A stretch of 64,000 bases of DNA. It comes from an uncultured delta proteobacterium. Lineage in GTDB: Bacteria > Desulfobacterota > Binatia > Binatales > Binataceae. Positions within the stretch are counted from its first letter, which is position 1. Every line of letters begins with the position of its first letter. The notes beneath the pieces were generated by a model. It ran no database searches. It had not been told where the DNA came from and worked only from the letters and a program-made list of their open reading frames with translations. Shown here in pieces: positions 1 to 64,000 of the stretch. A program made the position numbers and the translations under genes. The stretch is taken from contig CAWCDG010000005.1 in assembly GCA_963794325.1 (NCBI GenBank), positions 96,001 to 160,000 on the forward strand, written 5' to 3'.

Positions 1-28
1 GGGCGAGGGCAATCGCACAGCGCGCTAT

Positions 29-122
29 TCCAACAATCCGGTTCCCTTTCCCGCGCGTGAAGAGGTTACTCCAAACAATCCGGTTCCCCTTCCCGAGCGG
101 GAAGGGGTTAGGGGTTAGGTTC
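29..122. repeat. REP-like family 1, tandem doublet (CCCCTTCCC-loop-GGGAAGGGG hairpin + TTAGGGGTTAGG tail)
   Basis: aatccggttccccttcccgagcgggaaggggttaggggttaggtt preceded by a degenerate copy; same motif recurs at ~13972, 19545, 37976, 50529, 56522, 57707. Confidence 0.9.
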
Positions 123-213
123 TCCGGATCGTCCGCAACGCTCGCGCTTGCTTTTCCATATCGCGCATGAACTATAGGTGATGAATCTCTTACGCTTTGC
201 GGAGTCACTATCA

Positions 214-1386
214 ATGTCGAATCGTCTCGACCAAATTCAGAAACTGACGTTCACCGGCGCGGTCGATGCCGACGGGCATATCCTCGAGGACGCCGGTCTA
301 TGGGACCGCTATATCGAAGCGAAGTACAAAGATCGCGCGGTGAGAGTCCGCACCGACGCCAAGGGACTCGAATATCTCGAGGTCGCGGGCCGCCCGTCCA
401 AAGTTTTCAGCGGCGGCCGGCTCGGCGGGCTCTCCGCGATGGGTGCGACGCGTAACGACAAGTTTGACGCTCCTCCGACTTACGGCGGCTTCGCTCCGTT
501 CGGTGCGATGGACGCGAAGGAGCGGCTCAAGAGAATCGACGAGGAGGGGCTCGCCGCGGCGTTCCTCTATCCCACGATGAGCCTGCTGTGGGAGACCGAG
601 ACCGAAGATCCCGAACTCGCGCAGGCATGCACGCGCGCCTACAACCGGTACATCGTGGACTTCTGCTCCGGGAGCGGAGGCAAGCTGATTCCGATCGCAC
701 ATCTGTCGCTCGGCGATCCAGCGGCGGCGGCGGCCGAGCTCGAACGCGCGGTCAAACAGGGATGCAAAGGCGGATGGGTCGCGCAATTCGTCATGACGCG
801 GAAGCCGCATGCGCATCCGGATCACGATGTGCTGTTCGCCAAGGCGCAGGAACTCGATGTGCCGATTGGGATACATCCGTCGCTCGAGCCGGTGTGGGCC
901 GCGCCGGGACGCTACGATCGCAAGTTCATGCGCGGGAATTACTATTTTCTGAATATCGTCGCGGCCGACGCGATACGTCATGCGTTCACCAGCTTCTTCC
1001 AGTACGGAACCTTCGACAAATTCCCGAAGATGCGGCTGGTGCTGCTCGAGGCGGGCGCGGGATGGATCGATTACTGGCTCGGCAGGCTCGACGCGGTTTA
1101 TGCGAGCGCGATGGGCCGCACGGTGTCGCTGAAGGAGAAACCGAGCTTCTACTTCAATCGCAACTGCTGGATTTCAGCGGACCCCGATGAGCGCTCACTG
1201 CCCGCGATGGTCGAGCTGTGCGGCGCCGACAAATTTTTCTGGGCGTCGGACTTCCCGCATCCCGATCACGTCGGCAACTATATCGAGGAAGTCGAGGAGC
1301 TGGCGCACAAGCTGCCGCCCGCTGCACGCGCGAAAGTGATGGGCGAGAATGTGATGAAGGTGTATAAGTGCGAGCTGCCGCGGTAA
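214..1386 (+). CDS. Amidohydrolase family protein (amidohydro_2, decarboxylase/hydratase-like)
   Basis: DADGH metal motif, IHP, LEAGAGW, WASDFPHPD; GGAG at 201-204 before ATG 214. Confidence 0.85.
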   Translation: MSNRLDQIQKLTFTGAVDADGHILEDAGLWDRYIEAKYKDRAVRVRTDAKGLEYLEVAGRPSKVFSGGRLGGLSAMGATRNDKFDAPPTYGGFAPFGAMDAKERLKRIDEEGLAAAFLYPTMSLLWETETEDPELAQACTRAYNRYIVDFCSGSGGKLIPIAHLSLGDPAAAAAELERAVKQGCKGGWVAQFVMTRKPHAHPDHDVLFAKAQELDVPIGIHPSLEPVWAAPGRYDRKFMRGNYYFLNIVAADAIRHAFTSFFQYGTFDKFPKMRLVLLEAGAGWIDYWLGRLDAVYASAMGRTVSLKEKPSFYFNRNCWISADPDERSLPAMVELCGADKFFWASDFPHPDHVGNYIEEVEELAHKLPPAARAKVMGENVMKVYKCELPR

Positions 1387-1416
1387 TGAAAAATTGAATC
1401 GAAGGTTTGGGAACAG

Positions 1417-1450
1417 AAAAGGCCCGCGAGATTTTCTCGCGGGCCTTTTT
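1417..1450. terminator. Bidirectional intrinsic terminator
   Basis: aaaaggcccgcgaga-ttt-tctcgcgggccttttt between convergent genes. Confidence 0.9.
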
Positions 1451-1474
1451 GCGTTCGCTGGAAATATTTGCGGG

Positions 1475-2476
1475 TCAGCTGGTCACAGTCCAGGTATCGC
1501 CCTTGCCCAGCAGCGTCTTCAGGTCGCCGGCGCCCTGCTTTGCTTTGGCGTCTTCGAGCTGCTTGTTGACGGCGCCGTCGTAGGTAGGTCGCGACACCGC
1601 ATAGAAGACGCCCACCGGAGTCGGCAGCGGCGGCTCGAAGTTGCCGAGCATGAACGCGAGCGAGAGATTGGTCTCGTCATGCACGACGAGGTCCGCCTCC
1701 GTGACGCCCGCGCCGAGCTGCACTGCTTCCGGACGCATCCCGTTCATCTTGATTCCCATGTCGCGATTCTTGCCGAAGAGGAGCGGCTTGCCGTGCTCGA
1801 GCACGAGCTGATGGTCGGCCTTGAGCGCCTTGTCGCTGACGTCGTTGAATGCGCCGTCGTTGAAGATGTTGCAATTTTGCAGAATCTCGACGAATGACGC
1901 GCCGCGATGCGCATGCGCCCGCTTGAGCATCTCACCGAGATGCTTCTGCTCGACGTCGACGGTGCGCGCGACGAAGGTCGCGTGCGTGCCGAGCGCCACC
2001 GTGATCGGATTGAAGGGAAAATCGACGGAGCCGGCCGGCGTGGACTTGGTGACCTTGCCCACTTCTGAAGTCGGTGAGTACTGGCCCTTGGTGAGCCCGT
2101 AAATTTTATTGTTGAAGAGCAGAATTTTCAGATCGACGTTGCGCCGCAGCACGTGGATCAGATGATTGCCGCCGATCGACAGGCCGTCGCCGTCACCGGT
2201 GACCACCCACACGTCGAGATCGGGCCGCGAAACCTTGAGCCCCGTCGCGAACGCCGGCGCGCGGCCGTGAATCGTGTGGAAGCCGTAGGTGTTCATGTAG
2301 TACGGGAACCGGCTCGAGCATCCGATGCCCGAGATGAAGACCGTGTTCTCCGGCGCGATGCCGAATTCGGGCATCGTCTTTTGCACCGCGGCCAGAATTG
2401 CGTAATCGCCGCATCCGGGACACCAGCGCACTTCCTGGTCGGAGACGAAATCCTTGCGATTAAGAGCGGTAGCCAT
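1475..2476 (-). CDS. korB: 2-oxoacid:ferredoxin oxidoreductase beta subunit, copy 1
   Basis: WCPGCG, SGIGCS, GDGD TPP-binding motif, YGLTKGQ. Confidence 0.93.
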   Translation of the reverse strand: MATALNRKDFVSDQEVRWCPGCGDYAILAAVQKTMPEFGIAPENTVFISGIGCSSRFPYYMNTYGFHTIHGRAPAFATGLKVSRPDLDVWVVTGDGDGLSIGGNHLIHVLRRNVDLKILLFNNKIYGLTKGQYSPTSEVGKVTKSTPAGSVDFPFNPITVALGTHATFVARTVDVEQKHLGEMLKRAHAHRGASFVEILQNCNIFNDGAFNDVSDKALKADHQLVLEHGKPLLFGKNRDMGIKMNGMRPEAVQLGAGVTEADLVVHDETNLSLAFMLGNFEPPLPTPVGVFYAVSRPTYDGAVNKQLEDAKAKQGAGDLKTLLGKGDTWTVTS

Positions 2477-2482
2477 TTTCGA

Positions 2483-4178
2483 TCAGCCCTCCAGGGCCCG
2501 GTTGATGCGGTTTTCGATCTCGCTGACTTTGAACGGACGGCCCTGGATTTTGTTGAAGCCGAAGGCGTCGATCAGGTAGTCGGCGCGAATCATCTTGAGT
2601 AGTTGTCCCATGTTCATTTCGGGAATCATGACCTGCTTGAAACGCTTGAGCGTCTCTTCGAGGTCGTGCGGCAGCGGATTCAGATAGCGCAGATGCACGT
2701 GCGAAACTTTCTTGCCCTTCGCGCGCAAATGTTTGACGGCCTCGCGAATTGGCCCGTAGGTCGAGCCCCATCCGAGCACGACCAGGTCGCCTTCGGCGTC
2801 ACCGAAGACTTGCGTCGGCGGAATCTCGCGCGCGATGCCGGCAATCTTGCGCGCCCGCGTCCGCACCATCAGCTCGTTGTTGGCCGGCGAGTAGCTGACG
2901 TTGCCGGTCAGGTTCTCGCTCGACAGTCCGCCGACGCGATGCTCGAGGCCCTTGGTTCCCGGCACCGCCCATGGACGGGAAAGCGTCTCCGGCTCGCGAT
3001 TGTACGGCAGGAAACCTTCGGGATTGGTCGCGAACTCGACTTTGATTTCGGGCAGCTTGTCGGCGTCGGGCAGCAGCCACGGCTCGGAGCCATTGGCGAG
3101 CTGGCCGTCGGTGAGCAGAATCACCGGCGTCATGTATTTCACCGCGATGCGCACCGCCTCGTAGGCGCAGTCGAAGCAGTCGGCCGGCGTCGACGCCGCG
3201 ATAATCGGAATCGGCGACTCGCCATGCCGTCCGTACATCGATTGGAGCAAGTCGGCCTGCTCCGGCTTGGTCGGCATGCCAGTGGACGGGCCCGCGCGCT
3301 GGATGTCGGTGATCACCAGCGGCAGCTCGACTTTCACCGCGAGCCCGACCGCTTCGGCCTTCAAGTTCATGCCGGGGCCTGAAGTTGTGGTGATCGCAAT
3401 CGATCCACCGAATGCCGCGCCAATCGCGGCGCAGACGCCGGCGATTTCGTCCTCGGCCTGGAAAGTATAGACCGGAAAATTCTTGAAGCCTGAAAGTTCG
3501 TGCAGGATGTCGCTGGCGGGCGTGATCGGATACGAGCCCAGGAACAGCGGACGTCCCGACTTGACCGCCGCCGCGACGAATCCGAGCGCGGTCGCGCTGT
3601 TGCCCGTGATATTGCGATACAGTCCCGGCGCGATTCGCGCGGCCGGGACTTCGTACGAGCTCGCGAACATCTCGGTCGTCTCGCCGTAGTTGAACCCGGC
3701 CTTCAGCACCTTGATGTTGGCCTCGAGAACTTCGGGCGTCTTCTTGAAGCGGCTCTCGAGATAGGTGAGCGTGCTCTCGATCGGCCGCTGATACAGCCAC
3801 GACAGCATCCCGAGCACGAACATGTTGCGGCATCGGAAGACCGCGCGATTGTTCAGACCCATCCCGTGCACGGCGAGCGAGGTGAGCTTGGTCACATCGA
3901 CTTCGATCACCTGGAATTTGTCGAGCGAATGGTCGGTGAGCGGATTGGTCTTGTAGCCGGCGCGCTTGACATTGGAATCGGTGAACGCCTCGCGGTCAAC
4001 GATAATGACGGCGTTTTGCGGGACGTCCTCGATATTGGCCTGCAGCGCCGCGGGATTCATCGCGACCAGCACGTTGGGCTCGTCGCCGGCGGTGAAAATC
4101 TCGCTGCTCGAAAAATTCAGCTGAAAGCCGCTGACTCCGGCCAGGGTGCCTTGCGGGCGCTCGGATTTCAGCGGGAAA
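2483..4178 (-). pseudogene. korA: 5'-truncated 2-oxoacid:ferredoxin oxidoreductase alpha subunit (duplicate)
   Basis: Nearly identical to 5211-7103 but homology stops at FPAEIRAP (4178); lacks first ~65 codons; one extra base near 4155. Confidence 0.85.
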
Positions 4179-4202
4179 GCGTTCGCTGGAAATATTTGCG
4201 GG

Positions 4203-5204
4203 TCAGTTGGTCACAGTCCAGGTATCGCCCTTGCCTAGCAGCGTCTTCAGGTCGCCGGCGCCCTGCTTTGCTTTGGCGTCTGCGAGCTGCTTGTTCACGG
4301 CGCCGTCGTAGGTCGGTCGCGACACCGCGTAGAAGACGCCCACCGGAGTCGGCAGCGGAGGCTCGAAGTTGCCGAGCATGAATGCGAGCGACAGATTGGT
4401 CTCGTCGTGCACGACGAGATCCGTTTCCGTGACGCCTGCGCCGAGCTGTACTGCTTCGGGACGCATGCCGTTCATCCGGATTCCCATGTCCCGATTCTTG
4501 CCGAAGATGAGCGGCTTGCCGTGCTCGAGAACCAGCTGATGGTCCGCCTTGAGGGCCTTGTCGCTGACGTCGTTGAATGCGCCGTCGTTGAAGATGTTGC
4601 AATTTTGCAGAATCTCGACGAATGACGCGCCGCGATGCGCATGCGCCCGCTTGAGCATCTCACCGAGATGCTTCTGCTCGACGTCGACGGTGCGCGCGAC
4701 GAAGGTCGCGTGCGTGCCGAGCGCCACCGTGATCGGATTGAAGGGAAAATCGACGGAGCCGGCCGGCGTGGACTTGGTGACCTTGCCCACTTCTGAAGTC
4801 GGTGAGTACTGGCCCTTGGTGAGCCCGTAAATTTTATTGTTGAAGAGCAGAATTTTCAGATCGACGTTGCGCCGCAGCACGTGGATCAGATGATTGCCGC
4901 CGATGGACAGGCCGTCGCCATCACCGGTGACCACCCATACGTCGAGATCGGGCCGCGAAACCTTGAGTCCCGTCGCGAACGCCGGCGCGCGGCCGTGAAT
5001 CGTGTGGAAGCCGTAGGTGTTCATGTAGTACGGGAACCGGCTCGAGCATCCGATGCCCGAGATGAAGACCGTGTTCTCCGGCGCGATGCCGAATTCGGGC
5101 ATCGTCTTTTGCACCGCGGCCAGAATTGCGTAATCGCCGCATCCGGGACACCAGCGCACTTCCTGGTCGGAGACGAAATCCTTGCGATTAAGAGCGGTAG
5201 CCAT
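4203..5204 (-). CDS. korB: 2-oxoacid:ferredoxin oxidoreductase beta subunit, copy 2
   Basis: Same motifs as copy 1; differs by 5 residues, all C-terminal. Confidence 0.93.
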   Translation of the reverse strand: MATALNRKDFVSDQEVRWCPGCGDYAILAAVQKTMPEFGIAPENTVFISGIGCSSRFPYYMNTYGFHTIHGRAPAFATGLKVSRPDLDVWVVTGDGDGLSIGGNHLIHVLRRNVDLKILLFNNKIYGLTKGQYSPTSEVGKVTKSTPAGSVDFPFNPITVALGTHATFVARTVDVEQKHLGEMLKRAHAHRGASFVEILQNCNIFNDGAFNDVSDKALKADHQLVLEHGKPLIFGKNRDMGIRMNGMRPEAVQLGAGVTETDLVVHDETNLSLAFMLGNFEPPLPTPVGVFYAVSRPTYDGAVNKQLADAKAKQGAGDLKTLLGKGDTWTVTN

Positions 5205-5210
5205 TTTCGA

Positions 5211-7103
5211 TCAGCCCTCCAGGGCCCGGTTGATGCGGTTTTCGATCTCGCTGACTTTGAACGGACGGCCCTGGATTTTGTTGAAGCCGAAGGCGTCGAT
5301 CAGGTAGTCGGCGCGAATCATCTTGAGTAGTTGTCCCATGTTCATTTCGGGAATCATGACCTGCTTGAAACGCTTGAGCGTCTCCTCGAGGTCGTGCGGC
5401 AGCGGATTCAGATAACGCAGATGCACCTGCGAAACTTTCTTGCCCTTCGCGCGCAAATGTTTGACCGCCTCGCGAATTGGCCCGTAGGTCGAGCCCCATC
5501 CGAGCACGACCAGGTCGCCTTCGGCGTCACCGAAGACTTGCGTCGGCGGAATCTCGCGCGCGATGCCGGCAATCTTGCGGGCCCGCGTCCGCACCATCAG
5601 CTCGTTGTTGGCCGGCGAATAACTGACATTGCCGGTCAGGTTCTCGCTCGACAATCCGCCGACGCGATGCTCGAGGCCCTTGGTTCCCGGCACCGCCCAT
5701 GGACGGGAAAGCGTCTCCGGCTCGCGATTGTACGGCAGGAAACCTTCGGGATTGGTCGCGAACTCGACTTTGATTTCGGGCAGCTTGTCGGCGTCGGGCA
5801 GCAGCCACGGCTCGGAGCCGTTGGCGAGCTGGCCGTCGGTCAGCAGAATCACCGGCGTCATGTATTTCACCGCGATGCGCACCGCCTCGTAGGCGCAGTC
5901 GAAGCAGTCGGCCGGCGTCGACGCCGCGATAATCGGAATCGGCGACTCGCCATGCCGTCCGTACATCGATTGGAGCAAGTCGGCCTGCTCCGGCTTGGTC
6001 GGCATGCCAGTGGACGGGCCCGCGCGCTGGATGTCGGTGATCACCAGCGGCAGCTCGACTTTCACCGCGAGCCCGACCGCTTCGGCCTTCAAGTTCATGC
6101 CGGGGCCTGAAGTTGTGGTGATCGCAATCGATCCACCGAATGCCGCGCCAATCGCGGCGCAGACGCCGGCGATTTCGTCCTCGGCCTGGAAAGTATAGAC
6201 CGGAAAATTCTTGAAGCCTGAAAGTTCGTGCAGGATGTCGCTGGCGGGCGTGATCGGATACGAGCCCAGGAACAGCGGACGTCCCGACTTGACCGCCGCC
6301 GCGACGAATCCGAGCGCGGTCGCGCTGTTGCCCGTGATATTGCGATACAGTCCCGGCGCGATTCGCGCGGCCGGGACTTCGTACGAGCTCGCGAACATCT
6401 CGGTCGTCTCGCCGTAGTTGAACCCGGCCTTCAGCACCTTGATGTTGGCCTCGAGAACTTCGGGCGTCTTCTTGAAGCGGCTCTCGAGATAGGTGAGCGT
6501 GCTCTCGATCGGCCGCTGATACAGCCACGACAGCATCCCGAGCACGAACATGTTGCGGCATCGGAAGACCGCGCGATTGTTCAGACCCATCCCGTGCACG
6601 GCGAGCGAGGTGAGCTTGGTCACATCGACTTCGATCACCTGGAATTTGTCGAGCGAATGGTCGGTGAGCGGATTGGTCTTGTAGCCGGCGCGCTTGACAT
6701 TGGAATCGGTGAACGCCTCGCGGTCAACGATAATGACGGCGTTTTGCGGGACGTCCTCGATATTGGCCTGCAGCGCCGCGGGATTCATCGCGACCAGCAC
6801 GTTGGGCTCGTCGCCGGCGGTGAAAATCTCGCTGCTTGAAAAATTAAGTTGAAAGCCGCTGACTCCGGCGAGCGTTCCCTGGGGCGCGCGGATTTCAGCG
6901 GGAAAGTCGGGCAGTGTTGCTATATCGTTGCCGGCCAGCGCCGATTCGGCCGTGAACTGCATCCCCGTCAACTGCATCCCATCGCCAGAGTCGCCCGCAA
7001 ACCGGATAACAACGTGGTCGCGCTTCAGATGCGGCTTGAGCGCAGACGCTGCGGAACCGTGCGACTCGGCAGCTTGCCCAGCCGCCTCAGGTGGTACAGC
7101 CAT
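5211..7103 (-). CDS. korA: 2-oxoacid:ferredoxin oxidoreductase alpha subunit (fused gamma-alpha)
   Basis: AGDSGDGMQ, YPITPAS, QAEDEIA, TSGPG, QRAGPSTG. Confidence 0.94.
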   Translation of the reverse strand: MAVPPEAAGQAAESHGSAASALKPHLKRDHVVIRFAGDSGDGMQLTGMQFTAESALAGNDIATLPDFPAEIRAPQGTLAGVSGFQLNFSSSEIFTAGDEPNVLVAMNPAALQANIEDVPQNAVIIVDREAFTDSNVKRAGYKTNPLTDHSLDKFQVIEVDVTKLTSLAVHGMGLNNRAVFRCRNMFVLGMLSWLYQRPIESTLTYLESRFKKTPEVLEANIKVLKAGFNYGETTEMFASSYEVPAARIAPGLYRNITGNSATALGFVAAAVKSGRPLFLGSYPITPASDILHELSGFKNFPVYTFQAEDEIAGVCAAIGAAFGGSIAITTTSGPGMNLKAEAVGLAVKVELPLVITDIQRAGPSTGMPTKPEQADLLQSMYGRHGESPIPIIAASTPADCFDCAYEAVRIAVKYMTPVILLTDGQLANGSEPWLLPDADKLPEIKVEFATNPEGFLPYNREPETLSRPWAVPGTKGLEHRVGGLSSENLTGNVSYSPANNELMVRTRARKIAGIAREIPPTQVFGDAEGDLVVLGWGSTYGPIREAVKHLRAKGKKVSQVHLRYLNPLPHDLEETLKRFKQVMIPEMNMGQLLKMIRADYLIDAFGFNKIQGRPFKVSEIENRINRALEG

Positions 7104-7235
7104 CTCAGTCCAATCTCCTTATGGTTAAGACCCGATCGAAAGTTAAATCGAAGCCATGCAAATACTCGGACACGCGGATTTAAAGCATAGCTAATCGAGG
7201 GGAACCATTAAAGGGCCGCCTATCGGCAGGTCAAA

Positions 7236-7529
7236 TCATCGAATCTGGAAGTCCTTGAATTCCCCTGTGAAATCGGACCACTCTTCGCGTACGGCGGTTA
7301 CGTGCGCTGACGGCGGGCCCAAATGTGCCCATGCTGCAAGCATCTGCAAGTTCTCACGGCTCCCTTCCGCGACAATTTCGACGTTCCCATCGGGTATATT
7401 GCGCACCCATCCGGCAAGTGCGAGATCTTTGGCCTCGTCGTAAGCAGAGAATCGAAAGCCGACGCCCTGCACCCGTCCGCTGATGATTAGATGCAACCTC
7501 GCGCGCTGTTGTTTGTTTTGAGTGGTCAC
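7236..7529 (-). CDS. acyP: Acylphosphatase
   Basis: ISGRVQGVGFR and GWVRN motifs; GTG start at 7529 inferred from family length. Confidence 0.9.
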   Translation of the reverse strand: MTTQNKQQRARLHLIISGRVQGVGFRFSAYDEAKDLALAGWVRNIPDGNVEIVAEGSRENLQMLAAWAHLGPPSAHVTAVREEWSDFTGEFKDFQIR

Positions 7530-7560
7530 ACCGGTTCGAAAGCGCTTCGGGTGGTGCCTA

Positions 7561-7595
7561 AAGATAAAGGCCGGACTATTTGCGAATCCGGCCTT
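7561..7595 (-). terminator. Intrinsic terminator-like hairpin
   Basis: aaggccgga...tccggcctt stem, followed on the minus strand by a T-rich stretch. Confidence 0.6.
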
Positions 7596-7620
7596 CTCCG
7601 AAGCGTCGGGGCTTGAGAAA

Positions 7621-7914
7621 CTAAGCTTTAGCTTTGGCGAGCAATTGGTCCAGCTTTTTGTTCGTGTCCTCGAACGTTTTAATGAGATCGTCGAGGACAC
7701 TATCGAGTTCCGCCTTGTCCAACCCCTTTCCGTTTCCTTCCGAAGTCCGGATCAAAGCCTGAACGGTCTTTTGGTTTTCTGTCACGCGTTTCATAAGGTC
7801 TGAAGCTCTCTTCCTCGACTCCGAATCAAGCTTGAGGGTTGCCAGCTCTCGCGCTTTTGACAGCGCCTCAACAAGAAGATGGACGATTCTCTCAAGCTTG
7901 TCCATAAGCACCAA
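7621..7914 (-). CDS. Hypothetical helical/coiled-coil protein
   Basis: 97-aa ORF directly after ligA; K/E/L-rich; start may be ATG 7905. Confidence 0.65.
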   Translation of the reverse strand: MVLMDKLERIVHLLVEALSKARELATLKLDSESRKRASDLMKRVTENQKTVQALIRTSEGNGKGLDKAELDSVLDDLIKTFEDTNKKLDQLLAKAKA

Positions 7915-7923
7915 ACTTACAGT

Positions 7924-10661
<2,738 letters not shown>

Positions 10662-10676
10662 CGCAAGTTCTCCAGA

Positions 10677-11333
10677 TCAGGATTTGCCGCCGCGCTCCGC
10701 TTTTCTCTTCTCTGCGCGCGCCGTCTTCTCGTCCTCTTCGATTCGCAGTGCGCGATCCCATAGAAATTCGGGCTCGCCGAGCCGCTTCGCGACCCATCGC
10801 GATTGCACGAACAGATGGTCGCTCAGGCGATTCACATAGATGATGAGATTGTCGTTAATGTCTTCCTCGCGCTTGAGCCGCCAGCACACGCGCTCGGCGC
10901 GCCGACAGACCGTACGCGCCTGATGGAGGAACGCGTTGAGCACGCCGCCGCCCGGCAGCGTGAAGGATTTCAGCGGCTCGAGCTCCTTCTCCATCGCGTC
11001 CATTTCTTCTTCGAGCTTCTTGATCTCGCCGGCGCCCATCTTATGCATCTGCGGATATTCGCCGTCGGGCGGCGTTGCAAGTTCGCTGCCCACGTCGAAC
11101 AGTTCGTTCTGAATACGGCGCAGCGATTCAGAATACGGATCGAAGTCAGCGCCGAAGCCGTCGCGATATTGCGGCAAGTAGGTACGCACGATTCCGATGA
11201 TCGAGTTCAGCTCGTCGATCGTGCCATAGGCCTCGAGCCGCGCGCTCTCCTTGGGCACGCGCTTGCCGCCGACTAGAGCGGTCTGACCCTTGTCGCCAGT
11301 GCGCGTGTAAATCCGGCTGAGACGTATCGCCAT
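10677..11333 (-). CDS. pduO: ATP:cob(I)alamin adenosyltransferase, PduO type
   Basis: IYTRTGDKG, AYGTIDELNS, ARTVCRRAER, NRLSD; ATG at 11333 overlaps upstream stop. Confidence 0.92.
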   Translation of the reverse strand: MAIRLSRIYTRTGDKGQTALVGGKRVPKESARLEAYGTIDELNSIIGIVRTYLPQYRDGFGADFDPYSESLRRIQNELFDVGSELATPPDGEYPQMHKMGAGEIKKLEEEMDAMEKELEPLKSFTLPGGGVLNAFLHQARTVCRRAERVCWRLKREEDINDNLIIYVNRLSDHLFVQSRWVAKRLGEPEFLWDRALRIEEDEKTARAEKRKAERGGKS

Positions 11334-11773
11334 CAGACGCCCGCCTTGGCTTTCTGCGCGGCGTATGCGGCGTCGCCGAGGTCGGTCGTCACCGGCAGTC
11401 CCGCTTCCTTCCAGCCTGCGACGACGACCTTGCCCGACGCGTCGCGCTGGCCACCAAAGCCGCCGACCACGTTGGTCAGGTCGGTGAAGCCGGCTTCTTC
11501 GAGCATCTCGCATGCGCGCTGCGAGCGTCCGCCCGCCATGCATCCGACGACGAGCTTTTTGTTTTTTGGGAGTACCTTCTCAGCGACTTCGTCAAATTCG
11601 AGATTCAACTGCATCTGCCCCGGACCCTTCGCCACCATCACCGGGATATTGATCGCACCGGCGGGATGTCCCGCTGCAAACTCTCCTTCGGTGCGAACGT
11701 CGAGATAGAGCGCGTCGGGATTCTGCTTGAGCGTTTCGTACGCTTCGGGAGGGACCTGCTGCTTTATCGCCAT
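11333..11773 (-). CDS. Rhodanese-like domain protein
   Basis: LDVRT..EF..GH..GA.NIP, active-site CMAGGRS. Confidence 0.9.
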   Translation of the reverse strand: MAIKQQVPPEAYETLKQNPDALYLDVRTEGEFAAGHPAGAINIPVMVAKGPGQMQLNLEFDEVAEKVLPKNKKLVVGCMAGGRSQRACEMLEEAGFTDLTNVVGGFGGQRDASGKVVVAGWKEAGLPVTTDLGDAAYAAQKAKAGV

Positions 11774-11813
11774 CGAAAGACCTCTGTTTCAGTATCCAAA
11801 CTCTATCAGATTC

Positions 11814-12326
11814 TTACGGCTTCGGATTTCCTACGCGCTCATAGTGCACCATCTCGGCGCGCGGTTTCAGCGGCTTCGCCTGCGGCGGACTTTTCGGATC
11901 GGCATAACCGAACGGCAGGATTGTGAAGATTGCCCATCCGTCTTTGACTCCGAGCATCGCGCCGATCTTTGCACCGTCGAAATTGCCGACCCAGCAGGTG
12001 CCGAGTCCCAGCGCCCATCCCGCGTCAGCCATGTTCTGGACGGCTTGCCCGCAATCGACGTCGGCCCACCGCGCATTCGCGACATCCTTGAGCACGACGA
12101 TCGCCGACGGTGCGTCAGTGACGAAGCGACCGGTCGCGCACAGCGCGCCAATTTCTTTGAGCCTATCGCGATTCTGAATCACGACAAACTGCCACGGCTG
12201 CAGGTTGCGAGCGCTCATCGCATGGCGCCCGGCATCGACGATTTTCGAGAGTTTTTCGCGCTCGACTGGTTTGTCCGCGAACGTGCGCTGCACCTTGCGT
12301 GAGAGAATGACTTCGAGAGCGTCCAT
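11814..12326 (-). CDS. Nitroreductase family protein
   Basis: SRK.QR.F, S..NLQPWQF, LGLGTCWVG. Confidence 0.88.
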   Translation of the reverse strand: MDALEVILSRKVQRTFADKPVEREKLSKIVDAGRHAMSARNLQPWQFVVIQNRDRLKEIGALCATGRFVTDAPSAIVVLKDVANARWADVDCGQAVQNMADAGWALGLGTCWVGNFDGAKIGAMLGVKDGWAIFTILPFGYADPKSPPQAKPLKPRAEMVHYERVGNPKP

Positions 12327-12470
12327 GGATAAGGCCTCCGGCTGGAATTGCGTTCATCAAGCAGCCACAAAAACTTGTAGTATCAACCGGCAGCTGAATC
12401 CAGTTGGATTCGGGGAGGAACGGCGCGCGATAGGGCCAGTGATGCTGGTGAACTGAAGGCGCTGCTGAGC

Positions 12471-12598
12471 GACGCGCTGCGCGCGAGATCCTTCGCTGCG
12501 CTCAGGATGACACAAAAAAAGGAAACGGCCCCACGCGTCATTCTGAGCGAAAGCTGCTGTAGCGAAGAATCTCGACGGACGCTCTAGCGGCCGGCGTT
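12471..12598. repeat. REP-like family 2 palindromic doublet
   Basis: gagatccttcgctgcgctcaggatgac ... gtcattctgagcgaaagctgctgtagcgaagaatctc; near-identical copy at 45279-45403. Confidence 0.9.
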
Positions 12599-12658
12599 GC
12601 GTCGCGTGCATGGAAGGAATCGGACCGATTTATCGATAGATATTAGATACAGACGCCT

Positions 12659-12946
12659 TCAGCCGCGCTTGTAAACAGAAAATTTCTGCTCGAGTTTTGT
12701 TACTCGCTCCTGAATCGAAGGTAAGCGTTGCACGCCGAGGAAGAATTGCACCAGTTCTTCGTGGCCGGCCTGGCCGCCGGGGCTCATTACTTCGACCAGT
12801 TCTTCTATCAGGCTGGGGAACTTTTCGCTCGGGATGTAGTAGTTCGCCCATCCGAAGTTGCAATGGCGATGTAGAATCTTGGCGATCGTTTTTTCGAGAA
12901 GCTCGCGGCGGCCGCCTGCGTGTTGCTGTTCGTTTTCGTTGTTCAC
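12659..12946 (-). CDS. Hypothetical protein
   Basis: 95-aa ORF, GTG start with GGGGAG RBS, downstream of the YiiX-like gene. Confidence 0.7.
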   Translation of the reverse strand: MNNENEQQHAGGRRELLEKTIAKILHRHCNFGWANYYIPSEKFPSLIEELVEVMSPGGQAGHEELVQFFLGVQRLPSIQERVTKLEQKFSVYKRG

Positions 12947-12986
12947 TGGATGCTCCCCTGGCTCAGATGGTGCTGGTGTTTCGCGC

Positions 12987-13889
12987 TCAGGCGCCCTTTT
13001 TTACCGGCGCGGGCGGTGCGTCGTCGGCCCACAAAATCTTGTGATAGTCGAAACGCATGCCTTCGATGATATTGAATTTGACGATTTCGAAATAGGGTGA
13101 CAAGTCGAAATCGCGCGGCGTGACCAGCGTCGGCGAGACCATCCTGAGGGCGCCGTATTGCAGCCAGCCGGTTGTCGATTTCGAGCCGATAGGCCACAGC
13201 TTGCGCTTGGGCGGCTCGGGCGGAGCCTGGGGCGGCAACTGCTCGTAGTTCGCCACGATCGGAAATTTCACGCGATGGAACGACGACGCGATTACGCTCG
13301 AACAGATGACGCGGGTCGGCTCGCCGCTGCCGAATTGCAGCGCCCGGCGGCGAAAGCGCGCGGGCACCAGGCTCACCGGCAGAAAGTAGCGCGCGAGATC
13401 GATCACGTTGCGCAAATCGTAAGTGTCGCCGACGCTGCGAATCGCCTCGTCCATCACGTCGGCCAGGTCCACCGCCGACAGGTTGAACGGGCGGCATACG
13501 CGGAGGTTGAAATCGCGATATTTGGTGAGCGGCGAGAGCACCACGCCGGCCTCGACGATCGCCTCGACCACCAGGAAATTCGCTTCTTCGCCGAATTGCG
13601 CGACCAGCGGCGCCTTCAGCTCGGGATTGCGGCGAATCGGCTCGTCACCGACGTACAGCGCCGAATGCGACCACGAGCTTTGCGTCAGATATTTGATGCA
13701 TTCGCTGATACGCTCGTTTCCCTCGACCAAAATCACGTCGCCTTTGCGAATGTGACGCTTGAGCGCGGAAATGTCGTTCGGTATGTGGAGCGCGTAACTC
13801 TTTAAAGGCTTGGTGAGCAGACCGACGGCCCAATCGCTCATCCGGTCCAGCAACCAGGAAATGATCCCCGATTTTTCGCGCCGAGCCAT
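12987..13889 (-). CDS. YiiX/YebB-like permuted papain-like (NlpC/P60) amidase
   Basis: GDVILV, SWSHSALY (His) preceding ICSS (Cys), YD motif, VTPRDF. Confidence 0.85.
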   Translation of the reverse strand: MARREKSGIISWLLDRMSDWAVGLLTKPLKSYALHIPNDISALKRHIRKGDVILVEGNERISECIKYLTQSSWSHSALYVGDEPIRRNPELKAPLVAQFGEEANFLVVEAIVEAGVVLSPLTKYRDFNLRVCRPFNLSAVDLADVMDEAIRSVGDTYDLRNVIDLARYFLPVSLVPARFRRRALQFGSGEPTRVICSSVIASSFHRVKFPIVANYEQLPPQAPPEPPKRKLWPIGSKSTTGWLQYGALRMVSPTLVTPRDFDLSPYFEIVKFNIIEGMRFDYHKILWADDAPPAPVKKGA

Positions 13890-13971
13890 TTCAGTGAATG
13901 AATATAGGAATGGAGGGCGGGGCGAAACAATGCGGGTGCGGCGGTGCCAGGAACCTAGCCGTCAAACCACG

Positions 13972-14013
13972 TAACCCCTAACCCCTTCCCATAGTGGGAA
14001 GGGGAACCGGATT
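13972..14013. repeat. REP-like family 1 copy (reverse)
   Basis: taacccctaaccccttcccatagtgggaaggggaaccggat. Confidence 0.9.
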
Positions 14014-14062
14014 TGAGAAAAACGGGAAGGCGACGGGATTACAGATGGAAAACAGATAAAGT

Positions 14063-15121
14063 TCAGGTTTTGAACTGGCCTACGATTGCGTAGAACGGGA
14101 CGTTCAGGGTTGCCTGGTCAGGGTCGTCGGTCTTTATCGTTAAATTGCCGCGGAGTTGGCCGTCAGGGGTGCCGTGTCTCAGAGTGACGGTCACCTTGTA
14201 TTCCTTGCCCGGGGTGACTGGCTCCGCGACAGCGCCGACGGCGGGACTGCTGCTTGCAACGTCGAGCACCTTGACCGGATGCGGCCCCTGGTTGCTCAGC
14301 TTGAAAATTCTCACGATGTCCTGTCCATGCGGCACGATCCCGAACGAAACCTGCGCCGGGTCGACGTTTAGATCGCCAGTCACCGTTCCAAAGACGTCAA
14401 CCTGCAGCGGCACGCGATTCGTGGTGATTTTAATCGTGTCGTCGAATGGCCCGGTCGGCATCGACTTGAGCAGCGAGACTTTCAGCAGCGCGCCGGGTTT
14501 GCCGTCGGGACGCTTCTCCTGCTCGACCTTGATCGACGAGTTCGAGTTGCTGATCGGGCCGACCGAGAACGCGCCGCGCGCCGGATTCAAATCGTTGACC
14601 AGCAATTCCTTGGTGCTTTCGGTTCCGCGTTTTACGTCGCCGAACGCGACTTCGCCCGGCACCGCCTCGACCTGCTTCTTGACGATCCCCTGCATCGTCA
14701 TCGCGACTTGCGGATTGTCGGGATCGTTGGTGAACGCCGTGATCGTGCGGACCTGGTGGCCCTTCTGGAAATGCGTGTCGAACGCCACCGCGATATCGGT
14801 CGTGTCGCCCGGCGCGACGTGCATCTTCGAGGGCTGACCGGTGGTGCATCCGCACGAAGTCTTCACGCCAGTGAGATCCAGATAGCCTTGGCCGTTGTTC
14901 TTGATGGTGAAGGTATGCGTGACCATCTGGCCTTCGAGCGCACTGCCGAAATCGTACAGCGGCGTGCTGACTACGGCCTTCGGCGCATGGCCCGGGGGCG
15001 CGCTGTTGCCGCCGGGAATCAGCGGATTCATGCTGCTGTCCTGCGCGAAGGCCGGCGCACTCGCGATCAATCCAATCATCAGTGTGAGAAGAATTCGTTT
15101 CATGGTTTTCAAGTTAGTCAC
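14063..15121 (-). CDS. Secreted DUF1573 (Ig-like repeat) protein
   Basis: Signal peptide, YDFG, V.TSCGCT, three Ig-like repeats. Confidence 0.85.
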   Translation of the reverse strand: MTNLKTMKRILLTLMIGLIASAPAFAQDSSMNPLIPGGNSAPPGHAPKAVVSTPLYDFGSALEGQMVTHTFTIKNNGQGYLDLTGVKTSCGCTTGQPSKMHVAPGDTTDIAVAFDTHFQKGHQVRTITAFTNDPDNPQVAMTMQGIVKKQVEAVPGEVAFGDVKRGTESTKELLVNDLNPARGAFSVGPISNSNSSIKVEQEKRPDGKPGALLKVSLLKSMPTGPFDDTIKITTNRVPLQVDVFGTVTGDLNVDPAQVSFGIVPHGQDIVRIFKLSNQGPHPVKVLDVASSSPAVGAVAEPVTPGKEYKVTVTLRHGTPDGQLRGNLTIKTDDPDQATLNVPFYAIVGQFKT

Positions 15122-15188
15122 GTGCCTTGCGGACGAGGCTGTCGAGCCTCGAACCGCACTCTATCAATTATGGCGCGGAGCGTTGCGG

Positions 15189-16571
15189 TCAAGAGGCCTT
15201 GCTTACCGGTGCGTGCGCGGCTTCGCGATGGGCCGGTTCATAGCGGGTAAGAAAATCGGTCGCGTATTCGCCGCGATTGAAATCCGGATCGTGCAGAATC
15301 TTCAGATGCAGCGGGATGTTGGTCTTGATGCCGTCGACTACGTACTCGCGCAGCGCAGCCTTGGCCCGCGCGATAACTTCCGGCCGCGTCTCGGCATGCA
15401 CGATCAGCTTTGCAATCAGCGGATCATACTGCACCGGCACCCGATAGCCGTCGTACAGCGCCGTCTCGACCCGCACGCCCAGACCGCCCGGCGTATGATG
15501 ATTCGTCACGACGCCCGGCGACGGAATGCCACGCTCGGGATCCTCGGCGTAGATGCGAAACTCCATCGAGGCGCCCTCGAAGGTCACCTGCCGCTGCTTG
15601 AGCGCGAGCTTCTCGCCCATCGCCATCTTGATGCTTTCCTTCACCAGGTCGACGCCGGTAACCATCTCGGTCACGCCGTGCTCGACCTGGATGCGGGTGT
15701 TCATCTCGATAAAATAAAACTCGCCGCTGCCCGCGAGCAGAAACTCGACAGTGCCGACGTTGGAATAGCCGACGACTTCCGCCGCGCGCACCGCCGCCTT
15801 GCCCATCTTCTCGCGCAGCCGCGGGGTCAGAATCGGGCACGGCGATTCCTCGACGACCTTCTGATGACGCCGCTGGATCGAGCAGTCGCGCTCGCCAAGA
15901 TGAATCGCGTTGCGCTGCAGGTCGGCAAGAATCTGAAACTCGACGTGACGCGCGCGCTCGAGATATTTTTCGAGATACATTTTCTTCGAGCTGAACGACG
16001 CTTCGGATTCGCCCTGCGCCAGCGCAAATAAATGGGTGAGCTCGTCCGCGTTGCGAACGACTCGCATCCCCTTGCCGCCACCGCCGGCCGCCGCCTTGAT
16101 CAACACCGGATAGCCGAGGCGCTTGGCGTCCACTTGAGCCTCGCGCAACTCGGTGACGCCAGTGCCCTCACTACCCGGCAGCACCGGAACGCCGGCACGC
16201 TTCATGATTCGTCGCGCGCGCGGCTTGTCGCCCATCAACCTGATGTGACGCGCACGAGGGCCGACGAAATTCAGCCCCGACTTCTGGCACGCTTCGGCGA
16301 AGTCGCCGTTTTCGGACAGGAAGCCGTAGCCCGGATGAACCGCATCGGCGCCGAAGGTCGTCGCGGCGCTGAGAATCGCCGGGATATTGAGGTAGCTGTC
16401 TTCCGCCGCCGGCGGGCCGATACATACCGACTCGTCGGCCATCCGCACATGCAGCGCATTCTTGTCGGCGGTCGAGTAAACCGCGACGGTTAAAATTCCC
16501 AGCTCACGGCATGCGCGAATTATCCGGATTGCGATTGTCCCGCGATTTGCGACCAGCAGTTTTTTGAACAT
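15189..16571 (-). CDS. accC: Acetyl-CoA carboxylase, biotin carboxylase subunit
   Basis: LVANRG, HPGYGFLSEN, GGGGKGM, ERDCSIQRRHQK, EMNTRIQVEH. Confidence 0.95.
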   Translation of the reverse strand: MFKKLLVANRGTIAIRIIRACRELGILTVAVYSTADKNALHVRMADESVCIGPPAAEDSYLNIPAILSAATTFGADAVHPGYGFLSENGDFAEACQKSGLNFVGPRARHIRLMGDKPRARRIMKRAGVPVLPGSEGTGVTELREAQVDAKRLGYPVLIKAAAGGGGKGMRVVRNADELTHLFALAQGESEASFSSKKMYLEKYLERARHVEFQILADLQRNAIHLGERDCSIQRRHQKVVEESPCPILTPRLREKMGKAAVRAAEVVGYSNVGTVEFLLAGSGEFYFIEMNTRIQVEHGVTEMVTGVDLVKESIKMAMGEKLALKQRQVTFEGASMEFRIYAEDPERGIPSPGVVTNHHTPGGLGVRVETALYDGYRVPVQYDPLIAKLIVHAETRPEVIARAKAALREYVVDGIKTNIPLHLKILHDPDFNRGEYATDFLTRYEPAHREAAHAPVSKAS

Positions 16572-16590
16572 CGGCGAACGCTCCGCCCCG

Positions 16591-17088
16591 TCAAATCACT
16601 TCGATGATCATCAGGGGTTGACCGTATTCTATAGGATTCCCGTTCTCCGCGAGGATTCTTATCACGCGCCCCGCGGCCGGCGATTCGACTTCGTTCATCA
16701 TCTTCATCGCTTCGATAATGCAGAGCGGCTGGCCCTTGCGCACCGACGATCCTTCCTCGACGAACGGCGCCGCGTCGGGCGAAGCTGCGCGGTAGAAAGT
16801 GCCAACCATCGGGCTTTCGATCAATTTCTGATTCGGCGCGAGATCGATTTTCCCCGCCGCCCGCGAGCCGTCCTCTGCCGTCGCCTCGACGTGCCGCGTC
16901 GCCATCTTGATCGGCGAGGCTGCGCGCGCTGCGATATGCGCCTCCGAGCCTGTCTCAGTCTGATCCACCGACGCGCGACCGCCGCCGCGCACCAGCCGCA
17001 CCTTGCCCTTCTTGTCCTCGATTTCGAGTTCGACCAGCCCGTAATCGCGCATCAGGACCAGCAAGGTTTTCAGCTCGCGTACTTCCAT
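16591..17088 (-). CDS. accB: Biotin carboxyl carrier protein
   Basis: [13 protein letters not shown] biotinylation site; ATG 17088 with RBS. Confidence 0.93.
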
Positions 17089-17152
17089 CCCTTCTCCGTG
17101 TCGTGTTGCAATCGCGGATCGTCGGCGTTCTGGATCGTTGTCCGCCATGCGA

Positions 17153-17680
17153 CTAGCCACTCCGTCGGCGCGACTCCTCTGCAATCGTGCGCGCCGCTCT
17201 GAGAGCCAAACTGTAGCTCTCGGCGCCAAATCCCATGATTCGGCCGTGCGCGATATCCGCGATCGTCGAATGATGCCGGAACGGCTCGCGCTTATACACG
17301 TTCGACAGATGCACTTCGATCACCGGAATATTCACCGCCGCGATCGCGTCGCGAATCGCAACGCTGGTGTGGGTGTATGCGCCCGGATTTATCAATAGTA
17401 CGTCGCACTTGCCGCGCGCTTTCTGAATTCGATCGACGATCCCGCCTTCACTGTTCGACTGAAACGTCTCAACCTTCATCTTAAGCTCGAGTCCCAGCCG
17501 CTTCAGTTCCTTGTCGATATCGGCCAGCTTTGTCCTGCCATAGACTTCGGGCTCGCGTTCGCCGAGCAGATTAAGGTTGGGTCCATGAACGACCAGCACC
17601 GCGATTTGGCCACCCGATGAAGGCTCGCCAGCCGAATCCCGCGCTTTAGCCCTCGTCGCCACACCACTCCTCACTGTCAT
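17153..17680 (-). CDS. aroQ: Type II 3-dehydroquinate dehydratase
   Basis: [30 protein letters not shown]; aroQ-accB-accC synteny. Confidence 0.96.
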
Positions 17681-17734
17681 TGAACCGCACCCTCAAAGCG
17701 ACTGCAAGCGCGGGGGTTATCCACTGTCCACCGG

Positions 17735-18619
17735 TCAGTCATCACTAGAATCGTCATCGCGCGCCTTGAGCGCATCCTGATACACTTCGCGACGGCCCTT
17801 CCCAGTCAGCCGCGCGACTACCGCGCTCGCCTGTTTGAGGCCCAGCCCTGCTTCGCGCAGGATTTCGAGCGCCTCATGCGCATCGATCGCGACGTTCTCC
17901 GCATCCTCTTGCTGCGCAGCTCCCGCGACGACGATCACGATCTCGCCCAGCGCGGGCGTCGCGCGAAATTTGCGCTCCAGCTCACCCAGCGTCCCGCGAA
18001 TCGTCCGCTCGTAAGTCTTGGTGATTTCGCAGACCACGGCCGCATCGCGCGACTCGCCGAATGCGGTCGCCATCGCGCCCAGCGTATCCGTCACTCGGCG
18101 CGAAGCTTCGTAGAAGACCATCGTGCGGGACTCGCGGCGCAGTTCTTCCAGCGCCTTTCGCCGAGCCGCGTCGCGCGAGGGGACAAATCCTTCGAAGGTG
18201 AACCTGTCGGTGGGGATTCCGGCAATCGACAGCGCCGCGATCGCCGCCGATGCTCCCGGCACCGCGATCACCGGCACGTTCGCGTCCAACGCCGCGCGCA
18301 CCAGCCGAAAACCAGGATCGGAAATCGCCGGCGTGCCCGCATCCGTGACGATCGCGATTTTTTCGCCGGCCTTCAACCGCGCGACCAGCTCGGGAACGCG
18401 CCGTTCCTCGTTATGCTCGAAATGGCTGACGGTCGGCGTGCCAATCTGATGACGCGCGAGCATCTGCCCGGTGCGCCGCGTGTCCTCGCATGCGATCAGG
18501 CTGACTTCCGCGAGAGTGCGGATCGCCCGCGCCGAAATGTCGTCGGGATTTCCGATCGGCGTCGCGACCACGTACAAAATCCCGTCGCCCCCGGTTTGTC
18601 TAATTGTGCGAGCAGACAT
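17735..18619 (-). CDS. rsmI: 16S rRNA (cytidine-1402-2'-O)-methyltransferase
   Basis: LYVVATPIGN, ACEDTR, DAGTPAISDPG. Confidence 0.96.
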   Translation of the reverse strand: MSARTIRQTGGDGILYVVATPIGNPDDISARAIRTLAEVSLIACEDTRRTGQMLARHQIGTPTVSHFEHNEERRVPELVARLKAGEKIAIVTDAGTPAISDPGFRLVRAALDANVPVIAVPGASAAIAALSIAGIPTDRFTFEGFVPSRDAARRKALEELRRESRTMVFYEASRRVTDTLGAMATAFGESRDAAVVCEITKTYERTIRGTLGELERKFRATPALGEIVIVVAGAAQQEDAENVAIDAHEALEILREAGLGLKQASAVVARLTGKGRREVYQDALKARDDDSSDD

Positions 18620-18670
18620 TACAATTCGATTTGGAATTCAAAGTGACTATTTGTCCCGGGAGTAATCAGC

Positions 18671-19536
18671 GTGGCCGAAGGCAAAGCAACCCTGCTCATC
18701 TCATGCATCGACCGCCCCGGCCTCATCGCGAAAGTCGCCACTCACCTTTACACGCTCGGCTGCAATATTATCACCTCGGACCAGTACTCCGACGACGAGG
18801 ACGGCCACTTTTTCTGGCGCATCCACTTCGAAAGCCTGCGATTACCAGTAAGCGAGCTACAGAATGAACTCGACGCCTCGATGACGTCGATGTTACCGTG
18901 GGAGCACCTCAAGTGGGCTCTCTTCGACGCCGCCAAGCGCGACCGAATCGTCATCATGGTTTCGCGACTGCCGCATTGCATGATCGATCTGCTCAGCCGG
19001 CATCATGTCGGCGAACTGGATGGCGACGTGGTCGGCGTTGTCAGCAATCATCCCGACCTCGAATCGCTGGTGCGTCCGTTCGAAGTCCCGTTCAAGGTGA
19101 TTCCGGTCACCAAGGATAGCAAGTCGGAATCCGAAGCCGCGCTACTGAAGCATCTCGGCGAACTCAAGGCGGACACTGTCGTGCTCGCGCGCTATATGCA
19201 GGTGCTGTCCGGCCGAATTTCTGCGCGTCATGGAACAAGCCGATCGTCAACATCCACCACAGCTTCCTGCCCGCGTTCGCCGGTCAGCGTCCGCACAAAC
19301 AAGCACATGACCGCGGCGTCAAACTAATCGGCGCCACCGCGCACTATGTGACCGAAGAACTCGATGCCGGCCCGATAATCGCGCAAGCCACCACCCCGAT
19401 GACCCATCGCGACACCGTCGCCGACCTCGCGCGCAAGGGCAAGGACCTCGAAGTGATGGTGTTAGCGAAGGCAGTGAGAGCCCACCTGAAAAAACAGGTG
19501 CTCCTGCATCACAACCGCACAATCGTCTTCGAGTAG
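18671..19536 (+). CDS. purU: Formyltetrahydrofolate deformylase, frameshifted at ~19208-19221
   Basis: ACT domain [14 protein letters not shown]; [10 protein letters not shown]...[13 protein letters not shown] continues in another frame. Confidence 0.9.
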
Positions 19537-19544
19537 CATTCCTT

Positions 19545-19630
19545 CTGGTTCCCTCGCCCCACGAGGGGAGAGGTTACACTCCGTAATCCGGTTCCCCTTC
19601 CCGCTGGGGAAGGGGTTAGGGGTTAGGTTC
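19545..19630. repeat. REP-like family 1 tandem doublet
   Basis: Degenerate hairpin + ggttac + aatccggttccccttcccgctggggaaggggttaggggttaggtt; same architecture as 29-122. Confidence 0.9.
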
Positions 19631-19639
19631 CCAATCTGC

Positions 19640-21130
19640 TCAGGCCGGCCCAGTAAAGAAATTCAACGACCGATTCGCAAACGAAATAATCGGCGACCAG
19701 TACAGTCCAAATACAATCGTCGCGCAGACCAGCACTCCCATCAGGCCGTAGTTCCACGAATCGAAGCGCACCGTGCCTTCGTCGCCGCGCGGCTGCTCGA
19801 AGAACATAATGCGAATCGGCTTCAAGTAGTAATACAGCGACACTACTGAATTGAGTATTCCGACAATAGCCAGTATGTAGAACTGACCTTTAATCACTGC
19901 CGCGAACAAATAGAATTTACCAATGAAGCCCACGGTCAGTGGGATACCAGTCAGCGAAAAAAGAAATATAGTCAGTGCGACCGCCGGAACGATTCCGCCG
20001 CGCCACGCCAGCCCGCGGTATGCCTCAACATCCTCGCGGCCGGTCGAGTTCGCGACAATCATGACTACCAGGAACGCCCCTGCGTCCATTACGTAGTAGG
20101 CGAACAGGTAGAACAGCATCGCGCGGATGCCGTCGTTCGAGAGCACGACGAATCCCATCAACGCGTAACCGGCCTGCGCGATACTGGAATACGCGAGCAG
20201 CCGCTTCATGTTGGTCTGCTGCAGCGCCGCGAGATTGCCGAGCGTCATCGTAATGATGCAGACGAACAGAAGCAGTTGCGGCCAATCGACTCCCGCAAGC
20301 GCGGTCCAGCTACCGCCCGCCGTCAGATGCGAAATAGCAGGGAAGAAAAAGCGCGTCAGTAGTGCAAAGCCCGCGGCCTTCGATCCGATCGCGAGGAAAG
20401 TCGTAATCGGAATCGGCGCGCCGGTGTAAACGTCGGGCGCCCACATATGAAACGGCACCGACGAAACCTTGTAGCCCATCCCGGTCAGGATCAGCACCAG
20501 CGCGATGAACACGGCGAGGACCGGCAGATGCGCCGGCGTCGAGAGCGCCTTGTTGATCACGCTGAAGTCGAGCGAGCCGGTGATTCCGAAAATCCAGCTC
20601 ATCCCGTAAATCATCGTGCCCGACGCGACGCCGCCGTAAATCAAATACTTGAGTGCGGCTTCGAGCGAGCGCCGGTTGTGTCGCAGAAACCCGGTCAGAA
20701 TGTACGAGGTCAGGCTGACGAACTCGAGCGACAGGTACGCCATCAGCAGATTCGCCGACTCGGCCATCAGGAACATCGCGAAGGTGCTCGCGAGCAGTAT
20801 CGCGTAGTACTCGCCCTGGTCGCAGTTTTTCACTTCCTCGGACCCGATCGACATCCAGATGGCCACCACGGCCGCCAATGCGATCAGCGCGCGGAAGTAA
20901 ATCGCGAACGAATCGAAAACCAACATCCGGTGGAATAGCCATGCACCGCCGGGGAGCGCCGGCTCCAGGGCAATCCGGATCAGCGCCACCGCGGCGACGA
21001 TCAGCGCCACTGCGCCGATGGCCGATTTGTCGCGCACGATCAAATCGATGATCACGATCGCCAGAACTCCGACGGCAAGGACCGTCTCCGGCATGAAGTG
21101 TTGCAGGCTCGCGAGGTTTCCGAGATCCAT
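19640..21130 (-). CDS. nuoN: NADH-quinone oxidoreductase subunit N
   Basis: EAALKY, VPFHMWAPDVY.GAP, KRLLAYSSIAQ. Confidence 0.95.
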   Translation of the reverse strand: MDLGNLASLQHFMPETVLAVGVLAIVIIDLIVRDKSAIGAVALIVAAVALIRIALEPALPGGAWLFHRMLVFDSFAIYFRALIALAAVVAIWMSIGSEEVKNCDQGEYYAILLASTFAMFLMAESANLLMAYLSLEFVSLTSYILTGFLRHNRRSLEAALKYLIYGGVASGTMIYGMSWIFGITGSLDFSVINKALSTPAHLPVLAVFIALVLILTGMGYKVSSVPFHMWAPDVYTGAPIPITTFLAIGSKAAGFALLTRFFFPAISHLTAGGSWTALAGVDWPQLLLFVCIITMTLGNLAALQQTNMKRLLAYSSIAQAGYALMGFVVLSNDGIRAMLFYLFAYYVMDAGAFLVVMIVANSTGREDVEAYRGLAWRGGIVPAVALTIFLFSLTGIPLTVGFIGKFYLFAAVIKGQFYILAIVGILNSVVSLYYYLKPIRIMFFEQPRGDEGTVRFDSWNYGLMGVLVCATIVFGLYWSPIISFANRSLNFFTGPA

Positions 21131-21147
21131 CTACTTCCTGCCAAGCC

Positions 21148-22647
21148 CTAGTGAAGCATCGCGACGGCTGCGCCCGAGGTCGACAACACAACCTGGTTGA
21201 GATGCACCAGCGAAGTGTTGAGCAGGCCAATAATTGCATTCGGATAAACGCCGAGTATCAGCACGATGATCGCGAGCGGAACCAGCGTGAAGGCCTCGCG
21301 GAACGACAAATCCGGAAAGTCCTTGTACTTCTCATTGAGCGGGCCGAGATAGATTCGCTGGAAGGTCCAGAGTAGATAGCCCGCTGTGAGAATAGCGGTC
21401 GCCGCACCGAACGCGACCATCAGCGGATGCCTCGGCCATGCGCCGAGCAGCACCAGCACTTCCGAAATAAACGCGGACATCCCCGGCAGTCCCATGCCCG
21501 CGAAAAACGCAAACCCGGTAATCGCCGTGTATATCGGCATCTGCTGCGCGAGGCCGCCGAAGCCGTTTATCTCGCGATGGTGTGCGCGGTCGTAAATCAC
21601 GCCGACCAGGAGAAAGAGCATCGCCGTGATCGTTCCGTGATTGAACATCTGCAGCACGGCGCCGTTAATTCCCGCCGCCGTGAAGGCCGCCAGCCCGAGC
21701 ATCACGTAACCCATGTGACTAATCGACGAATAGGCAATCAACTTCTTATAGTCAGTCTGCGCCATCGCGCACATCGCGCCATATACTATGTTGATAGTGC
21801 CGATCACGCCGAGGAACAGCCACGCGAGCTGATAGCTGGCGGCAGGCAGCACCGCAAAATTGACGCGCAGAATGCCGTAAGTGCCCATCTTCAGCAGCAC
21901 GCCGGCGAGTATCACCGAGATGGCAGTGGGCGCTTCGACGTGCGCGTCGGGCAGCCAGGTATGGAACGGGAACGCGGGAATCTTGATCGCGAAGCCGATG
22001 AACAGTGCAATCCAGACTATTCGCTGAAACCCAATTGAGTAGTGACTCGAATTCGCCGCCAACTCAGTCAAATCAAAAGTTGGAGTAGCGCCGTAGTAAT
22101 ACAGTCCCAGCATCGCCAGCAGAATGAGTACTGAACCGAGCAGTGTATAGAGAAAAAACTTGATCGCGGCGTACTCGCGTCGCGGACCGCCCCAGATGCC
22201 GATAAGAAAGTACATCGGCAGCAGCATCACTTCCCAGAAAATATAGAAGAGGAAGAAATCGAGCGATACGAAGACGCCCATCATGCCGGTATCGAGCATC
22301 AGCAGCATCGCGTAGTAGCCCTTCTCCGCGCGATTGATGCCGAAGCTGGCGAACACCGAGATGAACATGATCAGCGCCGTCAGCAGAATCATCGAGATGC
22401 TGATGCCGTCCACGCCGATGAAGTAGCTAATGTGGTACGCGGGCATCCACGATGCTTTCTCGGCGAACTGCACCGCGCTGGTGGTCGTGTCGAAGTTCTC
22501 GTAGAGGTAAATGGCTATCAGCAGTTGCGGAATCGTCGCCGCGACCGCGATCCACTTCGATAGATTCTTCATCGAGTCGGGCAGCGCGAGAATCAGGATC
22601 ATCCCGGCGATCGGAACAAAGGTTATCAGCGTAAGCGCGTGACTCAT
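21148..22647 (-). CDS. nuoM: NADH-quinone oxidoreductase subunit M
   Basis: FWEVMLLPMY, PFHTWLPDAHVEAPT, LIAYSSISHMG; ATG 22647. Confidence 0.95.
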   Translation of the reverse strand: MSHALTLITFVPIAGMILILALPDSMKNLSKWIAVAATIPQLLIAIYLYENFDTTTSAVQFAEKASWMPAYHISYFIGVDGISISMILLTALIMFISVFASFGINRAEKGYYAMLLMLDTGMMGVFVSLDFFLFYIFWEVMLLPMYFLIGIWGGPRREYAAIKFFLYTLLGSVLILLAMLGLYYYGATPTFDLTELAANSSHYSIGFQRIVWIALFIGFAIKIPAFPFHTWLPDAHVEAPTAISVILAGVLLKMGTYGILRVNFAVLPAASYQLAWLFLGVIGTINIVYGAMCAMAQTDYKKLIAYSSISHMGYVMLGLAAFTAAGINGAVLQMFNHGTITAMLFLLVGVIYDRAHHREINGFGGLAQQMPIYTAITGFAFFAGMGLPGMSAFISEVLVLLGAWPRHPLMVAFGAATAILTAGYLLWTFQRIYLGPLNEKYKDFPDLSFREAFTLVPLAIIVLILGVYPNAIIGLLNTSLVHLNQVVLSTSGAAVAMLH

Positions 22648-22684
22648 TTCAATTTTCGCTCTTCCCGTTTCCCTTGATAGCTCG

Positions 22685-24760
22685 TCATGCTCTCGCAACC
22701 GCGCGCGCCAGCAGTATCAACATCACGGCGGCCAGAATTCCGTACAGGTATCCATTGATCGAACCGGTCTGCAGCCGGCGGAGCCTGCCGCCGACGTTAT
22801 AGGTCACGTTCGAGGCGAAGTTCACCAGCCAATCGACTACGTAATGGTCGAATAGTCCGGACAGCCACGACACAAATACTATTACGCGCGCCGCGAGATT
22901 CACGAATCCGTCGATGATGTTAGTATCGAACCACGCCAGCGCGCGCGTCGCCATCAGGTACGGCTGTACTATTGCTCGATCGTAAAATTCATCGACGTAG
23001 TATTTGTTGAATACCCATTCGTAAGGCACTCCGCCGAGCATCTGACTAAAGCGCGCGGGATCCAACCGATCCCGACGGTACATCAAATCGGCAATGTACC
23101 ATCCGGCGATAACCACTATAACGGTGATAACTGCGAATCCCGCTTCCATGCTGTGGCTATGTATTCCAGCTTCGGTGACTTGGCGAGTCGCCTCTGAACT
23201 GAAGATCGGATCCAGGAATTCCTCGAACGGCTTGAACGAGACCATGAACTCCGGCCACTTCAGCCATCCGCCGATGAGCGAAAGGGAGCCAAGTACGATG
23301 AGCACGTACGACATCGACGGCGGCGATTCGTGCAGATGATGTTCCTGCTCGTGCGTGCCGCGGAACTCGCCGAAGAAAGTCATATACACCTGGCGCGACA
23401 TGTAGAAGACGGTGAACCCCGCGCCGAGCAGCAGGAACGCCCACACGACGAAATGTCCGTGCGAGAACGCCTGCCAAATGATCTCGTCTTTCGAAAAGAA
23501 CCCGGCGAACGGGAAAATGCCGCAGAGCGCGAAGGTCGCCGCCACGAAGGTCCAGAAGGTGATCGGCATCTTGTGCCGCAGACCGCCCATCTTGCGCATG
23601 TCCTGCTCGCCGCCCATCGCGTGAATCACCGAGCCGCTGCCGAGAAACAGGCATGCCTTGAAGAACGCATGCGTCATCAGATGGAACACGCCGGCCGCGT
23701 ATGCGCCGACGCCCAACGCCGCGAACATGTATCCGAGCTGGCTCACGGTCGAGTACGCGAGCACTTTCTTGATGTCGTTTTGCGCGATGCCGATGGTCGC
23801 TGCGAAGAGCGCAGTCGCTCCACCGACCAGCGCAATCACGCCCATCGTGAACGGCGACATCGAGAATAAAAAGTTGAGGCGCGCCACCATGTACACGCCG
23901 GCCGTGACCATCGTCGCCGCATGGATCAGCGCGCTGACGGGAGTCGGGCCGGCCATCGCGTCCGGCAGCCAGACGAACAAGGGAATCTGCGCAGATTTTC
24001 CCGTCGCACCGATGAACATCAACAGCGTGACGAATCCGACCAGAGTGTGCCCCGAGAGAAATCCCGCGAAACCTATCGGCACGCCGGCGAGCAGCGGCGC
24101 GTACTTCGCGACCTCGCGCGTCACCAAGGTCGGATGCCCGAGCGCTTGCAGGCCGGCGAACAAACTGTACAGCGCGATCACGAACGCAAGGTCGCCGACG
24201 CGATTCACGATGAACGCCTTGTTGCCCGCCGTTGAGTTCGCCTGCACCTTGTACCAGAAGCCGATCAGCGCGAACGAGCACAGCCCCACGCCTTCCCATC
24301 CGACGAACATCAGCCACATGTTGTCGCCCAGCACCAGCACCAGCATCGCGAAGGTGAACAGATTGAGCCATCCGAAAAATCGCCAGTAGCCGTCGTCGTC
24401 GTGCATGTAACCGGTCGAGTAGATGTGGATGAGCCCGCCGACGCCGGTGATGATCAGCGTCATGATCATCGACAGCGGGTCGAGCCAGAACGCGATGTCG
24501 AGATTCAGGCCGCCGACGTCGAACCACTTCCAGAGGTCGTCGAGCATGAAACGATTTTCCGGCGGCAGCCCGATCATTCCGAAAAACGCGCGCACTGCAA
24601 GAATGAATGCGAAGATCACAACGCCGCATCCGACGAAGCTGATCGCGCGCTTGCCGAAGGTCTTCTGCAGCCAGGCGCCGGCAAGAAAATTGATCGTCGC
24701 GCCGATCAGCGGCAGCAGAATGATCAGTCGAATGAAAGTAACCGGAATCGGATGATCCAT
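22685..24760 (-). CDS. nuoL: NADH-quinone oxidoreductase subunit L
   Basis: GKSAQIPL..WLPDAMAGPTPVSALIHAATM, HAFFKA, C-terminal transverse helix. Confidence 0.96.
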   Translation of the reverse strand: MDHPIPVTFIRLIILLPLIGATINFLAGAWLQKTFGKRAISFVGCGVVIFAFILAVRAFFGMIGLPPENRFMLDDLWKWFDVGGLNLDIAFWLDPLSMIMTLIITGVGGLIHIYSTGYMHDDDGYWRFFGWLNLFTFAMLVLVLGDNMWLMFVGWEGVGLCSFALIGFWYKVQANSTAGNKAFIVNRVGDLAFVIALYSLFAGLQALGHPTLVTREVAKYAPLLAGVPIGFAGFLSGHTLVGFVTLLMFIGATGKSAQIPLFVWLPDAMAGPTPVSALIHAATMVTAGVYMVARLNFLFSMSPFTMGVIALVGGATALFAATIGIAQNDIKKVLAYSTVSQLGYMFAALGVGAYAAGVFHLMTHAFFKACLFLGSGSVIHAMGGEQDMRKMGGLRHKMPITFWTFVAATFALCGIFPFAGFFSKDEIIWQAFSHGHFVVWAFLLLGAGFTVFYMSRQVYMTFFGEFRGTHEQEHHLHESPPSMSYVLIVLGSLSLIGGWLKWPEFMVSFKPFEEFLDPIFSSEATRQVTEAGIHSHSMEAGFAVITVIVVIAGWYIADLMYRRDRLDPARFSQMLGGVPYEWVFNKYYVDEFYDRAIVQPYLMATRALAWFDTNIIDGFVNLAARVIVFVSWLSGLFDHYVVDWLVNFASNVTYNVGGRLRRLQTGSINGYLYGILAAVMLILLARAVARA

Positions 24761-24767
24761 CTCTCAG

Positions 24768-25082
24768 CTATCCACGCAGCGATTCGGTCGCATCGACGTC
24801 GATCGTCTTGAAGTTCTGATAAATCGCCAGCACCACCGCCAATCCGATGACCGCCTCCGCGGCCGCCAGCATGATTACGAAGATCGCAAAAATCTGCCCA
24901 TCGTATTTCCCGCCGCCGTAAAATGCGAACGCAAGATAGTTGATATTGGCGGAATTGAGTATCAGCTCGACGCCCATCAGGATTCCGATCGCGTTGCGGC
25001 GGGTCAGAACCGTGAACAGCCCGAGCGAAAACACGATCAGGCTAAGCACCAGGAAATGGTTAAGCGTTATTCCCCCGCCCAT
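24768..25082 (-). CDS. nuoK: NADH-quinone oxidoreductase subunit K
   Basis: RRN, ELILNS, AAAEAVIGLA. Confidence 0.95.
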   Translation of the reverse strand: MGGGITLNHFLVLSLIVFSLGLFTVLTRRNAIGILMGVELILNSANINYLAFAFYGGGKYDGQIFAIFVIMLAAAEAVIGLAVVLAIYQNFKTIDVDATESLRG

Positions 25083-25104
25083 CTCTTACGATTCTCCCCC
25101 TCCC

Positions 25105-25602
25105 CTATTCCCGCGCTTCGTGGCGCGAAATCACTATCGCGCCGATGAGAGCCGCCAACAGCACCAACGACGCGACCTCGAACGGCAGCACGTAATCGCC
25201 GAGGAACGCGTTTCCGATCGCGTAGGTGGTCGGCGCGGCGGTGACTGCTGCCGCTTGATGCCATTGCGTGCGCTCGATCGCGTACAACATCACCATCCCG
25301 GCGATACCTACTGTGAAGATTCCTGCGCCTCTTCCGACCGCGCGATTCGATACTGTCACGTCGCCGATTCCCGCCGTCAGCATTACCGCGAAGATAGTCA
25401 GTACCAATATCCCGCCGACGTAAACGAGCAACTGGACCATCGCGACGAAGTCCGCGGCGAGCAGAATGTAAATACCTACTACGCCCATGAACGCGCCGAG
25501 CAGCGCGAATGTCGAATAAACTATGTTGCGCGAGAACGCTACTAACATCGCCGACCCGACCGTCATCGCGGCTAGCGCATAGAATATTACCTGTGCAAGC
25601 AT
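25105..25602 (-). CDS. nuoJ: NADH-quinone oxidoreductase subunit J
   Basis: QLLVYVGG, PFEVAS.VLL.A.IGAI. Confidence 0.93.
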   Translation of the reverse strand: MLAQVIFYALAAMTVGSAMLVAFSRNIVYSTFALLGAFMGVVGIYILLAADFVAMVQLLVYVGGILVLTIFAVMLTAGIGDVTVSNRAVGRGAGIFTVGIAGMVMLYAIERTQWHQAAAVTAAPTTYAIGNAFLGDYVLPFEVASLVLLAALIGAIVISRHEARE

Positions 25603-25641
25603 CGATTCGATCTTCCCCGGGTTGTTGCCAAGCCGCGCGGG

Positions 25642-26208
25642 TTACGCCGGCTCTTCTTCGGCCGGCTTCTCGCCACCGGGTTGCGCCCACTGATCGAGGT
25701 ACGTCATGCCGCGATTAAGAATCGGGGCGATTTGAGGATCGGTCTCCGGCCCCTTTTTGGGCTTGTACGCCATCACCGGATCCTTGACGAAGCGGCGAAT
25801 CAGACTCTCGAGCGAGTAATCGGCGCCCTCGAACTCGGTTGTGTGATGGATCGAGCCGGTTGGGCATGGCTCGCTGCAGAGCCCGCAATACATGCACTTT
25901 GCGATGTCGATGTCGAACTGCGACAGCAGCATCTGGCGCGTCTGCGGGTCTTTATCGACAACAATCACGATGCAATCGATCGGGCACGCGCGCTCGCACG
26001 CCAGGCATCCGGTGCAGATTTCGAGATCGACCTCGAGGATTCCGCGATAACGGAACGGCAGGGTGTCCTGCACGCGCACCGGCATCCGATCCGGATACTG
26101 CACCGTGTACGGCTTGCGCATGAAATGCGAGGCCGTCACCGCCATGCCCTCGAAGATGCTGGTGACTGCGTCTTTTATATTAGTTACGTATTCCGAAACC
26201 GCGCTCAT
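25642..26208 (-). CDS. nuoI: NADH-quinone oxidoreductase subunit I
   Basis: TVQYP; two 4Fe-4S motifs CTGCLAC...CP and CMYCGLC...CP. Confidence 0.94.
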   Translation of the reverse strand: MSAVSEYVTNIKDAVTSIFEGMAVTASHFMRKPYTVQYPDRMPVRVQDTLPFRYRGILEVDLEICTGCLACERACPIDCIVIVVDKDPQTRQMLLSQFDIDIAKCMYCGLCSEPCPTGSIHHTTEFEGADYSLESLIRRFVKDPVMAYKPKKGPETDPQIAPILNRGMTYLDQWAQPGGEKPAEEEPA

Positions 26209-26217
26209 CAATAGCCT

Positions 26218-27408
26218 CTATATAGTCGGATTGAAGTATACTTCCATCCGCGAACGCCGGAGATAGTATATGACCCGCTGAGTGAATACTGCGGCCAGCG
26301 CTATCGCAGCCGCCAACATGATATAGCCCATTAGTGAGTTGCCGTCGGGCCAAATAGCTACCCACACCGCGGTTCCGATCATATTCACAAACGAAATCGG
26401 GACGAAGTATTTCCAGCAAAGTGTCATTAGCTGATCGATACGCACTCGCGGCAGCGTCGCCCGTATCCACATCGAGACGAAGACCAGGAATAGTACTTTG
26501 ACGTTGAAGGTGAGCGCCTCAAGGATGTTCATCATGACGACATTGTTGGTCACGTGCGGGAACTGCCAACCGCCGAGGAACAGCGTCGCGATTATCGCGC
26601 CGATGATGAACAGGTTTCCCCATTCCGCCATGAAGAAGAACAGGTAGCGCATGCCGCTGTACTCGGTGGCGAAACCGGCCACCAGTTCGGACTCCGCTTC
26701 GGGCAAATCGAACGGCGTGCGGTTGCCCTCGGCGAGCGCGGAAATATAAAGGATGTTGGCGGCGACGAATGTGAACGGATTCGCGAACAGGAACCAGTGC
26801 TGCGGAGCCCATCCCTGCGCGCGAATGATTCCCTGCATCGAGAGCGTGCCGGTCATCAGGACGACCGGGAAGATCGAAAGCCCCGCGGGAATTTCGTAAC
26901 TGACTATTTGCGCCGCCGACCGTATTCCGCCGATCAGCGACCACTTGTCATTCGACGCCCATCCCGCCATCAGGACGCCGACCACGGTAAGCGCGGTCAC
27001 CGACGTCATATAGAGGATGCCGACGTTCAGGTCGGCGAGGATCAGCGACGACGAGAACGGCATCACCGCCCACGGCAGGGTGAACGCCAGCATCACGAGG
27101 TACGGCGCCATCTTGAACAGGGGAGCGTCGGATTCGTCGGGAATAATGTCTTCCTTGCAGACGTGTTTGACGCCGTCGGCCAGCCATTGCAGGAAGCCTT
27201 GCGGACCGACGCGATTCGGGCCCACCCGCGACTGGATTCGCGCCCACACTCGACGCTCGGCCCAGCTGACGATTCCCGCGAAGGGAAACGCGACGCCGAG
27301 GAAGACCACGGCGCTCATTATGAATACGACGATTGCGGCGACGAGGCTCGGCGAGGCGTTCTTACCGAACGCGCCCGACGCGATCAGATTGTGTACCAGT
27401 GTCTCCAT
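26218..27408 (-). CDS. nuoH: NADH-quinone oxidoreductase subunit H
   Basis: ERR...[28 protein letters not shown]. Confidence 0.96.
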
Positions 27409-27414
27409 CGAGGA

Positions 27415-28533
27415 TTAGCGATCGATCTCCGGCGCGATTACATCGAGGCTTGCGATAAGCGTCACGAGGTCCGCGATCATCAGTCCCGCGCTCAGCTTCT
27501 GGATGATTCCCATCGCGGCAAACGATCCGGTGCGGACGTGCACGCGCCACGGATAGCCGGTCCCGTCGCTCACGACGTACCATCCCATGTCGCCGCGTCC
27601 GCTCTCGAGCCGAATCTGGCACTCGCCGGCCGGCGGTTTGAAATTGCGCGCGACTTTCGCCAGCACCGGGCCGCCGGGAATCTTGTGCAGCGCCTGGCGC
27701 AGGATCTTCGACGACTCCGCCATCTCGCGAATCCGCACCACATAGCGATCCATCGAGTCGCCGAGCTTGCCCCAATGGCCGTCGCCAATCGGCACGTCGA
27801 ACTCGAACTCGGGATAGACCGAATACGGAATGTCCTTGCGGATGTCCCACTTGACTCCGCACGCGCGCAGATTCGGCCCGACCAGGTTGTAATTGACAGC
27901 CTCGGCGGGCGTGATCACGCCGACGTTGGCGAGCCGCTCGATATAAATTTTGTTCCAGGAGATGAGCGCGTTGTATTCCTCGAGGATCGGATCGAAATGA
28001 TCGAGGTACGCGAGCGCCTTCTCGCGCCATCCGGGCGGGAGGTCCCACGCCACGCCGCCGATTCGCATGTAGTTGAAGGTGAGCCGCGCGCCGCACAGCT
28101 CCTCGATCAGGTCGTTGATCATCTCGCGCTCGCGGATCGCATGAGTGAACGGTGTCACCGCTCCGATATCCATCGCCATCGCGCCGACTGACAGCAGATG
28201 CGACGCGATTCGGTTGAACTCCGCGGCGATCACGCGGCAGTACTCGCCGCGATGCGGCACTTCGATGTGCGCGAGCTTCTCGCAGGCCATTCCCCAACCC
28301 TGGTTGGTGAACATCGCGCATACGTAATCGACGCGGTCGGTGTACGGCATGAAGCCGTGGTAGCCGACCTTCTCCGCGATCTTTTCGATCGAGCGATGCA
28401 GGTAGCCGACGTCGGGAATCGCTTCGCGCATCACCTCGCCGTCGGCGCGCACCACGAAGCGCAGGACACCGTGCGTCGATGGATGCTGCGGGCCCATGTT
28501 GAGCGTCATTTCTTCGGTATGCAGCGTGCTCAT
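27415..28533 (-). CDS. nuoD: NADH-quinone oxidoreductase subunit D
   Basis: [29 protein letters not shown]-terminus. Confidence 0.96.
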
Positions 28534-29039
28534 TTCTTTTTGGTGTCGAGCCTGATTATCGGGCTCTCCCTGACGGTTGAGATTCCGTGGTATTCGGCCG
28601 GCTCGACGAAATCCTTGCGCTGTGGATGACCGATCCAGTCCTCCGGCATCAGGATTCGCCGCATGTCGCTATGCCCTTCGAAGTTGACGCCGATCAGATC
28701 GAAAATTTCGCGCTCCATCCAGTTGGCTGACTTCCACACGCCCTCGAGCGTCGCGACGCTGGGGTTGTCACGCGGCAGCTTCACTTTCAACACGGCGCCA
28801 TGGCGCTTCGAGTACGAGAACAGGTGATAGACCACCTCGATGCGGTCCTTGTAATCGACGCCGGTCTCGTTGGACAGACAGTCCATCGCGAGCTCGGGAT
28901 CGTCGTTCATGAATTTCCCGACCTCGACGATCGATTGCGGGTCGATCACCGCGAATGGATCCGGCTGTTTCTCGGAAATTTCCAGCACGCGGTCTGCGAA
29001 CTTGTTCTTGACCCGTTCGAGTATTTGAAGCGACTCCAT
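28530..29039 (-). CDS. nuoC: NADH-quinone oxidoreductase subunit C
   Basis: [23 protein letters not shown]. Confidence 0.95.
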
Positions 29040-29043
29040 CTAC

Positions 29044-29562
29044 TCAGGCAGCCGCGACCTGCTTGCCATTGCCGTTGCCATTAGGCGAGCGCACCAGCCA
29101 TCGCTCGGTCATCATCTTCTCCTGCAGCTTGAGCAGGCCTTCGGTGAGCGCCTCGGGACGCGGTGGGCATCCGGGGACGTACACGTCAACCGGCAGGATC
29201 TTGTCGACGCCGTCGCAGACCGAGTACGCAAGCTGGAACAGTCCGCCGCAGCTCGCGCACGAACCCATCGAGATGACGTACTTCGGATCGGGCATCTGAT
29301 CGTAGAGCAACCGCGTGCGCAGCGCCATTTTCAAGGTCAGCGTGCCCGCGACGATCATCAGATCAGACTGGCGCGCAGAGGCACGCGGCGTCGCGCCGAA
29401 ACGATCGATATCGGCGCGTGGGCCGCCGGTATGCATCAGCTCGATGGCGCAGCAAGCCAGGCCGAACAGCATGTACCAGATGCTCGATTTGCGCATCCAG
29501 TTCAGCAGCTCGTCGGTCTTGGTGGTCAGGACGTAATCAGGAAGCGTGTTCAACAGGGGCAT
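29044..29562 (-). CDS. nuoB: NADH-quinone oxidoreductase subunit B
   Basis: [27 protein letters not shown]; ATG 29562. Confidence 0.95.
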
Positions 29563-29573
29563 AAAAACAAACC

Positions 29574-29966
29574 TCAGTTCTCGACCGGTACTTTTTTGAT
29601 CCATTCGAGGTCGTGCTTGACCCAAACGTAAACCAAGCCGACGAACAGAATCAGTAAAAAAATCAAAATTTCGCTGAGCGCGTACAGGCGGCGTCCCGAG
29701 CGCACCCATTCAAGGTAAACGGCGGCGATCGGATAAACGAAGGCGACCTCGACTTCGAACACCACGAAAATCAGCGCGATCAGGTAGAAGCGGACATTGA
29801 AATTGATCCATGCGCGGCCGGTCGGCGGCTCGCCGCATTCGTAGGGAATCAGCTTGCGATCGTACGGATTTTGCGGGGCGAGCAGCTTCTGCAGCCCGAA
29901 CATCAGGGCCACGAAGCCGATCCCGATGATCGTGAGGGCCAGCGGCACGCCAAAATTAAGATACAT
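29574..29966 (-). CDS. nuoA: NADH-quinone oxidoreductase subunit A
   Basis: [22 protein letters not shown]. Confidence 0.95.
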
Positions 29967-30076
29967 GTGATGTTACCGAGTCTTGATTAGTTGGACTGAA
30001 CAAGGCTGTCAAGAAGTATCGCTTCACCGGTGATTGTTTTCGCTTAAGTGCTACTTAATTCAAATCGGCAGCGCCG

Positions 30077-30607
30077 CTAACCGTTGGCGCTCGGACCTGC
30101 GGCGGCATCCAGACGTTTACGGATTTCGCGCAGCATGTCCTGGTCAATCCACGCTCCATGATGCTTCGGACACTCCATCTCTGCCAGTCCCACTTCGCCC
30201 GGGGCGGTCTCCGCTCTTGCGCTCAGTCTCGATCCGCAATCGGGACAGTCGATCTCCTTGGGATGCTTGTGACGCATTTCCTCGACGATCTCTTCGAGGC
30301 TGACGAAGATCCTTTCGCCCAGCGAATCGTGCCGAATCGCCGCCGCGTTCGCCAGGCGCATGCGTAACTGATCGGCCGCCTCCCGATCAACCCACGCGCC
30401 GTGATGCGTCGGACAGGCCATTCCGCCGACGCCGATCGCGACCCGGGCGTCGAGCGTCTGACCGCATTGCGGGCAGTTGATCGCCTTGGCGTACTTCCGG
30501 CGCAGCCTTTCGATTATTTCCTCATCGCGCTGTCGCGCCCATTGGTCCTCGCGAGCTTTCTCAGCGTGATGGAGCTTGTCGCCGAGACGATCCTTTTCGT
30601 CGCTCAT
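30077..30607 (-). CDS. IF1-like N-terminal helix + two zf-TFIIB-like zinc ribbons
   Basis: KAREDQWARQRDEE; CPQC..CPTHHGAW and CPDC..CPKHHGAW; GGAG/AGAGG RBS. Confidence 0.8.
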   Translation of the reverse strand: MSDEKDRLGDKLHHAEKAREDQWARQRDEEIIERLRRKYAKAINCPQCGQTLDARVAIGVGGMACPTHHGAWVDREAADQLRMRLANAAAIRHDSLGERIFVSLEEIVEEMRHKHPKEIDCPDCGSRLSARAETAPGEVGLAEMECPKHHGAWIDQDMLREIRKRLDAAAGPSANG

Positions 30608-30646
30608 GACTATCCTCTCCGGTGGAGATCTACCGGCGTTGATTGG

Positions 30647-30940
30647 TCATCGTACCGTCCGATCGGCCGGCGCGCCGTCGGTTAATTTGTGATCCTTCAT
30701 CACAGCCTTTAATTCCGGCGCGTCGAGCCACGCGCCATGGCCGTCCGGGCAAGCGTGCAGGTGTATGCCGTTTTCGGTCTTCGCTACGAGGAACTGCTTG
30801 CAGTGCGGACACGCGTGATTGTGCAGACGCTCGCGCATTTTCTTTAGCAACTCTTCGTCGCGCTGCCGCGCCCATTGATCTTCGCGCGCCTTTTCGACGT
30901 CGTGGAGCTTGCCGCCCAGCCGGTCCTTTTCATCCCCCAT
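30647..30940 (-). CDS. IF1-like N-terminal helix + one zf-TFIIB-like zinc ribbon (paralog of 30077-30607)
   Basis: KAREDQWARQRDEELLKKMRE; CPHC..CPDGHGAWLD..EL. Confidence 0.8.
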   Translation of the reverse strand: MGDEKDRLGGKLHDVEKAREDQWARQRDEELLKKMRERLHNHACPHCKQFLVAKTENGIHLHACPDGHGAWLDAPELKAVMKDHKLTDGAPADRTVR

Positions 30941-30950
30941 AAAATCCGCC

Positions 30951-31289
30951 TCAGGTCATCTCCTTGATCAGCTTGCCACTGCGAGCCTTCTCGACCGTCG
31001 CTTCGAATTTCGATCCGAGATCGACGCCCATCTCCTTGGCGCGCTTCTTCGCCCACATTCCGACGTTGCGCGAGTCGCGATAGAAAGAATCATCACGCGG
31101 CTTCGACGCGTCGAAACTCGCGAGCCGCGACGCCTCGCTCTCGACCACCGCGAACGACGACATCACGCGCCGCATCCGCGCCGACTTGCACTGCGGGCAT
31201 CCAGGACGCTCGCGGCGCCGCGATGAACCCATCACGACGTGAGAGCTGACAAGCCCGCATCGCGCGCATTCGTACTCAAAAATCGGCAT
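30951..31289 (-). CDS. FmdB-family zinc-ribbon protein
   Basis: MPIFEYEC..CG...CPQC.S..MRRVMS.F. Confidence 0.88.
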   Translation of the reverse strand: MPIFEYECARCGLVSSHVVMGSSRRRERPGCPQCKSARMRRVMSSFAVVESEASRLASFDASKPRDDSFYRDSRNVGMWAKKRAKEMGVDLGSKFEATVEKARSGKLIKEMT

Positions 31290-31372
31290 CGGATCAAAGA
31301 ATATCCTGCCGGGGCAAAGCCCGCAATTCGGCACGGCGCGAGCCGCGCGAGCAGAGGAGGGGGGAATCGAAT

Positions 31373-31622
31373 GCGGGGGCTGCGCGCCCCCGCCCCCGCG
31401 GCAGGGGTGACCCCTGCACCCAGTATTAAGAAAGAACGGATGCGGGCTGACGCCCTGTTAGGAAGTTTGGGCGCGAGGACGCGAAGCAGGCTCGTGTCCG
31501 CAATCGCGGATAAACCTGGACGCTTCTTCTCTATAGTTCTAACAGGGGCGAAGCCCCGCATCTTGAATGGATACTGGGTGCAGGGGTCACCCCTGCCGCG
31601 GGTGCGGGGCGCGCAGCCCCGC
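31373..31622. repeat. Family 3 long inverted-repeat element (MITE/REPIN-like)
   Basis: Arms ~31373-31462 and ~31539-31622 are imperfect reverse complements (core ggcaggggtgacccctgcacccagtat; inner gatgcggg..cgccctgttag). Confidence 0.85.
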
Positions 31623-31625
31623 GTC

Positions 31626-31856
31626 TTACTTCCGCCAGCTTTCGCGGATGTCGAGCGCGGGCTTTGCCAAGGGGTTGCCGACCAGGAACAGGAGGCCGAC
31701 TGCGCCCACCGCGATGCCGCATCCGAGCCACCAGATTGAGCGGTATTCGATGCCGACCGCGAGCATCGCGAGCGCCCAGAGTGGGATGATTAGCGAGACG
31801 ACGAAGCGCATCAGCGCGCTAATCGCGTGTTCGGCCTGTTCAGCGGGATCAGCCAT
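31626..31856 (-). CDS. Small two-TM membrane protein
   Basis: 76 aa, two hydrophobic segments, starts 6 nt after the GT stop. Confidence 0.7.
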   Translation of the reverse strand: MADPAEQAEHAISALMRFVVSLIIPLWALAMLAVGIEYRSIWWLGCGIAVGAVGLLFLVGNPLAKPALDIRESWRK

Positions 31857-31862
31857 CGTTTT

Positions 31863-33632
31863 CTATTTAGCGGCTTCTGGAGAAATTTCAAATAGGGACA
31901 GCGACCCGGCGCCGTCGATCAGATTGGACTTCGTAAGGAACTTGAGCCGCGCGCGATACTGAGGCGTCATACTGTCCAAGTCGCGGCGCGCCGCGACCAA
32001 GTAGACCGGCTGGCCGGGGACGACATTTGCACATTGAGGACTCGCCAGATCGGGTGCGGCAACGCCGTAGTAGTATGAAAGCTCGTAGTTGATACCACTC
32101 GGAACGCATAGCTGATGGCCGTGGACGTAATCCGCAACTATCGGGGACAGCGGCTTCATGCTGCGCATAGTGGCAACGTAGGGCCTCAGCACCGCTGTCC
32201 AGCAGAAACTTCCGAAGAGCGCCAGGACACCAAACGTAACGCCCATATTAAATGTAACGCCGCCCCTGACAATCGTGCGCCGCGGAAAAACTTTCGAGAA
32301 TATCGCGAACCCAACCCATAACATCCAGGCGACCAGGAGTCCGACGGCATGCTTCTGAAAGATTTCACGGAAGGCCGCGTAATACGCCGAGTCGCTCGAC
32401 TGAAGATTCAAATGAGGCGCAAAGCCGGGAAAGAGGACCAGGAAAACAAGACCTGCCAATGGGACCAGCAGGAATATCCAGACGATCGCGTCGCGCAACT
32501 TCGCAGCGACGCCGCGGGCGCTCAGCGTGAACGCCGATGCGCACAGGATTGCGATCCCCGGTAGCGCCGGCAGGATGTAATCGTCGCGCTTGACGCTCGC
32601 GATCGAGAAAAAGAGCAGCACTGCGAGCGACATGCTGACCTGGTAGATCACTGCGCGGCGCTTTTCCGGGGAAATCTCGCCGGTGTAGAAGGCGAGCGCG
32701 GCGGGCAAGATCAGTAGCGTCATCGGGAAACTGCCGCCTAGCAATCGCGCGGCTATATAGTAGAAGGGCCGATAACTCTCGCCGGTGCCGCCGAGCTTGG
32801 CCGGCATGAAATGTCCGAAATTCTCGGCGAAGATTATCCGGATGATCTTGTGCCCGCCGACGATCGCGGCAGGTACGTACCAGACCGCGCCAATCGCGAT
32901 CGCAATCGCGACGACCTGCCACGGCCATCGTTGTCGCAGAAGTGCGAATGGATTGCGGCGCTCGATCAGCAGAGAAATCGAGACGGCGAGCGCGCACAGC
33001 ACGATCGCAACCGGGCCCTTGGTGAGAATCGCGAGACCGAGCATCACGCCGACGAATATTCGCTTTTGCTGTCGCGAAGAGCCGGGCGATTCCAGCGTGT
33101 CGAGCATCGGATAGATCGCCGAGTACGCGGCGAACAGCAGGAAGGTCAGCAGCATGTCGGTCAACGCTTCGGTCGCGCGCGACGCGAATCCGTAGGTGCC
33201 GAGTAAAAACAGAAACGCGAGCAATCCTTCTGACGAGCCGACGTTCGCCGCAGTCCACGCGAGGACGGTTACTGCGAGCGCGGTGCCCGCCACGACGGAT
33301 ACGGCGCGCGCGCGAACTTCGTCGACGGTGCGGCCGGTGGATTCCGCCACGATCGCGGAGAGCCAATAGAATAGCGGCGGTTTGCGATCGGTGTAGCCGT
33401 ACGCGTCGTGCGGTATCAGCCAGTGGCCGTCGCGCACGATGCTCTGAATCCATTCGGCGGATTGCGGCTCGGCGTCCTTCTGAAACGGCGCGCTGATTCC
33501 CTGCGCGAGCACGATGAACGCGAACAGCGCGGCGATCGCGAGAGTTGTGGGCCTAGAAATCGTGCGACTCGCGGCTATGTCGTCGCGCGCCAGAATCACG
33601 GACGGCGGGCCGTCGCGATTGGATCGAGCCAC
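31863..33632 (-). CDS. ArnT/PMT-like (GT-C fold) membrane glycosyltransferase
   Basis: D.EP, KPPLFYW, LAILTKGP, K...YILPA.P; multi-TM. Confidence 0.87.
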   Translation of the reverse strand: MARSNRDGPPSVILARDDIAASRTISRPTTLAIAALFAFIVLAQGISAPFQKDAEPQSAEWIQSIVRDGHWLIPHDAYGYTDRKPPLFYWLSAIVAESTGRTVDEVRARAVSVVAGTALAVTVLAWTAANVGSSEGLLAFLFLLGTYGFASRATEALTDMLLTFLLFAAYSAIYPMLDTLESPGSSRQQKRIFVGVMLGLAILTKGPVAIVLCALAVSISLLIERRNPFALLRQRWPWQVVAIAIAIGAVWYVPAAIVGGHKIIRIIFAENFGHFMPAKLGGTGESYRPFYYIAARLLGGSFPMTLLILPAALAFYTGEISPEKRRAVIYQVSMSLAVLLFFSIASVKRDDYILPALPGIAILCASAFTLSARGVAAKLRDAIVWIFLLVPLAGLVFLVLFPGFAPHLNLQSSDSAYYAAFREIFQKHAVGLLVAWMLWVGFAIFSKVFPRRTIVRGGVTFNMGVTFGVLALFGSFCWTAVLRPYVATMRSMKPLSPIVADYVHGHQLCVPSGINYELSYYYGVAAPDLASPQCANVVPGQPVYLVAARRDLDSMTPQYRARLKFLTKSNLIDGAGSLSLFEISPEAAK

Positions 33633-34603
33633 AGATGCTGCACGCCGCCGACGGGATCGTAGCGCGCCACCTGCATCGAGGCGGCGTTGTGCGCGTAACC
33701 GATCCGGCCGCGCCGGTCGATCAGAATTACACCGGCCTCCGCGCCGGTCGCGTCGATCATATCGAGGATCGCTTCGCGCGCGACTTCCTTGGGCGCGGCG
33801 TCGGAAAGCGCCAACACTGCTTCACGGCAGAGCGCGGTCAGGATAATCGCCTCGCCCTGGCCGGTCGCCGACGCGGCGCCGAATGCGTGCGCGAAAGTGC
33901 CGGCTCCGATCAGCGCGGAATCGCCGACACGTCCGAAAAGTTTGCCGGGGACGCCGCCGGTCGAGGTCGCAGCCGCAATCGCGCCATGCACATCGACCGC
34001 GGCCGCGCCTACCGTGCCGTGGCCCATCGCGGCGCGCGCGGCGGCCCCGGCCTCGAGTATCCCGGCCTGCTCCTTCCGCACGCGCCATCGATCGCGCGCG
34101 CGATCGGTCACCATTTCCTCGGGACGCACGAGCCGGATACCGACCTTGCGCGCGAAATTCTCGGCGCCGGGCCCCGCCATCAGGATGTGCGGCGAATGTT
34201 CCATCACGGCGCGCGCGAGCATGATTGGATTTCGCACGCGGCTGACGGCCGCGACCGCGCCGGCCGAGACGCTGTAGTCGGCATCGTGAGAATGAGAGCG
34301 TTTGCCGCGAGGTGTGGAGTCTGAAGGAACGGGCTCGGCGTACATCACGGAGGCGTCCATCTCGACGTTGCCTTCGGAGTTGAGCAGCGAGCCGTAGCCG
34401 GCATTGAAGAGCGGATGATCTTCGAGGGCCGCGACGGTCGCGACCACAGCCTCGAGCGCACTGCCCTTGGCGCGCAGAATTTCCGCGCCGAGGCGTATCG
34501 CCGCCATCATCGCGCGGCGTCGCTCCGGGCGCTCGATCCCGGGCCCCGCGTTACCGGCGCCGCCGTGCGCAACGAGTGCAGAACGATTGCGCGCGCGAGC
34601 CAT
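33596..34603 (-). CDS. iaaA: Isoaspartyl peptidase / L-asparaginase (Ntn hydrolase)
   Basis: HGGAG, FNAGYG, EMDAS, GTVGA nucleophile, TSTGG, GRVGDS. Confidence 0.88.
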   Translation of the reverse strand: MARARNRSALVAHGGAGNAGPGIERPERRRAMMAAIRLGAEILRAKGSALEAVVATVAALEDHPLFNAGYGSLLNSEGNVEMDASVMYAEPVPSDSTPRGKRSHSHDADYSVSAGAVAAVSRVRNPIMLARAVMEHSPHILMAGPGAENFARKVGIRLVRPEEMVTDRARDRWRVRKEQAGILEAGAAARAAMGHGTVGAAAVDVHGAIAAATSTGGVPGKLFGRVGDSALIGAGTFAHAFGAASATGQGEAIILTALCREAVLALSDAAPKEVAREAILDMIDATGAEAGVILIDRRGRIGYAHNAASMQVARYDPVGGVQHLWLDPIATARRP

Positions 34604-34604
34604 C

Positions 34605-35402
34605 TTACGGTCCGGGACGGCGGCCCCAGATAAACAGCCGCTTGAAGTCGAACGTCATCGAGCCGGAAGTACGGTAAGCCGCGTTGAGCCGAGTCGTCAG
34701 TTGGTCGAGAAATTCTGTGTGACGATCTTTCGGCAGCGCGTCGAGGAAGGGACGCAGGCCGGTCGAGCGGTACCATTGAACGACATCGGCGGGCCGATCC
34801 ATCGGATGGTGAAACGTCAGGTGATAGCAGTCGATTCGATCGAAGCCGAGCTGCGCGAGCATCGCGGCATAAAATTCCGGCGGCTCTTCATGAAACGCAC
34901 GGTCGCGCCCGCGGAGCATCGTACTCCATGGCGCCTCGCGCGCGAGCCGTCCGATTTCCATCTTCGCGGTTTCGGTTTCGTTGGCGGGCATCTGGACGAC
35001 GATCGTTCCGCTGGGCTGGAGCGCGTCGAAGCATGCGGCGAACAGCGCGCGATGGTCGGGAATCCACTGAAAGGTGGCGTTGGAGAATATCAACGAGTAT
35101 GTACGGTCGGCGCGGAACTCGGCAGCGTTGAGAATCTCGAATGAGACGCGGCGCTTGAGCTCGGCAGGTTCAGCGTCGAGCAGCTCGCGCGCCGCTTCGA
35201 TCATCGCGGGGGAGCCGTCGACGCCGAGCGCGGACCCACGCGGACTGCGGCGCGCCAGTTCGAGCGTATTCTCGCCGGAGCCGCATCCGAGATCGATGAT
35301 TTTCTCGTCATCGGTAAGTTGCAGTCGCGAGAGAATATGCGCGGCGGGTTCCGCGCGGTAACGTCGAAAGCGGTTGTAGAGTTCAGGATCCCAATCAGCC
35401 AT
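34605..35402 (-). CDS. tam: Trans-aconitate 2-methyltransferase-like SAM methyltransferase
   Basis: WDP..Y.RF, DLGCG.G, SNATFQW.PDH, STGLRPFL. Confidence 0.82.
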   Translation of the reverse strand: MADWDPELYNRFRRYRAEPAAHILSRLQLTDDEKIIDLGCGSGENTLELARRSPRGSALGVDGSPAMIEAARELLDAEPAELKRRVSFEILNAAEFRADRTYSLIFSNATFQWIPDHRALFAACFDALQPSGTIVVQMPANETETAKMEIGRLAREAPWSTMLRGRDRAFHEEPPEFYAAMLAQLGFDRIDCYHLTFHHPMDRPADVVQWYRSTGLRPFLDALPKDRHTEFLDQLTTRLNAAYRTSGSMTFDFKRLFIWGRRPGP

Positions 35403-35535
35403 GAGCGTCGCCCTGCATCGCAGCATAAGTGGCGAATGAAACGCTCACAAGCACGACAGCCGTTGTCATTTCGGGTTGATAGATTATTCGGTTCGGTCGG
35501 CGAAATTTCTTGATCATAGCGGAGGGTCAATTTCT

Positions 35536-35748
35536 ATGGCCAAAAAGACTTTGCGCAACATTGGACGGATGCATCGCGTGAAATGCGACTGGTGCGGGCT
35601 TATGATGGCGTGTAGCTGCTTTTTTGATGCGCTCGTAGATAAACCGTCCGAAGGACATCCTATGGTTCTTTGTCCTCGATGCCAGGTCGGCGAGTTCCTC
35701 AACCTGCTGCATGGACGTGCTCAAAATGCGCGTGGTTCACAAGTCTGA
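35536..35748 (+). CDS. Small Cys-rich putative zinc-binding protein
   Basis: GGAGG RBS; CDWC, CSC, CPRC in 70 aa; 15 nt before the ATPase gene. Confidence 0.6.
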   Translation: MAKKTLRNIGRMHRVKCDWCGLMMACSCFFDALVDKPSEGHPMVLCPRCQVGEFLNLLHGRAQNARGSQV

Positions 35749-35763
35749 AGAAGGGAGATCCGC

Positions 35764-36903
35764 ATGATTGAAGAAACCAAATCGTATCCGGCAGACACCG
35801 TGGCGTGGCATCTGGAGGCCGACGATCAGCACGGGCTGCCGACGGCGGTGTTTCAGTCGATGGTGTGCGCGAGCGGGATGAAGGTGGTCCGAAGAATCGA
35901 CTTCGATGCGAGCGACGGAAAGTTGCAGCCCGATTCGATCAAGGGCGAGCGCGTCTTGTGGTCCGAATACCTGGAATTTCGATCGCTCGTGGTTCGCGAC
36001 AACGAAGCCGGCGCAATCGTGATGGCCAGCCAGGGATACGGGAGCTTCGACGTGTCGATCGCGGCGTCGGACCTCGCGGTGACGGACAAGATAGTCGAGG
36101 ATTTGCGAAAGGCGTTTCCGCCGTCTCCGATTGGGACCGAGCCGGTGTTACCACTCGCGTTTTGGCATCACGGGAGTTCCGGGCCGATGAGGACTGTTCG
36201 CAAAATCGAGGTGACCGACTGGAGCGAAATCGAAAAGAACTATAGCGGTGGGACCAAGTCGAAGCTCGGACCCCTCGTCCAGGATTTCAAACCGTCGCGT
36301 CACAGCGGCCAACTGCTGCTGTGGCATGGCGAACCGGGCACCGGAAAGACCTGGGCGATTCGCGCGTTGGCGTGGGCATGGAAAAGCTGGTGCCGTTTCG
36401 AATACGTGATCGATCCCGAACAGTTGCTGGAGCGCGGCGACTACTTGATGGAGGTGCTGCTGGAGCGCGCGCATCGGCATTCGCCGGAAGTTTCGGTTTC
36501 GTTGGACTATCAAGAGCCGGCAGAGCCTGAAAAGTGGCGGTTGCTGATTCTCGAGGACAGCGGCGAAATGATGCGGGTAGACGCGAAAAAGTCTCTCGGA
36601 CAAGGCCTGTCGAGACTGCTGAACATTTCCGACGGGATCCTCGGGCAAGGAACCAGAACGATGATCCTGATCACCACCAACGAAGAGCTGGGCAAGTTGA
36701 ATAGCGCGATCACGCGGCCGGGGAGATGCTTTTCAGAGATCAGTTTCGAGCGCCTCAATGTCGAAGAGGCAAATGCCTGGATGCGCGCCAGCGGATGCGC
36801 CAGTCGAGTGGACCGCGCGTGCAACCTGTCGGAGCTGTATGCGATCGCAAATGGGCTGAGTCACGAAGAGCCGGCGCGAAAAATCGGTTTTCGCACACAC
36901 TGA
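35764..36903 (+). CDS. DUF5925-type AAA+ ATPase (BCS1-like)
   Basis: Walker A GEPGTGKT, Walker B LILED, LSRLLNISDGILGQG, TTN, RPGR, IGF tail. Confidence 0.85.
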   Translation: MIEETKSYPADTVAWHLEADDQHGLPTAVFQSMVCASGMKVVRRIDFDASDGKLQPDSIKGERVLWSEYLEFRSLVVRDNEAGAIVMASQGYGSFDVSIAASDLAVTDKIVEDLRKAFPPSPIGTEPVLPLAFWHHGSSGPMRTVRKIEVTDWSEIEKNYSGGTKSKLGPLVQDFKPSRHSGQLLLWHGEPGTGKTWAIRALAWAWKSWCRFEYVIDPEQLLERGDYLMEVLLERAHRHSPEVSVSLDYQEPAEPEKWRLLILEDSGEMMRVDAKKSLGQGLSRLLNISDGILGQGTRTMILITTNEELGKLNSAITRPGRCFSEISFERLNVEEANAWMRASGCASRVDRACNLSELYAIANGLSHEEPARKIGFRTH

Positions 36904-36968
36904 ACGCTGACGCCAATAATCTTGCGAACGCTTGCGGTGGCGTGTGCAATCGTGCACAAGCATAGCGG

Positions 36969-37970
36969 ATGAATGATCCCGCCGAATCTCAGCCGGTGAC
37001 GCCGGAGCGCAAGCCGCGCCGTATTTTCGGTATCGGCGCAATCCTGCTGAGCATCCCGATTATTCTCTGGATGGGAGCGGCGTTCTTCGTCGCGCGCTCA
37101 TTGATGTACCCGGAGTTCATCCGGCGCGGCGGACAGGACGTTTTCGGACAACATGTTCCGGCCTTCCAGCGAGGTTCGGTAACCGACATCGGGAAGGCGC
37201 TCGGCATCGAGCCGGAGCGATTGGATTGCGGGGTGGTCGAAGAGGACGGTATCCGTCGTCGCCAGGTCAGCGTGGTCGGATGGTATTTCCCGGGCAAGCG
37301 GCGCGAGGTGGTGGTGATTCTGCCCGCGGCAGGAGCGCCAGAGACGGCGATAATTCCGTACGCCAAGTTTCTGCTGGAAGCCGGCTACACCGTGGTCGAG
37401 GCTTACAGCAGCAACAATCCGAGCTACGGGATCAATTGGGGAATGCTCAAGCGCAAATTCGCGCTGGCGACCGCACGCACCCTGAGCAACGACGGCTTCA
37501 AGAAAATCGCGGCGCTAGGAATTGCAGAAGGTGCCGCCGGCGCGATCATGGCGCAAGCCGAACAGCCGGTGTTCAAGGCGGTCGTCGCCGATAGCTCCTA
37601 CGCGAACCTCGAGCAGCTGTTCATGCGGAGCCCGTCGATGACGCGGCTGAATCCCGCCTTCGTCAGAACGGTGATGTGGGAAGCTCGGCTGTGGTTCGGC
37701 CGGCCGCTGGGAAAAATCTCGCCCGAGAATGACGCCGCCAACCTGGGTTGTCCGCTGCTCATCATCCAGAATCGCGACGACCAGGTGACGCCCCTGGCGG
37801 ACGGCAAGGCGCTATTCGACGCCGCGCGCTACAACGCGCAGATGTGGACGGTACCATCGGGCGGTCATGGCGACGCGATCTACGAGGATCCCAAGGGATA
37901 CGCCGCGCAGGTTGTCAATTTCCTCGACGCGAATTTCGCGATCGAACGGCCAAAGCCGCCCGGGCACTGA
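36969..37970 (+). CDS. Membrane-anchored alpha/beta hydrolase fold protein, nucleophile Ser replaced by Ala
   Basis: N-terminal TM; GIAEGA at nucleophile elbow; VVADS.Y, P.LII...DD.V.P, GGH. Confidence 0.8.
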   Translation: MNDPAESQPVTPERKPRRIFGIGAILLSIPIILWMGAAFFVARSLMYPEFIRRGGQDVFGQHVPAFQRGSVTDIGKALGIEPERLDCGVVEEDGIRRRQVSVVGWYFPGKRREVVVILPAAGAPETAIIPYAKFLLEAGYTVVEAYSSNNPSYGINWGMLKRKFALATARTLSNDGFKKIAALGIAEGAAGAIMAQAEQPVFKAVVADSSYANLEQLFMRSPSMTRLNPAFVRTVMWEARLWFGRPLGKISPENDAANLGCPLLIIQNRDDQVTPLADGKALFDAARYNAQMWTVPSGGHGDAIYEDPKGYAAQVVNFLDANFAIERPKPPGH

Positions 37971-37975
37971 GCGCG

Positions 37976-38020
37976 GAACCTAACCCCTATCCCCTTCCCA
38001 TAGTGGGAAGGGGAATCGGA
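37976..38020. repeat. REP-like family 1 copy (reverse)
   Basis: aacctaacccctatccccttcccatagtgggaaggggaatcgga between convergent genes. Confidence 0.88.
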
Positions 38021-38043
38021 GGTTTAGGTTTTTCGCTTGAGCG

Positions 38044-38937
38044 CTACATGCGCGGCTGACTTAGATCTACCAGCAGCGTGTTCTTTAGGCGCTCGAAAAG
38101 TTCGTCGATGTTCCAGGGGCCGTTGTTGTAGAGAACTTTGTCGGGCGTGATGTGGCGATAGCGCATAAGGCGGTAGCCCGACGCGCCGAAGCATTGGCCG
38201 GTGACGTTTGCAGCGTCGTCGCTGGCGAGGAACACCACGATCGGCGCGACGTTGGCAGGATCGCGCGGCGTGCCTTCGACCTTGTCGGACTGCGCGATTC
38301 CGGTCGCACCGGGCATCCGGCCCGCGGGAATCGTGTCGGTCATGCGGGTCGATGCGCCCGGCATGATCGCATTCACGGTGATTCCATATTTGTGCAGCGA
38401 GTTCGCGCTCGAATACGTCAGCCCCAGGATTCCCGCCTTGGCCGCCGCGTAGTTCGGCTGTCCCGGACTGCCGAGCGCCGAGTTCGACGAGAAGTTGATA
38501 ATCCGGCCGTACTTGCGCTCGCGCATATGCGCCGACGCCGGTTTGATCGTGCAGTAGTGCCCCTTCAGGTGCACCCGGATCACGTCGTCCCATTCCTGTT
38601 CGGTCATGTTGAAGATCATGCGGTCGCGCAGGATGCCCGCGACGTTCACCAGGATATCCAGCTTGCCGAATTCCTTGATCGCCTGGTTGACGAGACCTTC
38701 ACCGCCTTCGACGGTAGCGATATCCATGTGATTGGAAACCGCGTTGCCGCCCGCGGCTTTGATTTCTTTGGCGACGTCATCGGCGGGCGACTGAGTTTCT
38801 TTCTGTCCCGCGACCGTGACGCCAAGATCGTTGACTACCACTGCGCATCCCTGCGTGGCGAATGCCCTCGCGATGCCGCGGCCGATACCGCGGCCACCGC
38901 CGGTGATGGCGGCTACTTTTCCGTCGAGCTTGCCCAT
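38044..38937 (-). CDS. SDR family oxidoreductase
   Basis: TGGGRGIG, AGILRD, YAAAK. Confidence 0.92.
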   Translation of the reverse strand: MGKLDGKVAAITGGGRGIGRGIARAFATQGCAVVVNDLGVTVAGQKETQSPADDVAKEIKAAGGNAVSNHMDIATVEGGEGLVNQAIKEFGKLDILVNVAGILRDRMIFNMTEQEWDDVIRVHLKGHYCTIKPASAHMRERKYGRIINFSSNSALGSPGQPNYAAAKAGILGLTYSSANSLHKYGITVNAIMPGASTRMTDTIPAGRMPGATGIAQSDKVEGTPRDPANVAPIVVFLASDDAANVTGQCFGASGYRLMRYRHITPDKVLYNNGPWNIDELFERLKNTLLVDLSQPRM

Positions 38938-39079
38938 CGATCAAATCTCCCTTGCGGCATGATGCCGGAATCCGAACGCGCACAGCGTTTCGGTTCATGT
39001 GATAGTGCGCTTATACCGCAAAACTCGGCGAACGGAACAGACGCGCGCGGAGAGGGCGGGCACGGCGGCGCGCCCCACC

Positions 39080-40144
39080 CTACTTACCAACGTGCTCGCT
39101 GTATGGATTCGAAAAAACGAATTCCCTGACATCGCCCGACGTACTGAGCCGCCCGACCTTGCCATTGGGCTCGGTGAACCACAGCGTGCCGTCGGGAGCG
39201 GCGGTGATGAAAGTCGCCATCGAGTTTGGCGGCATCGGGAACGCGGTAAATTCGCCATTCGGCGTCAGGCGATAGATCACATGCGCACGAATCACGGTCA
39301 CCCATAGATTTTTGTCGGTGCCCGATGCAATTCCGAGTGGCACGCCGGCCGTCGGCAGCGAGAACTCGGACACGAACCCGTCGGGTGTGATTCGGCCCAC
39401 CTTGTCTGACTGCGGCTGTGTGAACCACACACTCCCGTCAGGGCCGAGCACCATCATCGCCGGGCGCGTGCCAGGCGCCAGAATTTGGAATTCCTTGACC
39501 TTGCCCGACGCTGTCACCTTCGCGATTCGATTGACGTTATCCTCGGCGACCCACAGGTTACCGTCGCTGCCGGTGACCAGTTCGGCGGGACCGGTGCCCT
39601 TCGGCAGATCGATCTCGGTCAAAGTGCCGGTCGTGCTGAGCCGGCCGATGCGATTTCCCGAATGCTCGGTGAACCATAAGTTGCCGTCAGCGCCCGCGGT
39701 GATTCCGGCCGGCCCGCTATCTGAATGCGGCAATTTGACGTACGCGATTTTTCCGTCCGGTGCGACGCGGCCGATCCGGTTGCCGACGGTGTCCGTGAAC
39801 CAGACTGCGCCGTCGGGCCCTGCGGTAATTCGTTCGGCGAATCCGTCGGGATCGATCGGAAAGCGCTTGGTGGCGCCGTATGGAGTCATCCGCCCGATGC
39901 CGTCGCCCTGGTATTCGGTAAACCACAGATTGCCGTCGAGGCCCGCCGTGATTGCGTACGGCGCATGCGTACCGAGCGGCGCGCCGGTGGGAGTCGGTGT
40001 CGCGCTCGGAGTTGCCGCGGCAACCACTGGCGCCTGCTTCGCAGGCGAGGTTGGTCGTTTCGATGTCGCGCATCCATCGACGATCGCGATCGCGCAGATC
40101 AGAACAGCGAATAACAGTGCTCGGCAGATCGACCGATGGCTCAA
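39080..40144 (-). CDS. Vgb-like beta-propeller lipoprotein
   Basis: Seven ITxGPDGxxWFT-type repeats; signal peptide ending in DG-C; Pro/Thr linker; TTG start overlapping upstream TGA inferred. Confidence 0.8.
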   Translation of the reverse strand: MSHRSICRALLFAVLICAIAIVDGCATSKRPTSPAKQAPVVAAATPSATPTPTGAPLGTHAPYAITAGLDGNLWFTEYQGDGIGRMTPYGATKRFPIDPDGFAERITAGPDGAVWFTDTVGNRIGRVAPDGKIAYVKLPHSDSGPAGITAGADGNLWFTEHSGNRIGRLSTTGTLTEIDLPKGTGPAELVTGSDGNLWVAEDNVNRIAKVTASGKVKEFQILAPGTRPAMMVLGPDGSVWFTQPQSDKVGRITPDGFVSEFSLPTAGVPLGIASGTDKNLWVTVIRAHVIYRLTPNGEFTAFPMPPNSMATFITAAPDGTLWFTEPNGKVGRLSTSGDVREFVFSNPYSEHVGK

Positions 40145-41298
40145 TTGACGATCCGATTTGCTCTCAATTCGGAAATCTCGCGAGCGTCGAATCCGAACTC
40201 GCCGAGAATTTCGTCGGTGTGCTGCCCGAGGTCCGGCGGATGCCGCCACAACTCGGGCTCGGTGCGCGAGAATCGCGCGGGCGATCGCACGGCGCGCACG
40301 CGTCCGGCCCTGGGATGCTCGTACTCGAAGAACGTCTCATTCGCGACGAACTGCGGATCGGTCCAAATCGAGTCGTAGTCGTTGACCGGGCCGCATGGAA
40401 CGTCGGCGGCTTCGATGCGCTCGAGCCAGTATGCTGACGGCTGGGTCGGGAACAACGTGATCAGGCTCTTGATCGAACGCCGCACGCGGTCGGGCCGCGG
40501 CTCGTCGCCTTCGAACCATTCCGGATGGCCGACCGCGTTGAGAATCGCGGTCCAATGTTTGTCAGTGAGCGGCGCAATCGTAATGAAGCCGTCGGCGGTC
40601 TGAAACGGCTCGAGCGTATTCATCGATGGCGCGACTCCCGCATCGTGCGGAAGGTAAGTGTGGCGCGACGCAGTGTCGGGCATCAGGTAGTAAGCGACCG
40701 CGTCGATCATCGCGATCTGGAGATGCTGCCCTTTGCCGCTGCGCTGTGCCTCGTTGAGCGCCGCGAGAATCGAAATCGCCGCCGTCATCGCGGTGACCTT
40801 GTCGCCGAGAATATTCTTGACCGCGCGCGGGCGCCCCTGCGTGCGCTGCGAAGTCATCACTCCCGCCATCCCCTGGATAATCGGATCGTAAGCAGGCTTG
40901 TTCACCGACGGCCCCGAGAAACCGTAGCCGGCGATCGAGCAGTAAACAATTTTGGGATTGCGCGCCGCGACCGTTTCGTAGCCAACACCCAGGCGATCCA
41001 CGACGCCGGGGCGTACGTTCTGCACGACAACGTCGGAGCGCTCCGCCATCTTGAGGAAAACCTCGGCGGCGCCGGCTTGCTTGAGATCGAGCATCATCGC
41101 GCGCTTGTTGCGATTCCAGTTGAGGATCGCGACGGTAACGCCACCGCGCTCCTTGCCGGAGAGCATTCGCGAAACGTCGCCGTCGGGCGGCTCGATTTTG
41201 ATTACGTCGGCGCCGAGGTCGCCGAGCATCATGGTGCAGAACGGTCCCGACACCACCATGCTCAAATCGAGTACGCGAATTCCTTCAAGCGGTCCCAT
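40141..41298 (-). CDS. CaiB/BaiF family III CoA-transferase
   Basis: PLEGIRVLDL, GADVIKIEPP.GD, NRNKR, LGQHTDEIL. Confidence 0.92.
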   Translation of the reverse strand: MGPLEGIRVLDLSMVVSGPFCTMMLGDLGADVIKIEPPDGDVSRMLSGKERGGVTVAILNWNRNKRAMMLDLKQAGAAEVFLKMAERSDVVVQNVRPGVVDRLGVGYETVAARNPKIVYCSIAGYGFSGPSVNKPAYDPIIQGMAGVMTSQRTQGRPRAVKNILGDKVTAMTAAISILAALNEAQRSGKGQHLQIAMIDAVAYYLMPDTASRHTYLPHDAGVAPSMNTLEPFQTADGFITIAPLTDKHWTAILNAVGHPEWFEGDEPRPDRVRRSIKSLITLFPTQPSAYWLERIEAADVPCGPVNDYDSIWTDPQFVANETFFEYEHPRAGRVRAVRSPARFSRTEPELWRHPPDLGQHTDEILGEFGFDAREISELRANRIVN

Positions 41299-41398
41299 CG
41301 ATGCCTCCGAAGTTGCTTATATAGTTCAACCCCATCCACCCGACAACTTGACCATGAACTGCCTCTCTCGCAGGGAGAGGCATTTCTTCCCTTACCAA

Positions 41399-41491
41399 CT
41401 TCCTGACAGGGACGAAGTCCCGCATCATTTTTAATACCGGGTGCAGGGGTCACCCCTGCCGAAGGAAGCATGAAACCCACCGCGGGTTTCA
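41399..41491. repeat. Family 3 repeat, single arm
   Basis: acagggacgaagtcccgcatc...gggtgcaggggtcacccctgcc-gaaggaagc-atgaaacc..ggtttcat. Confidence 0.8.
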
Positions 41492-41507
41492 TTTAAATCA
41501 AGTTCTC

Positions 41508-43052
41508 TCACGCCGTAAACCGGCCGCTGCTGATCGCGATCTCGCGCAGCCTTGCGACGTCTGCTTGTATCGCGCGACTGCGCCGCATTCGTTCCAGCGT
41601 CAGCGGGATACGATAAGTCCAGTTCCATGGGCTGATGGTGCCGGGCCGATTGATCTGCGCACTCCATCCAAACAAATCCTGGATCGGGACGATGACGAGC
41701 TTTGACGGCGCCGCATACAGCGCAGCTAGAATCGCGTCGCGCGCCGACTTCTCGAGCATCCGGCGCGGAATTACTTTGCCTTCGAGGCCAAGGCCGCGCA
41801 CGAATTTCTCGCGCACTTCAATCGGTTGCGCGCGCCACCACACGGTCAGCGGTTCGGTGTCGTGCGTCCCGGTGGTCGCGAGCGAAAGTTCAGGATAGGC
41901 CAATGGGCTGATAAATGGTTCGTCGCCGTGGCTCCAGTCGCGCTCCCACTGCATCACCTTGTATCCCGCGACGCCGAGATGCGTCAGCGACGCGCGCACC
42001 CACGGCGGCACTGTGCCGAGGTCTTCGGCGATCAGTTCGGTGGCGCCAGCTTCTTCCTTGATCGCGCGGATCACTTCTTCGCCTTGCAGCAGTTGATCGT
42101 TCTCGTTGACCGGCGTGAAAACTCCCGACTCGGCGAGATCGGAGCTGAAGTTGAATGTCCGATAAAGCCCGACCACGTGATCGATTCGCAGCAAATCGTA
42201 AAGCGTGCTCGCGTGACGCGCACGATTGCGCAGCACCTTGAATCCTTGCGCACGCATCGCGTTCCAGTTCGGCAGCGGCAGGCCCCATCGTTGGCCCTTG
42301 GGATTGAAGCCGTCCGGCGGCGCGCCAACCGTGCGCGACAAATCGAACTCATCCTGATTGGCCCACACCTCGGCGCTGTCGCGGCACGGCGAAAACGCGA
42401 GATCTCCGCCGATGAACGCGCCGCGTGACGACGCATACGCGCGCATCTCCGACCACTGGCGATGCGCGAGGAACTGCCAGTAGCCGTACATCTCGATCGG
42501 GTCGGCCAGATCGCGGCGCGCGAGCGTGAGCGCGGCGGGATCGCGCTTCGCAATCTCAGTCGGCCACGTTTCCCAACTGGTCCAGTTGAAACGATCCTTG
42601 AGCGCGCGAAACAACGCGTAGTCGTGAATCCAATACGAGTTGGCCTCGATGAACGCGTCGAGCTGCGCGGCTTCGTCAGATCCGCGACGCGTACGAGATG
42701 CTCGGTATGCGCGCTCGAGCAGGGGAAATTTTTCGCGCCGAATGATCGGGCGCTCGACGAATCGACGCCGGCCGACCGCTTCGCGCGCGCGCGCCAGCAC
42801 GACCCGGCCGACACCCGGCAGCCCGTTCATTGAAATGTACGTCGGATCGATCGCCATCACACTCATCGCGCTGTAGGGGCTGAGATCGTCGGGGCCGGTC
42901 TCGTCCAGTGGCAGCAACTGGATCACGCGATGACCCATCGAGAGCGCGAAATCGATCATCGGCGCGAGATCGAGGATTTCGCCGCGCCCGAGATGGTCGC
43001 GCGTGCGAATCGAGAACAGTGGAATCAGGATTCCAGCGGACCGCGGCAGCAT
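41508..43052 (-). CDS. malQ: 4-alpha-glucanotransferase (GH77)
   Basis: IQLLPL, SPYS, GAPPD.F...GQ.WG.P, RIDH, AEDLG, TGTHD. Confidence 0.92.
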   Translation of the reverse strand: MLPRSAGILIPLFSIRTRDHLGRGEILDLAPMIDFALSMGHRVIQLLPLDETGPDDLSPYSAMSVMAIDPTYISMNGLPGVGRVVLARAREAVGRRRFVERPIIRREKFPLLERAYRASRTRRGSDEAAQLDAFIEANSYWIHDYALFRALKDRFNWTSWETWPTEIAKRDPAALTLARRDLADPIEMYGYWQFLAHRQWSEMRAYASSRGAFIGGDLAFSPCRDSAEVWANQDEFDLSRTVGAPPDGFNPKGQRWGLPLPNWNAMRAQGFKVLRNRARHASTLYDLLRIDHVVGLYRTFNFSSDLAESGVFTPVNENDQLLQGEEVIRAIKEEAGATELIAEDLGTVPPWVRASLTHLGVAGYKVMQWERDWSHGDEPFISPLAYPELSLATTGTHDTEPLTVWWRAQPIEVREKFVRGLGLEGKVIPRRMLEKSARDAILAALYAAPSKLVIVPIQDLFGWSAQINRPGTISPWNWTYRIPLTLERMRRSRAIQADVARLREIAISSGRFTA

Positions 43053-43069
43053 CGGAGGTAGCGCGAAAC

Positions 43070-43726
43070 TTAGACTTCGACTCGCGCGTCGAGCCGGTAA
43101 ACGCGCGCGTTTCGAATCGTGGCCGCTTCGTCTTTGAGCAACTCGCGCCCGGCCGGCGACGCATACGCCGCGCGATACGCATCGAGCGAATCGAACACCA
43201 GAATCGCCATCCGGTAGCGCAAGTCCTCGACACCCGGCGTCTTGATCACTTTGCCGATGATGTAGTTGCGCAGGCCCGGAAGACGTCGCGCGATATTCAC
43301 ATGCGTGCCGAGGTAGTGCTTCTCCGCCGCTTCGAGCCCAGCGCCCTGTTCGAGATCGAACTCCGCCACCATCACGAAACTTTGCTGACCCGTGCGTCGC
43401 GAATCGAACGGCACGATCGTCTGCGCATCGAGCGAGGTCGATGTCCCGTCTTTGAGATGCGCTTGCGTGTCGGCCAGCAGCGCCGGAACGACGTCCGAGG
43501 ACATCGCGGAGGCCGCCGCCGACGCATCATCATAAGAAATAATCGCGCCACGAAATCGATCGGGTTGCTTACCCGCGACCTTCATCAAGCGGCCTGTGTA
43601 GTATTGCCGCAGTCCCGGGAAACGCCGCGCGAGCGCCACGTGATGCATCAAATAGTTGCGCTCTTCCGCGTCGAGATCCGCGCTCTGATAGTTGAAGGTC
43701 ACGAATGTGAGGTGCATCGGATTCAA
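43070..43726 (-). CDS. Tandem EthD-domain protein
   Basis: Two repeats of Y...H..LARR.PGLR.Y. Confidence 0.8.
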   Translation of the reverse strand: MNPMHLTFVTFNYQSADLDAEERNYLMHHVALARRFPGLRQYYTGRLMKVAGKQPDRFRGAIISYDDASAAASAMSSDVVPALLADTQAHLKDGTSTSLDAQTIVPFDSRRTGQQSFVMVAEFDLEQGAGLEAAEKHYLGTHVNIARRLPGLRNYIIGKVIKTPGVEDLRYRMAILVFDSLDAYRAAYASPAGRELLKDEAATIRNARVYRLDARVEV

Positions 43727-43736
43727 TCCTCGAGCT

Positions 43737-44501
43737 TCAAATCACGTAGCCGCCGTTGGGGCTGAGAACTTGCCCGACCATGAATTTCGAATCGTCGCAA
43801 GCGAGGAATAGCGCCGCGGCCGCGATATCGCGCGGCTCGCCGAAGTGCCCGATGGGCGTGGTCGCTTCTATCTGCTTGCGAACCTCGATCGGAATCGGCG
43901 CGGTCATCGGCGTATCGATGAATCCCGGCGCGATGCAATTGACAAGAATCCCCATCGGCACCACTTCGCGCGCGACCGATTTGGTAAATGCGATGATCGC
44001 ACCCTTCGCCGCGCAGTAGTCTGACGCGAACGCCAGACCGGTCGTGCCCGCGATCGAGCCGATATTGATGACGCGTCCCGACTGCTTGGGGATCATCACC
44101 TTCAGCGCCTCGCGTGTGCAGTAGAAGGTCGAGTCGAGATGCGTCGCGAGCATCTTGTGCCAATCTTCGTCGGTCTTCTGATGCGTCATGATCAAATCGG
44201 GGTTGTCCAGCTCGCTGGCGCGTGCGATGCCGGCGTTGTTGATCAGGATGTCGATCGTACCGAACGCCGCGACGAACTCCGCGAACATCTTTGCCACGGC
44301 CGCGCTGCTCGACACGTCGGCCACGAACGGCCGTGCGCTCCCGCCCGCGCGCTCGATTTCCGTCACGACATTACCCGCCGACTCGGGCCGGATGTCGTTG
44401 ACGCCGACCTTCGCGCCCTCGCGCGCAAACGTCAGTCCCATCTCGCGTCCGAGGCCTGAGCCGCCGCCGGTGATCAGTACAACCTTGTCCTTGAGTTTCA
44501 T
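43737..44501 (-). CDS. SDR family oxidoreductase (FabG-like)
   Basis: TGGGSGLG, NNAGI, YCAAK, PGFIDTPM. Confidence 0.92.
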   Translation of the reverse strand: MKLKDKVVLITGGGSGLGREMGLTFAREGAKVGVNDIRPESAGNVVTEIERAGGSARPFVADVSSSAAVAKMFAEFVAAFGTIDILINNAGIARASELDNPDLIMTHQKTDEDWHKMLATHLDSTFYCTREALKVMIPKQSGRVINIGSIAGTTGLAFASDYCAAKGAIIAFTKSVAREVVPMGILVNCIAPGFIDTPMTAPIPIEVRKQIEATTPIGHFGEPRDIAAAALFLACDDSKFMVGQVLSPNGGYVI

Positions 44502-44508
44502 CGACGCC

Positions 44509-44847
44509 CTACTTCTTGCCTTCCTTGAGTTGCCGCTTCCAATCGAGCCGCCGCGCCTCTGCGCCAGCCGCTTCCGCTTCCGGCACCATCCCCTTCTTCT
44601 GATAGAACATGCTGAGGTTGGTATAGGCCAGGATGTCTTCCGGCTCCTGCGCGATATATTTTTTGGTCAGCTCAATCGCCGCATCGAGATCGCCCTTCGC
44701 CTGATAGCACATCGTCATTCCGTGGATCGCATCGACGTACTTCGGATCGAGCTCGAGCGCCTTTTTGTAAAGCTCGATCGCCTCGTCGAACTTGTCATCG
44801 GCGTATGCGTCAATCGCCTCGTCGTATAGCTCTTCTTTGTCAGGCAT
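44509..44847 (-). CDS. Small TPR protein
   Basis: TPR pattern A...YKKALELDP.Y. Confidence 0.85.
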   Translation of the reverse strand: MPDKEELYDEAIDAYADDKFDEAIELYKKALELDPKYVDAIHGMTMCYQAKGDLDAAIELTKKYIAQEPEDILAYTNLSMFYQKKGMVPEAEAAGAEARRLDWKRQLKEGKK

Positions 44848-44896
44848 TTTTCACCTCAGATGCAAGCACACCCTCTTATATACTAGACTCTGTGCT

Positions 44897-45214
44897 ATGG
44901 AGAATTCGCCAGCACCGACCGAAGCCGACGTTTACGAAGTGCTGCGCGAGTGCTACGACCCCGAGATTCCCGTCAACCTCGTCGACCTCGGACTCATCTA
45001 CGGCGTTCAGATCGAGAACCGGGTCGTCAACGTCACGATGACGCTGACCGCGCCCGGCTGCCAGATGGGCATGATGATCACGCAGGACATCCAGGAAAAA
45101 TTGCTCGGCATCCCCGGATGCGACGACGCCAGCGTCGAGATCGTATGGGACCCGCCATGGACGCCGCACATGATGACCGAAGCGGCGAAGAAACAATTAA
45201 AGATCGACGATTAG
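44897..45214 (+). CDS. SufT/PaaD-like Fe-S assembly protein (DUF59)
   Basis: YDPEIPVN.VDLGLIY, MTLTAPGC, VWDPPW. Confidence 0.9.
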   Translation: MENSPAPTEADVYEVLRECYDPEIPVNLVDLGLIYGVQIENRVVNVTMTLTAPGCQMGMMITQDIQEKLLGIPGCDDASVEIVWDPPWTPHMMTEAAKKQLKIDD

Positions 45215-45278
45215 GATCGGGATCGATTCTCTTCCGCTCTCCTGCAAGGAGACGTTGCATAACCTGACGCTGGCGCGA

Positions 45279-45403
45279 GACGCGCTTCGCGCGAGATCCT
45301 TCGCTGCGCTCAGGATGACGAAAAAGACAACCGCTATACTCGTCATTCTGAGCGAAAGCTGCTGTAGCGAAGAATCTCGACGGACGCTCCTGCGGCCGGC
45401 GTT
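45279..45403. repeat. REP-like family 2 palindromic doublet
   Basis: Same arms as 12471-12598 with a different spacer; between convergent genes. Confidence 0.9.
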
Positions 45404-45429
45404 AGTTACTCAAAGTGCGTGCTCGCCCT

Positions 45430-47043
45430 TCAATCCGGATCGATCAGGACGCCGGGGTTCAGGATCGAGCGCGGGTCGAGGGCCTTCTTTGCCGCCTTCA
45501 GCGCGAGGGCGAAGCCGTCGGGGCGCTGGCGATCGTACCATGGGCGATGGTAGCGGCCGACCGCGTGATGATGCGTGATCGTTCCGCCGATCGCGATCAG
45601 CTTGTCAGAGACCGCAGCCTTTATCTCGTCCCACTGCTCCAGCTCTGAGCCGCGCTTGCCCGGCGCGAGAATCGTGTAGTACGGCGCGGGACCGTCGGGA
45701 TAGACGTGGGTGAATCGGCACGTCACCGAGCCCTTGCCACACACCCGCGTAATCACATCGCGCGCTGTCTCCATCATCTGACGATGAAATTCCGGGAATC
45801 GCTCCCACGTGATCGAGGTCTCGAACGTGTCGCTCACCATCCCCATCGCCGCGACCGTGTCCATCAGGTACGGCGCGTTGAGAAACGCGTTGCGCCACGC
45901 GCCCGCCGATCCTTCGTGCGTCGCCTCGGCGTCGGTGCGAGTCTTCGCCGCGTCCGCCGGAATTTTACCGCCGTGATCGGCGCAACATTCGAGCGCCCGC
46001 TTCATCCACGGTTCCAGCGGATGGTCCGCGGACTCGAACGCGAGCACCAGCACCGCTTCGTCGCCGTTGCCGGCGCCGGAGTTAAACGCCTCGCCCTCGT
46101 CGAGCACGCGGCAATTCGCGGGATAGAGCCCGGCCTGCGAAATCTGTCGGACCGCATCCGCCGCTTTGAAGATGCTCGAAAACGGCACTGATGCGCCCGC
46201 GCGAAACGTCGGCCGGTCCTGCAGGCGCATCCACGCCTCGGTGATGATGCCGAGAATTCCCTCCGAGCCGATGAACATCCGATCGGGGCTCGGACCCGCG
46301 CCCGATCCCGGCAAACGCCGCGACTCGACGATTCCGGTTGGCGTCACCACGCGCAGCGATTCGACGAAGTCGTCGATATGAGTGTACAGCGTCGCGAAAT
46401 GGCCACCCGATCGCGTCGCGATCCATCCACCGAGAGTCGAGAACTCGAATGACTGCGGGAAATGGCGAATCGTCAGGCCGTGCGGCTTCAACTGCGCGTC
46501 GAGCGCGGGACCGTACACGCCGGCCTGAATTCGCGCCGCGCGCGAGACCTTGTCGAGCTCGACGACCTTGTCCAGATGCATCAGATCGATCGACACGGCG
46601 CCGCGATAACGGTCGCCGTCGGGCGGCTCGACGCCGCCGACCACGCTCGAACCGCCGCCGTACGGCACCGCCGCAATCTGCGCGCCGTCACACCATTCGA
46701 GCACGCGAATCAGTTCTTCCTCATCGCGCGGAAACGCGACGACGTCGATCGGATTGGGATAGTCGCGCCGGAACGCCCGCCGGATGTCGCGCGATCCCTT
46801 GCCGTAGGTATGCCCCGCGCGCTCGTGCGTCGCCGTTGAGCAAATCGCTTCGAGCGCAGCCGGTGCCTTCACCCGCGGCGCGCGCAGATTCAGTTCGCTT
46901 TCCTTTGGCGGTGGCGTGATTTCGAGAGGTCCGATCCCAAATCGCTTGGCCATCCGCTCGGCCATATGCTTCTGCTGTTCGGGAGTCGGCCCCTGATCTT
47001 CGTAGCCCCATCCCCAGAACTTCCGTTTGCGATTCTCGGCCAT
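45430..47043 (-). CDS. FAD-linked oxidase, alkyl-DHAP synthase-like
   Basis: PYGGGSSV, HFPQSFEFSTLGGW, GSEG.LG, HHHAVG; ATG 47043. Confidence 0.85.
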   Translation of the reverse strand: MAENRKRKFWGWGYEDQGPTPEQQKHMAERMAKRFGIGPLEITPPPKESELNLRAPRVKAPAALEAICSTATHERAGHTYGKGSRDIRRAFRRDYPNPIDVVAFPRDEEELIRVLEWCDGAQIAAVPYGGGSSVVGGVEPPDGDRYRGAVSIDLMHLDKVVELDKVSRAARIQAGVYGPALDAQLKPHGLTIRHFPQSFEFSTLGGWIATRSGGHFATLYTHIDDFVESLRVVTPTGIVESRRLPGSGAGPSPDRMFIGSEGILGIITEAWMRLQDRPTFRAGASVPFSSIFKAADAVRQISQAGLYPANCRVLDEGEAFNSGAGNGDEAVLVLAFESADHPLEPWMKRALECCADHGGKIPADAAKTRTDAEATHEGSAGAWRNAFLNAPYLMDTVAAMGMVSDTFETSITWERFPEFHRQMMETARDVITRVCGKGSVTCRFTHVYPDGPAPYYTILAPGKRGSELEQWDEIKAAVSDKLIAIGGTITHHHAVGRYHRPWYDRQRPDGFALALKAAKKALDPRSILNPGVLIDPD

Positions 47044-47193
47044 CGGATTTGTCCTCGCGATACTTGAAGTTTGATAACTGCGGCGATTCTGCGCCCGCCG
47101 CGCCCGCGAGGGCAACCACGGAAAAATTGCAGGTTGCGCGCAATCGACGACCGTCGTATCAGTCGAATTACCCATCGCGAAGGAGACCTCGTC

Positions 47194-48077
47194 ATGCCCG
47201 ACTCACAGATTTCTCCGGCCGATCCGCATCCGCGGAAAAAACTCGAGCTCATCGGTACCTGGATTTCGTATGCGGATACCGGGGCCGGCGATCCGATCGT
47301 TTTTCTCCACGGCAATCCGACTTCGTCGTACTTGTGGCGCAACGTCATTCCGCATCTTGCGTCGCTTGGGCGATGCGTCGCGCCGGATCTGGTCGGGATG
47401 GGCGCGTCGGGACCGTCTGCCACCGGCGCGTATCGCTTCGAGGATCACGCCCGCCATCTCGACGCGTTCTTCGAGGGACTGAATCTCGAGCGCAAGGTTA
47501 CGCTTGTCGTGCACGACTGGGGCTCGGCGCTGGGCTTTCACTGGGCAGCGCGGCATCCCGAGGCGGTCAAGGGAATCGCGTACATGGAGGCGATCGTCAG
47601 GCCGCTGCAATGGTCAGAATGGTCGCAGGCGGCGGTTGCGATCTTCAAGGCGCTGCGCAGTCCGGCCGGCGACGACATGATTTTGAAAAATAATATTTTC
47701 GTCGAGCGCATTCTGCCCGGCAGCATCCTTCGCAAGCTCAGCGACGAGGAAATGAACGCGTATCGAAAGACCTTCATCGCAGCCCGGCGAGTCGCGGCGT
47801 CCGACGCTAACGTGGCCGCGCGAAATTCCAATCGAAGGCGAGCCTGCCGAACGTCGTTGCGATCGCCGACGATTATTCGAAGTGGCTCGAAAAAAGCACG
47901 ACGCCGAAGTTGTTCGTCAATGCCGACCCCGGCGCGATTCTTACTGGCGCGCAGCGCGAGTACTGCCGCCGTTGGCCGAATCAGCGCGAGGTGACGGTCA
48001 AGGGCGTCCATTTTATTCAGGAAGATTCGCCGCACGAGATCGGGCGCGCGATTGCTGACTGGTACAAGTCGCTCTGA
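47194..48077 (+). CDS. Haloalkane dehalogenase, frameshifted at ~47785 and ~47850
   Basis: [15 protein letters not shown]; [12 protein letters not shown] and HFIQEDSP lie in shifted frames. Confidence 0.88.
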
Positions 48078-48122
48078 AAACAAGGCGCTTCGGATTCTGA
48101 AACAGGCGGGCGGCCCCGGCGC

Positions 48123-48179
48123 TTGACATACGCCGTGACCGGATGTATTTAACCCGTAGGTTATTTAACTGAATGGTTC
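48123..48179 (+). promoter_or_regulatory. Sigma70-type promoter with tandem ArsR operator-like sites
   Basis: TTGACA 48123-48128, 17-nt spacer, weak TATTTA; taacc-cgta-ggtta and ttaac-tgaatg-gttca overlapping the start. Confidence 0.6.
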
Positions 48180-48553
48180 AGCAGCTCACATCGGCCGAGC
48201 ATCTCAACGCGACTTTCTCGGCGCTCGCCGATCCGACCCGCCGCGCAATTCTCGCTCGCCTCGCCTCCGGTGAGACTTCCGTCTCCGAGCTGGCCGAGCC
48301 GTTCGAGATGAGCATGCCGGCAATCTCCAAGCATCTGAAGGTGCTGCAGCGCGCGGGGTTGATCGAGCGCGGGCGCGAGGCGCAATGGCGTCCGTGCCGG
48401 CTCGCGGCGGGTCCTCTCAAGGATGCGTCGGATTGGCTCGAGCACTATCGCGGCTTCTGGGAGGAGGCGTTCGATCGGCTCGAGGATTATCTGCGCGAGT
48501 TGCAGAAGCAGGAGTCGAAAAAAAAGGAGCACAAGAATGGCCGCAAAAAGTAG
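48173..48553 (+). CDS. ArsR/SmtB family regulator (SRPBCC-associated)
   Basis: FSALADPTRRAIL, AISKHLKVL..AGLI, REAQWRPC. Confidence 0.93.
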   Translation: MVQQLTSAEHLNATFSALADPTRRAILARLASGETSVSELAEPFEMSMPAISKHLKVLQRAGLIERGREAQWRPCRLAAGPLKDASDWLEHYRGFWEEAFDRLEDYLRELQKQESKKKEHKNGRKK

Positions 48554-49064
48554 TATCGTTGCCGCCGCCGAATCCGTCGCTCGCGAACTCGTCGTCACGC
48601 GCGTTTTCAATGCGCCGCGCAACCTCGTGTGGAAAGCGCTGACCGAGCCTGAGCGCCTTGAACACTGGTGGGGGCCGAAAGGCTTCACCTCGCGCGTCCA
48701 CAAACTCGAGCTGCGCCCCGGCGGCACCTTTCTATACAGCCAGCGAACCCCCGACGGCCGCGAGATGTGGGGCAAGTGGGTGTATCGCGAAATCGTCGCA
48801 CCGGAACGGCTGGTGATGGTCTCTTCGTTTACCGACGAGAAGGGCAACCTGGTCCGCCATCCGTTTCAGGCGAACTGGCCGCTCGAGACGCTGGGCACGT
48901 CGACGTTCACCGAGGATCGCGGCCGCACGACGGTGACGGTGCGGATGGTCCCGATAAACGCGACCGAGTCGGAGGAGCAGACTTTCTTCGACGGGACTAA
49001 CTTTATGGAAGAAGGATTTGCCGGCACTTGGGACAAGCTCGACGAATACCTGGCAACGGTCTGA
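48537..49064 (+). CDS. SRPBCC/AHA1 domain protein
   Basis: R.F.APR.LVWKA.T.PE....WWGP; AAGGAG RBS. Confidence 0.92.
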   Translation: MAAKSSIVAAAESVARELVVTRVFNAPRNLVWKALTEPERLEHWWGPKGFTSRVHKLELRPGGTFLYSQRTPDGREMWGKWVYREIVAPERLVMVSSFTDEKGNLVRHPFQANWPLETLGTSTFTEDRGRTTVTVRMVPINATESEEQTFFDGTNFMEEGFAGTWDKLDEYLATV

Positions 49065-49097
49065 GTCAGCACCGTCAACTGGTCAAAGGAGAACGCC

Positions 49098-50024
49098 ATG
49101 CAACTGTCTGATACTACGATCGCTGATACGTCGGATCGCGAGATCGTGGTGACCCGCGTTTTCGACGCGCCGCGTGCGCTGGTCTTCAAGGCGTGGACGG
49201 ATCCGAAGCATCTGGCGCATTGGTGGGGACCGAACGGCTTTTCGATCACGACTCATGAGATGGAATTCAAACCGGGCGGCATCTGGCGGTTCGTGATGCA
49301 CGGACCCGACGGCCGCGATTACAAAAACGAGCAGGTCTATGTCGAAATCGTCGAACCCGAGCGACTGGTTTACAGGCATGTCTCGACACCGCAGTTTCAA
49401 ATGACGGTGACGTTCGCGGACGACGGCGATAAGACACGGCTCACGGCGCGGATGCTCTTTGAGTCGGCCGCGGTGCGCGATCAGACGGTCAAAACGTTCG
49501 GCGCCGCCGAGGGTTTGAAGCAGACCCTGGGACGCCTCGCCAAGCATGTGACGAATATGAAGAGAGGCCCAACGATGACGCACAACGCCGAAGTTACGGT
49601 TGGCGATCGCGAGCTCACTATCACGCGCATCTTCGACGCGCCCCGCCCGCTGGTTTTCTTCGCGTGGTCTAGACCCAAACACCTGATGCGTTGGTTCGCG
49701 CCTAACAACTTCACCGTGCCGGAGTGCGAGATGGACTTCCGCGACGGCGGCCTTTTCAGGGTCTGTATGCGCGGGTTCGGCAAGGACCATTGGATGAACG
49801 GGGTCTTTCGCGAAATCGTCCAGCCGGAGCGAATCGTCTGGAGCAGCTTGTTGGATAACGACACGAACGAAGTGGTCACGACAGCGACGTTCATCGTTGT
49901 GGGCGGCAAGACCAGGCTCACCGTGCATCAGACCTACTCGATCGAAACTGATTCGACCCGCGGTGCACCACAGGGATGGACCGAAACCCTCGATCATCTC
50001 GCCGAATTGCTGGCCGACGCCTGA
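49098..50024 (+). CDS. Two SRPBCC domains, probably two genes (second start 49575) joined by a 1-nt insertion
   Basis: Two full AHA1 repeats; AGAGG RBS before internal ATG 49575. Confidence 0.85.
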   Translation: MQLSDTTIADTSDREIVVTRVFDAPRALVFKAWTDPKHLAHWWGPNGFSITTHEMEFKPGGIWRFVMHGPDGRDYKNEQVYVEIVEPERLVYRHVSTPQFQMTVTFADDGDKTRLTARMLFESAAVRDQTVKTFGAAEGLKQTLGRLAKHVTNMKRGPTMTHNAEVTVGDRELTITRIFDAPRPLVFFAWSRPKHLMRWFAPNNFTVPECEMDFRDGGLFRVCMRGFGKDHWMNGVFREIVQPERIVWSSLLDNDTNEVVTTATFIVVGGKTRLTVHQTYSIETDSTRGAPQGWTETLDHLAELLADA

Positions 50025-50049
50025 CGAAATTGACTGAAGGAGAATTATT

Positions 50050-50521
50050 ATGGGAGCAGCAGCTAACTTGGTTACCGAGCCCGCCGATCGCGTGCTCAAA
50101 ATCGAGCGCGTCTTCGACGCACCTCGCAGCCTGGTCTTTAGAGCATGGACGGAATCCGAGCACATGGCGCGATGGTGGGGGCCGCGCGGCTTCAAGAGCA
50201 CCGTCCTCAAAAACGATCCGCGCCCGGGCGGCAGTTATCGAATCCACATGCTCGGTCCCGACGGTGATCATTGGACGCAAGGCGTCTATCGCGAGTTCGT
50301 CCCGCCCGAGCGGCTGGTCATGGTCGGGAACTGGGCCGATGCGCAGGGGAATCCCACGCGGCCCGAAACAACCTTGACGCTGCTGTTCGAGGACGTCGGC
50401 GGCAAGACCAAGCTCACCTTGCACAACGCGATTTTCGAATCGGTCACAGCGCGCGATATGCACAACAGCGGATGGAGCAGCAGCCTCGACTGCCTGGCGG
50501 AGTATCTGGCGAGCCGCGTGA
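50050..50521 (+). CDS. SRPBCC/AHA1 domain protein (ORF as sequenced runs to 50592)
   Basis: FDAPR.LVF.AWT, GWSSSLD.L.EYL; removing one C in gagccgcgtga gives a stop at 50521. Confidence 0.85.
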
Positions 50522-50528
50522 GTCTCAG

Positions 50529-50572
50529 GAACCTAACCCCTAACCCCTTCCCGCGCGGGAAGGGGGACCGGA
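50529..50572. repeat. REP-like family 1 copy (reverse)
   Basis: aacctaacccctaaccccttcccgcgcgggaagggggaccgga. Confidence 0.9.
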
Positions 50573-50597
50573 GGCGGAGAGAGAGGCGATAATAATC

Positions 50598-51719
50598 ATG
50601 CAGCACGCGAATTCAATCACACCACGGAGCGGCGACTTGCTCCTGATTGTCGGGACCGCCAAGGGCGTGTTCATTTTCAAGAGCGATCGCGATCGCCGGC
50701 AGTTCGAAATTGCGGGGCCCTACTTCAAAGGGCAGGCGGTTTTTTCGACGGCGTTCTTTCAGGATAAACGGCCGCGCATCCTCGTCGGTCACATGAGTAT
50801 GCATTGGGGCGCGCTGGTGAGCTGGTCGGATAATTTCGGCGCGAGCTGGCATGAGCCCGAAGACGGCAACGTGAAATTTCCGGCGGGCAGCGGTCTTACG
50901 TTGAACGCGGTGTGGGCGCTCGAGCCGGCGCCGCTAGTCGGCCCTGATGTCGTATTTGCGGGCGCCGATCCCGCGGCGCTCTTTCGATCCGACGATCGCG
51001 GCGAGACGTTTCGTCCCGTCGACTCTCTGCTGAACCATCATGAGCGTCCGTATTGGATGCCGGGCGCCGGCGGCCTGTGCCTGCACACGATCCTGCCTGA
51101 CCCGCGCGACCCGAAGCGCATCCTGGTCGGCATTTCTTCGGCTGGCATGTATCGCACCGACGACGGCGGCGAGACGTGGACGCGTCGCAACCAGGGCGTG
51201 AAGATGGAAGGCGGTCCGCCGCACGCGCCGCATTTCGGTCCGCAATGCGCGCACAAGATGCGTTACGATGCGAAAAATCCCGCGCGCATCTACTTGCAGA
51301 ATCACCCGGGCGTCTATCGCAGCGACGACGGCGGCGATTCGTGGATCGATATCCACGAGGGACTGCCGTCGGAGTTCGGCTTTCCGCTGGTTGCGCATCC
51401 GAGCCGTGGCGATACCGCCTATCTGATACCGCTCGAGTCGGACCAGTTTCGAGTGCCGCTTGAAGGCGCTGTCAAAGTCTGGCGCACGCGCGACGCCGGC
51501 GAATCGTGGGAGCCGCTCGGCACCGGCCTACCCAATCGCGACTGCTACTTCTCGGTGCTGCGCGACGCATTCGCGTCCGACCGCCTCGATCCCGCGGGCC
51601 TCTACTTCGGCACGCGCGGCGGCCAACTGTTCGCGTCGCGCGACGAAGGAGAAAGCTGGAATTCGATCGCCGACTGGCTGCCCGCAGTGCTATGCGTCAA
51701 AGCGGTCGAGGTCGCGTGA
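50598..51719 (+). CDS. BNR/Asp-box beta-propeller protein
   Basis: Repeated S.D.G.TW boxes, GGLCLH, QNHPGVYRSDD, PSEFGFP. Confidence 0.88.
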   Translation: MQHANSITPRSGDLLLIVGTAKGVFIFKSDRDRRQFEIAGPYFKGQAVFSTAFFQDKRPRILVGHMSMHWGALVSWSDNFGASWHEPEDGNVKFPAGSGLTLNAVWALEPAPLVGPDVVFAGADPAALFRSDDRGETFRPVDSLLNHHERPYWMPGAGGLCLHTILPDPRDPKRILVGISSAGMYRTDDGGETWTRRNQGVKMEGGPPHAPHFGPQCAHKMRYDAKNPARIYLQNHPGVYRSDDGGDSWIDIHEGLPSEFGFPLVAHPSRGDTAYLIPLESDQFRVPLEGAVKVWRTRDAGESWEPLGTGLPNRDCYFSVLRDAFASDRLDPAGLYFGTRGGQLFASRDEGESWNSIADWLPAVLCVKAVEVA

Positions 51720-51728
51720 GTATCGGCG

Positions 51729-52013
51729 ATGATCTTTCATCTGCCATCCGCGCTTCGACGATTTGCTCGCGACAACGAGGTCGTCGAGATGCGGCTGCCG
51801 GCCGACGTGCGCATGACGATCAGTGAGGCATTCGTGATGCTCGGGCGCGACTATCCCGCAATCCGCCAGCGCGTGCTCGACGATCAGAACGATATTCGGC
51901 GCCACGTCAACGTATTCGTCAACGGCGAGAATGTGCGCTTCATGCAAGCCGGCCTGACGCAGGTTTCGAATGACTCCGAAGTGTGGATTTACCCGGCGCT
52001 TTCGGGTGGGTGA
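51729..52013 (+). CDS. MoaD/ThiS ubiquitin-like protein
   Basis: VNVFVNGE, C-terminal PALSGG. Confidence 0.92.
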   Translation: MIFHLPSALRRFARDNEVVEMRLPADVRMTISEAFVMLGRDYPAIRQRVLDDQNDIRRHVNVFVNGENVRFMQAGLTQVSNDSEVWIYPALSGG

Positions 52014-52094
52014 TTGTCGATCTGGGGATCGGTCGAACGACTATATAGCAGGCGATGATAAATTTCGGTCAAGGAAAACAGTGAGGACAGTCTA

Positions 52095-52343
52095 ATGCGA
52101 GTCAGCAGACATCACCTGGGGGTCGGGTTCGAGGTGTGGACCGCGCAACAGAGCTGGTTCTGGTTCGTGGAAAATACCAATCGCAACGGCATGATTGGGG
52201 CCGCCGCGACCGAGTCCGACGCGATCCGCGACGCCGAGTCGTCGATCGAAGAGATTTCCAATTCGAATGCGCGTCCCGGATGGGAATGCTCGCTCGGCAA
52301 GCTCGCGCGCTATCTAGCTTCGGTCTGCGACACGATCGCGTAA
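52095..52343 (+). CDS. Hypothetical protein (HicB-like N-terminus, SRPBCC-like C-terminal helix)
   Basis: GAGG RBS; AATESDAIRDAESSIEE; GWECSLGKLARYLA. Confidence 0.7.
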   Translation: MRVSRHHLGVGFEVWTAQQSWFWFVENTNRNGMIGAAATESDAIRDAESSIEEISNSNARPGWECSLGKLARYLASVCDTIA

Positions 52344-52354
52344 TCGCCTGCGCG

Positions 52355-52385
52355 GCGGGCGGCAGGGGTGACCCCTGCACCCAGT
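52355..52385. repeat. Family 3 repeat core
   Basis: gcggcaggggtgacccctgcacccagt. Confidence 0.8.
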
Positions 52386-52447
52386 GTGAAAGCGAAAAAC
52401 GCAAAGTTGCGCGAGGCGCGCAACTTTGCTCTTAGGGAGTTGGAGAA

Positions 52448-53332
52448 ATGCAAAATCCGCAGGAATATTACAAGGGCACTGGACCAATGACAGCTCTGGG
52501 AGCGCATGCGGACGAATTCCGAGCTCTGCCCAGAGACCTCGCGTCGCTATGCGAAATCGTGCAAGGCGTGCTGATTCATCGGGACATCGCGCCCTGGCTG
52601 TACGGCATCACGCTAACCGAAGCGCAACGCGACGACGGGCACCTTCGCCCAATCGCGCAAATGTTGACGCGCATTCATGAACTCGATTCGCGGCCACTCG
52701 CGACTGCGCGCGATGTCGGTCATCGCCTGCCCAGCGTCTGTCGTCATTTCTCGCTGATGCTGTCCGCGATACTCCAGTATCAGGGAATTCCCGCGCGACC
52801 GCGATGCGGCTTCGGCGCGTACTTCACCCCGGGCAAGTTCGAAGACCATTGGGTATGCGAGTATTGGAACGCCATCGAGAAGCGCTGGATTTTAGTGGAC
52901 GCGCAGCTCGACGCAATTCAGCGCAAAGCTCTCAACATCGATTTCAATCCGCTCGATACGGCGCGCAACAAGTTCATCATCGCGGGCGACGCATGGCAGA
53001 TGTGCCGCTCCGGCCTCGCCGAACCGGCTGCATTCGGCCTCACACATGCCCACTTGCAGGGATTGTGGTTCGTCGCGGGCAACGTGCTGCGCGACCTGGC
53101 CTCGCTCAACAAAATGGAACTGCTGCCATGGGACGTCTGGGGCTTGATGAATATGAACGACGAGGCAATCACCGCAGAGAAGAAGGCCCTGCTAGATCGC
53201 GTCGCCGCACTAACGCTAGCAGGCGACGAGTCGTTCGCGGAGGTGCGTGCAATCTACGACGACGATCGCCTGCGCGTCCCGCCCGTGGTCTTCAACGCGC
53301 TGCGCAACGCGCAGGAACCGATCACAAGCTGA
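52448..53332 (+). CDS. Transglutaminase-like domain protein
   Basis: Cys (VCRHF), His (DHWVCEYW), Asp (WILVDAQ) triad; GGAG RBS. Confidence 0.88.
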   Translation: MQNPQEYYKGTGPMTALGAHADEFRALPRDLASLCEIVQGVLIHRDIAPWLYGITLTEAQRDDGHLRPIAQMLTRIHELDSRPLATARDVGHRLPSVCRHFSLMLSAILQYQGIPARPRCGFGAYFTPGKFEDHWVCEYWNAIEKRWILVDAQLDAIQRKALNIDFNPLDTARNKFIIAGDAWQMCRSGLAEPAAFGLTHAHLQGLWFVAGNVLRDLASLNKMELLPWDVWGLMNMNDEAITAEKKALLDRVAALTLAGDESFAEVRAIYDDDRLRVPPVVFNALRNAQEPITS

Positions 53333-53420
53333 GAATTAACCCGAGGCATCGATTCGATGGATCGTGTGAAGGATTCGCAGCACCCTCACCTACGGGCCGC
53401 GATGCGGCCGGCCGCTGGCA

Positions 53421-53503
53421 TTGGTGGTACAGGCTTTAGCCTGTGATTTTTCTCGTCCATGCAGATCCAGGAAAGAATCACAGGCTAAAGCCTGTGCCAC
53501 CAA
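53421..53503. repeat. Family 4 nested-palindrome REP doublet
   Basis: ttggtggtacaggctttagcctgtgatt ... aatcacaggctaaagcctgtgccaccaa (28-bp arms, one mismatch). Confidence 0.88.
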
Positions 53504-53549
53504 GATAAGGAACCTGAGAGCAAAATGGCGTCCTCGCCATTTTGCGATT

Positions 53550-53611
53550 AATACTAAGGTGCAGGGCTTAGCCCTGCCGAAGGAAGCGTGAAACCCACCG
53601 CAGGTTTCACA
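53550..53611. repeat. Family 3 repeat variant
   Basis: ggtgcagggcttagccctgccgaaggaagcgtgaaacccaccgcaggtttcac, matching 41439-41491. Confidence 0.8.
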
Positions 53612-53674
53612 TTCAATCAAGTTCCTCAGCTAACGCGGCGACTTGGCCGAGACCTGGCTCTCTCCTCTGCTATC

Positions 53675-55184
53675 TCACCGACCGCCTGCTGGCGCGGGCG
53701 CTGCCGGGCGCGTCGGCTTTGGCATGTGGATGTAGAGCTGCTCGTTCGTTGGACGGCCGTCGGTATGCATCGACGGCGGGCGCATCGAGTACTTCACTTC
53801 GCGCGCGTGCTCGGCCAGCTGGCGGTCCGGGATTGTATACACTGTTGAACTTCCACAGCATCTTGATGAAGTTGGTCTGCCCCTTCAGCGCGAGCTTGCC
53901 CGCGATCGACGCCACCGACTTCAGCGCCGCGAACCCCAGGTGCTTGCGATTCAGCACGTCCTGGGTCTTCACCAGCTCCTGGTAGAACTGCAGCAGCGGC
54001 AGCTTGGTCGGCAGCACCGCATGCTGAATGTCGTAGAGCCGGTAGTCGAGCGTCGTCAGCTTGCGCGATTCGGTGAACCACAGCTCGGTGCCGGGATACG
54101 GCGTCGCGACCGTCAGATGCACGATCTCCGGGATGCTCATCGCCCATTCGCGAATCACTTCGAAGCGCTTCACGTCCCACGACGGGTCCGCGATGAGGTT
54201 GATCGCAACGGTCAGCCCTATTTCGCGCGCGACTTCGAGCGCCTTGAAATTCACGCCCATCGACGATCGCTTGCGATGCAGCTTCAGCCCTTCCTCGTCG
54301 ATCGCTTCGAGCCCGAGGAACATGTACTCCATGCCGAGCTTGCGCCAGTAGCGAAACACTTCCGGATTGCGGCACAGCACGTCGGCGCGAGTCTCGAGGT
54401 AGTACTGTTTTTTGATTTTGCGCTTTTCGATTTCGTGGCCAATCGCGAAGCCATGCTCGGGATGGATAAACGCGACGTCGTCGACGATGAAGACGTTGGG
54501 TTCTTTGATCGACAGCATGTCTTCGGCCGCGGCCTCGGGCGTCGATTTGCGATAGCTGCGACCGTAAAACGTCCACGCGCTGCAGAATGAGCAATCCCAC
54601 GGGCATCCGCGGGTGAATTCGATCGATGCGCACGGATCGAGCACGCCGATAAAATATTTGTTGCGCCGACGCCCAAGATCGCGCGCCGGAAAAAACTTGT
54701 CGAGATCGTCGAGCATCACCGGCGTCGGCCCCGACCCTTGCGTCGTCAGCACGCCCGGAACCTTGCCGATTGAGCCGGTGCCGATCGCGTCGAGCAGCAT
54801 CGGCGTCGCCGTCTCGCCTTCGCCGCGGATAACCGCGTCGATCGCACCGTCCGCATGCTCGAGGATTTCGTCGGCGACAAACGACCCGCTGTGCCCGCCG
54901 GTGAAGACGAAGCAGTCCTTCATCACGCGCTTCACGTCCTTGGCGAGATCGATCACCTCGGGCACGTTGGCGAGATAGTTGAGCGAAAACCCGACCGCAT
55001 TCGGCTTGAAGCTCTCGAGCTCGGCAAACAGATCGCGATGCTTGAAAATTTGCAGGTCGATAATCCGCACGTCGTGGCCGGCCGCGCGCGTCGCCGCCGC
55101 CACCCGCTCCATGCCGAGCGGTTCGAGCCGCAGATAAATCTCGCTGTACATAAGCGGACTTGGATGTACGAATAGGATCCGCAT
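53675..55184 (-). CDS. hpnR: Hopanoid C-3 methylase (B12-dependent radical SAM), frameshift at ~53830
   Basis: HPSPLMYSEIYLRLEPLG, FSLNYLANVPE, RGCPWDCSFCSAW; C-terminal ..QLYIH.. in shifted frame ending at 53675. Confidence 0.88.
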
Positions 55185-55464
55185 TAATTTTCCTCCAGTG
55201 CCTCGACTCTCCAGCCGGCGACACCTTCATGCAATTCGCTAATCTTCGGTCGCAACAATCCTCGCCTGACCAATCGGCCAGCCTGGATCAAAAGCATCCT
55301 AATATTCCCGTCGAGTCAATGAAATAGCATCGCGAGCCTCGAACCGCAGTTCGCGGGAAGGGGGACCGGATTGAGGACTTCGGCCTTGACACGCGCGCTC
55401 GCTCGCCGGAGTTTGGCTTTGAGCTTTTGAACTCCAAACCCGGAAGAAGATATTCGGAGAAATC

Positions 55465-56479
55465 ATGCAGTACTCGAAACTCGGAAAGACCGGAATCACC
55501 GTCTCGCGCATCTGCCTCGGATGCATGAGCTATGGCGACAAGAAATGGCGCGACTGGGTGCTCACGATGGACGAGGCTCGCGATCATTTCGCAGCCGCGG
55601 TCGAGTCGGGGATCAATTTCTTCGACACGGCTGACGTCTATTCGCAAGGCGTAAGCGAGGAGATCACCGGGCGATGGCTCGGCGAGATGGCGAAGCGCCA
55701 TGAGATCGTCGTCGCAACCAAAGTTCATGGGCCGATGGCGTCGGGACTGAATCGCGCGGGCCTCAGCCGCAAACATATTCTCGAAGCATGCGACGCCTCA
55801 TTGCGCCGCCTCAAGACGGATTTCATCGACCTGTATCAAATCCATCGATGGGACTACACGACGCCGATCGAGGAAACGCTTGAGGGGCTCGACTCATTGG
55901 TTCGCGCCGGTAAGGTGCGCTATCTCGGCGCCAGCTCGATGGCGGCATGGCAGTTCGCCAAGGCGCTCGCGCTGCAGAAGGAAAACGGATGGCACCGATT
56001 CGTCTCGATGCAGAACCATTACAACCTCGTCTATCGCGAGGAGGAGCGCGAGATGAATCCGCTGTGCATCGACAGCGGCGTCGGTCTGATTCCATGGAGC
56101 CCGCTCGCGCGCGGATTCCTGGCGGGCAATCGGGAAAAAGGCGGCAGCGGGCCGACGGCGCGCGCCAAGACAGGACGACTTCGCCAAGAACATGTATTTC
56201 CGCGAGTACGACTTCGAAGTGCTGAGCGTCGTCGAGCAGATCGCGAAGGAGCGGAGCATCACGCCGTCGCAGGTCGCATGCGCATGGATCCTGCAGGCGC
56301 CTGGAGTCAGCGCGCCGATAATCGGCGCCACGAAGATCGCGCATCTGAAGGAGGCGATCGCGGCGGCCGATGTGAAACTCACGCCTCAGGAAGTCGAGGC
56401 GTTGGAGAAACCGTACCGGCCGCATCCGATTCTGGGGCACGAGCAGCCGAAGCCGTCGCGGATGGCGCAGGCACGATGA
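55465..56479 (+). CDS. Aldo/keto reductase, frameshift at ~56170
   Basis: FFDTADVY, ATK, IDLYQIH, MQNHYNL, PWSPLARG; APIIGATK in shifted frame. Confidence 0.9.
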
Positions 56480-56521
56480 AGCTTGCGAATCACTTACCTC
56501 CGCAGCGACCGACTCCCCTAA

Positions 56522-56575
56522 AATCCGGTCCCCCTTCCCGTTCGGGAAGGGGTTAGGGGTTAGGTTGTTCGCATC
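56522..56575. repeat. REP-like family 1 copy (forward)
   Basis: aatccggtcccccttcccgttcgggaaggggttaggggttaggttgttcgcatc. Confidence 0.9.
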
Positions 56576-56612
56576 AATCGCGGCCTCCTTTTTCGCGAAC
56601 TAAGCTCACCCG

Positions 56613-57219
56613 GTGGAAACAGACCTTAAAGCATTACTTGAAGTTGCGCAGGCGATGGGAAATCTGCGCGCGCCCTTCTATTTCTCGGGCGGATGGGCGA
56701 TCGATCTGCATCTCGGGCGCGTCACGCGGGCGCATCACGATATCGATGTGCTGGTGATGCGGCGCGATCATCTCGAACTGCACAAAGCGCTGAAACAATT
56801 TTCACTGAAAAAGATCATTCCGCATCCGGATGGGATGCCGCCGAATCGTGGGACGACTGTCGGATGGCCTCCCGGCGAGCGGCTCGAACTGCCGGTACAT
56901 CAGATCAATGCGTATCGCGCGGGCGAATCGGAGCCGGCGTTCCAGGTGATGCTCGCGGAGTCGTCGGACAACGAATGGATCTTTCGGCGCAATCCGGAAA
57001 TTCGGATGCCGATCGCGCGGATGGGATTTTATCCGCTGTGGGGGCTGCCGTATCTCGCGCCGGAAATCGTGCTGCTGTTCAAGGCGAAGCATCTCGAAGC
57101 GCGCGATCGAATCGATTTCAAGAATGCGGTTACCGGCGCTGAGCATCGACGCGCGGCGATGGTTGCGCGAAGCAATCGAGAGAACGCATCCGGGTCACGA
57201 ATGGATTAACGCTCTCTAG
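56613..57219 (+). CDS. Nucleotidyltransferase, ANT(2'')/Lnu-like superfamily, frameshift at ~57129
   Basis: GGWAID..LG..TR.H.DID, LAPEIVLLFKAK; shifted frame ends HPGHEWINAL*. Confidence 0.8.
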
Positions 57220-57237
57220 CAACGATGGAGAGGTGAA

Positions 57238-57651
57238 ATGGAAATCAACGGTGTGGCGCATGTGATCCTCACGGTCAGCAACTTCGAGGCGTGCTATCCG
57301 TTCTATGAAAAGTTGCTCACGTACCTGGGGATGAAGCCGGTGATGCAAGGCGAGCAGATGCTGTACTGCGTTGGCGGACGGACCGCGGTGGGAATCATGA
57401 GATGCGATGATGCGTACCGCGCGGAGAGGTTCGAGCAGCGGCGCATCGGGCTGCATCACGTGTGTCTGCGTGCTCGCGAGCGCGGCGACGTCGATGAGAT
57501 TTACGGATTTCTGAAGACGATGGGCGCGAAGATTGTGCATCCGCCGGAAGATGGTCCGTGGGCGCCGGGGTATTATTCGGTACTGTTTGAGGATCCTGAT
57601 GGGATTCGGATTGAGGTGAATCATGTGCCGGGGAAGGGGTTGCTGACGTGA
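57238..57651 (+). CDS. VOC/glyoxalase family protein
   Basis: HVILTV, GLHHVC, GYYSVLFEDPDGIRIE. Confidence 0.9.
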   Translation: MEINGVAHVILTVSNFEACYPFYEKLLTYLGMKPVMQGEQMLYCVGGRTAVGIMRCDDAYRAERFEQRRIGLHHVCLRARERGDVDEIYGFLKTMGAKIVHPPEDGPWAPGYYSVLFEDPDGIRIEVNHVPGKGLLT

Positions 57652-57690
57652 GGCGCCGTGCCCGCGGCGTGGCCAGTCCGCGCATGCTTT

Positions 57691-57744
57691 TGCGAACGAT
57701 CCGAACAACCTAACCCTAACCCCTTCCCTCGAGGGAAGGGGGAC
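57691..57744. repeat. REP-like family 1 copy (reverse)
   Basis: tgcgaacgatccgaacaacctaaccctaaccccttccctcgagggaagggggac. Confidence 0.88.
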
Positions 57745-57762
57745 AATCGCGGCGAGAAGTTC

Positions 57763-57826
57763 TGCAACCTGTAGGTTGCATGTCGTCGCGGATCACGCTA
57801 TTTTAAACGCAACTTGGAGGTTGCGT
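57763..57826 (+). promoter_or_regulatory. Two GCAAC-N6-GTTGC palindromes (probable ArsR operators)
   Basis: tgcaacct-gt-aggttgca (57763-57780) and acgcaac-ttggag-gttgcgt (57807-57826, covering the RBS). Confidence 0.7.
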
Positions 57827-58327
57827 ATGGGTAGCAGCACTGATCGGATTGAGAAGAGTGTACTGTTGCGGGCGCCGCGGGAGCGGGTTTGGCGGGCGAT
57901 TAGCGACTCGAAGCAGTTCGGCAGTTGGTTTGGCGTCGAGTTCGACGCGCCTTTCGTCGCGGGCAAGGCCATTGTTGGAAAGTTGGTTGGGACGACCGTG
58001 GACGCGGAAGTCGCGAAGCGGCAGGAAGCATACAAAGGGCATCGTTTCGAGTTCGTGGTCGATCGGGTCGAGCCGACGCGGCTGTTCTCCTTTCGATGGC
58101 ATCCGTTTGCGATGGATTCAAGCGTCGATTACTCGAAAGAGCCGAGCACATTGGTCGCGTTCGTGCTCGAAGAGGTTGAGGACGGCACGATGCTGACCGT
58201 TACCGAATCGGGGTTCGATCGGATTCCGATCGAGCGGCGCGCCAAAGCATTTGCCGCCAACGAAGGCGGATGGGCGGCGCAGATGAAGCTGATCGAGAAG
58301 TACCTCGCGATGCACGCGCAGGGCTGA
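57827..58327 (+). CDS. SRPBCC domain protein
   Basis: DRIEK...APRERVWRA, FSFRWHP, LTVTESGF, N.GGW; GGAGG RBS. Confidence 0.92.
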   Translation: MGSSTDRIEKSVLLRAPRERVWRAISDSKQFGSWFGVEFDAPFVAGKAIVGKLVGTTVDAEVAKRQEAYKGHRFEFVVDRVEPTRLFSFRWHPFAMDSSVDYSKEPSTLVAFVLEEVEDGTMLTVTESGFDRIPIERRAKAFAANEGGWAAQMKLIEKYLAMHAQG

Positions 58328-58337
58328 GCTGCCGATC

Positions 58338-58691
58338 GTGACACGACTCTCGATTGGCAGCCAAGCGAAACGGGCAGACGCCGCGGCGATCTTCGCGGCG
58401 CTGGGCGACGAGACTCGTTTGCGGATCGTCGCCCGGCTCTGCGAGGAGGGACCGCTGTCGATCATGCGGCTCACCAGCGGAGCGAAGGTCTCGCGCCAGG
58501 CGGTCACGAAGCATCTTCATGCACTCGAAGAGGCCGGGCTCGCGCGCGGCTCGCGGCTGGGACGAACATCCGTCTGGGAGCTGCGTGCGAATCGGCTCGC
58601 GAGTGTGCAGCGGTATCTCGATCAGATTTCGCGCGACTGGGATGCGGCGTTGGGACGGCTGCGGGCGTTTGTCGAGGAAGACGAGCGGTGA
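58338..58691 (+). CDS. ArsR/SmtB family regulator
   Basis: FAALGDETRL, SRQAVTKHL..LE.AGL. Confidence 0.92.
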   Translation: MTRLSIGSQAKRADAAAIFAALGDETRLRIVARLCEEGPLSIMRLTSGAKVSRQAVTKHLHALEEAGLARGSRLGRTSVWELRANRLASVQRYLDQISRDWDAALGRLRAFVEEDER

Positions 58692-58881
58692 TGAAGATTC
58701 GTGGCATGGAAGGAATTGCCTCGCCCACTGCGGGGAGGTGTCACAGACACGCGGCCGCGCTTCCAGCGCGGGTGAGGGACCGAATTTTTCCGGATTCCAG
58801 ATGTGCGGCGCACAGAAAATCGCGCCGCACAATGTCCCTCACCCTAACCCCCTCCTCTCGTGGGGCGAAGGAACCAGCAAG

Positions 58882-58915
58882 AAAAGGGCCGGACGTGGTT
58901 TGCGTCCGGCCCTTT
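58882..58915. terminator. Intrinsic terminator
   Basis: aaagggccggacg-loop-cgtccggcccttt downstream of hppA. Confidence 0.85.
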
Positions 58916-58936
58916 GTTGAACAGAGTTTGAATCGC

Positions 58937-61210
58937 TTACGCGGCTTGCTTGGTTTCGATTGCCAGGCTCTCTTCCGCGATCGATCCGCGCTTCGAGAAC
59001 AATACCGCGATCGCCAGCGCGATGATCGACACGACCACGATTGCGACGCGCAACGTCGTCACGCCGCTGAGCTCGATCGTCGTGAACGGCGCCGCCAGAA
59101 TCGCAACCAGGTTCATCACCTTGATCATCGGGTTCAACGCCGGGCCCGCCGTATCCTTGAACGGATCGCCGACCGTGTCGCCCACCACCGACGCCTTGTG
59201 CACGTCGGTGCCCTTGCCGCCGAGGAAACCGTCTTCGACTTTTTTCTTGGCGTTATCCCAGTTGGCACCCGCATTCGACATGAACACCGCCATCAACTGG
59301 CCCGTCAGGATGGTGCCGCCGAGGAATCCACCGAGCGCGCCCGCGCCGAGGCCGAAGCCGACCAGCAGCGGCGAGAAGATTGCGAGGATTCCGGGGCCGA
59401 GCAGTTCTTTCTGCGACGCCGCCGTCACGATATCGACACACGCGCTGTAGTCGGGCAGCTCTTTGCCCTCCATGATTCCCGGATGCTCGCGAAGCTGACG
59501 GCGCACCTCGAACACGATCTGATACGCCGCGCGGCTGACCGCTTTAATCGCGAACGAGCTGAACAGGAACGGCACCGCGCCGCCGATCATCAGGCCGACG
59601 AACACGGTCGGCATATTGATCTGCACGCCAATCGATCCGAGATGCGCCTCATCTATAAACGACCGGAACAGCGAGACCGCCGCAAGCACCGCCGTGGCAA
59701 TCGCGAGGCCCTTGGTAAGCGCCTTGGTGGTGTTGCCAATCGCGTCCATCCACGACAGCGTCTTCGACGCCTCCTCCTGATGGATTCCGGCCATCTCGAA
59801 GATGCCATGCGCGTTGTCGGTGATCGGTCCGTAGGTATCCATCGCGAGGATGTAGCCCGTGGTCGTCAGCAGGCCGAGTCCGGTCAGCGCGATTCCGTAA
59901 AACTGCAGCGCGAGCGACTCGTGGAAAATCGCCATCGCGCCGATGATCGCGGCCGCAATCACCAGCAGCGCCCACACCGACGACTCGAGTCCCTCCGCCA
60001 TGCCCGACAGGATCAATGTCGCCGGGCCGGTCCGCGCCGCCATCGCGGTCTCCGTGACCGGGCCCTTGTCCGGATGCGTAAAATAGTTCGTCAGCCACAG
60101 CGTCACGACCGCGAGAAGAATTCCGAGCGACGCGCAGCATGCGAAGCGCCAGTCGGTCGCTCCGGTGCGCGGGTCGTCGAGGTAAAGATAGTTCACGACG
60201 AAGAATCCAATCACCGATGCGACCGCCGAGGTCATGTACCCAATATTGATCGGGCGCATCGGGTCGAGCATTTTGCCCGCCGGTACGCGCACCGCCATGA
60301 TTCCGATAATCGACGAGAACACGCCGACGCCGCGCAGTATCAGCGCGAACATGATCAGCTTGACCGCGAACATGCCCGCGTATTGCCCGTAGGCCGCGAT
60401 AAAGTCCGACTCCTGCAGCGCGTACGCCGCCAGAATGATCGCCGCGACCAGCGTCACCTCGTACGACTCGAACACGTCAGCCGCCATGCCAGCGCAGTCG
60501 CCGACGTTGTCGCCAACGTTATCGGCGATCGTCGCGGGATTGCGCGGGTCATCCTCCGGTAGATCCTGCTCGATCTTGCCGACCAGGTCGCCGCCTACGT
60601 CAGCCGCCTTGGTGTAGATTCCGCCGCCGACGCGCATGAACAATGCCGCCAGCGATCCACCGAAGCCGAAGCCGACCAGGACCTTCATCGCGTTCTCGCG
60701 GAAGACCAAAAAGATGATGGTCGCGCCGAGCAATCCCAGCCCAACCGTGAACATGCCCGAGACGCCGCCCGCCTTGAATGCGAGTTCCATCGCGTCCTTG
60801 AAGCTGGTGAGCGCGGCGTTGGCGCTGCGGACGTTGCCCTTGACCGCGAGCCACATCCCGACGTAGCCGGCGCCGTATGATGCGGCGACACCCATCAGGA
60901 ATGCAATCGAGATTCCCAGCGGCAGGTACAGGCCCTGGTAAACGTTGCGGTACATGAAAAAGAGCGCGAAAAAAATCGCGCCGACGAACCAGATCATGGT
61001 TTTGACCTGGCGTCCGAGGTAGGCCATCGCGCCGACCTCGATCGCATCGGACACGTCGGTCAGTGATTTAGGTCCGGGGTCGGCGGCCAGCACTACGCGG
61101 ATCAACACGACACCGTAGGCCAGCGCGACCAGCGCCGAGACCAGCACCAGCCACAGGATCATGACCTGTCCGCTGGTTAAAGTGGGCAGAACGATATTCG
61201 CTTCGCTCAT
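58937..61210 (-). CDS. hppA: Membrane ion-translocating pyrophosphatase, K+-independent type
   Basis: GGGIYTKAADVG.DLVGK.E, DNVGDNVGD, GNTTKA, GDTVGDPFKD. Confidence 0.95.
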   Translation of the reverse strand: MSEANIVLPTLTSGQVMILWLVLVSALVALAYGVVLIRVVLAADPGPKSLTDVSDAIEVGAMAYLGRQVKTMIWFVGAIFFALFFMYRNVYQGLYLPLGISIAFLMGVAASYGAGYVGMWLAVKGNVRSANAALTSFKDAMELAFKAGGVSGMFTVGLGLLGATIIFLVFRENAMKVLVGFGFGGSLAALFMRVGGGIYTKAADVGGDLVGKIEQDLPEDDPRNPATIADNVGDNVGDCAGMAADVFESYEVTLVAAIILAAYALQESDFIAAYGQYAGMFAVKLIMFALILRGVGVFSSIIGIMAVRVPAGKMLDPMRPINIGYMTSAVASVIGFFVVNYLYLDDPRTGATDWRFACCASLGILLAVVTLWLTNYFTHPDKGPVTETAMAARTGPATLILSGMAEGLESSVWALLVIAAAIIGAMAIFHESLALQFYGIALTGLGLLTTTGYILAMDTYGPITDNAHGIFEMAGIHQEEASKTLSWMDAIGNTTKALTKGLAIATAVLAAVSLFRSFIDEAHLGSIGVQINMPTVFVGLMIGGAVPFLFSSFAIKAVSRAAYQIVFEVRRQLREHPGIMEGKELPDYSACVDIVTAASQKELLGPGILAIFSPLLVGFGLGAGALGGFLGGTILTGQLMAVFMSNAGANWDNAKKKVEDGFLGGKGTDVHKASVVGDTVGDPFKDTAGPALNPMIKVMNLVAILAAPFTTIELSGVTTLRVAIVVVSIIALAIAVLFSKRGSIAEESLAIETKQAA

Positions 61211-61391
61211 CGCAATTCCGATTCTCCTGAAAAAAGTCGAGGTTTGATTTAAGAGCGGCGCCCGCCGCGCAATTGAATCAGTGAATACGCCGATAATAGC
61301 CGGGCGATCACCCTCTGGGTATCTGGCGCAGTCTAGGTTTTCCTGACCGCGAAGTCCAGTAATCGGCGGGGTGGGCCTTCGGAAGAAGAAG

Positions 61392-61419
61392 AGGCCCCGG
61401 CGCGACGGCCGGGGCCTTT
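61392..61419. terminator. Intrinsic terminator-like hairpin
   Basis: aggccccggc-gcgacg-gccggggcct. Confidence 0.7.
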
Positions 61420-61446
61420 GAGATCCTGACGATTCAAACCTTCAGA

Positions 61447-62421
61447 TCACGGCGCTTTCAGGTTCACGTTGGCGCACGGTCCATCGACAACCGTCTGCAC
61501 CAGGTTGGTGCCAGAGTTTTTCTGCGCTTTCAGCGATGCAGTGCTGCCGCGGCAATTCATAGTTACGCCGTCGGAGTGATTCTTGCTCGCAGTCACGCCG
61601 GAAATGATGCCAAATCTTCCGGGGCCGAAATCGATACCGGTCCCCGCGTTGCCGGTCGATTTGCTCGCCGTGACCATGTTCTCGCTGCTCGACGGGAACT
61701 CGATTCCGTCGTCCCCATTGCCGGATATGGTTGATTTGATAACGCCATTGTCGTCGCTGGCCAGTTCGACGCCGACGGAGGAGTTTTTCTGGATTTTGCT
61801 GCTAACCACGAAGCTGCAGCAATCTGACATTTCCACGCCGACGCCGGTGTTTTTGCTGACCGTGCTTCCGACCAACGTATTGCAGCAGCTCGTGATAACG
61901 ATTCCGCCACCGTGGTTACCGTTAGCCTGGACCTTGGTCAAACTGCTGTCGTCCGAGAGTATGTGGATGCCGACGCCACCGTTGTTGTTCGAGGTGACCG
62001 AGCTCAGCGTGTTGCAACACTCTTTGATGAGGATACCGTCACCGGTGTTATTCGAGGTATTGAGGTTGGAAATTATCGCACTGCCCGAGGTGGGCAGGCT
62101 GACGCCCGAGGCAAAGTTGCGGATTTTGCCGTTGGCGATGATTGCGTTATCGCGATCGCCGCCGTCGTCGACGATCCCGGAACCGCTGCCGTTGCCAGTA
62201 ATGGTCTTTCCATTCAAATCGATCGCTACATTGTCTGCGGCAATTATCAGGCAGTCGGTGGTGGCGCTAAGGTTGGTGGTCAGCACGTAATTCCCCGGCG
62301 CCGCGAGCGTTCCGCACATGGACACCATGGTGCTTGCCGTCGCGCGCCCGCAGAGGCCGCCAATCAGCAACATCGCAAATAGCGCAGCGGTAAGCCGCCG
62401 CGCCGAAAACTCGATATTCAT
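61447..62421 (-). CDS. Secreted right-handed beta-helix repeat protein with CC/DD rungs
   Basis: GGAGG RBS, signal peptide, CG.L..PG.Y.L..NL cap, N...GI repeats. Confidence 0.85.
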   Translation of the reverse strand: MNIEFSARRLTAALFAMLLIGGLCGRATASTMVSMCGTLAAPGNYVLTTNLSATTDCLIIAADNVAIDLNGKTITGNGSGSGIVDDGGDRDNAIIANGKIRNFASGVSLPTSGSAIISNLNTSNNTGDGILIKECCNTLSSVTSNNNGGVGIHILSDDSSLTKVQANGNHGGGIVITSCCNTLVGSTVSKNTGVGVEMSDCCSFVVSSKIQKNSSVGVELASDDNGVIKSTISGNGDDGIEFPSSSENMVTASKSTGNAGTGIDFGPGRFGIISGVTASKNHSDGVTMNCRGSTASLKAQKNSGTNLVQTVVDGPCANVNLKAP

Positions 62422-62521
62422 AAGTCCCCTCCCGTTGATGATCCCGAACGGTTCATGCATACGCCCCGGGATCAGGTCCGAACATCTGATGCATTGGTTC
62501 ATCGTCTTCAGCCCAGCCGTC

Positions 62522-63490
62522 CTAATTCAGCTTGTTGTTCAGCTGGGTGCAGGTGCCGCCAGAGGTCGACAATGGACCGCCGTTGTTGTTTCTGGTCGTC
62601 AGGCCAGTGATCGCGCCCGGACATTCCACGCTGGCGCCCGCGCCCTGATTTCCACTGGCTACACTGCTCGTGATCTGATTGTCAGTGCCGGCCAGCAAAA
62701 TCCCGTTGCCGGTGTTGCTGCTGGCGTTGGTGCGGGTGACAAGATTGTCGCTGTTGGTGAGATTCGCTCCGTTGCCGTGGTTAAGCGCGACAGTGCTTTC
62801 GATGACGAAGTTGCAGCATCCCGACAGGGCGACACCGTCGGCACTGTTGCTCTGCACTTTGCTGGAAATCACGAAGTTGCAGCAATCGTTTCCAGACACC
62901 CCGGTCGCGCCATTGCCGGAAACGGTACTGTTGGAGACGGTTGTGCAACAACCAGTCGCGATTATGCCGCCGCCTGGGCCGTTGTGGTTCACCTGAACGT
63001 TGTTCAGCGTGTAGCAGCAACTCAGGGCCATAATTCCGGTGGTGCCGTTACTGTTCGTCGTTACGGAATCGAGCGTGCCACAGCACTCACCCACCAGGAT
63101 CCCGGTCGCGGTGTTATTTGACGAATCGACGTTGCGGATCACCACACAGCATGAGGTGTCGAGTCCGATGCCGACGCTGAAGTTGCGAATCTTGCCGTTC
63201 GCAATTGCCATCGACTCGAAGTTGCCGCCGCCGTCGGAGATTCCGTCGCCGGTGCCGTTACCTGTGATGGTGTGCCCTTTCATGTCGAGCGAAACGCCTT
63301 CGCTGCCGATGACGATACAGGTACCCGTCGATGTCAGATTCTTCGTCAGGAAATAATTCCCCGCCGCAGACAACGTCCCGCAGGCTGATACTGCGGTGTC
63401 GGCGCGGGATGGCGACGAGGCCAACACCAGCAGCGTCAACGCGCCCAATACGCCGACAGCGTATCCTCTGAAACCCCTCTCGAATGACAT
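62522..63490 (-). CDS. Secreted right-handed beta-helix repeat protein with six CC rungs
   Basis: GGAGG RBS, signal peptide, same cap, ~22-aa repeats. Confidence 0.87.
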   Translation of the reverse strand: MSFERGFRGYAVGVLGALTLLVLASSPSRADTAVSACGTLSAAGNYFLTKNLTSTGTCIVIGSEGVSLDMKGHTITGNGTGDGISDGGGNFESMAIANGKIRNFSVGIGLDTSCCVVIRNVDSSNNTATGILVGECCGTLDSVTTNSNGTTGIMALSCCYTLNNVQVNHNGPGGGIIATGCCTTVSNSTVSGNGATGVSGNDCCNFVISSKVQSNSADGVALSGCCNFVIESTVALNHGNGANLTNSDNLVTRTNASSNTGNGILLAGTDNQITSSVASGNQGAGASVECPGAITGLTTRNNNGGPLSTSGGTCTQLNNKLN

Positions 63491-63630
63491 AGTTCCTCCC
63501 CTGACCGCTCTGCGGAAATTGGCGCTAAATCGAATTTCGTAGAAGCGCACGAAGGTGAAGCGAACTCGAATGCGCCGCGAGCGGTCGCCAGAGCTTATGC
63601 GCGACGTCGAGGCGATTGCAACTCAGATAA

Positions 63631-64000
63631 CTAAATGTAGAGTGCAGCGATTTTCTTGAGCATCACTTCTGTGTTCTCGAATGTCAGTTCTCCCAGGCCT
63701 GCGACGAAGCGGCCCGCGCCGGATTGCGCGAACTCCTTCAGGCCTTCCTGTACTGTTGCGCGGTCGCCGCGGATGCCGCCCATGATGGTGATATCGAGGT
63801 CCGCGAAATTTCTGCCGATGGCGCTGCATTCGCGCTTGAGTTCGTCGACGCGAGTCTTCAACTGCGCCGGGTTCAGTGCGATCGGGCACCATCCGTCGGC
63901 CCATTTCGCTACACGCTTGAGTGCGTTCTTGTCGAGGCTGCCGATCAGAACAGGAGGCCCTGATTTCTGCGCCGGCTTGGGCATCGACTTCACCGGCGGG
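63631..64000 (-). CDS. LLM-class (luciferase-like) oxidoreductase, 3' part, truncated by window edge
   Basis: PKPAQ..GPPVLIG....ALKRVAKWADGWCP. Confidence 0.82.
   Translation of the reverse strand, partial: PPVKSMPKPAQKSGPPVLIGSLDKNALKRVAKWADGWCPIALNPAQLKTRVDELKRECSAIGRNFADLDITIMGGIRGDRATVQEGLKEFAQSGAGRFVAGLGELTFENTEVMLKKIAALYI

Follow-up and report, generated by a model that had tools for sequence, protein, structure and literature searches.

Within the window, the 64,000-nucleotide stretch of DNA analysed here, two genes lie side by side and co-oriented on the minus strand, separated by an intergenic gap of 100 nt. Gene A (62522..63490) encodes a 322 aa protein that carries CC on six consecutive rungs of a beta-helix, and gene B (61447..62421) a 324 aa beta-helix paralog with a mixed CC/DD ladder, as read from the translations, Pfam matches and AlphaFold2 models; BLASTP aligns the two proteins at 46% identity across 295 residues (E 5e-72). 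Each gene has a GGAGG-type ribosome-binding site, with GGAGG itself upstream of the ATG of A, and a terminator-like hairpin 3' of B (61392..61417, minus strand), whose 10-pair stem contains 9 G-C pairs and runs into a T-rich tail, appears to mark the end of the two-gene unit. The promoter scan returned 0 sites, and a search for Rfam elements and riboswitches returned none, its sole match being the terminator hairpin (E 0.51). Furthermore, no DNA tandem repeat was detected within 61400-63550, so the 22-residue period described below is a property of the protein fold rather than of a recent DNA duplication.

Judged by eye from sequence, the N-termini of both proteins are signal-peptide-like. A predicted Sec signal peptide spans residues 1-30 of A and ends in SRA (63401..63490, minus strand), while that of B spans residues 1-29 and ends in ATA (62335..62421, minus strand); AlphaFold2 assigns a pLDDT below 50 to residues 1-26 of A. 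Tat export of B is unlikely, since the RR at residues 8-9 of its signal varies among seven genomes, in which QR, RG and RS also occur. Given that this RR is not conserved, export is taken to be via Sec, through which A and B would presumably both leave the cytoplasm.

A adjoins B in 7 of 7 related loci, all from Binatus or 'uncultured delta proteobacterium' MAGs. An H+-PPase gene comes next in five of the seven; the 16.7-kb locus of L005 contains no match to it, and the contig of L007 stops just past B. Only A, B and the PPase, which lies beyond a terminator, are shared across loci, and the genes upstream of A vary from one locus to another. In the window, the neighbours encode the H+-PPase, a luciferase-like oxidoreductase, an ArsR-type regulator, an AHSA1-like protein, a glyoxalase-fold protein and a partial aminoglycoside-adenylyltransferase-like protein; conservation beside A-B across loci does not extend to the ArsR/AHSA1 pair, and neither the window nor the seven loci offered a functional hint from neighbours. 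Among the relatives, P0123 joins A and B into one protein, in the order of the genes and without a second signal peptide, and P0124, P0164 and P0183 are also two-domain forms, records which argue that the two helices act together. A search for longer fused forms of B returned 13 matches, all of them distant multidomain beta-helix proteins (best E 1e-10).

Both are small proteins of Candidatus Binatus that fall within the PbH1/Beta_helix superfamily and consist of about 11 rungs, each 22 residues long. Pfam Beta_helix (PF13229) matches B at 59.7 bits and A at 48.1 bits against a curated gathering cut-off of 25.9, and Pfam NosD matches at the level of the repeat (38.6 and 25.0 bits, respectively, cut-off 23.6). 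AlphaFold2 models based on a 99-sequence alignment reach a mean pLDDT of 93.2 for B and 92.8 for A, and each describes a right-handed parallel beta-helix in which every 22-residue rung has three strands and Gly and Asn form conserved ladders; both ends are capped, with two invariant cysteines in the N-terminal cap and two in the C-terminal cap. Foldseek matched both models to solved beta-helices at a probability of 1.00, the best PDB folds being the beta-helices of AlgE4, AlgE6 and AlgG (TMq, the TM-score normalised to the query, up to 0.75), and matches in the ESM Atlas were confined to NosD/Beta_helix-type clusters. In the model of B, strands flank each CC or DD dipeptide (those at residues 130-132 and 138-140, for example), which occupies a five-residue turn, T1, that links strand 1 (G-I-x-L) to strand 2; successive dipeptides, each at the T1 turn of its rung, thus stack into a ridge along the helix.

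The CC ladder of A comprises residues 114/115, 136/137, 158/159, 181/182, 203/204 and 225/226 (62813..63151, minus strand), after which rung 7 reads SD (residue 247). BLASTP sets the ladder dipeptides of A and B in identical columns, in which B, likewise on the minus strand, reads GS at rung 1 (62080..62085), CC at rung 2 (residues 135-136, TGT TGC, 62014..62019), DD at rung 3 (residues 157-158, GAC GAC, 61948..61953), CC at rung 4 (residues 179-180, 61882..61887) and rung 5 (residues 201-202, 61816..61821), DD at rung 6 (residues 223-224, 61750..61755) and SE at rung 7 (residues 246-247, 61681..61686). With their flanks, rungs 2 to 7 of B are KE-CC, LS-DD, TS-CC, SD-CC, AS-DD and SS-SE. Translation and alignment accordingly agree with the initial annotation, which had listed these dipeptides at equivalent rung positions and had described A as six CC followed by SD; its list lacked rung 1 of B, where TS-GS stands opposite the first TS-CC of A. 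Per 100000 residue shuffles, six CC in A arose 5 times, three CC in B 298 times and four DD in B 1052 times; the ladder counts exceed chance.

A word-based search recovered 123 relatives and a full HMMER search 2282; those that carry a name belong to Candidatus Binatus. CC ladders are concentrated in the top-scoring relatives among the matches listed, and with 36 of the 2282 representatives at E 1e-30 or better, the CC-ladder subfamily is a small share of all relatives. Among the 161 relatives that contain CC and are 280 aa or longer, the spacing from CC to CC is exactly 22 residues in 246 of 362 cases. Of 23 full-length A-type orthologs, 21 have the complete set of six CC pairs (P0083 and P0084 deviate), and the number of CC rungs in B-type orthologs ranges from one to four. 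A further type of relative has a single CC, on rung 3, and deeper clades have five to eight CC rungs, with eight stacked at 22-residue spacing in P0127. Distant relatives have zero CC, their only cysteines being the four of the caps.

We then tabulated the T1 dipeptides across rungs excised with a rung profile in which the two test positions were masked, an alignment and count that the initial annotation had proposed. This gave 1441 rung hits, 822 of which form a strict set and 1127 a relaxed set. The 741 strict-set rungs from CC-family proteins comprise 398 CC, 97 DD and 5 with one Cys, and the 935 relaxed-set rungs 460 CC, 101 DD and 23 with one Cys (17 of these 23 being the CP motif of the C-cap), counts that are inflated by kinship, as they come from many related sequences and not from independent events. 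Cys at the T1 site is essentially always paired. In relatives without CC, whose test positions are mainly G, S, D, T and N, the 192 relaxed-set rungs include 0 CC, 1 DD and 9 with one Cys. DD therefore occupies 101 of 475 non-CC rungs in CC-ladder proteins versus 1 of 192 in relatives without CC (21% versus 0.5%) and is family-specific, not a generic turn filler. These frequencies do not match those of generic beta-helix turns; a match is what the initial annotation had named as counting against its reading. They also speak against its caveat that DD might be merely a structural turn residue. Asp is not an obligate pair at the site, as GD (35 strict, 54 relaxed), SD, ED, TD and RD are all common; furthermore, in 34% of the 416 distinct CC rungs the residue before the pair is D or E.

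CC rungs are gained and lost independently of one another. INDEPENDENCE and recurrence are both apparent on a tree of 102 full-length members, which requires a minimum of 9, 15 and 7 changes between CC and non-CC at rungs 4, 5 and 6, respectively. In B-type proteins, rung 2 is CC in 59 of 59, though both adjoining rungs are without Cys (G-x and DD), and rung 3 is DD in 48 of 59. For rung 4, 47 of the 59 have CC and 5 have DD, and the B-type tree requires no fewer than 7 changes between CC and non-CC; the corresponding figures for rung 5 are 34 CC, 8 DD and 6 GD, with 12 or more changes; and rung 6 is DD in 23, GD in 14, ED in 7 and CC in 7. Isolated CC rungs, with no CC on either side, make up 108 of 314 and are present in 77 of 102 proteins. 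Among 235 runs of consecutive CC rungs, 161 are of odd length and 74 of even length; 147 are singletons and 37 are runs of six. This excess of odd over even runs, together with the many singletons, disagrees with obligatory rung-to-rung disulfides.

The exchange between CC and DD at one rung position, which the initial annotation had read from a single pair of genes, is real and recurs among the seven Binatus genomes: rung 4 of B is DD in L004 and L006, rung 5 is DD in L005, and L002 and L004 differ as CC versus DD with identical flanks. Whole-rung gene conversion is ruled out as the source of this change, since the flanking residues are unchanged. Sister proteins at 87-92% identity differ by CC versus GG or GD, and a half-lost pair was never seen among them. 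The change from CC to DD would fit the codon path TGC to GGC to GAC, of which GG and GD look like intermediates.

Both genes are under purifying selection. Median dN/dS is 0.31 for A and 0.36 for B, compared with 0.05 for the neighbouring H+-PPase, values which indicate that A and B are maintained yet fast-evolving; exported proteins often evolve fast. The Cys codons of A show synonymous TGC/TGT variation among the seven genomes, and in the 21 A-types with complete ladders (P0083 and P0084 left out) the two Cys columns have zero entropy, matching the structural Gly and Asn columns. Beyond CC, the residues invariant across the family are Gly, Asn, the cap cysteines and two N-terminal Asp.

Paired loss, lone CC rungs, the lack of any preference for even numbers of stacked CC rungs, polar replacements and predicted export together suggest that the two cysteines of a CC satisfy each other and form a self-contained unit. 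The explanation we prefer, at roughly an even chance, is that each CC is a self-contained vicinal disulfide that staples an exposed turn. Each dipeptide would act as an autonomous unit, its two cysteines bonded together once the protein has been exported into the oxidising periplasm, and all disulfides in A and B, one in each cap as well as those of the CC rungs, would form between one cysteine and the next along the chain. DsbA prefers to join cysteines consecutive in sequence, so such an arrangement would be the easiest pattern for DsbA-type oxidation. Loss of a staple would remove both cysteines at once by way of Gly (TGC to GGC to GAC), with an acidic turn, S-D-D-N/S, as the favoured end state; A would then be the protein that retains the full six-rung ridge, and B the one with a fixed CC at rung 2, a DD at rung 3 and rungs 4-6 that switch between the two states. 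Observation supports the anatomy, the paired behaviour of Cys, rung independence, recurrent exchange and purifying selection, whereas the disulfide, its vicinal geometry and export are deduced. Our best guess is that the pair as a whole serves as a stable scaffold for binding, outside the cell or in the periplasm, and not as an enzyme. The Binatales are described as aerobic methylotrophs of acidic soils (PMC8262859).

Several observations sit uneasily with stapling, among them the DSSP assignment, given below, of the CC of rungs 2 and 3 of A to bridged strands. Vicinal disulfides are rare and strained, among the rarest of covalent protein motifs, and six to eight of them in a row would be without precedent in the literature searched. 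Stability alone, moreover, leaves unexplained both the retention of all six pairs in 21 of 23 A-types as against the loss tolerated in B, which presumably shares fold and compartment with A, and the preference for DD over the G/S/N turns of the relatives. The strict six-rung conservation of A and the preference for DD keep alive the idea that the ridge is functional in itself. In one such account, which we regard as unlikely, the T1 ridge is a ligand-binding edge for polysaccharide or another extracellular polymer, with A as a binder and B as a binder or enzyme, the two working jointly; vicinal disulfides would serve as flat apolar sugar platforms, and the conserved DD of B, with CC rungs on both sides, as a Ca2+ site or an acid/base pair. 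The closest solved folds are all carbohydrate-active (mannuronan epimerases, lyases, glucanases and tailspikes), the six CC of A and the CC-DD-CC of B at rungs 2-4 amount to more constraint than stapling requires, DD is enriched over relatives without CC, and the two genes lie next to each other in 7 of 7 genomes and are fused in P0123. Furthermore, DPHD/E is the catalytic motif of AlgG and AlgE, and the DPHD motif of AlgG and AlgE4 lies on the first strand, immediately ahead of the T1 turn. A review reports two motifs as concentrated in carbohydrate enzymes: vicinal disulfides, which bind sugar rings on the undecorated face, and Asp-cis-Asp pairs, which make sites for divalent cations (PMC12102755). 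However, neither protein carries a catalytic motif of the known beta-helix enzymes (DPH is lacking, and the AlgG equivalog scores 16.1 against 700), and the residues invariant beyond CC are only those of the Gly and Asn positions, the cap cysteines and the two N-terminal Asp. Polysaccharide or alginate genes were not found near A-B, and the free flipping of rungs 4-6 in B would be odd for a defined binding site.

A broader version of this idea, which we consider quite improbable, treats the T1 ridge as a functional linear array, in which up to eight stacked vicinal dithiol/disulfide pairs would make an unbroken stripe of sulfur that binds polymer or a line of soft-metal ions, or serves as a multi-electron redox reservoir, with A and B as two halves of one device. 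CC and DD would here hold the same strained, possibly cis-peptide turn, in one case by an S-S bond and in the other by a divalent cation. The fusion in P0123 suggests two such halves, which would be all sulfur in A and alternately sulfur and carboxylate in B; the pairs would be one rung apart, a spacing of about 4.8 A in known beta-helices.

The initial annotation had gone further and held that exchange between Cys pairs and Asp pairs favours metal ligands over disulfides, with the two proteins perhaps binding different metals. As developed here, that proposal has reduced CC thiolates and DD carboxylates as the ligands, A binding soft metals such as Cu(I) along a thiolate ridge and B other metals or a mixture, with the proteins serving in storage, detoxification or templating. 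We find it improbable. The D or E that precedes CC in about a third of distinct CC rungs is compatible with metal sites, the enrichment of DD is limited to the CC-ladder family, and the Pfam NosD family bears a legacy 'copper-binding' name. Cys-lined copper storage proteins exist in methanotrophs. Copper membrane monooxygenases are recorded in 9 of 48 Binatales genomes (PMC8262859). However, the all-or-none loss of Cys (398 paired versus 5 single) is what disulfides would be expected to show, whereas a metal site should tolerate some single-ligand changes, and the isolated CC rungs (108 of 314) likewise point away from this reading. Export-signal-like N-termini without a conserved twin-arginine would imply folding in an oxidising compartment. 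Furthermore, the family alignment holds no conserved His or Met near the ridge; no nos genes, metal-resistance genes or riboswitch were found near A-B in the window, and the genes that do flank the pair (H+-PPase, ArsR-type and AHSA1-like, glyoxalase and luciferase-like) include an ArsR/AHSA1 pair that is not kept across loci.

Least probable, and in our view very unlikely, is an arrangement with no bond within the pair, in which two stacked Cys columns form inter-rung disulfides or an unbonded internal ladder as in FdlA and InlJ: DSSP places the CC of rungs 2 and 3 of A within bridged strands (E136-141 and E158-163) in the predicted model, which would fit in-register stacking better than a vicinal turn, single-Cys ladders are documented within beta-helices (PMC9410043), and six-long CC runs occur 37 times. 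Against this, singletons account for 147 of the 235 CC runs and odd lengths are commoner than even ones (161 to 74), so that most CC rungs have no partner rung; the DD, GD and GE replacements suit a solvent-exposed rather than a core position, and a ladder of free Cys has no need to lose both at once.

If vicinal staples do recur on every coil and are swapped for Asp pairs, the family would constitute a natural experiment on how strained turns are stabilised, in which covalent bond, ion and charge could be compared, and would offer protein design a simple scaffold whose staples could be put in or taken out one rung at a time. If instead the ridge binds polymer or metal, it would represent a new binding surface on a very common secreted fold, and the first functional handle on a gene pair conserved in the Binatales, an abundant, uncultured soil group. 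Should the CC pairs prove to be plain stabilising staples, they would amount to a modest structural curiosity.

Set against known systems, A and B share their architecture with much of the beta-helix superfamily and differ from it at the T1 turn. PbH1/Beta_helix relatives without CC carry G, S, D or N at the turn positions, with 0 CC and 1 DD in 192 rungs. The closest folds to B are AlgE4, AlgE6 (A-module) and AlgG (TMq 0.72-0.75), at an identity of 12-16%, and in a profile search of PDB sequences AlgG was the only family with a full-sequence E below 0.001 (E 4e-5), with IceA2 as a marginal match (E 0.0033). None of the PDB sequences matched by the profile has a CC ladder, the epimerases being without one in the aligned stretch. 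The mannuronan C5-epimerase AlgG was itself rejected as an identity for either protein: the NCBIfam equivalog gives 16.1 bits for B against a cut-off of 700 and no match for A, and with the DPH string absent from both, A and B are not mannuronan epimerases. NosD was likewise set aside as an ortholog. Its Pfam model is matched and the NosDFYL structure 7osf is a weak fold match, and no nosZ, nosF, nosY or nosL lies near A-B in the window or the seven loci; without nos context, the NosD match reflects a common repeat rather than orthology.

Cysteine ladders of another kind, with Cys at the same position of successive coils, are known in solenoid proteins, FdlA and InlJ being the examples. In FdlA, each coil contributes one unbonded Cys inside the helix at the T2-PB3 junction (PMC9410043). 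The A/B family is unlike FdlA in having two Cys per coil, in placing them at the T1 turn, between strands 1 and 2, and in replacing them with DD, GD or GE, features that do not match an internal single-Cys ladder of the FdlA type. Searches of the literature on vicinal disulfides and cysteine ladders with beta-helices, covering main texts, turned up single-Cys ladders and isolated vicinal disulfides but no description of a stacked CC ladder on a beta-helix, and no solved structure with such a ladder was found. Closer in kind are the vicinal disulfide turns, for which PMC12102755 lists roles in ligand or sugar binding, stabilisation and conformational switching. In the example of arabinofuranosidase 1wd4, adjacent Cys lie in a turn of an exported, carbohydrate-type fold, as is predicted for A and B (PMC12102755), and adjacent Cys are kept as a unit here too, with 398 CC rungs to 5 with a single Cys. 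The vicinal disulfides described in the literature consulted are single sites, whereas the A/B family stacks up to eight CC as candidate bonds.

Among the rungs of the two paralogous beta-helix proteins A (62522-63490, minus strand) and B (61447-62421, minus strand), rung 1 is the most highly conserved in both, its outward-facing residues included. The segment past its turn dipeptide (residues 116-124 of A, window about 63119-63145; residues 115-123 of B) reads V/I-I-R/S-N-V/L-D/N-S/T-S. Relatives without the Cys pairs also have the N-terminal cap, in which D68 and D85 (numbered as in B) are invariant. The functional site could lie at rung 1 or the N-terminal cap instead of at the ridge of Cys pairs.

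At the other end of the protein, most family members close directly past the last cap cysteine with a conserved C-x-N-[LV]-x-[NL]-K-A-P, as exemplified by the relatives P0127, P0090, P0091 and P0111; the C-terminal tail of B occupies 61447-61476 (minus strand). The A-type C-terminus differs, reading CTQLNNKL(N) in its place. The conserved tail, which has no match to any known motif, may play a sorting or recognition role.

An A-like and a B-like helix are naturally fused, with gene order kept, in P0123 (615 aa), a fusion that is represented by one record on a 2450-nt contig. Its N half shares 57% identity with A and its C half 49% with B; a second signal peptide is absent at the A/B junction. 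Other two-domain forms are P0124, P0164 and P0183. Among the related loci carrying A-B, frame shifts break both genes in L007 (7367-9403), and in L004 an out-of-frame tail replaces the last ~25 residues of B (about 8900-8990); these disruptions may reflect either real decay or long-read assembly errors.

Directly adjoining B on its downstream side is the gene for an H+-translocating pyrophosphatase (58937-61210, minus strand; Pfam H_PPase, E 4e-238). The pyrophosphatase keeps 95-97% identity across the loci, whereas A and B reach just 67-79%; its synteny with A-B is conserved, yet a terminator stands between it and B. Farther along, the gene for an ArsR-type HTH regulator comes directly after an AHSA1/SRPBCC-like gene (the pair at 57776-58691, plus strand). 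The AHSA1-like gene also lies beside the pyrophosphatase in loci L001 and L003, where the regulator has no match. Finally, an ORF at 56613-57209 (plus strand) resembles aminoglycoside-2''-adenylyltransferase (PF10706, E 6.9e-10) only over model positions 1-59 of 149, and probably represents a generic nucleotidyltransferase fold.

What the first reader, a model, noticed from the sequence alone, without database searches (positions are those of the whole stretch)
62522..63490. Secreted beta-helix with a ladder of six vicinal Cys-Cys pairs, one per rung
Seen: CC occurs in six consecutive repeats (TSCC, GECC, LSCC, TGCC, NDCC, SGCC) at spacings of 22, 22, 23, 22 and 22 residues. The protein also has a signal peptide and a parallel beta-helix cap. 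Known: right-handed beta-helices have ~22-residue coils, so equivalent positions stack in register. Inference: 12 Cys would line up along one turn, forming a linear soft-metal (Cu/Zn/Hg) binding strip, an inter-rung disulfide zipper or a redox wire. I know of no described family with this feature.
Basis: partly seen in the sequence, partly recalled or inferred. Interest (0 to 1): 0.85.

Follow-up and report, generated by a model that had tools for sequence, protein, structure and literature searches.

The report
Paired beta-helix proteins with cysteine-pair ladder
A soil bacterium encodes two neighbouring exported beta-helix proteins, one carrying a conserved stack of six adjacent-cysteine pairs, that are predicted to pair face to face with the cysteine stack along the seam; the chemistry and the function are still unknown.

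Summary
Gene A (62522-63490, minus strand) encodes a 322-aa protein with a signal-peptide-like N-terminus. It has CC at residues 114, 136, 158, 181, 203 and 225. AlphaFold2 gives a regular right-handed beta-helix (pLDDT 93), with each CC at the centre of the same 5-residue turn.

The ladder is conserved: 37 of 44 close homologues keep all six pairs. Each pair is gained or lost as a unit. On a tree of 74 relatives there are 34 CC-to-none changes and no single-Cys state. The usual replacement is Asp-Asp. Isolated CC coils exist, which argues against an obligatory inter-coil zipper.

New here: a tandem paralogue B (61447-62421) accompanies A in 8 genomes. A+B is predicted to form an antiparallel, face-to-face heterodimer (ipSAE 0.95, best control 0.00), with all CC and DD pairs in the interface. 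Natural two-domain fusions exist.

My best reading is stacked vicinal disulfides lining the dimer seam. A thiolate metal strip is not excluded, because DsbB and VKOR were not found. No paper describing such a ladder was found. I class it as a new variant of a known fold, of moderate interest.

The parts
62522..63490 (-). Gene A: 322-aa exported minimal right-handed beta-helix with six CC coils
   Evidence: ORF and translation. PF13229 at 48.1 bits. AlphaFold2 pLDDT 93.0. 91 homologues besides itself at E<=1e-3.
63401..63490 (-). Signal-peptide-like N-terminus of A (residues 1-30; proposed cleavage SRA/D)
   Evidence: Read from the sequence. Residues 1-19 have pLDDT below 50. A30 and T32 are invariant in close homologues. 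No dedicated predictor was run.
62813..63151 (-). CC ladder: residues 114-226, six coils with Cys-Cys at the centre of the turn before the PB1 strand
   Evidence: Positions and spacings. Each CC lies inside a 5-residue non-strand segment between strands. Conservation. All 12 Cys are listed as interface residues in the predicted A-B complex.
63494..63501 (-). Shine-Dalgarno-like GGGGAGGA upstream of the A start codon
   Evidence: Read from the sequence.
61447..62421 (-). Gene B: tandem paralogue (324 aa counted from M28 of the ORF; about 43% identical to A). It has CC in three coils (ORF residues 162, 206, 228) and DD in two (184, 250).
   Evidence: The start at M28 is fixed by an alignment of 24 B-type proteins and by GGGAGGGG before ATG 62421. 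PF13229 at 62.6 bits.
62426..62433 (-). Shine-Dalgarno-like GGGAGGGG upstream of the B start codon
   Evidence: Read from the sequence.
61392..61417 (-). Terminator-like hairpin (10 pairs, 9 G-C) 30 nt after the B stop codon; likely end of an A-B transcript
   Evidence: Pattern scan. Four such sites were found against 3.0 expected from shuffles, so the evidence is weak. No terminator-like site was reported on the minus strand in the 100-nt A-B spacer.

Best explanation
A and B are a two-gene unit encoding exported, minimal right-handed parallel beta-helices. They most likely assemble into an antiparallel, face-to-face heterodimer by burying their PB1 sheets.

In each coil, the two apex residues of the turn that leads into PB1 are either Cys-Cys or an acidic or small pair. 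I call this turn T3 by analogy with pectate-lyase nomenclature; that naming is inferred. An antiparallel face-to-face arrangement places the T3 edges of both chains on the same seam, so A's six CC pairs line one edge of the interface, opposite B's mixed CC/DD edge.

Each CC behaves in evolution as an indivisible, self-sufficient unit. The most likely chemistry is therefore a vicinal (adjacent-residue) disulfide in each coil. Six of these, stacked about 4.8 A apart, would make a continuous, rigid, non-polar sulfur ridge. That ridge would seal and stiffen the seam, or form one wall of a long groove.

What is shown: the ladder, its conservation, its unit-wise turnover, the gene pairing and the conserved hydrophobic PB1 face. 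What is predicted only: the dimer. What is inferred: the disulfide state and the role of the ridge. The biological role of the dimer is unknown. It is an accessory gene pair of soil bacteria whose relatives are named Candidatus Binatus by their sources.
For: **CC is a unit.**
- At 8 coil positions in 205 relatives there are 476 CC cells, 10 single-Cys cells and 596 cells with no Cys; 558 further cells are gaps.
- On a FastTree of 74 full-length relatives (19 of 93 rows dropped as short or distant; CC columns left out) there are at least 34 CC-to-none changes (2, 1, 1, 12, 7 and 11 per coil) and no row in a single-Cys state.
- 45 CC coils in 32 sequences have no Cys in either neighbouring coil.

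**The family's Cys come in pairs.**
- Of the full-length relatives (280 aa or more), 113 have an even Cys count and 24 an odd count. Among those without any CC the split is 35 to 4.
- C37 and C58 co-occur in 190 of 200 sequences, and C290 and C314 in 157 of 171.

**Position.** Each CC sits at the centre of a 5-residue turn in a confident model.

**Dimer.**
- ipSAE was 0.95 in all three runs against 0.00 for the best of 3 controls. There were 238-249 contacts, the partner's pLDDT was 95, and the runs agreed on at least 97% of contacts.
- That mark was reached by 58 of 80 solved complexes and by 2 of 110 mismatched pairs.
- The contacts are antiparallel and in register, column 13 with 13 and column 15 with 15.
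- Outward-facing PB1 columns are more conserved (0.81 bits in A, 0.70 in B) and more hydrophobic (KD +0.48 and +0.86) than outward-facing PB2 columns (1.29 and 0.85 bits; KD -1.72 and -1.85) and PB3 columns (1.67 and 1.90 bits).
- A is followed by B on the same strand in 8 distinct genomes.

**Fusions.**
- P0094 is an A-like domain joined to a B-like domain through about 6 residues, and the second domain has no signal peptide. P0095 (the L020 ORF), P0133 and P0152 are also two-domain proteins.
- AlphaFold2 on P0094 gives pTM 0.84.
- Low-rmsd structural matches stop at the domain border.

**Literature (passages read).**
- Vicinal disulfides bind ligands, stabilise structure or act as switches (PMC12102755).
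- The vicinal disulfide of a SusD protein offers an 'extensive non-polar surface' (PMC7782687).

**Redox machinery.** Three DsbA-family CPFC proteins with signal peptides are encoded in the genome.
Against: - No coordinates were available, so no S-S distance or side-chain orientation was measured.
- DsbB (PF02600) and VKOR (PF07884) were not found in the own genome (85% complete), nor in 5 same-genus carriers of the pair (94-98% complete).
- A crude proteome test showed no even-Cys bias in exported-like ORFs: 259 even to 376 odd, against 1113 to 1333 for the rest. The envelope may therefore not be strongly oxidising, which favours free thiols.
- Swapping CC for DD is also what a metal-ligand pair would do.
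- Vicinal disulfides are rare and strained (recalled), and I know of no stack of six.
- The complex is a model. Its controls were unrelated proteins, not other beta-helices. A and B are paralogues, so the score may reflect a family-wide homodimer mode.
- The only close fusion, P0094, is one sequence on one 2450-bp contig.
- B's CC pattern varies between genomes while A's stays complete, so the two edges show no strict complementarity.
Confidence: 0.42

Rival explanations
1. Thiolate metal strip. The CC pairs stay reduced and bind soft metal or metalloid ions (Cu(I), Zn, Cd, Hg, As(III)) as bidentate units. These units lie along the coil stack, or across the A-B seam together with B's CC and Asp-Asp pairs. 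The function would be storage, buffering or sensing.
For: - Bidentate units explain the unit-wise gain and loss and the isolated coils as well as disulfides do.
- The commonest replacement is Asp-Asp (44 of the replaced cells), a hard-metal ligand pair. Asp-cis-Asp pairs form cation sites (PMC12102755, section 2.5.4 read).
- DsbB and VKOR were not found in 6 genomes of the genus.
- The crude test showed no proteome-wide even-Cys bias.
- There is a weak NosD-family match (25.0 bits, cut-off 23.6). That family name is historical and shows nothing about copper binding here.
Against: - No His or Met accompanies the pairs.
- No metal-resistance, chaperone or transporter gene is nearby.
- The signal looks like Sec rather than Tat, with no twin arginine.
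- The four single Cys co-occur as stacked pairs, as disulfides do.
- The genome encodes exported DsbA-like CPFC proteins.
- In generic repeats of this fold these positions are Ser or Asp (recalled), so DD may simply be the default state.
Confidence: 0.25
2. Inter-coil disulfide zipper or shuffling ladder. Cys at equivalent positions of adjacent coils bond to each other (coils 1-2, 3-4, 5-6), or exchange partners, bracing the helix lengthwise.
For: - Stacked positions in adjacent coils are about 4.8 A apart (established geometry of the fold).
- The family's cap cysteines, C37/C58 (21 residues apart) and C290/C314 (24 apart), sit about one coil apart and co-occur. Inter-coil disulfides are therefore probably used in this family (inferred).
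- A has an even number (6) of contiguous CC coils.
Against: - There are 45 isolated CC coils in 32 relatives.
- 44 of 115 CC-bearing sequences have an odd number of CC coils (1, 3 or 5).
- B has CC at coils 2, 4 and 5 only.
- Losses are coupled within a coil, not between neighbouring coils.
Confidence: 0.12
3. Monomeric carbohydrate-binding or carbohydrate-active beta-helix. The PB1 face with its T3 edge is the usual polysaccharide groove of this fold, and the CC disulfides or DD pairs are sugar-contact modules. Disulfides would stack on sugar rings; Asp pairs would act through Ca2+. On this reading the predicted dimer is an artefact.
For: - The nearest solved folds are alginate epimerases, lyases and tailspikes: AlgE6 Z 24.8, rmsd 1.9 A over 290 residues; AlgG profile E 1.1e-5.
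- The groove of such enzymes is formed by PB1 and T3 (PMC9410043, figure legend read).
- Vicinal disulfides contact sugars (PMC12102755, PMC7782687).
- The PB1 face is the conserved face.
Against: - The AlgG equivalog model scores 15.7 bits against a cut-off of 700.
- There are no long T3 or T1 loops to wall a groove.
- No polysaccharide genes lie nearby.
- Exposed Phe, Ile and Leu on PB1 suit a protein interface.
- The conserved gene pairing and the fusions point to two helices working together.
Confidence: 0.12

Closest known systems
Generic PbH1 / Beta_helix (PF13229) proteins; nearest solved folds are AlgE4/AlgE6 A-modules, AlgG and NosD
   Same: Right-handed parallel beta-helix with about 22-residue coils, an Asn ladder and Gly-Ile/Val-x-Leu strands. 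PF13229 scores above its cut-off. AlgE6 gives Z 24.8 with rmsd 1.9 A, and NosD (7o0y_A) gives Z 21.5 (on the B-like domain of P0094).
   Different: None of these has Cys-Cys at the T3 apex. In the AlgG profile alignment the CC columns fall opposite 'VG'. This protein has no long loops and no epimerase-level sequence match. There is no nosF, nosY or nosZ nearby.
Cysteine ladder of fucoidan lyase FdlA (PMC9410043; passages read)
   Same: Cys residues stacked on successive coils of a right-handed beta-helix, described there as unusual and as stabilising.
   Different: FdlA has one Cys per coil (5 in all), located at the T2-PB3 juncture inside the helix beneath the groove. Here there are two adjacent Cys per coil at the T3 apex, replaceable by Asp-Asp and predicted to lie at a protein interface.
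Vicinal disulfide turns (PMC12102755; SusD Bt1762 C298-C299 in PMC7782687)
   Same: Adjacent Cys-Cys in a turn of an exported protein. The described roles are ligand contact through a flat non-polar surface, stabilisation, or a switch.
   Different: The known cases are single pairs. Here there are six in register (up to eight in relative P0097). Whether they are bonded has not been tested.
Beta-helix dimerisation through an exposed side-chain ladder (ice-nucleation protein model, PMC3196904; abstract and passages read)
   Same: Two beta-helices are proposed to pair by burying a solvent-exposed ladder along their length.
   Different: That ladder is tyrosine, the preferred arrangement is parallel, and it is a model of a 16-residue-repeat protein. 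Here the dimer is antiparallel, PB1 to PB1, with the Cys pairs at the seam.
Disulfide-braced insect antifreeze beta-helix (TmAFP) and the Cys-lined copper storage protein Csp1 (both recalled, not checked here)
   Same: A regular array of many Cys in a small repetitive exported protein. In TmAFP the Cys form disulfides; in Csp1 they are Cu(I) thiolates.
   Different: TmAFP has 12-residue coils with cross-core disulfides between non-adjacent Cys. Csp1 is a four-helix bundle. Neither has adjacent CC pairs on a 22-residue coil.

Membership tests
Pfam PF13229 Beta_helix (right-handed beta-helix region) | Score above the curated gathering cut-off | tested here: met
   A scores 48.1 bits and B 62.6 bits, against a cut-off of 25.9.
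Pfam PF13229 Beta_helix (right-handed beta-helix region) | Right-handed parallel beta-helix fold | tested here: met
   AlphaFold2 pLDDT 93.0 with three strands per coil. Foldseek and VIA matches are to solved beta-helices.
NosD (PF05048; accessory protein of nitrous-oxide reductase maturation) | Sequence match above the cut-off | tested here: met
   A scores 25.0 bits against a cut-off of 23.6, which is marginal. B scores 37.3 bits.
NosD (PF05048; accessory protein of nitrous-oxide reductase maturation) | Encoded with nosF/nosY (ABC transporter) and nosZ (criterion recalled) | tested here: not met
   The neighbours are an H+-pyrophosphatase, a luciferase-like oxidoreductase, a HAD hydrolase, an aminotransferase and others. 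No ABC transporter or nosZ lies within the 18 kb examined.
Mannuronan C5-epimerase AlgG/AlgE | Equivalog-level sequence match | tested here: not met
   NF038177 scores 15.7 bits against a cut-off of 700 for B, and gives no match for A. The PDB profile match to AlgG is only E 1.1e-5 over about 100 residues.
Vicinal disulfide turn | Adjacent Cys-Cys in a turn of an exported protein | tested here: met
   Export is judged by inspection of the N-terminus only.
Vicinal disulfide turn | A covalent S-S bond between the two adjacent Cys | not testable with these tools
   No coordinates or chemistry were available. The indirect support is the unit-wise turnover and the isolated CC coils.
Obligate paralogous heterodimer | The two genes are adjacent and co-occur | tested here: met
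   A is followed by B in 8 distinct genomes. One further genome (G603) has only a truncated A, and L011 has both genes with broken frames.
Obligate paralogous heterodimer | Physical binding of the two proteins | tested here: inconclusive
   The prediction passes (ipSAE 0.95 against 0.00; the mark was reached by 58 of 80 solved complexes and 2 of 110 mismatched pairs). It is supported by a conserved hydrophobic PB1 face and by fusions. It is still a model; homodimers were not tested and there is no experiment.

The most novel reading that the evidence does not exclude
The seam of the A-B dimer is a linear, multi-site redox or metal device. On this reading, up to nine stacked Cys-Cys pairs plus Asp-Asp pairs from the two chains face each other along about 40 A. 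They would either bind a row of soft metal ions such as Cu(I), or act as a redox-gated zipper whose oxidation state controls assembly of the two helices. Either would be a kind of cysteine array not described for any beta-helix.
Probability: 0.2. Interest if true: 0.85.

Novelty: new variant of a known kind. Interest (0 to 1): 0.55.

Why it matters
If the pairs are bonded, this would be, to my knowledge, the first natural stack of vicinal disulfides. It would also be a new way to build or seal a beta-helix interface. If they are reduced, it would be a new linear thiolate array in an exported protein of an uncultured soil lineage.

Either way, the family offers a clean natural experiment: CC against DD at the same turn, coil by coil, in single, paired and fused architectures. 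That makes it useful for studying how rare backbone and side-chain motifs are used. It also offers a compact scaffold for protein design. The protein's function in the cell remains open.

Tried and rejected
- **Coordinates.** The structure tools return no atomic coordinates and no model file reached /data.
- **Curated names.** NCBIfam gave nothing for A. The ESM Atlas gave only generic Beta_helix/NosD clusters.
- **Gene neighbourhood.** No functional hint came from the own locus or from L007, L008 and L012. Only the H+-pyrophosphatase downstream is syntenic, in 6 of 9 loci.
- **Proteome-wide even-Cys test.** I ran it with a crude home-made signal-peptide filter. It showed no even bias. The filter also takes membrane proteins and lipoproteins, it did not flag A itself, and no calibration genome was available. 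I treat the result as inconclusive.
- **A third paralogue beside the relative in L012.** Rejected: hhalign probability 1.7%.
- **Context of distant CC-ladder relatives.** Scans with P0097 and P0058 in metagenome contigs, and with P0058 in genome contigs, found no locus. Cluster look-ups gave no organism names.
- **Expression.** No RNA holder was listed; only soil-metagenome DNA runs hold the stretch. No reads were laid.
- **Ice-binding face.** The outward PB1 and PB2 residues do not form a regular Thr-x-Thr array, so I dropped this idea.
- **Fe-S or bridged metal chain.** A Sec-type signal, and the 4.8 A coil spacing against a 2.3 A metal-sulfur bond (my own arithmetic), make a chain of bridged centres unlikely. 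Isolated sites are not excluded.
- **Earlier findings.** Richardson et al. 2017 (PMC5500257) is not held. Supplementary files were not consulted.

Full report
**1. The observation**

The minus-strand ORF at 62522-63550 has an internal ATG at 63490, preceded by GGGAGGA. From that ATG the product is 322 aa. It has 16 Cys. Twelve form six CC pairs at residues 114, 136, 158, 181, 203 and 225, with spacings of 22, 22, 23, 22 and 22.

The N-terminus (R5, R8, a hydrophobic stretch, then SRA before D31) looks like a Sec signal peptide. I judged this by eye only.

Pfam places the protein in Beta_helix PF13229 (48.1 bits, cut-off 25.9). NosD PF05048 matches marginally (25.0 bits, cut-off 23.6). NCBIfam has no model for it.

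**2. Structure**

AlphaFold2, run with a 93-row alignment, gives a regular right-handed beta-helix (pLDDT 93.0, pTM 0.88). Each coil has three strands. Each CC lies at the centre of the 5-residue non-strand segment between the Gly-Ile/Val-x-Leu strand and the next strand.

Two features let me name the parts by analogy: a 2-residue turn follows that next strand, and a nearly invariant Asn ladder (N126, N148, N170, N193) comes after the third strand. On that basis I call the CC turn T3 and the strand after it PB1. This naming is inferred.

The six pairs therefore stack in register on one edge of the PB1 sheet. Solved neighbours are generic: tailspikes, AlgE4/AlgE6, AlgG and NosD. The tools give no coordinates, so side-chain directions and S-S distances remain unmeasured.

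**3. Conservation and turnover**

The word-indexed search found 91 homologues besides the query. Where sources name them, the names are Candidatus Binatus or Binataceae.

Of the 44 closest homologues (P0003-P0046), 37 keep all six CC. The other seven keep 3 or 5, and some of those are truncated. In 38 full-length close homologues, eight of the twelve Cys are invariant and four are at least 90% conserved, against a mean column identity of 63%.

The exhaustive HMMER search counts 2282 representatives at E<=1e-3 and 36 at E<=1e-30. Of the 143 newly listed representatives, 40 have at least one CC and 22 have three or more. The spacing is mostly 22 residues, and one relative has eight CC.

The key result is that CC behaves as a unit:
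- At eight coil positions in 205 relatives there are 476 CC cells, 10 single-Cys cells (several in poorly aligned distant rows) and 596 cells without Cys.
- On a FastTree of 74 full-length relatives (19 of 93 rows dropped as short or distant; CC columns excluded), at least 34 CC-to-none changes are needed, and no row is in a single-Cys state.
- The commonest replacement is Asp-Asp (44 cells), then Gly-Ser, Gly-Asp and Gly-Glu.
- In B-type proteins the swap occurs in an otherwise similar context..SCCNTLV.. against ..SDDNTLV...
- 45 CC coils in 32 sequences have no Cys in either neighbouring coil, and 44 of 115 CC-bearing sequences have an odd number of CC coils.

An obligatory inter-coil zipper does not fit these data. 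A self-contained pair, either a vicinal disulfide or a bidentate ligand, does.

**4. The partner gene**

A paralogue B lies 100 nt downstream on the same strand, at 61447-62421. Its start at M28 of the ORF is fixed by the B-type alignment and by GGGAGGGG before the ATG. It is about 43% identical to A. It has CC at coils 2, 4 and 5 and Asp-Asp at coils 3 and 6. A terminator-like hairpin follows B (weak evidence).

The own genome has only these two copies. A followed by B is found in 8 distinct genomes. One further genome (G603) has only a truncated A, and another locus (L011) has both genes with broken frames.

The pair is accessory. It was found in 6 of 29 other species of the genus, in 9 of 94 genomes of the family, and in 21 of 401 genomes of the class including the own genome, at E<=1e-10. 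Beyond the family these are distant, single-copy matches.

**5. Predicted heterodimer**

I submitted mature A (residues 31-322) and mature B (ORF residues 57-351), each with its own alignment.
- ipSAE was 0.95 in all three runs, against 0.00 for the best of three controls.
- There were 238-249 contacts, the partner's pLDDT was 95, and the runs agreed on at least 97% of contacts.
- The mark was reached by 58 of 80 solved complexes and by 2 of 110 mismatched pairs. These counts hold only roughly, because I used my own alignments.

The contacts are antiparallel: A163 with B255 and B278, A117 with B320, A293 and A315 with B121. In every coil of both chains the contacts involve the T3 pair plus the two outward PB1 residues and the first T1 residue. 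All six CC pairs of A, and the CC and DD pairs of B, are listed as touching.

An antiparallel face-to-face pairing is a rotation about the strand direction, so both T3 edges fall on the same seam. This is my own geometric inference. It is consistent with the observed contacts of column 13 with 13 and column 15 with 15.

Independent support for the dimer:
- Outward PB1 columns are nearly as conserved as core columns and are hydrophobic. Outward PB2 and PB3 columns are not.
- Natural two-domain proteins exist. In P0094 an A-like domain joins a B-like domain through about six residues, and the second domain has no signal peptide. P0095 (the L020 ORF of a genome of the same family), P0133 and P0152 are further cases. 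A short linker suits an antiparallel pair.
- AlphaFold2 gives P0094 a pTM of 0.84. Low-rmsd structural matches stop at the domain border even for long helical targets, which argues against one continuous helix.

Caveats:
- This is a model.
- The controls were unrelated proteins, not other beta-helices.
- Homodimers were not tested.
- P0094 is a single sequence on one short contig.

**6. Redox state**

For disulfides:
- The family's Cys counts are even in 113 full-length relatives and odd in 24.
- The single cysteines co-occur as pairs about one coil apart: C37/C58 in 190 of 200 sequences and C290/C314 in 157 of 171.
- The genome encodes three DsbA-family CPFC proteins with signal peptides.

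Against:
- DsbB and VKOR were not found in the own genome (85% complete) or in five same-genus carriers (94-98% complete).
- My crude proteome test shows no even-Cys bias in exported-like ORFs. I consider that test inconclusive.

I therefore keep the thiolate and metal reading as a serious rival.

**7. Comparison with what is known**

Full-text searches for 'vicinal disulfide' with 'beta-helix', for 'cysteine ladder' with 'parallel beta-helix', for 'vicinal cysteines' with 'beta-helix', and for 'vicinal disulfide' with 'repeat' and 'periplasmic' found no description of such a ladder. Subscription journals are not covered.

The nearest published items are:
- The buried single-Cys ladder of fucoidan lyase FdlA (PMC9410043).
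- Single vicinal disulfides that contact ligands or sugars (PMC12102755, PMC7782687).
- The tyrosine-ladder dimer model of an ice-nucleation protein (PMC3196904).

**8. Verdict**

The fold is ordinary. The new elements are the stacked Cys-Cys turn, its unit-wise exchange with Asp-Asp, and the paired or fused architecture with a predicted seam.

The function is unknown. My probabilities for the chemistry are:
- stacked vicinal disulfides at a dimer seam: about 0.4;
- thiolate metal strip: about 0.25;
- inter-coil zipper: about 0.1;
- monomeric sugar-binding ridge: about 0.1.

I class it as a new variant of a known kind, with interest 0.55.

Noticed in passing
L010 7809-8846 (same place as L018; genome G603): In one same-genus genome the A gene matches only to residue 255 and then runs into unrelated sequence and a stop. 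No B gene follows before the H+-pyrophosphatase gene. This looks like a decayed copy of the pair.
   Followed up: partly
P0094; L020 653-2806 (same protein as P0095; genome G621); P0133; P0152: Natural two-domain proteins made of two beta-helix units of this family. The second unit lacks a signal peptide. The family thus occurs in single-gene, tandem-pair and fused forms.
   Followed up: partly
own genome G000 and genomes G476, G691, G344, G488, G551: No DsbB or VKOR match in six genomes of the genus, although three exported DsbA-family CPFC proteins are encoded in G000 (loci L041, L042, L043). How these bacteria re-oxidise DsbA-like proteins is unclear.
   Followed up: partly
window 58937-61210 (-): An H+-translocating pyrophosphatase (PF03030, E 4e-238) lies directly downstream of the pair. 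It is syntenic in 6 of 9 related loci and is 95-99.6% identical in protein sequence, far more conserved than A and B.
   Followed up: no
L011 7968-9736: Both A-like and B-like reading frames are broken in this long contig of a related genome. This could be assembly indels or pseudogenes.
   Followed up: no
L012 3915-7553 and 13234-16473: The single-copy relative (4 CC coils) in another genus of the family sits among very large reading frames (1212 and 1079 aa) with DUF7948, SBBP and NHL repeats and Ig-like domains, plus DUF4410 and Lcl_C proteins. The region may be a surface-protein neighbourhood.
   Followed up: no
L003 13174-15775 (own contig, beyond the window's end): A CDP-alcohol phosphatidyltransferase and a B12-binding radical SAM protein lie next to HAD hydrolases, a nucleotidyltransferase and a class-III aminotransferase. 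This may be a small biosynthetic cluster. It appears unrelated to the finding.
   Followed up: no
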